From the NCBI GenBank assembly GCA_001724245.1, contig MEDX01000038.1, positions 1 to 36,411 of the forward strand: a DNA stretch of 36,411 nt. Direction: 5' to 3'. Position numbers and translations under genes: made by a program. Below, one piece after another: positions 1 to 36,411 of the stretch. The stretch is from Fonticula-like sp. SCN 57-25 (taxonomy: Eukaryota). Under the pieces are notes generated by a model that worked only from the letters and a program-made list of their open reading frames with translations, was not told the origin of the DNA and did not search any database. Each line of letters begins with the position of its first letter. The stretch's first letter is position 1.

Positions 1-1
1 G

Positions 2-997
2 GTGACGTCATTGTCGTATCAAGCTGCGTCTTGCAACATTATTGTAGGTCTTAATACTGGTCAAGTTGAACTGTTGCAAACTGATCCTCAAATTGCACCA
101 TCTGCTGCCCCTCAAGTGATACTTCCCGTCCATGAATGCGTTCGCCAGCGACTGGCAGAGGCGCAGGCAGAAGTGAAGGACATCGAGGCGGCACTTACTA
201 TGGCAAATGGTGATATTCATCTGCGTGAGCAAGAACTGAAAGAGTCGATTGCCAACCTCGAGGTCAAATGTGCGTGTCCAATATTATATCACGTGGCCAT
301 ATACTAACATGTTGCTATGATACCGGTAGTGGTGAGAGAGAAAATGGCACTAGAGCAACTGCATAATCTAAAGTCTATGGCAGAGTCACGTGATTTCGCT
401 AAGCTGACGGAGCGCCACAATGAACTGAGTGGCATAATCAATGTCTGCACGCAGACACTTGACAGCTTGACAGATTGTCTATCTGTTTCCGGATTGGAGG
501 ATCTCCGCGGCGACACCTTCAACGAATGGCTGTGCGACATTGGCATGGGCAAACTGCAAACTGCGCTAAAGGACATTGATGGCGCTACTTTGACGATGCT
601 CAGCGTGAGTGACGTCATGGACTATGACGTCACCTTCAATGATGCTGCCGCCCTTCAACTATCTGGTTATATTGCGCACTACAAACTTGGTGATGACAGC
701 GCATTTACACCGCCACGTGACAGTGTTCTATCATGGGACGAAGTGCAAACTGCAAACTGGATCAAGTCACTTGATGCTTCCTATGCTTGTCTTATCTCTG
801 CTGGCTGGCATGGTGCTGCTCTATGCTCTCTTTCCTCATCACGTGTCATTGAAGCATCCAAGGGAGCACTAAAGGCACCCGAAGCTGTAAAGTTCATTGG
901 CCTTGTAAAGGCAAAGCGAAATGAACTGGATAGCGGCAAGGCCAAGTGGGTAGTCACCTGGACAGGATCGATTCCTATTGGGAATCAGGCTCCTTAG
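2..997 (+). CDS. WD40-coiled coil-SAM-SAM protein, paralog 1 (5' part lies outside the window); exons 2-269 and 330-997
   Basis: Intron 270-329 (GTGCGT...GGTAG, phase 1) joins ORFs 2..307 and 317..997. Two SAM-like segments: FNEWLCDIGMGKLQTALKDIDGATLTMLSVSDV and SWDEVQTANWIKSL...WHGAALCSL. Colinear with the last two exons of the gene at 1943-4070, including the intron position. Confidence 0.75.
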
Positions 998-1120
998 CGT
1001 ATCTTTTTTCTTCTCTACTAAACGTGTCTTTTTTTTCTCTGCTTAGGGTAACTTTTTTCTCTCTACTTAGCGAAAGCTCGAAACTTTTTTCTTTCTACTT
1101 AGCGTAACTATTTTTTCTCT
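994..1120. repeat. Degenerate minisatellite, about 5 units of 24-32 bp (TTAGCGTAAC-T-run-CTCTCTAC-like)
   Basis: Visible units: ttagcgtatcttttttcttctctac / taaacgtgtctttttttttctctgc / ttagggtaacttttttctctctac / ttagcgaaagctcgaaacttttttctttctac / ttagcgtaactattttttctct. The first unit overlaps the stop codon of paralog 1. Confidence 0.7.
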
Positions 1121-1942
1121 GTTCTCGATTCCAATTTCGTATCAGTTGCCAGTCGTCTTGCTCTTCTTTCTTGTCTTTATTTGTTTTCCTTTCGACGGCT
1201 TTCAAACATATCCAATTCAATATAGCTAGTAATACATAAACGACCATTGATATGGCCCCATTGTGTCTATCTCTGCCTGGCGCGTGTGCGCAGTCATGGA
1301 CCATGGTGCTGGTGCAAGCGCAAAACGAATCATGTGGCAATGACGCGCGGGTAGACGTGGGCCTCTTCATGATGACAACGGTACAATGATGTCATTGAGA
1401 AAATGCGTGACGTCATATGTGCGCGGGTAGCCGACGCGCATCTTTGCCTGATCACCCGCGCGATGGGCTGATCATGGGCGTCGAAGGCGGTGGCCGATCT
1501 CACGATCAAACACGACACACAAGGGTGATCTTGCGTCGGGACGCGGCCAAATGCGCTTAAAAAACATCGAGTTCGTCATTCGTGACGATGCGCGTGATCG
1601 CGATGACGGCGCTCATGGATGCGGACACAAAGGGATGGCGTGAAACTCGTGATTGTCAGGCGGGTGAGTGTGGTCGCCAAAAGAACGACTACATATAATA
1701 ATTGGCTCACACAAACACTTATCAATGGTGGCGGCAGCCATCTTTGCAACAACAAAACAGTAACCACGGCGTCGACGCACACTGTGTTACCATGCCTGAG
1801 CAGGCTGGACATGCTGGACGGCGAGGCGTCAATTCACGTGACCATGATTTCGTCACCACGTGGCCATAATTTTTTGCTGTCAGCATCAGGTCAGCATACG
1901 CGGCACGCGGGAACCAGGGAAGCGAGAAGAGTGGTGGACGCA

Positions 1943-4070
1943 ATGGCGCATCAATTGGTCAGGAGGACGACTATTGAACCGCACACGGATTTTGTATGTC
2001 TTTCTTTGCTTTTGATGTGCTGCTGGTCTGATGCTGTCTTCTGATTGTGTTTGCAGGTGTATACGTGTGCGATTTCCCCCGACGGCACTTTGGTGGCGAC
2101 TGGCAGTCATGACAAGACACTCTGTATCACCAATATTGCCACGCGGGCAAGGGTGTACACTGTGCGGAGTGATAATTATGTACGTGTTTGTTTGTCCTTC
2201 TTTGTTCTGACACCACATCAAGGCAAGATTTATTGATGTCGCGTGGTCGCCCGACGGAACGCGTCTTGTCGCCGTGACAGGCAATGAACTTAGTGGCCGT
2301 GTCATCCAAGTCACCAACAACAATGCGCACTCGACCGTGCACTCGATCAACGCGAATGTATGCATCATGTTTGCCGCTCTTTCTTTGCTCATCCCTTGTC
2401 TAGTTGCGTGGATGCGCATTCAGTCCCAGTGGGATCGTTGCCGTCGGTGGAGATGACAAAGCAGTGACACTCTTGGATCCATTAAACAACTATTCAGTCA
2501 TTCAATCATTCACTGGATTGTATAATATTGTGCGTTCGTGAATGATGAAATGCTCGTGCTCAAACGAAAGTGTCAGGTGTTTTGTCTCGCCTTTTCACCG
2601 GATGGGAATATTCTTGCCGCGGGATGCGGTGGTGGTCACATGTACATTTATGGACTGACCAATGGCAAATGGGCGCAAGTATCATACCACAAGCATCATT
2701 CTGGTCAAGTATGATACTTATTCAATATTGCCATATCTAAAAAAATTCTTACTAGGTCTTTTCCCTCTCCTTCAGTCCCTCTGGTCGCATGCTATTGGCC
2801 GCAAGTGGTGACTGGACTGCTTCCATCTGGAATGTTCTATATGGGACCACGTGGTCATTTACTCCCCACGTGACACTCAAGGGACACACGAGTAGTGTCC
2901 GTGGCGGCGCCTTTCTCGATGACGAGTCGCACGTGATCACTGGGTCAGTTGATAATTCCCTCCTTATTTGGCGCACATCTGATGGAGTGCAAACTGCAAA
3001 CTACGAAAGTGGTGGAGTGGTGTGTCACGTTTTGTCTATTTATATCGCTCACCCATTTTGCTATGCAGGTTCTTTCATTGTCGTATCATGCTGCGTCTTG
3101 CAACATTGCACTTAGTCTTGAAGAATGTCAAGTTGAAATGTGGCAAACTTATATTGAACAATCTGGTGCCCCTCAAGTTACCCATGAAAGCATCCGCGAG
3201 CGACTATCAAAGGCTTACGCACAAGCCATTGATATCCAAATATCAATTGAAAATGCAGACAGTGGATTACGTCAGCAAATGTCACGTGAGCAGGAGCTTA
3301 AGCAATCGATCGCCGAGCTCAAGGTCAAATGTGCGTATTGGTACACATGTGATCGTCTAATTCCATACTAACAAATTCTATGTTTAGTGGCGAGTGAGAA
3401 AGAGGAACTCGAGGAACTGCAAACTCCCGAGTATATTGAACAATCACGTGATCTAAGTGAACTGATGGAGCGCCACAATGAACTGGTTGGCATCATTCGT
3501 GGCTACACGCAGACACTTGACAGCTTGACAGACAGTTTGTCTGTTTCGGGATTGGGGGACCTTCGTGGTGATTCTTTCATGGAGTGGCTCTGTAACATTG
3601 GCATGAGCAAACTGCAAACTGCACTGAAAGAGATTGATGGCGCTACTTTGACAATGCTCAACGTGAGTGACGTCATGGAATATGACGTCACCTTCAATGA
3701 TGCTGCCGCCCTTCAACTGCGTGCCTACATTGCACACTACAAGCTAAGTGATAAGAGAGACTTTGCCCCGCCACGTGACAGTGTTCCTTCATGGGATGAT
3801 ACGCAAACTGCAAACTGGATTGATTCCCTTGGTGACTCTTATGCCTGTTTATCTGATGCTGGCTGGCATGGTGCTGCTCTATGTTCCCTTTCCCCGCCAC
3901 GTGTCATTGAAGCAAGCAAGGGAGCACTCAAGGCGCCAGAGGCAGTAAAGTTTATTGGATTAGTGCGTCAAGTGCGAAGTGAAACAGACGGCGACAAGGC
4001 CACGTGGGTGACAAAGTGGAGTGGGGCAAGTACTATTGAACTGCAAGTGGAGTGGGGCAAGTACTATTGA
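1943..4070 (+). CDS. WD40 (about 7 repeats)-coiled coil-SAM-SAM protein, paralog 2, about 591 aa; exons 1943-1993, 2057-2179, 2223-2357, 2404-2529, 2577-2708, 2756-3019, 3069-3330, 3388-4070
   Basis: Seven GT-AG introns give one continuous 1776-nt ORF. WD40 repeats include VYTCAISPDGTLVATGSHDKTLCI, FIDVAWSPDGTRLV, LRGCAFSPSGIVAVGGDDKAVTL, VFCLAFSPDGNILAAG, VFSLSFSPSGRMLLAASGDWTASIW and LKGHTSSVRGGAF...TGSVDNSLLIW. These are followed by a heptad-rich segment and two SAM-like domains. The start ATG at 1943 is inferred. Confidence 0.75.
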
Positions 4071-4078
4071 ACTGCAAG
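4014..4078 (+). repeat. Perfect 31-bp tandem duplication at the 3' end of paralog 2
   Basis: AAGTGGAGTGGGGCAAGTACTATTGAACTGC occurs at 4014-4044 and again at 4045-4075. Confidence 0.95.
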
Positions 4079-4212
4079 CTGCCTAGTATCTTTCATACGT
4101 GGAACAATAACCATGTACATTTACGAGTCATGCTGTATTCAAAGTGCGATTGAAAAACAACGACAAAAAATAGCCAAATATACACAAAATCATACAATAC
4201 ATAAACCAATTT

Positions 4213-7071
4213 TCACCGCTCGTCAGCGCTCAAAAGTCGTTCCGCGACCGCCGACGCGATCCTAACCGCGTCCATCTGCACCTGCAGCAGCTCGCTCCTC
4301 TGCAAGCCACCCACCCACACTTCCGCCGCCGCCGCCGCCGCCCTCACCCCCGCCACGTGGTCAACCACCTGCTGCTGCTGCTCGACGGTCGGGTGCTCAA
4401 CGGTCGGCACTTGGTCGCCCGCAACGCTGCCCGACGGCGCCGCCGCGAGCGACTCTGCGCTATTATTGGCCGCGTCGAGGTGACTGTACATGACCGGAAT
4501 CGCCTCGTGACGCTCTGTGCGGACGCGCTGCGGACGCGTGGACGCCGACGCGGGCGTGTGCACGACGACAAACTCGACAGAGTTGCTCTCGTCAATGTGC
4601 GTCGCGCGGCGCTTGCGCTCGGTCGGAGGGGAAAAAGTGGCGGCGGGGTCGGTGGCGGCGCGCGGCCGGCGCGGGACGGCGCGAAGGGGCGATGTCGGTG
4701 TGGGGAGCGATGATGAAGGTGCATTGTCGGCAGCGGCGGCGGCGAGCACGCGGTCGCGCAGGTCGCGCGGGATGGCGTCGACGGCGGCGTTGGCAATCCA
4801 TGCGCGAAAAAGGGAAATTTCGGTGGGGCGCGCGTCAGAGAGCGCGGCGGTGACGAGCGGCGCGCAGAGGGCGGCGGGCTGCGTGAATGTGAGAAGCATG
4901 GTGAGAAATTTTAGTCGCATGGCGTCGCTTTGGATGAGGGAAAGTGACGCGGCGGCGGATGCGACGAGGCGCGCGACGGTCGTGTGGCCGTCGGAGGCGG
5001 AGGCGGCGCGCGAAATGGACCGCTCGAGAAGCGCCTGCATCGCGTCAGAGTCATATGAGGGGCGCGCGAGGTCGACAAGATCGGCGATAAGAGAAAAGCT
5101 GTAGTTTGAATCGAGCGAGTGGGCAGCGAGGACGGAAAGGAGAGAGCGGCATGCGGCGGGCGTGCAGACAGTGTCACGTGGACGGTTCAAAAAACGCTCG
5201 CAAAATGCGTTGAAAATGGCGCCGATTTCGACCGGCTGAGTGGCGCCAAGCTCATTGGCAAGCGCGCAAACAAGCAATTCAAAAGAGTTGTTGCCATCGG
5301 CCGAGTCGGGACGCGGCAGCAAAAGAAGAGTTTGTGCCATATCGGCGCGGCGATACGCCACAGTAACTGCCGCCGACGCAGCTGACATGACAGACGCTGC
5401 GGCAGCGGCCACTGGCGGCCATTGGTCGACCCCCTCTAGCATGGCAAGCCACACTAGTGCCGCCAAGCGCCGACCAGCAGAGACAGCCGCATCAGCCAAT
5501 CGCGTGGCAATATCGGCCGTCGCGGACGGTGCGATTAGCGCGAGCGAGTGCGCCACGCGGTCCGGCGGGTGTAAAAGTAAAGCAAGTGCCACGCTGCCGT
5601 CCTTGATGTGCGCGTCGACGCCAAGGTCACGAAGGATGACGTCACCCATCTCGACGGCGGCGGCGATCGAGTCGGCGCTGACGCCAGTGTCGGCAGACAT
5701 GAGCTCGCTCGGGCGCAGTCCACGAACGATTGCCTGAATGTTTGTCGATGATAGACAGCGGCGCGCGAGACGGACAAGCCAGCTTGTGAGTGATGGCGGC
5801 GCGGCCTGGGCAAGCGCGCAAAGGGCTTCGGGGGCAGCGGAAGAGTCGCGCTGCTGTAGCGCGGAGACGCCCGCGCGGCCGACCACTTCGAGTGCAATGT
5901 CGGGCTCGGCGGCGGCTGCGGCGCACGCCAGCGCGCACCACGTGTCGACGGCGACGCGCCATACGTCGGGCTCGGCCGACGACATTGAGGCCGACGGCGC
6001 TGTTGAATTGCCGTTTTGGGTCGTGCTGTTGGACGGCGACGGAACGAGAGGATTGGCGTATTGGGTCGTGCTGCCGGTTGATGGCGACCGCGCGCTGGCA
6101 AGCCAAAAGTTAAGGAGCGGCGCCATGAGCAGCGTCTGCCTGCTCTTTCTTGCAATGACGTCGGCAAAGGCGGTGATCAGGGCGCGCCAAGCGACAAAGG
6201 CGTGCGGGCTGGGCGGGTTCGCCCCAAAGGCGGGCTCGAGCGCGGCGAGCACGCCGTTGAGGGCGTCTGTGCTGCTGCAGAAAGCACCGCCTGCGAGCTT
6301 GACGGCGGCGGACCAGCCGGCGCAGAGGCGCTCAAAGTGGCCAGCGTCGGCGAGCGAGCGGCAGTGCAGACGAAAGGCGGCGGTCGCGTCCGAGGCAGCG
6401 GCGCTAATGGCGATGCGCGCTTCGTTTGAAAGAGGCAAGGCGCTCCACTTTTCGGCGACCGAGACGGCGAGGCTGCCGACGCTGTCATGGTGCGGCCACG
6501 CGAGGCATGCGGTGAGCGAGGGCGCCCACAGCACAGCGTGAGTATAATGGCGGTCGGCGTGCGTGTCGGCCACGCAGAGACAGCCCGTGATCACCGTCGT
6601 GAGATCCGGCGATGTGGCGAGCACGTTGGATAACAATTTAGAAACGTTTAAACTAATGTCCGCAGCGTGCTCGGCGGCCTTGGGATCGCCCTGGACCTGC
6701 TCGGAGGAGAGGCAGAAGAGAGCGAGGCTCTGGAGCGCGGGGGATCCGGACGAGAGATCGCTCAGCAGGACGGGGAGGAGCGAATCCCACTCTAGAGCCA
6801 TATCAAATGCAGATCCAAGGTGAAGCATGTAGCCGAGAAATACGCGCACGGCGCGCTGGAGTGCAAGGCCGGCGCCCGCGGCCCGAATGTCCCTCGACAC
6901 ACACGACAGCAGATCGGCCTTGACGGCAGATATCGCCTCGACGGCGCCCTGCCCACCTTCCCGGCATTGCAAAAGAAGAACACGGTAGGCGTCCGTGAGC
7001 GCGTCAGCGTCCGAACCGCGCGACTTTATCTGCGCGACGAGCGGCGCGAGCCACGGCGGCGCCTCTGCCAT
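4213..7071 (-). CDS. RIF1: Telomere/replication-timing regulator Rif1, about 952 aa, intronless
   Basis: ATG at 7071 (MAEAPPWLAPLVAQIKSRGSDADALTDAYRVL). HEAT-repeat Rif1_N motifs WSAAVKLAG, AFVAWRALITAF and RQTLLMAPL. SVEFVVV...IPVMYSHLD and the C-terminal helix resemble animal RIF1 as recalled. Confidence 0.8.
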   Translation of the reverse strand: MAEAPPWLAPLVAQIKSRGSDADALTDAYRVLLLQCREGGQGAVEAISAVKADLLSCVSRDIRAAGAGLALQRAVRVFLGYMLHLGSAFDMALEWDSLLPVLLSDLSSGSPALQSLALFCLSSEQVQGDPKAAEHAADISLNVSKLLSNVLATSPDLTTVITGCLCVADTHADRHYTHAVLWAPSLTACLAWPHHDSVGSLAVSVAEKWSALPLSNEARIAISAAASDATAAFRLHCRSLADAGHFERLCAGWSAAVKLAGGAFCSSTDALNGVLAALEPAFGANPPSPHAFVAWRALITAFADVIARKSRQTLLMAPLLNFWLASARSPSTGSTTQYANPLVPSPSNSTTQNGNSTAPSASMSSAEPDVWRVAVDTWCALACAAAAAEPDIALEVVGRAGVSALQQRDSSAAPEALCALAQAAPPSLTSWLVRLARRCLSSTNIQAIVRGLRPSELMSADTGVSADSIAAAVEMGDVILRDLGVDAHIKDGSVALALLLHPPDRVAHSLALIAPSATADIATRLADAAVSAGRRLAALVWLAMLEGVDQWPPVAAAAASVMSAASAAVTVAYRRADMAQTLLLLPRPDSADGNNSFELLVCALANELGATQPVEIGAIFNAFCERFLNRPRDTVCTPAACRSLLSVLAAHSLDSNYSFSLIADLVDLARPSYDSDAMQALLERSISRAASASDGHTTVARLVASAAASLSLIQSDAMRLKFLTMLLTFTQPAALCAPLVTAALSDARPTEISLFRAWIANAAVDAIPRDLRDRVLAAAAADNAPSSSLPTPTSPLRAVPRRPRAATDPAATFSPPTERKRRATHIDESNSVEFVVVHTPASASTRPQRVRTERHEAIPVMYSHLDAANNSAESLAAAPSGSVAGDQVPTVEHPTVEQQQQVVDHVAGVRAAAAAAEVWVGGLQRSELLQVQMDAVRIASAVAERLLSADER

Positions 7072-7165
7072 TGTTGCGACACCCGCACGCTGACTGTACA
7101 AATCAGAAGAATCAGAAGAAATCAGAATTACTTGATCCTCGTGGCACACGGTGACATTGCGCGAC
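7072..7165. promoter_or_regulatory. 94-bp bidirectional promoter between RIF1 and NOL6, with three AATCAG copies
   Basis: Divergent ATGs at 7071 (-) and 7166 (+). AATCAG occurs at 7101, 7110 and 7120. Confidence 0.6.
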
Positions 7166-10100
7166 ATGGGACGCAGCGCCAAGCGAGTCGCGTCGGCTCC
7201 GTCGGCGCACGCTGAAGAGGATGAGGACGCCATGCAGGGCGTCGTCGTGTCGGCCCCCCCGATGGCTGCCTCGAGCATTCAACGGTTAGGCGACGATGAT
7301 GACTATGTTGAAGAGGACGACGGCTCTGATGTCGAAGATGCCGATGAGGAGGAGGGTGAGGATGAGGAGCGGCCGTCCTCGGACCTGTACCGCCTCCCGA
7401 CCGCGGACGAGATGCGCGAGCTCAAGGAGACGTCCGAGCTGTACAAGAGCAATGTGTTTCGCCTGCAGCTGACCGAGCTCCTGTCCGAGGTTTCGGTCAA
7501 GCACGAATCGCTGTCAAAGCTCGAGGGCGCCCTGCACCGCCTCAAGGCGGATCTCGCGGTGATGCCCGAGCGCGCCGAGATGCCTGCGTCCGACGCGCAC
7601 CGCAAGCTTTCCAAGGACGGCGTCAACGTCCCCTTTGACCTCCCCGCTGTCTGCAACTACTCTCTTGCCTTCCAGCGCCCCTCTGATCTCTCCATTGTGG
7701 GCAGCTACCTCGTCAAGACGCACGCCAAGCCGCAGCTGGCGGTCGACGTGGCGCTCGAGATGCCCGCGGCGCTCTTCCAGCCCAAGGACATTCAGCACTA
7801 CCGCTACCACCACAAGCGCGCGTACTTTTTGGCGTGCGTCGCCGCGTACCTGTCCAAGCGTCCCGGCCTCGCGGCGCTTACCTTTGAGTCCTTTAACGGC
7901 GACATGTCGCGCCCCGTCCTTGTTATGCGCGCCGCAAAGGGCGACACCGCGGTGGACTTTTCCAAGACGGGCTTTCTTATTCGCCTGCTGCCGACGGTTG
8001 CCCCGGGCACGTTCAAGCTCGACCGCCTCGCGCCCGGGCGCAGCAACCTTCGCGACGGCGACACCTCTTCGTCGGCCGCGCACTACAATAATGCCATTTT
8101 GACCGACATGTTTATGAAGCACCATGTGATTGCGGTTCACTCTGCGCTTGCGGCCGTCCCTAGCATTGCCGAGGCGTCGCGCCTGCTGCGCGTGTGGCTT
8201 CGCCAGCGGCAGCTTGACCGCGTGGGCGGCATCACGGGCTTTATCGCCACCATGGTTCTCGTGCACCTGCAGCAGATTCGCAAGCTGAGCCGCGCCATGT
8301 CCGAGTTTCAGTCGTTCCGCCTCGCTCTCCAGTTCATCGCCGCGCAGGACTGGCGCGCTTCCCCCATCGCCATGCAGACATTTGCGTCGAATGAGCACAG
8401 CGACCTTTCCCCCGAGCTGGACACTTTCAGCGCCGCCTTTGACACGGTCATGCTGGACGGCAGCGGCCGCCTCAACCTGATGGCCGACGTGTCGCGCGGC
8501 ACGATGCTCTTTGTGCAAAAGGAGGCGCGCCTGGCGCTCGCCATGATTGACAGCCCCGACGACCGCTTTTCGGACCTTTTCCTGCGGCCGCTCCAGCCCG
8601 TTGCCGTGTTTGACCACCTCTTTGCGGTCGACACGACGGTCGCCGACGCGCCGCACCTCGCTCGCGCTTTAAGTGGGTCGCTCATCGTCGGCGCGCTCGC
8701 CGACCGCTGCCACCTCGTCGCGTCCTGGATCGAGCAAGGCGAGGCCGACTGCTCGTGGCCGCTCAAGTCAGCCAAGCCGTCGTCGCGCCCCGTCACCGTG
8801 TGGGGCGGCCTTGAGGTCTCGGACGCCGCCGCTGCCGGAAAGCTCGTCGTTATGGGCCCCCCCGCCGACCAGGCAGACGCTGCCGCCGCCTTCCGCCGCA
8901 CGTGGGGCTCGCGCTCCGAGCTGCGCCGCTTCCGCGACGGCTCAATCGTCGAGGCGGTCGTCTTTTCGCGGCCCGACGCTCAGCGCCACCTCGTCGTGTG
9001 CGACATGCTGACGACGCTCCTCTCGGTGCATCACCCCGCCGCCGTGCCGTCGCTGCGCTTCCGCGCGCCGCGCGCCGACGCGCTGCTCCGCCGACTTGGC
9101 CCGAACACCAACGGAAAGCGCTCGGCCGCCGGCGCCGCGCGTCCGACCTCTGCCGAGGACCCCGTGCGCGCCGCTGGTGCCGCCTTTGAGGCGCTCGCCA
9201 AGCGTGTGCGCGGCGCACGCGCGCTCCCGCTGTCGGTGCACGCCGTGCTTCCCGCGTCGGCGCACCTGCGCGGCACCGCCGTCATGCCTGCCGAGGCGCA
9301 CGCTGCGCGCCTCCGCAAGGTTCGCGGCGGCGTTCAGTCGTACGCTGCTCCCATCGAGGCCGTCATCACGTTCGAGTCGTCGACGCGCTGGCCCGACGAC
9401 GCGACTGCCGCCGACGTCATCAAGTCTGCCTTTTACGCGCGCCTCGCCGCGTCGCTGTCCGAGGACGACGGCCCGGCGACGTTTGCGTGCGTCGACTATG
9501 TTGACGTTCTTTTTGGCGGTTTTGCTTTCCGTCTTCGCATCGCGATTGAGCACCAGGTCAAGGTGATGGCGGCGTCCGATGACGCGACGCACCGCGCGCT
9601 CCTCCCTCAGTATGAGATGTGGGCTGTGCACCTTCCCGCGCACCACTCTCTTGTGCACACGATTGCGTCGTCGCACGGCGCGTACCGCCTGGCCGTGCGC
9701 CTCGCTTCGCGATGGGCGTCGAGCCACTTTTTCAGCGGCGCGCTTTTGCACGAAACGATTGAGCTGCTCATGGCGTCGGTGTTTGTGAACGCGGGCGCTT
9801 TTGCGCAGGCCGGAAGCGCCCTGAGCGCGCTCGTCCGCTTCTGGCGGCTGCTCGCCGAGACGGACTTTGAGGAGACGCCCATCACGGTCTCGCCGCTCGA
9901 GTACCCGCAGAGCCACGTGGATGAGACGTTCAAGGCGATTCGCGCGCTTCCCAACGGCGGCGGCGCTCCGCTCGTCATCTTTTCGCGCTGCGACAAGACT
10001 GGCACGCTGTTTACGTCGCAGCTGGACCGCATCATGTTTTCGCGCGTCGTCAAGTTTGCGCGCGCCGCGTGGAAGCAGGCGTGCGAGGCGCCCTTTGAAG

Positions 10101-10567
10101 ATATTACGTCGCTGTTCCGCACGCCGCTGCAGGGCTACGACGCCGTCATCAGCCTGAGGTGGGACGCGTGCGCGAGGTCGCGCGAGAATATTGACGCTGC
10201 GCGGTGGAAGCCCATTGATGACGCCATCAACTTTGTCAGGTATGGCGCCGACCAGGAGGACGGCGGCGACGGCGACAGCGAAACGCTCGTCGGATTCGAC
10301 CCCGCCATTGCCTTTGTCGCCGAGCTCCAGCAGCTCTTTGGCCACCTCGCGCTCTTTTTGTACGACGAGCACGGCGGTCGCCACATTGCCGTCGTGTGGA
10401 AGCCGCAGGCGAGCGCGCCCACGGCATCCGTCGCCGTCGCGCATGCGTTCATGACGGCGCCGACGGGCAAGGGGACCGTCGCGGCTGACCTCGCAGAGGT
10501 CCTCGAGGCGTGCAAGGCGCTCGGTGGCGGGCTCGTGGAGAGCATCGAAACAAAGCGCGCAATGTAA
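7166..10567 (+). CDS. NOL6: Nucleolar protein 6 / U3 snoRNA-associated protein Utp22 (Nrap family), about 1133 aa
   Basis: Acidic N-terminus; ELYKSNVFRLQLTELL, IVGSYL, YRYHHKRAYFLA, FRRTWGSRSELRRFRDGSIVEAVVF, FESSTRWPDD and LVGFDP motifs. The first ATG is at 7166. Confidence 0.93.
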   Translation: MGRSAKRVASAPSAHAEEDEDAMQGVVVSAPPMAASSIQRLGDDDDYVEEDDGSDVEDADEEEGEDEERPSSDLYRLPTADEMRELKETSELYKSNVFRLQLTELLSEVSVKHESLSKLEGALHRLKADLAVMPERAEMPASDAHRKLSKDGVNVPFDLPAVCNYSLAFQRPSDLSIVGSYLVKTHAKPQLAVDVALEMPAALFQPKDIQHYRYHHKRAYFLACVAAYLSKRPGLAALTFESFNGDMSRPVLVMRAAKGDTAVDFSKTGFLIRLLPTVAPGTFKLDRLAPGRSNLRDGDTSSSAAHYNNAILTDMFMKHHVIAVHSALAAVPSIAEASRLLRVWLRQRQLDRVGGITGFIATMVLVHLQQIRKLSRAMSEFQSFRLALQFIAAQDWRASPIAMQTFASNEHSDLSPELDTFSAAFDTVMLDGSGRLNLMADVSRGTMLFVQKEARLALAMIDSPDDRFSDLFLRPLQPVAVFDHLFAVDTTVADAPHLARALSGSLIVGALADRCHLVASWIEQGEADCSWPLKSAKPSSRPVTVWGGLEVSDAAAAGKLVVMGPPADQADAAAAFRRTWGSRSELRRFRDGSIVEAVVFSRPDAQRHLVVCDMLTTLLSVHHPAAVPSLRFRAPRADALLRRLGPNTNGKRSAAGAARPTSAEDPVRAAGAAFEALAKRVRGARALPLSVHAVLPASAHLRGTAVMPAEAHAARLRKVRGGVQSYAAPIEAVITFESSTRWPDDATAADVIKSAFYARLAASLSEDDGPATFACVDYVDVLFGGFAFRLRIAIEHQVKVMAASDDATHRALLPQYEMWAVHLPAHHSLVHTIASSHGAYRLAVRLASRWASSHFFSGALLHETIELLMASVFVNAGAFAQAGSALSALVRFWRLLAETDFEETPITVSPLEYPQSHVDETFKAIRALPNGGGAPLVIFSRCDKTGTLFTSQLDRIMFSRVVKFARAAWKQACEAPFEDITSLFRTPLQGYDAVISLRWDACARSRENIDAARWKPIDDAINFVRYGADQEDGGDGDSETLVGFDPAIAFVAELQQLFGHLALFLYDEHGGRHIAVVWKPQASAPTASVAVAHAFMTAPTGKGTVAADLAEVLEACKALGGGLVESIETKRAM

Positions 10568-10805
10568 ATTTTCAGTCTCTTTTGTACAGTTTCTTTTGAT
10601 ATTTCACACGCATTTGAGAATATACACGCGAATAGATGTGAAGACTATAAAGGTATCGCGCATGAAACGTAAAGCTAAGAACTTGACTGAGTTTTCACAA
10701 AGCATTTGAGGCCTCGTTCCAGTTGTCTGATTTGTGCTGATTTTGCTGATTCTCTGATTTTCATCGGGCGTCTCAAACCGGGTCTACGTCGGGACAGCGG
10801 GAGCC

Positions 10806-11816
10806 ATGTCGTCGTCGTCGTCGCCGCCGCTTGTCGTGGCGGTGACCGGCGCCGCTGGCCAGCTTGCCTATGCGCTTCTCCCCATGATATTGAATGGCCA
10901 TCTCTTTGGCCCCAATCAGCCTGTTCTGCTTCACTTGCTTGATGTTGCTCCTGCCATGGAAGTGCTTCGTGGCCTCGTCATGGAGATTGAGGATTGCATG
11001 ACGCCTCTTCTTCGAGGCATCATGGCGACAGAGAGTCCCGCGGCCGCGTTTACTGGCGCTGACGTTGTTCTTCTGCTCGGCGCGTCGCCCGTCAAGGCCG
11101 TCTCGCTTGACCCGATCAGCAATGTCCACCTCAATGCGCGCGTGCATCGCGACTATGGTCGCGCGCTCGAGCAGCATGCCAAGCCGACGACGCGCGTCGT
11201 TGTCGCCGGCCACCCGTGCAATATCAACGCAATGATCTGCATGGAGTTTGCGCCGTCGATCCCTCGCCGCCACTTTGCGGCGCTTTCGCGGCTCGATCTT
11301 TCCCGCGTGGAAGTCCGCGTGGCACAGCGCCTCGGCGTCGTTCCTTCGCAGATCAAGAATCTCATCATGTGGGGGAGCATAGCGGTCAACTGCACGTGGG
11401 CCGACGTCCAGTTTGCGTATGTGCAGGACTACCCGAACGTTGGCGATCGCACGCCGCTTCTCGATCTGATCGGCGATCCGCAGTCTGCGCAGCTCGACGG
11501 CCCGCTGTCGCACGCAGCGTCGCTCGAGGCGGCCACAAAGTCGGCTCGGCTCAGCGGTGCCGCCGCGTGCGCGAGGCAATTGCGCGAATGGTGGTTTGGG
11601 ACGCCGGAAGGCGAGATCACGTCCATGGCCGTCGTGTCAAACGGCGAGTACGGCGTCAAGCCGGGCGTGATCACGTCGCTTCCGGTAAGGTGCACGAACG
11701 GCGAGTACGAGGTCGTCACCGGCCTTGATATTAGCGAAAGGTCTCTGCGCGCCATTAGAATGTCGACAGAGGCGATCGACGAACAGTTTGCCGAGCTCAT
11801 GGCCGCATTGACGTAG
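10806..11816 (+). CDS. Cytosolic malate dehydrogenase (MDH1)-like protein with a degenerate active site
   Basis: VAVTGAAGQLAY NAD-binding motif, LHLLDV, MEIEDC and WWFGTPEGEITSMAVVS match the MDH1 family. However, WGNHS is WGSIA, the MPR..GMER loop is SPVKAVSLDP, and GNP is GHP. Confidence 0.85.
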   Translation: MSSSSSPPLVVAVTGAAGQLAYALLPMILNGHLFGPNQPVLLHLLDVAPAMEVLRGLVMEIEDCMTPLLRGIMATESPAAAFTGADVVLLLGASPVKAVSLDPISNVHLNARVHRDYGRALEQHAKPTTRVVVAGHPCNINAMICMEFAPSIPRRHFAALSRLDLSRVEVRVAQRLGVVPSQIKNLIMWGSIAVNCTWADVQFAYVQDYPNVGDRTPLLDLIGDPQSAQLDGPLSHAASLEAATKSARLSGAAACARQLREWWFGTPEGEITSMAVVSNGEYGVKPGVITSLPVRCTNGEYEVVTGLDISERSLRAIRMSTEAIDEQFAELMAALT

Positions 11817-12155
11817 GGGCGTGTCGGCGACGCCGCCATACAAGTCATTCTATCGTAGGTCATAGGACTCATATACCTCCTTTTATTGGGCCGAATGTAC
11901 TATTTATGTTTTGTAGAATTCGTTTTTGTAGTTTTTGACAAGTATAAATACGCATCAAAGCAAAAAAAAAATGGTGTGGCATGAATGCCGACTTAACATA
12001 TAGAATTATATCATTATCCATATTACACTCTTTAGTGTCACTTTGAGGCAGCTGTACAAGCGCCTTTTTCTAAGCGGCGATACTCGTAAGAATACACCAA
12101 TAACTAGACGTGGAAATAGTCCACCTAGCGAAACCGCACTTGCGCGGGAAAATAA

Positions 12156-13235
12156 CTACATGTTGGTGCCGTCGCTATCAACGTCCCACGCAAAGCGGCC
12201 GAGCGCCGTCTCGATGCCGAGGATGCCGTCGTGCACGACATAGTCGGCCTCGCGCAGCGGCAGCCCCGTGGCCGACCCCTCTGGCTGCGCCGTGCGGCCG
12301 ATGAGCCCCATCGGGTTGGTAAAGATGTGGTTCACCACCTGGATGTTGGAGTAGACGTCGGCGCGGTTGCCGCGCTCGGTGCCCGCGCGGATCGTGATGG
12401 TCCACTTTTCGTCGCGAAACTGGAAGCGCGGGCGGTTGTCGACCATTTCGACGGAAAAGGACGCGGCGCCGTGCAGCTCGTGGGCGCCCGAGGTAACGAG
12501 CGAGCCGTTGAAAAAGACGCCAAAGGAAGGGTCAAACACGAGGTTGGCGTCCTGCGAGCGAAGGCCGATGCGGCCGAGGTAGTCGCCGAGCTTTGGGAAG
12601 CGGACAAAGGCGGCGTTGAGCTGCAGGTCGGCGTCGCTGATCAGGCTGAACACGCGGCCGGGGGTGCCGCCAAAGAAAAAGCTCGTCCCGTCGAGGCCCT
12701 CAAAGTGCGGGTCCTGGTGAATGCTGCCTTCTTGAAGAGGCTCGCAGTTGCTCGTCACTAAAGAGAAAATAGAAAATTAGGCACCCGCGGGAAAGGATCG
12801 GGCGCACGCACGTCGCATGAGGCTGGGCTCGTCGGTGCAGTGGTAGTACGCCATGTTGAACAGGTTGCAGACCTCTTGCGCGTTGTTGGCCGAGAACTGG
12901 TACCCAATACCCTGGCGGCAATTGCTGGGGGAGTGGCAGCACATAAAGTAGGTAGGCACTTGGCAGCGCTCGATCGTCAGCAGGACATCGCACGTGTCGC
13001 GCGAGCGGCAATAGTTGGCGTCATTGGCGCAGCGGTACACTTTTTTGCGCACATCAAGGCAGTGCGCGGCATCGCCGTCAGCAAACACGTCGCTGGGAGA
13101 GTTGATGCCGTTCAGGCAGTCTCGCTGCGTCTGGAAGCACTCGATCGGGCCGTCGCACTGGCAGCTCTGTGATGCCGCCGGCCCCACTACGGCGGCGACG
13201 ACCAGCAGCGCTGCAATCGCCACCAGACGGGCCAT
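12156..13235 (-). CDS. Secreted protein, 341 aa: signal peptide, Cys-rich domain and root-cap/VWD-like domain; exons 13235-12812 and 12757-12156
   Basis: Hydrophobic N-terminus MARLVAIAALLVVAAVVGPAAS followed by many Cys residues. A 54-nt phase-1 intron (GTGCGT...TTTAG) joins the two ORFs. QDPHFEGLDGTSFFFGG..GRVFSLISDADLQLNAAF and NPMGLIGRT resemble plant root-cap-family/VWD-like domains. Confidence 0.7.
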
Positions 13236-14312
13236 CGTGCGAGAAAGTTATGGTTGGTGATCTCTGAGCCCGCAGTTAATAGACCCCCATGACGCGAGGG
13301 GAGCCCGCACAGCTCTGCCCTATGACGCGAGCAGCAACTTTTGGTTCACACGAGACAATGCATAGCCCAGCCCCAATCATCGCGAAGCGCAACACCGATT
13401 GTGACGATGCATCATTGCGCCCAAACCCTCGGAATGCAGGGACCGTGTCCAGTTCGACCGGCTGGACGCTTTCATGATCGATCGCTCATCTCTCTTCGCT
13501 TGGCGGGATCTCTTGGCGGGTCGCTAAGCAGCAATTCGTGCTGCGCAGCGTGGCCTTCTGCTCGGGACCCCCCGTCATCGACCACCTCGATCGACGAACC
13601 CCGTTTTCAGCATTGTCACAGGCCTGTGGTCTAGAATGCCTTTCACAGATTTACCAAAAAGGGTAACGTTGCACGCCGTGGTCATTTCAACCCGTGCGCA
13701 AATCTCCGCGATTGGTGCGGAGAATGAATAACAAGCGACCACCGAGATGTGACAGTGCTGTCACAGGCGTGAGTTCGTGTTGTTTCGGCCGCGAAAGGAG
13801 GCAAGGTTAGTCAAACGAGCCCGAGTCGCCCGCCCCTTCCCTGCAGCGCCGACACCGACGGCGGCGCGAAATCGAGAAAATAAGGCAGGCTGGGAGAAGA
13901 GATAGGCCCTGCACATATTCGCAACTACGTGAAAATAGCCGAGCCACTGGTAGGACACGAGTTGTTTGATTAATCTACGTGTCGAAGGGGGCGGAATTCG
14001 CGCGCGTCGTGGAGGGTTTCTCAGGTTGCCCATCGGGGAAAGGTTCGTGTCCCGTTGTCTCGGTGCCATGGTAACAGGGAAGGGTGGGACTATTGTGTTG
14101 CTGAGATGAATTGAGTATCGTCGTTTTTTTTCTTTCCCTCTGTGATTCCCACATGAGCCATCCTTGGCGCCTGCTGCCCGGATCCGCATCGAGCTTGCAA
14201 ACTGATTCTTGTGCCCACTAGTTTAACTTTACCGCACCATAGTTGACGGTGTTTTGTTGGACGCTTTCTCGAGTGCTTTCCCTTTTTTTCTGCGTTCCCC
14301 CGGCGAGCCGGC

Positions 14313-16861
14313 ATGTCGACGGGCGTCAATAATGCCGGCGGAAAGGCTATGCTTGGCACCGACACGCTGACGTCAGCGCAGCTGCTGAAGCTCGCGACGC
14401 CTGCGGACTACAGCACTACTTCGTCAGAGTCTCTTTCGGACACGGCGCCAATGTCGCCTCATTCGGCGTCCATGTCGCCGCGCCCTTCGAGGGAGATTGA
14501 GGACCCCCAGTATGTCGGGACATATCGGATTGAGCGACTCCTCGGAAAGGGCAGCTATGGCAAAGTGCGCCTTGCGACGGACGTGCGGACCAACAAAAAG
14601 GTCGCGTTAAAGTCGATCGTCAAGGCCAATGTCAAGAAAGCCACTCAGATGGCGCGAATCAAGCGCGAGGTCAAGCTCTTTAACCTTCTTCAGCATCCCA
14701 ATATTGTGGAGCTGTACGATGTCCTGCACACGGACAAGGAGATTATTCTTGTCATCGAGTATGCCGGCGGCGGCGAGCTTTTTGATTACATTGTCGCCCA
14801 CGACAAGCTCAAGGAAAAGGATGCGAGGAAAATTTTTCGTCAGCTCGTGTCTGCCGTGCGGTACTGCCACGAGAATTTCATTGTTCATCGCGACATCAAG
14901 CCCGAGAATGTGCTTCTCGACGAGCATCACAACATCAAGCTTACCGGTACGAGCGCGCTCTTTAACCGATACGCTTAAACTCACGCGCGTGCTACCCAGA
15001 TTTTGGTTTTTGCAATTCTTTCACCCCCGACTCGCTGCTCAACACGTTTTGCGGGTCGCCCTTTTATGTTTCCCCGGAGATGGTTCTCGGCAAGCCCTAC
15101 ATTGGCCCCGAGGTGGACGTGTGGAGCCTTGGCGTGATGCTGTACGCGCTTTTGTGCGGCCACCTTCCCTTCCATGACCACGTGACGAACCGCCTGTACG
15201 AAAAAATCGTGAGCGGCACCTTTGAGATGGAGCCTTTCCTTTCGCCGGAAGCGCAGGACCTTCTTCGGTCGCTGCTCACCGTCGACAGCAGCCAGCGCGC
15301 CACGCTCGAGCAAGCGTCGCGCCACCCCTGGATGATGGAGGGCCTGGACGAGCCGGTTTCGTCCATGGTGCCTACGCGTCCGCCAATCTCCCCCGCCGAG
15401 CTGGACTCGAACATGATGTCGCGCCTTACGTCATACGGCTTCACCGACATGGAGGAAGTAAAGCGCCTTCTTTTGAGCCCGGCGGACGGGCCGTGCAAGG
15501 CCGTGTACCACCTGCTGTGCGAGAAGAATGATACTGCACAGCGGCGCGCCGCCGAGATTATCCGCGAGCAGCGGCGCCTGTCTGAGGAGGCGCTCCTGCG
15601 CCGCGTGACAAACATGTCGCATGAACACTCGCAGCAGCAGCAGCGCCGCGGGTCGGACGAGACGCAGTCGCGGCGCAGCCGCCTCTCGCAGCGCATCGTC
15701 AGCTACAACGCGCAGCGCGACTCGCGCGCCACCATTACCAACACGGACATGCGCTACATTCAGGGCGGGAACCGCGGTCAATTGGGCGCGATGCATCAGC
15801 AATTCGTGCAGCAGATGGCCATGGAACAGCAGCAGCAGCAGGCGCACCACGCGCTTCGCGTCAAGCTGAGCGCGCACCAGTCGACCTCTTCGTTCCCGCT
15901 GTCGCCGCGCGTCGGGTCCAACGAGCAAATTTTGCCCGCCGCTGGGGCGACGCCGCAGTCGCCGTCGTCATTTACGCAGCCGCCTCCGCACGGGCTGCCC
16001 GTGCTTCCTCCCGTGCACATGCACGCCAACGACGTCGACGCCGCCGCGGCCGACACGTACTTTAACCGCCTTCGTTTCCGCTCGATCGACTCGTCCGTCG
16101 CCACGCTCGCCCGCCGGTTCGCGGGCGCGCTCACGGTGCTTCCCGACGAGAAGCCTCCGCAGGGCGAGCAGCCGCGGCAGGCCGAGCAGCCGGCCCCGAT
16201 GTCGACAGAGGAAGCCCAGGCGATGGTGGCCGCCGCAGCCGCTGCAGCGGCAGCAGCCGATGTGGAAACCGACGCGCCCATCGATGCCAGCACCGACCTG
16301 AACAATGTGAGCACGCCAATGTCGACCGACACGTCGCGGTCGTCCACGCCGCAGTCATACGGCGGCGCGAGCGGCAGTGGCTTTGGCCCGGCGAACGGCG
16401 GTGAGCTGACGCCCGCCACCATGTCGCTGCTCACAAACATGGTGGGCGGCGGCGCGGGAGTTCAAGAGATGCCCCTCGCGCCGGAAGACGCCGGGATGCG
16501 GCAGGTGCGCGGCCTGTTCAATGTGGCCACGTCAAGCTCGCGGCCGGCGCGCGACATTTGCGCAGAGGTCGCGCGCGTTTTGGAAGCCAACGGCGTGCGG
16601 TACCAGCTCAATGCGTTCGTGTTCCACTGCTGGTGGATCGACCCGACCATGGCGAACAACCCTACGCAAACGGTCACCGGATCAGAGGCGCTCCAGGAGG
16701 CGGCGCCAGTCATTGCAACGATGAACCATGTCTCCTTCAATATTGAGATTTGCAAGATTCAGCGACTCGCGCTCTACGGCCTCCACTTGAACAGAGTGGA
16801 CGGCGACACGTGGCTTTATAAACAGTTATGCGACCATTTGACGGGCCAGATGCGGCTCTAA
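14313..16861 (+). CDS. KIN1/PAR-1/MARK-family Ser/Thr kinase with UBA and C-terminal KA1 domains, 831 aa; exons 14313-14946 and 15000-16861
   Basis: GKGSYGKV, VALK, HRDIKPEN, DFG (spanning intron 14947-14999), TFCGSPFY, YIGPEVDVWS. KA1 features: VRGLFNVATSSSR, FNIEICKI, GDTWLYKQLC...MRL. Confidence 0.92.
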
Positions 16862-17202
16862 TCGCCTCTTATTTCATATTTCGATTTTCACGAGATCGTT
16901 TCGAATGCGTGTACTACTTATAATGTCCTACGGGCGTGGCTTCTTTCCGTTCGTAGGAGGAGCATCGCTTTCTATATTCACTGTTGTTTTCATTTGAGCC
17001 GTGTACCATATCGCATTTTTAACATAATATACTGTGTTTTGAGTTTTATTCTTTTGCCTCGGCGACATTTCATGCAACGGCGGGGCAATTATAGATATAA
17101 AGATATAGATATTCACTCTAAAGTCTAGTGCACCTTTTCGATGATACACCCTAGTCTATAGATATTCGCTCTAAAGTCTAGACCCTTTCTCGGTGATACG
17201 CC

Positions 17203-18784
17203 CTACTGGTTGATGTACCATCCGATCTTGCTGCGCGTCTTGTTCTTCGTGATGGCCTTGACCTGCAGGTAGTTCTTGAGACCCCACTCGCCGAGCTCGC
17301 GCCCAAAGCCGCTCTTCTTGTACCCACCAAACGGCGCCTCTGCAAACTCGTTCTGCGTGCAGTTGATCCACACAGTGCCCGCGCGGATCTGCTTGGCGAC
17401 GCGCTCGCACTGCTCATCGTCCTCTGAAAAGACGCCGGCGGCGAGACCGTACTCGGTGTCGTTGGCGAGGCGGATGCCCTCCTCCTCCGTGTCAAAAGTA
17501 AGCACGCTCAGAACGGGGCCAAAGATCTCCTCACGCCAGACGCGCATGTGCGGCTCAACGACAAAGATGGTCGGCTCGACAAAGTATCCCTTGGGGAGGT
17601 GCGCCGGGCGAGCGCCGCCGGTGATGAGCTGGGCGCCCTCCTTGACACCCACGGCAATGTACTCCATGACCTTGTCGTACTGCACCTTGCTCACGATCGG
17701 GCCCATGGTGCCCGAGCGCTCGCGGGCGCGCTCGGAATACGGGTCCACCACAGCAACCTCCTTGACCATCGTCTTGAGGCGCTCGAGGACGGCGGGCGCA
17801 ATGCCGCGCTGAAGAAGCACGCGCGTCGTCGCGCTGCAGACCTGGCCGCTGTTGGTGAAGCAGCCGTACATGATCCACTCGCAGACGCGCTCGACATCAA
17901 CGCCGTCAAAAACGACGAGGGGCGACTTGCCGCCAAGCTCGAGCGTGCATTTCACAACATTCCTAGAAAAGGCTTAGCAAAATAACGATAAAACATGAAA
18001 AAGCGCACTTGGCGGCGGCGGCCATGATCGACGAGCCCGTCGGCACGCTGCCGGTGAAGGCGATCTTGTCGATGCCGGCGTTGTTGATGAGGGCGGATCC
18101 CGTGATGCTGCCTTGGCCGCAGACGAGGTTGAACACGCCCGGGGGGAAGACATCCTTGCTCAGGTCCGCGAGCTCGAGCATCGAGAGCGGAGTGTACTCT
18201 GACGGCTTGAGGATGATGCTGCATCCCGCGGCGAGGGCGGGCGCAATCTTCCAGGTGGCCATGAGGAGCGGGTAGTTCCACGGGACGATGAGAGCTGCGA
18301 CGCCGATCGCCTCCTCGCGAACCTCAAGATCATAGTTGTCGTCGGGCAGCTTGGAGCGCGGCGGCGCGGGCGGCGCGTCCATCTCCTCCGCCAGGCCGGC
18401 GTAGTAGCGCAGGCAGTGGGATGTGCTGCCAAGATCACCCTTCGCCTCCATGTAGCTCTTGCCCATGTTAACAACCTCGAGCTCCAAAAGGCGAGCCGCG
18501 TTGTCGTCCACAATGGTCGCAAGGCGGCGAAGGCACTCTGCGCGCTGCTTTCCGGTGCTGCGGTTCCATCCGTTCTCAAAGGAAGCGCGGGCGGCGGCTA
18601 CGGCCTCGTTCACGATGGAGGCAGGGGCGCTGGGCACAGCGCACAAGACCTCCTCCGTCGTCGGGTTCACAATATCGTACGGCGCATCGCCAGACTCGAA
18701 CGAGCGCCAGGTGCCATTGATAAACGCCTGCCCAACAGGGGCGCGCACAAGCGGCTGCAGACGCGAAGCAAGACGCACCGACAT
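17203..18784 (-). CDS. Betaine/aminoaldehyde dehydrogenase (ALDH10-like), 511 aa; exons 18784-18009 and 17962-17203
   Basis: PWNYPLLMATWKIAPALAAG, FTGSVPTG, LELGGKSP, catalytic GQVCSA, EEIFGPV, FGGYKKSGFGRELG and the terminal GWY. Intron 18008-17963 is 46 nt. The Arg-rich N-terminus may be a mitochondrial transit peptide. Confidence 0.9.
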
Positions 18785-18954
18785 GACAGTTGTGGTGGGA
18801 CGCTTGCAATGGCGGTAGTGATGACAGCGACGATGCGACTAGTTTCAAGGTAGATGATACGGTGCTACCTTTGACCGGTTTCGAAAAACGGGCAGCTTAT
18901 GAAACGGGCGAGGGTGAGCCAAACTGATCCCCCCACCCCACGCCATTGCTGGTC

Positions 18955-20588
18955 ATGGCGGCGGGCTGCTTGGTCGATGCCCATGCTCCAGAGGTCCATG
19001 TCTTTGGGCTGACGCTTCGGCTGACGCCCACGGGACGATACACGCTTGGGCTGTTCTTCCTCCTGGGCGTTGTGGTCATCTGGGTTGCGGTCTCCCAGCT
19101 GATGCAGGTGCGCGATCGGCCTCGCTGGTGGCCCACGCTTTTCAACTCACGCTCTGAATCATCCCAATCTAGTACGTCTTCCTGCATCATGGGTACTTTA
19201 AGCCGTTTGCCTTGACGTACATTGGCACGGCCATGTTCACCTTTCACCTCATGTTTATTGGCAGCGAGCACCTGTGGAAGCGCTTTCGCGCGGGGAGGTA
19301 CGCGCCTGTCCCTTGGTTTGCGGGGCACATGTTAACCCTGGCTATGTTTCGCGCCGCGCAGGGCTGGCACGCCGGAAAAGATCAAGACAGGCACCTCGTC
19401 TCGGCTGTCGCGCTTGGTGCAGCGCGCTCGTGGCCCAAACAAGAAGCACGCGATCAGCCTTGACGATGACGATCAAGACTATAACCTGGACGACTTTGGC
19501 CTGGACGATGATGATGAAGAAGATGCCGAGCTGCTGAGTGACGCGGGAGCGACGCCCACCGGTCCGCGTCCCGAAGCCGAGCGCTCGACGAGCTCTCTGT
19601 CCTCTCCAGTGCATACGCCGCCTGCCGCCGGATCGCTGGACGTGGACGACGAGCACATCTTTGACGCCGAATCAGGGGCGGTTTTGCCGTCGGCCGAAGA
19701 GGGTGACCAGCCCGTGGTCAAGTTGACATCGAAGCAGACGATGAAGCTCGGTCTCCAGTTTTGCATTCTGTGGTTCTTTGCCAACTACACGAGCAGCGCA
19801 GCTCTGCAGTACACGAGCGTGTCGAGCAGCACGATCCTGAGCTCGACCTCTGGCTTTTTCACGCTTCTCTTTGGCGCTGTGTTTGGCGTTGAAAAGCTTG
19901 ACGCCGTGCGGATCTTTTCCGTCATTGTGTGGTACGTTTGCTCTTTTGCGAGTGCTGGCTTTAACATTGTTGCAGCCTCGGGGGTGTGGTGCTTGTGAGC
20001 ATGAGCGACTCGCACGGCGAGGACGGCACCGAGACTGCCTTTGGCGACCTGCTCAGCATCATCGGAGCCGTGCTCTATGGTGCCTACATTGTGCTGCTAA
20101 AGGTCAAGATTGGGCACGAGGACGCGGTAGACATGCGCCTGTTCTTTGGGTTTGTTGGCCTCTTCAACATCCTGCTGCTCTGGCCCGGATTCATCCTTCT
20201 TCACTTTACCGGCATCGAAGAGTTTGAGCTGCCAAACGCAACCGTGTTTGGCCTCGTCATGCTCAACGGCATCGTGGGGACGCTCCTCGCCGACTATCTT
20301 TGGATGCTCGCCATGTTTATGACATCGCCAATGATTGTCACGCTCGGCCTGTCGCTCACCATTCCCCTCGCGCTCTTTGTCGACCTCCTCCTCGATGCGG
20401 TCGACCTCACGGCTGTCTACTGGGTGGGAACCTCAATGGTGCTCATGGGCTTTGTCTTTGTGAATATGCATGTGGCAAAGTCAAAGACCGAAACGGCCGA
20501 CGGGACCGCCGCGCCAGCCACAAAGTCCTGGAAGCACGTGCTGACCGCACCCCTAAAGTGGCTCAACCAGAAATGGGCCGCGCTATAA
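18955..20588 (+). CDS. SLC35F5 / Thi74-like DMT-superfamily (EamA) transporter, 486 aa; exons 18955-19107, 19173-19297, 19362-19931, 19976-20588
   Basis: VVVIWV, YFKPFALTY, FCILWFFANY, TILSSTSGFFTL, FFGFVGLFN, DYLW and GLSLTIPLA motifs. Three GT-AG introns keep the frame (1461 nt). Confidence 0.88.
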
Positions 20589-20758
20589 AATATGTCTGTC
20601 GATCTTTTTCCATTTTTGAGAGTTAATGCTACTATTGTATAGTTCAATATTATTGCTTGGTGATGATAAGAATCTATAAAAGCATCACATAAAAATGCAG
20701 AGTCATAATTGGTTCATGCAAAAAAAGGGAAAAAATGCAGTGCGCGCGCGCTCGGAAT

Positions 20759-23700
20759 CTACGCGCTGGCCACCGCCGCCGGGCTATACGCCTCCATAAT
20801 GTTGAGCATGGCACGCGTTGCGTGTTCTTCCGTCTTGAAGGAAACGGTGCTGCGATCGGAAAGCTCAATGACAAGTTTGCCGCTCTCGTCCATCTTGCGC
20901 TTCTCCATCTCGTCAAATTTGGCATTCCAGATCGCCTGCTTGGACGAAGCGCCCACGACTTCCAGCCCGTTGCTGTCAACAATGACGACCGCCTTGCGCG
21001 CGCCGACGTGGACAGGGCAGAAGGAAGCACCATAGTGCTTGAGCCCGTGAACCAATTCCAAGAACCCGCGACGCGCAGCGGCCCCCGACATGGTCTTGGC
21101 CGACTTGCTTGCGGCGACCCACTCGTCCACGCTGTGCTGGTCAAAGTGGTCGCGGGGAACGCAGGCGCGGACGATGCTGGGCAGGTGGGCCTCGATATCG
21201 GCCACAATGATGCCAGCCGACTCGATCGAGATCGCGGCGAGCAGCGCGACACCACGCTTGGCGTCCTCGGCAGTGCAGCCGTAGCGACCGGCGAGGTAGT
21301 GCAACGACAGCTGGCTCACGAGCATGTGCGCAACATTGTCCGGGAGCTCCGACAAAGGGCGCGAAAGCTCGTCCACGGTGAACAGACGACGCTTGAACGA
21401 GAGAGCAAACGGCTCGGACGCCGCGGCGCGAAGCGCGATAACGTCCCACACAAAGTCGTCGGCATTCAACCAGTCGTCGACACCGTCCTGCGTCTCAATG
21501 CACAGTCCAAAGTCGCCGCGAAGCCATGTCGGCACGTTGAGCGAGGCGGCAACGGCGTCCGAGGTGCGTGACGCGCGCGCGTGGAGCGGCGTGGCAAAGC
21601 GCACCACAGTGCCGTCGGCACAGGTAACCACGATCTGGGCCGCGTACGGCTCCAAATCAAGCTTCGCAGGAGGCAGCGCGAGAGACAGGTGCGCAGTGAG
21701 TGAGCGGAAGAACGTTTCCATCTCCTGCTCCGCGGGGCCCACAGCGCGGCCGCCCGATGCCGACGTCCAGCCGATAAAGTGATGAACGTGCTGGGCGGTG
21801 CCGCTCAGCACGGGGGTGTCGCAGCGATTGAGGGCAGCCAGCACGAATGGCAGCATGTCGGAAGGAACCGGGACCGACGCTGCAAGCCACGAAAAAGCGA
21901 TCCAGACCCGCGACGACGATGCGAGGGTCGCGTCCGTCAGCTGGGCGACAAGGAAAAAGTACGCGTTGGCCGCGCAGCTCTCGTGCTTGCGACAAATCGA
22001 GATAAGCTTGCACAGCAAAACTTGAAGCGAATGCGCAGTCGACGTTGACGCGGCACTAAGCTGCAGCAGAAGCGTAGAGATCTGCGCAATCTCCGTCTCC
22101 GTCTTGCCCGCCGCCGGGTGCTTGGCAAAGGAAGAGTTCAGCGGATCGCGCACAGCGCTCAGCTTTCCGGAATACTTGGTCGTATATGCCGTAGACGCAA
22201 ATTGGGTGGCAAATGTGGCAGGCGCATATGCGCTGGGATCGGCCTTGGATGCCTTGTCGGCCGTCACAAACGCCGAAGACGGGCTCCACTTTGGCGTGTC
22301 AAAGTGCGACAAGGCAATGGCGGCCGGCTTGGCGGCCGCGGCCAGCTGCTCCTGGCGGCGGGCGCGCTTGTCGCGGACAAGGCGCATGGCAGCAGCGGCG
22401 CGCTCGCGCTCGGCCGCCTTGGCCCTATATACGACCATCTTGGCAAGCGCCTGGCGCGTACGGATGGCCTGCTGCAGAACACCTGCGGCCACAACCTGCT
22501 TGTTCTCCTCGTGGAACTTAAGGCGCCTCAGCTGCAGCTTTGCGGCACGCTGGTGAGCGGCAACCTGGAGAATAAGGGCCTGCTCACGAAGAGCCTTGAG
22601 GTGCGCAACGGCAAAGTTGGTACGAATAGCTAGAAGCAGTATTTGTTAGCCGCGAGCAGAAAAAGAAACAGGAAGCGTACCAGCCTGAATGTCCGTAAGA
22701 GACTTCTTTGACCTGAGGAACTTTTGGCGCTGCACGTTTCCGCGAAGCATCTTGATGACAATCATGGCAGTGGCCGCTTTCACCTGGGTCTCAAGCTTTG
22801 AAAAGGCTGCGTCGGTGAGGAACACCTTGGTCTTGCCAACCTGCCAAAGATTCGGATAGCCTCCCGGCATGAGCTTGTCGAGCAGCACAATGGTTTTGTC
22901 GTTGATGCTGAGCTGGTCGTGATCGGGCCTGCGCTCCTTGACGAGCTGGCTGTAGCGCTCGAGCACAGTCGGAATGGCGAGGCGGCGCGGGTACCCGCTC
23001 TTGCGGATGCGCACGGTCTCGAGCATACCGGTGTAGCGCAGCTGCTCCAACAGCATGTCGCTGTTGGCCATGCCGGGTTTCTTCATGGCATTCGGCTTGA
23101 GACAGCGGATGAAGAGAGGGGAGCTCGACTGCAGGGTTTCCATGAGAGACGCGAGCGACTCGCGGAACTTGGAAAAGACCGACAGGGCAGCATGGCGGCG
23201 CGATCCCGAGCGCACCGAGTGGACAATTTCCTCCTGGTCCCTCAAGAACAGGCCGCTAACAAGAGAATTCGGCGGTGCAGACGTCGTAAACAGCATAATA
23301 ATCTCCTGACCAAGCGTGTCGTGGTTCTTCTCCAAAAATCCGCGAGCATCATAGACAATGCGCCCAGCGTAGTGGCTAATCGCAAACGTAGGGTCCGCCT
23401 GGGAGCGGCGCGAAAAGACGCCCGCGCTCTCGACACCGTGCGCCTTGTCAAACTTTGACAGAAGCGAGAGGTCGGTCGAGTTCGGAAGGCGGCCCTCGTC
23501 ATCGAGAATGTGGATAAGACCATTCGGGCGCTAAAAAGCAGGGTCAATCAAAGAGCACAAGGCATTGAATAGTGGCATACCAATTCGAAAACGTCGATGC
23601 AGGCCCTGTTATCGGTGAAATCAATGGCGGCCCACCAAATTCCCTCGGCGGTGTAGAGATCCTGCTCGGCCTTGAAAACAGTCTTCTGGAAGAACTGCTG

Positions 23701-24979
23701 GAGGCGTTCGTTCGCGTGGTTGATGCACAGCTGCTCAAATCGGTTCACGTCAAAGTTTTCAAAGCCAAAGATGTCCAGCACGCCAATAAAGTAGGAACGG
23801 ACGTGCTCGCCGACCGTCGTGAGCGAGTTGATCGTGTCGACAAGGTAGCGGAAAATGTAGGCGTAGAGGGCTTTGCTGACAGTGTCACGAGCATTAACCG
23901 CGCGCTCGACGGTAAGCGGCGATTGAATGACCGCCTGACGCATCCGAATCTCGCGGAAAAGCAGCACGCGGGTGAGCTCAGCCGGCGAAATCTGCAGCAG
24001 GGCAGCCGCGTTCTCGACCTCGCCGGGGTTATCCACCGCCGCAGCCGCAAGCTGCGATGAGCTATCGGGGTCAGTCACGTCGTTGTTGGGAGCGGGAGAA
24101 AAGGTGACATTGCCGAGATGAAGGATGGCAGCGACGGTGTCAAAGATGGAATCCCGAATGGCCGCATCGACTCCGAGGCTGTTGAAGGCACCGACGATCG
24201 TGTTGTAGTCGGCATGCTCGTCATTTCCGGCGACATCGTAGCAGTTACTCTGGTTGAGATAAAAGTAGTCCTCGACCTTGCCGAGGCGAAGTCGCGAGCG
24301 AACTTCGGCGGGGCTCTTGAGCAGCGCATAAAAGATGTGGTAGTTGCGCTCACCCAGGCCCGGCCGCACAATGCGCGACTTTTCAAGAAGGAAAATGTCG
24401 ATCGCAGAGCCCACAATGGTACCCTCGGCGTTGTAGCGCACTTTCACAAACTTTCCGAAACGGCTCGAGTTGTCGTTGCGCACCGTCTTGGCGTTGCCAA
24501 ACGCCTCGAGAATGGGGTTGGCGTGCATAATCTTGCTGGCAATGTCGGAATTCGAATCGCCATTCAAGTGTGTAAGAAAACGGAGGATCATCTTGGAGCA
24601 CTCGGTCTTTCCAGCGCCACTTTCTCCGCTAATGATGATGGCCTGGTTGCCTGCCGTTTCACGCAGCAGAGCCGAGTTGCGGGCATTGCTATACGATTCG
24701 TCGGCCAGCGCATAAATGTGAGGCGCCAGCTGATCATTGATGCCTTGCCGAGTATACCGCTCCAAAAACTCCTTTCCGTAAAGCGGGACGTTGCGATACG
24801 GGTTCACCGAAACCAGGATGTTGCCCACATACGTCTAAAGCCAACAATGAGACGCGCCACACGTGCCAGAAACATCGTACGTAGATCTTGTCCTGCTTGT
24901 AGCGAGTAATAAGTTGATCCAGAACAACTTCCTCCGACAACTCGTCCAAATTGATCAAGTTGTCGATCTCCGCCGCCAT
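20759..24979 (-). CDS. Unconventional myosin: motor, IQ motifs and a single MyTH4-FERM tail, about 1357 aa; exons 24979-24881, 24834-23581, 23530-22681, 22629-20759
   Basis: IYTYVGNILVSVNPY, P-loop GESGAGKT, NDNSSRFGK, LDIFGFE, FIRCLKPN, QLRYTGMLETVRIR and GKTKVF. MyTH4-like AYFFLVAQLT...RVW...GGRAVGPAEQE. FERM-like FGLCI, FKRRLF and LKHYGASF. Introns of 46, 50 and 51 nt keep the frame. Confidence 0.9.
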
Positions 24980-25456
24980 GGTGCTCGAAGGGCCGGCAAA
25001 ATCACAGCGGAAATGCGCTGCTCTCTCGCGATACGGCGCCAAACACAATGCGCGTGCTTGGCCCGATTCAGCCGAAAATCAGTCCAAAATAGAACTCCGA
25101 TCTCACTGATCCGAGAAATGCAATCAGAGAAATAAGTGAAATCAGTCGCGCACCACTGTATCCGGATCAAAAGCGATCGCGATCGACTCTATGTTTGCTA
25201 CCCGCTACCCCGCGCTCCGGTCCCCCCTCGGTGGATTGTTGTGTGCCTCCACATTGCTTTTGTGGATCCAGCTCTCAACGCAAGACTGTGAGTAGTTGTG
25301 CTATTGTCAAGTTAATTTACCGTGGCTTTTCTGAAAGCCATCTTTGAAAGTGCAAGTTTACATCGGAAGTGGTAAACGATTGTTTGGAGGGAGACGACCT
25401 TCAACGACCACTAGTGTTTGAAAGCCGTCGTTCGGAACTGTTTATGATTTACGAAA

Positions 25457-26329
25457 ATGCCAGAATGGCACAATGCTGAGGCGGGCGGCAGTGTTCAGCT
25501 GCCGCCTGGCAAGGGCGAGCGCCCGGTGGACATTCGCACCAACCGCTCGTCCATGCCAGACGGTGCTACCGAGAGCCTGTCGCCCGCTTCTTCGTTCCAC
25601 TCGGTCTCTCGCAGCGACTTTCTTCGCCCGCGACCCAAGTCTTCGAGCGACGCTCTGAAGCCTTGCATCGACCTTCTCAGCAGCGGAACCATCTTTGTCG
25701 GTTCGCAGTTCTCCGAATCGGACTGGCACGTCCGAACGGTACGACACGTAATCAAAATTTACTGAATGCTGAATGGCAATGCTGCGTTACAGAGCATCAT
25801 CGACTCTGACTTGCAGCGCGGTCAGGTCCGCGGTATTTTGGTACGTTGACTAAAGGCTTGCGTGTATGTGTGCACTCGCACTGACTCTTGACGTTGGTCA
25901 TCTTTGTAGGAGGCGCAGAACTGGGAAGTGCCCGGTGGGTCGATCATGACATACTGGGAGGGAGAAATCGTTGACAACATCAACTATTTTTTTCTGACCA
26001 ACAAGTGGAACGCTTCAGCTTTGTCCGACTCGCAGCACTGGTCCAAGTTTGCGGCTTTCCGTGAATCAGACGTGCAAAGTCACTATGCTCGCAAGAATTT
26101 GGAGAGCGAGCGTTTCATTTTCATGCGCTGGAAGGAAAAGTTTTTCCTCAACGTCCGCGACCCCGACGAGTGTGGAATGTCTATTGCGGGCTTTTACTAT
26201 CTGTGTATGGACCGCAGAACCAGGGTCGTTGAGGGATACTACGTCGATCAATCGAGCACGCCCAACCAACATCTCATCCTGGCGCCGCACGCGCGCCACT
26301 TTCAGAAGAGCTCGTTTGCATTCGCGTAG
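25457..26329 (+). CDS. GID4: GID/CTLH complex substrate receptor GID4 (Vid24), 249 aa; exons 25457-25738, 25793-25840, 25910-26329
   Basis: LLSSGTIFVGSQ, TYWEGEIVD, FLTNKWNA...DSQHWSKF, IFMRWKEKFF, SIAGFYYLC and GYYVD...PNQHL motifs. Two phase-0 introns. Confidence 0.92.
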
Positions 26330-26717
26330 TTCAGGACCAAACTTTGGGGCAACGTTGCCATTGTGTTTTAGAGTGTCTCTCTCCCTGTGCGTTCCTCCTC
26401 TTTTGCGGTAGCGTGCTTAGCAAAAAAAATCTCGGCGGGTCCCGAGAGCAAAAGTAAAACGAAGACTAATTGTGAAAAATATGTACTGTATGTTAGAAGA
26501 TATTGGAATAGTAATATATTGATACTTTCGCGTATTTGCTCATTGGTGATTGCCCTTGGCACCAAGCCTCTGTCGCTGCATCACCGCTTCAACACTGGAT
26601 ACTCTAGGTGATCACAAAATGTACAAGAGACTTTTCATGACAGTTTCAAGATTTCAAATGCTCTCTCTGCTGGCCTAAAGTTGAGTAAATGATAGCATTC
26701 CTTCCTTCCTTCTAGTC

Positions 26718-26863
26718 TTTTTCGCGCCGTGGCGGGCTGCAACCAGGGGTGAACCGGTTTGCTTTTGGCGCCAATCATGGGGATTTTGGCGAATATTTTG
26801 GCGCCAAAAAGGCAAAATCGCATGCGGGGTAATCATATGCAAACTGCAAACCTGCACCACGTG
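26718..26863. promoter_or_regulatory. Cluster of E2F-consensus sites plus an E-box upstream of URA2/CAD
   Basis: TTTTTCGCGCC at 26718, TTTTGGCGCCAA at 26763, TTTTGGCG at 26784, palindrome TTTTGGCGCCAAAA at 26796-26809, CACGTG at 26858. Confidence 0.55.
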
Positions 26864-26999
26864 TGCTTCTCTAAAGGCTCTTGTGGGACGACCAAGGTCT
26901 CGTTCATCGAATTGCCTCGATCCCTGTTTCTCTCTCGAATTAACTGCCTGTCTCGGAGTCGGCTTTGGCACGGCTCTTTGACCCGTTTTGAGAGAGAGA

Positions 27000-29900
27000 A
27001 TGGCCACTATGGGACCAGCCTCGTTGGTTTTGAGTGACGGATCGGTGTTTCATGGGCAATCTTTTGGCGCCCCGGTGGAAGTGACTGGCGAGGCCGTCTT
27101 CACGACCGGCATGGTCGGCTACCCCGAGTCTCTCACAGACCCTTCGTACCGCGGACAGCTTCTTGTCCTCACATACCCTCTGGTCGGCAACTACGGCATG
27201 TTTTCCGACAAGGAGGTCGACGCGAATGGCCTTCCCGTTCACCTCGAATCTGAGCGCATCCAGGTGTCTGCCCTGATTGTCGGCTCCTACTCCACCAACC
27301 ATTCTCACTGGCGCGCCGTCGAGTCCCTCGCTGCTTGGCTTCAGCGCAGCGGCGTTCCGGCTATCTGCGGTGTTGACACCCGCGCCCTCACCAAGAAGCT
27401 CCGCTCAAACGGTGTTATGCTCGGCGCGATCGTGAATGGCCACGAGCCCGTCGGCACCGCCCGCGCTTCTTCTATCGAGGACCCCAACGTTCGCAACCTT
27501 GTTGCTGAGGTTTCCACGCCGGCTCCCCGTTTGTTCCGCGCCACCAACAATATTCGCGAGGGTGAGCCCGCCCCGCGTATTTGCGCTGTTGACGTCGGTA
27601 TCAAGTACAACCAGATTCGCTGCTTCACCGAGCGCGGCTGCGACGTCGAGGTGGTTCCGTGGGACCACAACCTTTCTCAGGTTACCTGCGATGGCATTTT
27701 CCTCAGTAACGGACCTGGCGACCCGACCCGCTGCGACAAGACTATTGCCAACCTCCGCACGGTCCTGGCTGCTGCCAAGAAGCCCATCTTTGGCATTTGC
27801 CTCGGCCACCAGCTCCTTTCGCTTGCTGCCGGCGCCAAGACGCGCAAGATGCTCTACGGCAACCGCGGTCAGAATATTCCCTGCATTGATCAGGAGAGCG
27901 GCCGCTGCTACATCACCTCTCAGAACCATGGCTTCGCCGTCGATGCGGCTTCGCTCCCTGATGGCTGGAAGGAGCTTTTTGTCAACGCGAACGACGGTTC
28001 CAACGAGGGCGTGAAGCACACCACGCTTCCCTACTTTTCGGTGCAGTTCCACCCCGAGTCCTTCTGCGGCCCGCGCGATACCGAGTTCCTCTTTGATCGC
28101 TTCATCGATGCCGTTCGCGCCGCGCGCGCCCTTCCTCCGACCGCGACTCTGCAGCCGCTGCCGGTCATTCCTCACATCACGCGCCACGAGCGCGTTCGCG
28201 TCCGCAAGGTCCTCATTCTTGGATCTGGAGGCCTTTCCATCGGTCAGGCTGGCGAGTTCGACTACTCTGGTTCGCAGGCTATCAAGGCCCTTAAGGAGGA
28301 GGGTATCTACACCGTTCTCATCAACCCCAACATTGCGACCATCCAGACGAGCAAGGGTCTCGCGGACAAGGTTTACTTCTTGCCCGTCAACGCCGAGTTT
28401 GTTCGCAAGGTCATCCAATACGAGCGCCCCGACGGCATTTACGTGTCGTTTGGTGGTCAGACCGCTCTCAACGTTGGTGTGCAGCTCAAGGACGAGTTTG
28501 AGGGCCTTGGCGTCCGTGTCCTTGGTACCCCGATCGACACCGTCATCCTCACCGAGGATCGCGAGATGTTTGCTCGTGCCATGGAGTCTATTGGCGAGCG
28601 TTGCGCCGCCAGCGCTTCGGCTACCACTGTTGAGGAGGGCATGGCAGCGGGCCGCTCGATCGGCTTCCCTGTCATCGTGCGCGCTGCCTTTGCGCTTGGC
28701 GGTCTCGGCTCGGGCTTTGCCAACAACGAGGAGGAGCTTCTCGACCTGTGCCACAAGGCGTTTGCTGTCTCCCCGCAGGTTTTGATCGAGCGCTCCATGA
28801 AGGGCTGGAAGGAGATCGAGTACGAGGTGGTGCGCGATATCAACGACAACTGCATCACTGTCTGCAACATGGAGAACTTTGACCCCCTCGGTATTCACAC
28901 CGGCGACTCCATCGTGGTTGCTCCTTCGCAGACGCTCAGCGACCGCGACTACCATCGTCTCCGCACGACGGCCATCAATGTTATTCGCCACCTTGGTGTC
29001 GTTGGTGAGTGCAACATCCAGTATGCCGTCAACCCTGACTCGGACGAGTATTGCATTATTGAGGTCAACGCCCGCCTTTCTCGGTCGTCTGCGCTTGCCT
29101 CAAAGGCCACCGGCTACCCGCTCGCCTTTGTGGCGGCCAAGCTCGGTCTCCACATTCCGCTCACCGAGATCAAGAACAGCGTGACCCGCTCGACCTGCGC
29201 TTGCTTTGAGCCTTCGCTCGATTACTGCGTCGTCAAGGTCCCCCGCTGGGATCTGCGCAAGTTCACCCGCGTGTCGACTCGCATTGCGTCGGCCATGAAG
29301 TCGGTCGGTGAGGTCATGGCTATTGGCCGCACCTTTGAGGAGGCTATCCAGAAGGCCATTCGTGCCGTCGATCCGTCGTTCCAGGGCTTTGAGAAGAACA
29401 ACATCTGCACCGCGTCGGACGAGGCCCTCTCGGTGCCCACCGATGCCCGTCTCTTTGCCGTCGCCAACGCGATGCACAGCGGCTACACGAACGAGCGTAT
29501 CTGGGAGTTGACCAAGATTGATCATTGGTTCCTCGATAAGCTTCGCAACATTGTCAACATGGACAACACGATTTCGGGCCTGTCGGTCAACCTCGCCGAT
29601 TTCCCTACCGACCTTCTGCGCCGCGCCAAGCAGCTCGGCTTTGGCGACCCGCAAATCTCGCGCTGCATCAAGTCGACGGCGCTTGCTGTGCGCCAGCTCC
29701 GCCTCGAGCGCGGCGTCGTCCCTGTCGTCAAGCAGATCGACACCGTTGCCGCCGAGTTCCCCGCGCACACCAACTACCTGTACCTTACGTACAACGGCAC
29801 CGAGAACGACGTTGAATTCCGCGATCAGGGTGTTATCGTGCTTGGCTCCGGTGTCTACCGCATCGGTAGTTCGGTCGAGTTCGACTGGTGCGCCGTGCGC

Positions 29901-32900
29901 TGCATTCGCACCCTCCGCGCCAACGGCTTCAAGACGGTCATGATCAACTACAACCCCGAGACTGTCTCGACCGACTACGATGAGGCCGACCGTCTCTACT
30001 TTGAGAACATTATCCCGGAGACTGTGCTCGACATCTACACTCTCGAGCAGTCTAGCGGCGTGGTTGTTTCGATGGGTGGCCAGACCCCCAACAACATTGC
30101 GCAGCTCCTGGACCGCCAGCACGTCAACATTCTCGGCACCACCGCCGATATGATCGACACCGCCGAGAACCGCTACAAGTTCTCCCGTATGCTGGACAAG
30201 ATTGGTGTCGACCAGCCCGAGTGGCGCGAAATTACCTCCATGGATGACTCTCGCGCGTTCTGCCGCAAGGTTGGCTACCCCGTCCTTGTCCGCCCCTCCT
30301 ACGTGCTCTCCGGCGCGGCCATGACGGTCGTCTTTACTGAGGCCGACCTCGAGGGTTACCTCAACAAGGCCACTGCGGTTTCGCCCGAACACCCCGTCGT
30401 CATTTCCAAGTTCATCGAGAACGCCAAGGAAATTGAGGTTGACGCTATTGCGCGCCAGGGCGAGGTTGTGATGCACATCGTTGCTGAGCACGTCGAGAAC
30501 GCCGGTGTCCACTCTGGTGATGCCACCCTTGTTCTTCCGCCGCAGGATCTGGACGCGGAGACTGTCGCCAAGATTGAGATTGCCACTCGCAAGATTGGAA
30601 ATGCGCTCAACGTGACTGGCCCCTACAACATTCAGTTCATCGCCAAGGATGGACAGATTAAGGTGATTGAGTGCAACCTCCGCGCTTCGCGCTCAATGCC
30701 CTTTGCCTCAAAGGTGCTGGATGTCGATCTTATCGAGATGGCCACGCGCGTCATGATGGGTCTCCCTGTGACCCCGTACCCCCCGACGAACGTGGATTAC
30801 GTCGCTGTCAAGGTGCCGCAGTTCTCGTTCTCCCGCCTCAGCGGAGCCGACCCTGTGCTTGGTGTCGAGATGGCCTCCACCGGCGAGGTTGCGTGCTTTG
30901 GCAAGGACAAGTACGAGGCGTATCTCAAGGCGCTGCTGTCGACCGCCTTTGTGCTTCCGAAGAAGAACATTCTCCTTTCGATTGGCTCGTACAAGGAGAA
31001 GGTGGAGATGTTTGCCAGCGTCGAGCGCCTTCATCAGATGGGCTACAAGCTCTTTGGCACGGCGGGAACGGCCGACTACTACCGCGAGCAAGGCTTGCCT
31101 ATTACCACGCTCGAGTTGATGGGTGAGAATTCTGGTGAGGGTCTGCGCGAGGAGTACAGCTTGACCCACGCTCTTGCCAACAAGCACATTGACCTCTACA
31201 TCAACCTTCCGTCGAACAATTCGTACCGCCGCCCGGCCAACTACATGTCTGCCGGTTACGTGTCTCGCCGCATGGCCGTTGATTTCTCGATTCCCCTTAT
31301 CACCAACGTCAAGTGTGCCAAGCTCTTTGTCGAGTCGATTGCTCGCAAGGATGACCTTCCCATCCACATGTATGACTACAAGACCTCTTCGGCCACCGCT
31401 CTTCTGCCGGGCCTTATCGATCTCAACATGCACCTCGCCGAAGCGACCGAGTCGGCCATTGCCAAGGTCACGTCGGACGCGCTTGCTGGCGGTTTCACGG
31501 CCGTGGGCCTTTCCGGTATCAGCGCCAAGGACATTGCTGCTGTTCGTGCGGCTGTTCGCGCTGGTGCTGTCTGCGACGTTGCTCTTTTGCCCGAGTCGGA
31601 TGGCGCTTCTGTGGACGCTCTGTCTATGGCTGTTGCCTACCCGGCCGCCAACGTGGCTTCCATGGCGAAGCTGACTGCTGCTTTTGCCGCTTGGCCGACC
31701 ACTGGTGCTCCCCTCGTGAGCGCTGTTGAGGGTGCAGAGCTCGCTGCCATGATTTTCCTGGCCTCGGCGGCTCAGCGGGCCATCCACTTTACTGGTGTTA
31801 AGCGTGCCGTTGATCTTGTCGTTATTCGCGCTGCCAAGGAGCGCGGCCACAAGGTGACATGCGACGTTTCTATTGGTGCTCTCTTCTTTGCCCAGGACTC
31901 GTCCGATGCTGCCGCTGAAGAGGTGGAGGCGATGTGGAGCTCCCTCGATGTAATTGATTGCTTCACCGCTTCCTCTGAGACTGTCGCCACCGCCTTGTCA
32001 TTGTTGATGACGGCTGTCGCTGCTGGCCGCCTGACCATCAACGATATCATCGAGCGCCTGCACGTTGCGCCGACGCGCATCTTTGGCCTCCCTGTTCAGA
32101 CCGACACCTTTGCCATTGTTGAGGTCGATCGGGACGTCAGCGCTGTTCCCAATAACGTGGTCCCCAGCGTCATCGGAGGGCGCTCAAAGCTGTGCGGCTA
32201 TGTGAGCCGCGTTGTCGTGCGTGGTGTTTCGACTATTCTGGACGCCAAGCATGTCAGCGTTTCGCGCGAGAGCGTGGCCCCCGTCGAGATCCGTCGTGTT
32301 GCTGCCACTGTTCCCCATGATGCTGCGGTTCCTGCGGCCAACCTCGCCACGAGCTCGCCGATGCTTCCGCCGGCCGCGGCGGTTGAGAGCCCTGCCCGCC
32401 GCCCTGCTGTCGCCCCTGCGACCGCTCTCCAGGCTGCGGCTCCGTCGACGGCGGTTGTGGCTTCCTCGGTGGCCCCTGCCGTTGCTACCTCGCCGTTCCT
32501 TCTGCGCTCTGTTCTCAACGTTGGGCAGTGGTCCCGCAACGATTTGCATGCGGTCTTTGGCGTCGCGCACGAGCTCAAGACGCGTCTTGAGCGCAAGTCG
32601 GGCGTCCTCGACTCTCTCCGCGGCAGGGTGCTCTGCAACCTGTTCTACGAGCCCTCCACGCGCACTTCGGCCTCTTTCGAGACTGCGATGAAGCGTCTTG
32701 GTGGCGAGGTCCTTAGCGTCAACGCCATCTCCTCTTCGGTCGCCAAGGGCGAGTCTCTTGCGGACACTGTTCGCACTCTCGAGAACTACGCCGACGTGAT
32801 TGTCATGCGTCACCCGGCCCCTGGCAGCGTTGCCGAGGCCGCCAAGGTTTCTCGCATTCCTATCATCAACGCCGGCGACGGCATTGGCGAGCACCCCACG

Positions 32901-33425
32901 CAGGCTATGCTCGACGTTTACACCATCCGTGAGGAGCTGGGCACCGTCAACGGCCTTGACATCACTATTGCCGGCGACCTGACGAACGGCCGCACGGTCC
33001 ACTCGCTTGTGCGCCTGCTCGCCCACTACAACGTGCGCATCCACTACGTCCCGGCGTCGCCTGCCCTTGGCATGCCGGAGGAGATCGTGCGCGAGCTCGC
33101 CGCTGCCAACATCAGCCAGACCGTGCACTCTTCGCTCGAGGACGTCATTGGCTTCACTGATGTTCTCTACATGACGCGCATCCAGAAGGAGCGCTTCGAG
33201 AGCGAGGCCGAGTATGACCGTGCTCGTTTTGCGGCCAAGCTCGTCGTCACTCCCGACCTTATGATCCGTGCCAAGGAAAAGATGATTGTCATGCACCCGC
33301 TGCCTCGCGTTGACGAGATCGACAAGGCTGTCGATCTTGACGCGCGTGCCGCTTACTTTAGACAGATGCGCTACGGACTGTACGTGCGTATGGCCCTTCT
33401 CTTGCTGGTCTTTGGCAAGGAATGA
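27000..33425 (+). CDS. URA2: Multifunctional pyrimidine biosynthesis protein (GATase-CPSase-pseudo-DHOase-ATCase), about 2141 aa, intronless
   Basis: [33 protein letters not shown] glutaminase triad, [13 protein letters not shown], two ATP-grasp halves, MGS domain, ATCase FYEPSTRT and MHPLPR. The DHO-like region has IDLNMHL in place of IDxHVH and lacks TDHAPH. Confidence 0.96.
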
Positions 33426-33667
33426 GGTCACTTCACTCGTCCAAGCCCCACAAGGTATTGAATGTGCCACAATGACGGCATGGTCGATTAAAAATTTACT
33501 TTTCTTCACCACTCTTTCTCTCTCTTAAGTGTATGTCGCGGAAAAAACATTTTAATAAATTACTCTGAATACAATCTTTGAAACCTGCAGTAAACGATTT
33601 ATTGAGCCAAATATTTCCACATACAATATCTGAAAGCATACTGCTTGCCACAGTTTGAACAGCTAAA

Positions 33668-34170
33668 GTGCTGTGCTACGCCGTTGCGCCAGCCCAGGCA
33701 CACTTCTCGCACCATGAGATTGCACGGCTGGAGCACATCATGGCAGACCCCGACAACGCGGTGGTCCACTACCGGCTGCAGGATCGCTGCACCCGCTCGC
33801 AGCTGGACGACCCGGCCTACGTGGCGGACCCCTTTGCCGTGGGTCGGCGGGGGTTCCCGGCGAGCCCGGCCTCATTGAGACCTTTTTCAATGACCAGACA
33901 CTCGTCTACGAGAACGACTGGCCCACGGTCGCGGAGGTGCGGAACACGGACCCCAACCTCCACCCCCATGCCCGCAGCGGGGAGGCGCTTAAAGCGCAGT
34001 GGACGAAGTTAAAGGGCAGCTTTTCGGTTGTCTACAACCGCTTCTCTGCGTCGGGGAAGAGCAACCCCGACAACTTTATGCAGTTTACGAATGGGGATGC
34101 GAAGCTCTATTATATGTTTTTGGCGTTTAGGGAGTCCCCTAGCCTCGAAGCCATCCTGCGCACCAGGCGC
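33668..34170 (+). pseudogene. Disrupted Myb/SANT-like ORF of the kind often associated with PIF/Harbinger-type transposons
   Basis: RLEHIMADPD...TRSQLDD in one frame continues in another frame as LIETFFND...DPNLHPH...LKAQWTKLKGSFSVVYNRFSASGKSNPDNFMQFTNGDAKLYYMF. The frame change is near 33840-33864 and there is no clear start. Family assignment is from recalled pattern only. Confidence 0.45.
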
Positions 34171-34754
34171 AGCGAGACGAAGGTACGCGTGCGAGTGCCT
34201 ATCAAGCCGGCGTTCGATGCACTCGTTTCCAATGTGACCCCACTCGTGCCGGCTGGTCCGAAGGAGCTTGTTGTTAACTTCGGGTCTCGGCAGCGCTGCG
34301 GTACTTTGCTGGTGGGTCCTGTTTTAACATTGCTCTCTGCCACGGCATTCACCGGTCCACCTTCTCGTCGTTGAAGTCATTGACACAGTTAACGCACCAC
34401 TAGTCACGCCACCGTACGCTCCGAATTATTCGCTTCTTGTGCCTTCATCGGCATGAAATGGCGTACGCAGTGCAGCTGCCGCGTAACCTCGCTACGCGCA
34501 GTCTGCGGCACGACGCGAGATGAGCATGGCGAGCTGGCGGCGAGCAAAAGGCAAAAAGCGACTGGCAGGCAGGTGGCAGCAGGCAGTTTCGAATTTTGTC
34601 CTTATGGACCAATCATGGAGTTTCAGATTCGTTGTTTTTGTTTCGGATTTGACGTAGCACAACATTCCGCTCCATTCCGTTTCGCCTTGCACTCTGCGAG
34701 CTGTTGACGAACGCTCAGGAGCAGGCGAAAGAGCCGCAATAACAGCATGATGAC

Positions 34755-35408
34755 CTAGAGCAATTCAGGAGCAGGTATTTGGTCTACCGATATTTTACCT
34801 TTATTCATCGCCGTTGATGAACGCCGCTTTACCCCGAGACGCGTAGTGCAGTAACCATCAATTCGCTGATGTGAGCGCTGGGGGTGCAACGTTCTTCGCC
34901 GATCTTGACGGGACGACGACGTTGCCTGCGCGAGCTCCAAGCCCATGGCGATTGCGAGGAGGTCGCCGAGGTCAGGCTCCTTCTGGGCAGCAGCCGGCTG
35001 GGCCAGGAACGGCTTGATCGCCGGTAAGAGGCCCCGAAGCCAGAAGCTGGTCAGCTCGGGGGTTTTGACGTCTTCCGCGCGAGACGCGAGTTCTCGCAGG
35101 GCGGCCGTGTAGGTGCCGACACTCTCGGACGGGCCCTGTTCTCGGTGCGTAAGCTGCTGACGGGCGGCGGCGCTGCTGACGCCGAACTGCTGTCGCAGCA
35201 CATCGAAAATCTTCTCAGCCGTCACCTCCGACTTGAGGTGGGCAATCGCCATGAGTGCTTGACCCTCGAGGTACGTCGGGACCCGTAGGACTTCTTCTTC
35301 TGCCGTCCATTTCATGGCGAGGGAGAAGCGCGTCATGGAGTTGATCCATGCGCTCACCTCGCCCTTTCCGTCAAAGGGGTGAGGCGTCCTGATGCCGGTG
35401 TCGGTCAT
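34755..35408 (-). mobile_element. Ty3/gypsy-type retrotransposon Gag (capsid domain), with no pol downstream
   Basis: PFDGKGEVSAWI, YLEGQA, LRQQFG, major-homology-region-like QGPSESVGTYTAALRELA and FWLRGL. Confidence 0.8.
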
Positions 35409-35529
35409 CTTAGTTTCCGCGATGGGAGATGATCGAGGGGGTGAGGGTTCGGCCGAGCTTGAGTCGGCTAGGGCGTTCTGGAACCGGGTGGGATACCGGT
35501 GTGCTTGTGCCAGGGCGCTGGAGTCGCAG

Positions 35530-35545
35530 CGTGGTCGCCACTTGT
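35530..35545 (-). mobile_element. LTR 3' end and tRNA primer-binding site of the Gag element
   Basis: The minus strand reads ...CTTACA-AG-TGGCGACCACG: an LTR end (ACA at 35545-35543), a 2-nt spacer, and a PBS complementary to a tRNA ending CGTGGTCGCCA (tRNA-Arg-like, from memory). It lies about 120 nt upstream of the Gag ATG. Confidence 0.7.
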
Positions 35546-36080
35546 AAGCTGGGATGCTTAGTTAGAGCCGCTGGTGCTCTCTTCAATAATCACTGTGCGG
35601 TCGTGGACCGAGCGAGGTGAATTAAAGGACAATATATTCTTGCGCCCGTGGTAGGTACAAACGCGGGAATGGGATTGTGACAGCGTGTTCAATGCGTGTA
35701 TTTTGCAATAAAGAGAATCACACAAAATATCAGTGACACATGGCAAATTCTATACTGTTTCTACGAAAGGCTCGACCAGTCGGAGATAAGCTTTGAGACG
35801 TGAGCGTTGTCCTATCATACGGGTGCGGGCACCCAGCCAGTCAGCTTTAATAGATGTTATTGTGAACGTCTGATAAGGGCAGCACGTCTGTCCGCGTCGG
35901 CGGATCGGCGGCCGTGTTGACTCGTTCAAGGGGTGTCGTCTGGACCGAAATGGTTGACCATCAAGGTGTTTTTTGATTGTTCGCGTGTACGGTTGCTGCT
36001 ATCTACGCGCGTACGTAGAGCGATAGGTATGGGTGCGTTCGAGAGCTCAGACCTAGACGAGTCGAACGATATTTATTACA
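35543..36080 (-). repeat. Putative 5' LTR (distal boundary uncertain)
   Basis: Begins TGTAA at 35543 next to the PBS. The matching inverted TTACA ends at 36080. There is no second LTR in the window to confirm its length. Confidence 0.35.
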
Positions 36081-36411
36081 CAGTAAAGAGTTGCGGGTGG
36101 GAATCGGGGACGCGGTAGGTGTGTTTTCTGTCAGGAATACGGGTGCTTATGTGAAGGGGACTCGCCCGTTCACCATCTTTCAATATCATTCCATAAACCT
36201 TTCTCTCTATTACGTGATTCTCCATGAAATGTGTTGCACGTGTGTTTTTCCCCTTCTTCTTGTTCTTCTTTTACTCTTAGTGCGCTATACTCAATCAAAA
36301 AAATAATATAACTGTGACGATTGTACTTTGTGCATTGCTTTAGGTACGTCACATAGTCTCTGTGTACTCACATCGTGTGGCATCAGATGTGCAACGCATC
36401 ACAACCACCAT

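Follow-up and report, generated by a model that had tools for sequence, protein, structure and literature searches.

A putative recognition or adaptor protein family of an uncultured microbial eukaryote, with a WD40 propeller, a helical region and two tandem SAM domains

Positions 2..4070 of the window (the whole stretch analysed here, 36,411 nt of contig MEDX01000038.1 from Fonticula-like sp. SCN 57-25) hold two head-to-tail paralogs: gene 1, whose 5' end lies beyond the window start, and gene 2, which is complete. With about even confidence, we regard them as members of a family that is large, lineage-restricted and diversifying fast, and whose proteins are non-catalytic and serve in recognition or as adaptors in an uncultured microbial eukaryote, an organism known only from metagenomes. 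Innate recognition systems are marked by large receptor repertoires in which the binding surface is hypervariable and the signalling end constant, and nearly all of those known from inside the cell are built around a NOD/STAND NTPase. A previous sequence-only reading of this DNA had pictured a tandem, diversifying family with a variable sensor end and a conserved SAM end; a multi-copy, in part tandem family of this kind is upheld here, but its propeller is not of the fungal HET-E type that the reading had cited as a parallel.

The gene 2 model has eight exons (1776 nt, 591 aa) with predicted splices, and its seven introns are all GT-AG and 43-63 nt long; the sequence-only reading had also arrived at a 591-aa spliced product, which this model matches. 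Gene 1, truncated at its 5' end, retains exons at 2-269 and 330-997, separated by a phase-1 intron at the position of the last intron of gene 2 (3331-3387), so that the common intron positions described earlier for the two neighbours are seen in both models. The features of the locus are as follows.

2..269, + strand: gene 1 exon homologous to exon 7, covering blade 7, the linker and the first coiled-coil part (phase-1 splice; aligns with gene 2 residues 278-365)
270..329, + strand: last intron of gene 1, 60 nt, GT-AG, with TACTAAC (read from the sequence)
330..997, + strand: last exon of gene 1, covering the second coiled-coil part, SAM1 and SAM2, with the stop at 995-997 (SAM_1 E 0.022)
993..1120, + strand: T-rich 24-bp tandem repeat, five copies from the gene 1 stop codon (Tandem Repeats Finder: period 24, 5.0 copies, 69% matches)
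998..1942, + strand: inter-paralog spacer, presumed gene 2 promoter, low in depth and apparently unique (without family homology; GC 0.49)
1943-1993, 2057-2179, 2223-2357, 2404-2529, 2577-2708, 2756-3019, 3069-3330 and 3388-4070, + strand: exons of gene 2
1943..3146, + strand: seven-bladed WD40 propeller of gene 2, residues 1-303, exons 1-7 (gene model, Pfam, blade register)
1994-2056, 2180-2222, 2358-2403, 2530-2576, 2709-2755 and 3020-3068, + strand: introns interrupting the gene 2 propeller
3147..3188, + strand: linker from propeller to helices, residues 304-317 (family alignment)
3189..3557, + strand: long helical, presumed coiled-coil region, residues 318-421, split by the phase-1 intron 3331-3387
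3555..3743, + strand: SAM1, model residues 56-118, protein residues 421-483 (tankyrase-1 SAM: Z 8.3, rmsd 1.2 Å, 60 residues)
3774..3998, + strand: SAM2, model residues 129-203, protein residues 494-568 (CNK2-SAM: Z 10.5, rmsd 1.9 Å, 71 residues)
4005..4019, + strand: conserved W-x3-W tail motif after SAM2, model W206 and W210
4014..4078, + strand: perfect 31-bp tandem duplication (Tandem Repeats Finder: period 31, 2.1 copies, 100% matches)

The two paralogs are 83% identical in SAM1 (65 aa), 62% in blade 7 and 49% in the linker and first coiled-coil part; the earlier estimate of about one-half for the last-blade/coiled-coil exon thus fits, and that for SAM1 was right in being high and slightly off in its value (about 86% over 70 residues). 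The spacer between them is 945 bp long, and its summed contig depth in run X1 is 6-15, against 440-1820 in coding bins. Rfam and tRNA scans of the window gave no matches, and no RNA sequencing run is listed among those containing window positions 1-4100; the sequencing runs in which it does occur carry the labels bioreactor, wastewater, aquatic and fungus metagenome. A neighbouring 1021-aa ORF falls into generic helical-repeat clusters of a structure atlas (score 0.90, low recognition).

The propeller is recognised by significant Pfam WD40 matches in exon 6 (E 3e-13, 50.1 bits) and exon 2 (27.1 bits) of gene 2, the cut-off being 27, and only 17 residues precede blade 1. Five of its six introns are in phase 0 and lie exactly ahead of the first bulky residue of strand a, and the same exon structure recurs in paralog loci wherever their contigs extend upstream. 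Beyond it, the linker is lengthened in paralogs, to differing extents, by repeats rich in Ala, Pro and Gln (repeat DNA in L007 and L012; proteins P0003 and P0006). The helical region is presumed to be a coiled coil because the AlphaFold2 model of exon 8 contains a helix of 40 residues (model residues 13-52) and because it has profile matches, all weak, to the coiled coils of ATG16, prefoldin and SlyX.

That the remainder of gene 2 consists of two SAM domains is confirmed by the predicted structure of exon 8 (pLDDT 95.6, pTM 0.87), in which both folds are found, as the sequence-only reading had expected of such a model; SAM or PNT domains account for 44 of the 50 best matches in a structure search (counted from titles). 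Pfam SAM_1 stays below threshold in gene 2 (E 0.013, 16.2 bits vs a cut-off of 23) and Foldseek of the model against the PDB has no match at E <= 1e-3; the assignment is based on VIA-align structural rows together with the profile match to liprin-beta-1. In the structural rows, SAM1 also matches the Ste50 SAM (Z 7.6, VIA-align), and SAM2 those of PHC3, Scm and SARM1 (Z 9-9.6). A look-up of exon 8 in a structure atlas returned generic SAM clusters with scores up to 0.83, and a homo-oligomer prediction for two copies of the exon 8 protein (score 0.02, mark 0.32) bears neither way. The tail motif extends across the 32 aligned relatives, U-box forms included, with W206 invariant and W210 at least 90% conserved. 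In gene 2, the 31-bp duplication causes a frameshift which replaces the usual family C-terminus, with the stop at 4068-4070. The ORF ends about 23 residues past SAM2, the stretch from residue 421 to the stop has room for two SAMs only, and a U-box is absent. Pfam finds no domain in gene 2 beyond WD40 and SAM, in particular no ARM, TIR or NACHT/NB-ARC match above cut-off, and the protein is, as had been claimed, without a catalytic domain by this measure.

The family is far larger than the pair in the window. A locus scan with a pattern built from the 11 closest alignment rows confirmed 25 further loci among 347 pattern matches (21 in one metagenome assembly and 4 in another), with 50-76% identity to exon 8. 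At the protein level, where 8000 candidates were scored, at least 148 clusters (90% identity; 100-784 aa) reach E <= 1e-3; each of the 120 listed has E < 1e-80, with 57-79% identity. The ORF of the last exon of gene 1 appears in this search as P0103, the window's own protein. Thirty-five representatives at 50% identity occur among 1.84 billion proteins. These copies come from metagenome contigs and may mix paralogs of one genome with orthologs from related strains. The tandem arrangement described earlier holds in part: besides the window, three of the 25 loci (L004, L010, L023) have head-to-tail neighbours. The reading frame is intact to the homologous C-terminus in 21 of 22 models reaching a stop, the exception being L009, whose exon 7-8 junction is mis-modelled. 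A profile search of proteins of 785-2240 aa returned no members, which is weak evidence against large fused forms. Pfam searches of 29 further relatives found in the 20 close ones no domain other than those of gene 2, and none of effector or catalytic type, so signalling by close members would need a partner. The one additional domain in the set is a U-box, which follows the SAM pair in two of the 32 aligned relatives, P0032 and P0035 (37.8 and 32.5 bits vs a cut-off of 21.4); both are distant, with just 23% identity to the window protein. Members have no informative names (one is labelled just "hypothetical protein"), and a literature search, with subscription journals outside its coverage, found no paper describing a WD40-coiled-coil-SAM-SAM family. 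The matches include no named protein of which gene 2 could be the orthologue, animal WDSUB1 being compared by architecture only.

Selection acts very unevenly along these proteins, and the copies are many, which speaks against a mere pair under uniform purifying constraint. Pairwise Nei-Gojobori counts on the splice models made in this analysis (blades 1-4 covered by 4-7 sequences only) give, over the same 4-6 sequences, dN/dS values of 1.09-1.31 for blade 1, 0.79-0.86 for blade 2, 0.56-0.72 for blades 3-4, 0.52-0.53 for blades 5-6, 0.33-0.47 for the helices, 0.10-0.15 for SAM1, the most conserved part of the family, and 0.20 for SAM2; with a separate round of counts included, the two SAM ranges are 0.10-0.16 and 0.20-0.24. 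The variable sensor end and conserved SAM end proposed from the sequence are borne out by this fall, from ~1.1-1.3 in blade 1 to 0.10-0.15 in SAM1. The propeller ratios are raised because synonymous divergence is lower in propeller exons (~0.4-0.5) than in SAM exons (~1.0-1.2), a difference for which exchange between copies homogenising the 5' part would account. L009 was excluded from the separate round of dN/dS counts and from the hotspot, segment-distance and tree analyses; where junctions were imperfect (L007, exon 6-7; L008 and L019, exons 5-6), the parts concerned count as gaps.

Within the propeller, the variability is concentrated where ligands would be met. A rule published by Wu et al. 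2012 (PMC3419727) places WD40 contact residues at positions R1-2, R1 and D-1 of each blade, and 20 of these 21 hotspots could be assessed, R1-2 of blade 1 being left out (fewer than 4 sequences); the blade register was set by eye with the alignment already in view, and D-1 of blade 2 is ambiguous. Sequence pairs differ in amino acid by a mean of 0.916 at the hotspots and 0.368 at the remaining 261 propeller sites; the hotspot value was not reached by any of 20000 randomly drawn site sets, and of the 20 propeller sites that vary most, 13 are hotspots. For the 6 pairs among the four closest sequences, pN at the hotspots is 0.639, with pS at 0.231 at other propeller sites and 0.314 at hotspot codons (pN minus pS: bootstrap 95% range 0.32-0.48), and dN/dS is 0.50 in the rest of the propeller but 3.5 at the hotspots. 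Residues adjacent to hotspots and the SAM pair are strongly conserved. The per-site look at the propeller surface that had been recommended places the variability on published top-face contact positions, with pN above pS. Coiled-coil and SAM segments also differ in their history: their distances are uncorrelated (Spearman 0.03 and -0.03; 36 pairs) and each segment rejects the tree of the other (AU p 0.0036 and 8e-79; 15 sequences). Such conflict indicates exchange between copies and a mosaic history of the family.

These results suggest a model in which positive selection would have driven the top-face contact residues of the propeller apart between copies, different copies would bind different ligands, and a linker of variable length and long, presumably coiled-coil helices would join each propeller to the tandem SAM module. 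Strong purifying selection on this module may reflect the coupling of all copies to one shared partner or higher-order assembly, and new variants would arise by tandem duplication and segment exchange between copies. The family most likely descended from a WD40-SAM-U-box (WDSUB1-like) stock, with loss of the U-box.

Marin 2010 (PMC3087547) describes WDSUB1 as seven WD40 repeats followed by a SAM and a U-box, and a WDSUB1-like gene of Monosiga with two SAMs and a U-box and without WD40. Gene 2 shares with WDSUB1 the N-terminal seven-blade propeller followed by a SAM, and the U-box recurs at the end of distant relatives of its SAM pair. WDSUB1, in contrast, has one SAM, whereas gene 2 has two and a helical region of about 100 residues; gene 2, gene 1 and the 20 close relatives scanned are without a U-box; and WDSUB1 is a single, often-lost gene, unlike this family, whose diverging copies number well over a hundred. 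The architecture, which the sequence-only reading did not recognise, is not wholly unknown, WD40-SAM being the WDSUB1 core. A tandem SAM pair is also present in SARM1, where, according to a review (PMC10252437), it forms an octameric ring organising an immune/cell-death effector. SARM1 and TIR-1 have two adjacent SAMs with a helix ahead, as in gene 2; Foldseek ranks the SARM1 tandem SAMs first (E 0.018, prob 0.97), and SAM2 matches the SAMs of both proteins (Z 9.1). Gene 2, however, lacks ARM and TIR, and the SAM pairs do not superpose jointly (rmsd 11-13 Å, ~150 columns). Liprin-alpha and liprin-beta likewise place tightly packed tandem SAMs after a coiled-coil/helical region, liprin-beta-1 is the best PDB profile match (3tad_C, E 2.6e-6) and, among the matches listed, 3tad_D is the only alignment spanning both SAMs (Z 7.6, 134 residues, rmsd 4.9 Å). 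Liprins differ in being single-copy synaptic scaffolds with three tandem SAMs, whereas gene 2 has two SAMs and an upstream propeller and its family is diversifying.

Fungal NLRs (HET-E, HET-D, NWD) are multi-copy proteins with a hypervariable, positively selected WD40 top face, a comparison drawn in part from the abstracts of PMC4986451 and PMC12222747. The gene 2 family, too, is multi-copy with hypervariable top-face positions, selected by pairwise counts, but it has no NACHT/NB-ARC and no N-terminal effector domain, and its C-terminal SAM pair has no counterpart there. Identity between gene 2 blades averages 0.27 (range 0.10-0.39, 21 pairs), internal repeat homogenisation as in HET-E is rejected, and the diversity lies between genes; the NOD module is absent as well, and the propeller is not of the HET-E type.

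The strongest rival explanation, which we still think rather unlikely, takes the family for a split WDSUB1, its members serving as interchangeable substrate receptors of a ubiquitin ligase whose SAM pair docks SAM-to-SAM on a separate SAM-SAM-U-box protein. Propeller top faces are the specificity surface in F-box/WD40 and DCAF ligase receptors, where they are joined to a small constant docking module; that diversified faces occur in ordinary substrate-receptor families too counts against the favoured reading. Gene 2 likewise pairs a propeller with a constant module, which differs in being CC-SAM-SAM instead of an F-box or DDB1-binding helix. Such a division of labour would parallel the expanded F-box/DCAF families and could serve in conflict with parasites. 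It is favoured by P0032 and P0035, in which a SAM pair as in the family precedes a U-box above the Pfam cut-off, by the WDSUB1 and Monosiga architectures, by the close members having no output domain of their own, and by the dN/dS of SAM1, expected of a docking surface common to all copies. However, the low identity of P0032 and P0035 to the window protein weakens the link, and WD40 exons may lie out of view ahead of both, which would make them fused forms and not split ones.

It is improbable, in our estimate, that this is an ordinary scaffold family drifting after duplication, with variable sites in unconstrained loops and copies that are redundant or decaying and have no recognition role. 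GC3 of 0.47-0.56, near the non-coding background (pooled 0.51) and below that of the neighbours (0.70-0.83), fits low expression, the listed runs include no RNA run, and the region-wide dN/dS of blades 1-2 is close to 1. Drift would nevertheless leave hotspot pN equal to local pS, whereas it is well above it (0.64 vs 0.23-0.31), and the conservation of hotspot-adjacent residues and of the SAM pair, the intact frames and the GT-AG sites and intron positions kept across copies all stand against decay.

The locus does differ from its surroundings in composition, as had been remarked: GC in 1-kb bins is 0.47-0.49 in positions 1-4000 and 0.52-0.69 in all later bins but one, and GC3 is 0.48, where five neighbouring ORFs have 0.70-0.83. 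Behind the low GC is a missing GC3 codon bias, close to the non-coding background, and a foreign origin is not supported. RIP is recognised by TpA/ApT above ~0.89 and (CpA+TpG)/(ApC+GpT) below ~1.03; with values of 0.56 and 1.37 in positions 1-4100, outside the RIP range and similar to the rest of the window (0.53 and 1.19), it is rejected as the cause. A foreign or selfish insert, whether acquired horizontally, carried by a mobile element or given its composition by RIP, is highly improbable: the sharp composition step at ~4.1 kb, the seven introns of gene 2 beside neighbours that are long uninterrupted ORFs and the many dispersed copies would suit it, but Pfam finds no transposase, integrase or reverse-transcriptase domain in the window genes and scanned relatives, many copies adjoin unrelated ordinary-looking ORFs (flanks judged by eye), the GC matches non-coding sequence of the same genome and its short intergenic gaps (0.33-0.51), and the RIP indices are not RIP-like.

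The favoured reading, a diversifying family of recognition or adaptor proteins, combines many copies, a hypervariable face and a constant end, which is the pattern of receptor repertoires for non-self or biotic conflict, and by analogy we infer a comparable role here. A more specific and speculative form of it, which we hold to be unlikely, is a NOD-less receptor repertoire, in which a hundred or more WD40 sensors with diversified faces would feed one coiled-coil/tandem-SAM hub that signals by cooperative polymerisation or through a shared SAM-bearing effector (e.g. a U-box ligase); if true, it would constitute a previously undescribed class of eukaryotic innate system for recognising non-self or parasites. 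The recognition-type evolutionary signature is carried here by another chassis, a WD40 propeller with helices and a tandem SAM pair, in which the specificity surface is predicted from the 21 hotspot positions and a common partner from the SAM pair. If the role is indeed recognition, the set of architectures able to serve as immune-like sensors would be wider, and the poorly understood WDSUB1 lineage would gain a functional context.

The window is eukaryotic and opens with a head-to-tail pair of WD40-helix-SAM-SAM paralogs; the genes neighbouring the pair are long ORFs interrupted by few introns, if any.

Features of the window
2-4070, + strand: head-to-tail pair of paralogs, gene 1 (2-997, truncated at the window start) and gene 2 (1943-4070, complete)
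993-1120: T-rich unit of 24 bp, present five times from the gene 1 stop codon onward
4014-4078: perfect 31-bp tandem duplication (2.1 copies, 100% match)
Beyond 4.2 kb: long ORFs for Nrap, malate/lactate dehydrogenase, a MARK-type kinase with a KA1 domain, a myosin head, aldehyde dehydrogenase and a CPSase-ATCase fusion
4216-7278, - strand: 1021-aa ORF convergent with gene 2, GC3 0.74
26982-33422: one 2147-aa ORF, the fusion of glutamine amidotransferase, carbamoyl-phosphate synthase and aspartate carbamoyltransferase

Predicted splicing joins eight exons of gene 2, separated by seven GT-AG introns of 43-63 nt, into 1776 nt encoding 591 aa, which reproduces the product given for the complete paralog by the sequence-only reading. 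The common intron position claimed there is also found for the last introns of gene 1 (270-329) and gene 2 (3331-3387), which share one phase-1 site. In gene 2, blade 1 begins after only 17 residues and the spacer between the genes is 945 bp, and there is therefore no space for a hidden N-terminal domain; the same start is seen in paralog loci L002 and L022, and comparably short spacers in L010 and L023. Five of the six propeller introns of gene 2 (1994-3068) are in phase 0, exactly ahead of the first bulky residue of strand a (blades 1, 3, 4, 5 and 7). The intron of blade 2 is displaced two codons upstream, and a common exon encodes blades 5 and 6. This one-exon-per-blade layout is compatible with an origin through blade-exon duplication. 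The 31-bp duplication shifts the frame at the extreme end of gene 2, which, as assembled, has a longer and odd predicted tail in place of the usual family ending I-E-x-Q-A-x, and the T-rich repeat may be a 3'-end or terminator element. The 1021-aa ORF has no Pfam match, and Atlas gives only generic helical-repeat look-alikes (scores 0.90, low recognition). In the 2147-aa ORF, about 400 residues between the MGS-like end (1441) and the ATCase start (1842) match no Pfam family at E <= 1e-5; a dihydroorotase domain is the expected content of this gap.

Pfam recognises WD40 repeats in the gene 2 propeller exons (exon 6, E 3e-13; exon 2, 27.1 bits for a cut-off of 27), and seven blades were counted. 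By sequence alone SAM_1 falls under the Pfam cut-off (E 0.013), and the fold was therefore tested with an AlphaFold2 model of the last exon of gene 2 (226 aa, 32 aligned relatives; pLDDT 95.6, pTM 0.87). In a structure search against representatives, model residues 59-118 matched the tankyrase-1 SAM (Z 8.3, rmsd 1.2 A, 60 aligned) and residues 130-202 the CNK2-SAM (Z 10.5, rmsd 1.9 A, 71 aligned), so that both tandem SAM-like domains noticed earlier are recovered; SAM or PNT domains made up 44 of the 50 structure matches listed, counted from titles. Foldseek with the same model returned nothing at E <= 1e-3, its best rows being the SARM1 (E 0.018) and liprin (E 0.033) tandem SAMs, which superpose poorly as pairs (rmsd 9-13 A), and the family profile matches liprin-beta-1 SAM123 at E 2.6e-6. 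A 40-residue helix precedes SAM1 in the model, and this upstream helical region is probably a coiled coil. Pfam shows no catalytic or further domain in gene 2, nor any in 20 close relatives (among 29 proteins scanned), in line with the sequence-only reading, which had seen no catalytic domain.

WDSUB1 is described as seven WD40 repeats, a SAM and a U-box, and a related Monosiga gene as two SAMs and a U-box with WD40 absent (Marin 2010, PMC3087547). Among the 32 aligned relatives, two (P0032 and P0035; 23% identity) carry a U-box passing the Pfam cut-off downstream of the SAM pair, and the distant relatives P0010, P0023 and P0039 retain WD40 blades upstream. From these comparisons, the family is best seen as a two-SAM, U-box-less offshoot of the WDSUB1 stock; its members lack the U-box that defines WDSUB1 and thus fall outside WDSUB1 itself. 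A split ligase, in which the SAM pair would dock a separate U-box ligase, is possible, if rather doubtful. The family also differs from SARM1, whose ARM and TIR domains are absent, from liprins, whose third SAM is absent, and from fungal HET-E-type NLRs, whose NOD module and internally similar repeats are absent (mean blade-to-blade identity inside gene 2 is 0.27). Tandem SAMs are described in a review (PMC10252437) as forming closed intramolecular units, rings or fibres and as docking partners, and the SAM fold alone is therefore no proof of polymerisation.

Copies were sought in public collections rather than in the organism's own genome. When all 1.84 billion representatives at 50% identity were scanned with HMMER, only 35 relatives reached E <= 1e-3, so the taxonomic range of the family is narrow. 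A profile search of proteins clustered at 90% found at least 148 among 8000 scored candidates; the best 120 of these 148 all have E < 1e-80 and 57-79% identity to the last exon of gene 2, stem from metagenomes throughout and include no informative name (one is labelled 'hypothetical protein'). Scanning metagenome contig DNA confirmed 25 loci from 347 pattern matches, 21 in one assembly and 4 in another, which are 25 different copies with 50-76% identity. The count of genomic copies proposed as a check by the sequence-only reading thus stands at 25 further loci in DNA and at least 148 protein clusters. All copies whose contigs extend upstream have the same exon set and order, with short introns, and the homologous C-terminus is reached in 21 of the 22 models having a stop, the exception (L009) being a modelling error. 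In three of the 25 loci (L004, L010 and L023) one copy ends and the next begins after it, as in the window, and other copies adjoin unrelated ORFs (flanks judged by eye); small tandem arrays thus occur within a dispersed family. Contigs of four sequencing runs placed 1842, 929, 186 and 378 pieces on window 1-4100 (at least 85% likeness). In run X1 the summed depth, which is not a copy number, was 440-1820 on coding bins versus 6-15 on the unique spacer, consistent with many similar copies. Near-identical pieces of spacer 1076-1902 occur in fungus-metagenome runs (X5, 469 nt with one other letter and one gap; X6, two 151-nt contigs identical to parts of it) and also in bioreactor and aquatic runs, and the same or a very close organism is therefore present in several sample kinds. 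In the linker between blade 7 and the helix, in-frame Ala/Pro/Gln-rich tandem repeats differ greatly in length among copies (including the relatives P0003 and P0006), from a few residues in the window genes to about 70-85 in L007 (~1400-1620) and L012 (~440-690).

Genes 1 and 2 are 67% identical across 301 aligned residues, with 83% in SAM1 (65 residues), 62% in blade 7 and 49% in the linker and first helix, which confirms the earlier observation of about 86% in the first SAM region (10 differences in 70 aa) and about half in the last-blade/coiled-coil exon. Splice models and codon alignments of the loci were used for pairwise Nei-Gojobori substitution counts, which are not site-model tests, and dN/dS decreases steadily along the protein.

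dN/dS along the protein (same 4-6 sequences)
Blade 1: 1.09-1.31
Blade 2: 0.79-0.86
Blades 3-4: 0.56-0.72
Blades 5-6: 0.52-0.53
Helices: 0.33-0.47
SAM1: 0.10-0.15
SAM2: 0.20

The values for blade 1 and SAM1 bear out a variable sensor end and a conserved SAM end. Following Wu et al. (2012, PMC3419727), three top-face contact positions per WD40 blade are definable from sequence: R1, the residue after the first bulky residue of strand a; R1-2, two residues ahead of R1; and D-1, the residue just before the conserved Asp. These hotspots number 21, of which 20 were assessable; blade register was set by eye once the alignment had been seen, the blade 2 D-1 is ambiguous, and few sequences cover blades 1-4. 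The mean pairwise amino-acid difference is 0.916 at hotspots versus 0.368 at 261 other propeller sites, a value attained by 0 of 20000 random site sets, and among the 20 propeller sites that vary most, 13 are hotspots. Among the four closest sequences, hotspot pN is 0.639, with pS 0.314 at the same codons and 0.231 at other propeller sites (bootstrap 95% range of hotspot pN minus regional pS, 0.32-0.48). The corresponding dN/dS from pairwise counts, a measure of the propeller surface suggested by the sequence-only reading, is 3.5 at hotspots versus 0.50 elsewhere. In the closest pair, L002 and L022, pN reaches 0.45 at 28 top-face positions (the 21 hotspots plus one extra per blade) against a background pS of 0.10. 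Residues flanking the hotspots are nearly invariant, for example T-G-S ahead of the blade 6 D-1. Hotspot change between nearly invariant flanks is the signature of positive diversifying selection on the predicted ligand-binding face; neutral drift of the propeller is improbable, since hotspot pN exceeds pS at either set of sites.

The copies also appear to have exchanged segments. For the second helix segment and SAM1, adjacent within one exon, nucleotide distances are uncorrelated (Spearman 0.03, 36 pairs), and those of SAM1 and SAM2 correlate at 0.61. With 15 sequences, the SAM tree is rejected by the helix alignment (AU p 0.0036) and the helix tree by the SAM alignment, at a p of 8e-79, a figure exaggerated by the poor resolution of the helix tree. 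These alignments show a mosaic ancestry of the copies, which would also explain why synonymous divergence is lower in propeller exons than in SAM exons.

The first four 1-kb bins have a GC of 0.47-0.49 versus 0.52-0.69 in all later bins but one, and GC3 is 0.47-0.56 in family coding sequences versus 0.70-0.83 in five neighbouring ORFs. The composition unlike that of the housekeeping neighbours, noted earlier, is thus real; family GC3 is near non-coding values (0.33-0.40 GC in short intergenic gaps, 0.51 in pooled non-ORF sequence, 0.40 in family introns) and therefore reflects missing housekeeping codon bias rather than a foreign look. A foreign or selfish origin is very improbable, as low GC3 is accounted for in this way and no mobile-element domain was found. 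RIP was rejected as the source of the composition, since the RIP indices lack the pattern that it leaves and are similar in the remainder of the window.

The family shows a strong enrichment of the palindrome CACGTG (window 290-4006; L001-L025): 14 of 27 window sites fall in the first 4.1 kb (3.4 per kb versus 0.40 elsewhere), and the paralog loci contain 134 sites in 44.8 kb, in all three codon frames (46/39/25). TCACGTGA occurs 50 times versus 3.5 expected in the first 4.1 kb and paralog loci together; for both motifs, counts over paralogs are not independent. This enrichment suggests a DNA- or RNA-level constraint. A tandem heptamer, GCAAACT (2.1-2.4 copies), is found at five places in genes 1 and 2.

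Tandem heptamer GCAAACT
549-564
744-759
2988-3002
3607-3623
3803-3817

The 13-mer GCAAACTGCAAAC has 5 sites in 1-4100, a single one in the rest of the window (32 kb) and 42 in the loci, and its reading frame varies by site (K-L-Q-T versus Q-T-A-N), so the DNA motif rather than a peptide seems to be retained; the heptamer and 13-mer might mark exchange points between copies. The CRE-like palindrome TGACGTCA (3-10, 606-613, 1398-1405, 3666-3673 and others) has 6 sites in the first 4.1 kb, compared with 2 in the 32 kb that follow, and the paralog loci contain 13.

With this architecture, the size and spread of the family, adaptive change concentrated on propeller contact positions, constraint on the SAM pair and a mosaic history, we regard a general recognition or adaptor function with a conflict-related role as evenly balanced between right and wrong. 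In such a recognition system, every copy would bind a different ligand on the top face of its propeller, the helices would dimerise or oligomerise the protein, and the conserved SAM pair would connect all copies to one partner or assembly, the output of which could be a signal-concentrating polymer or a docked U-box ligase marking the bound ligand.
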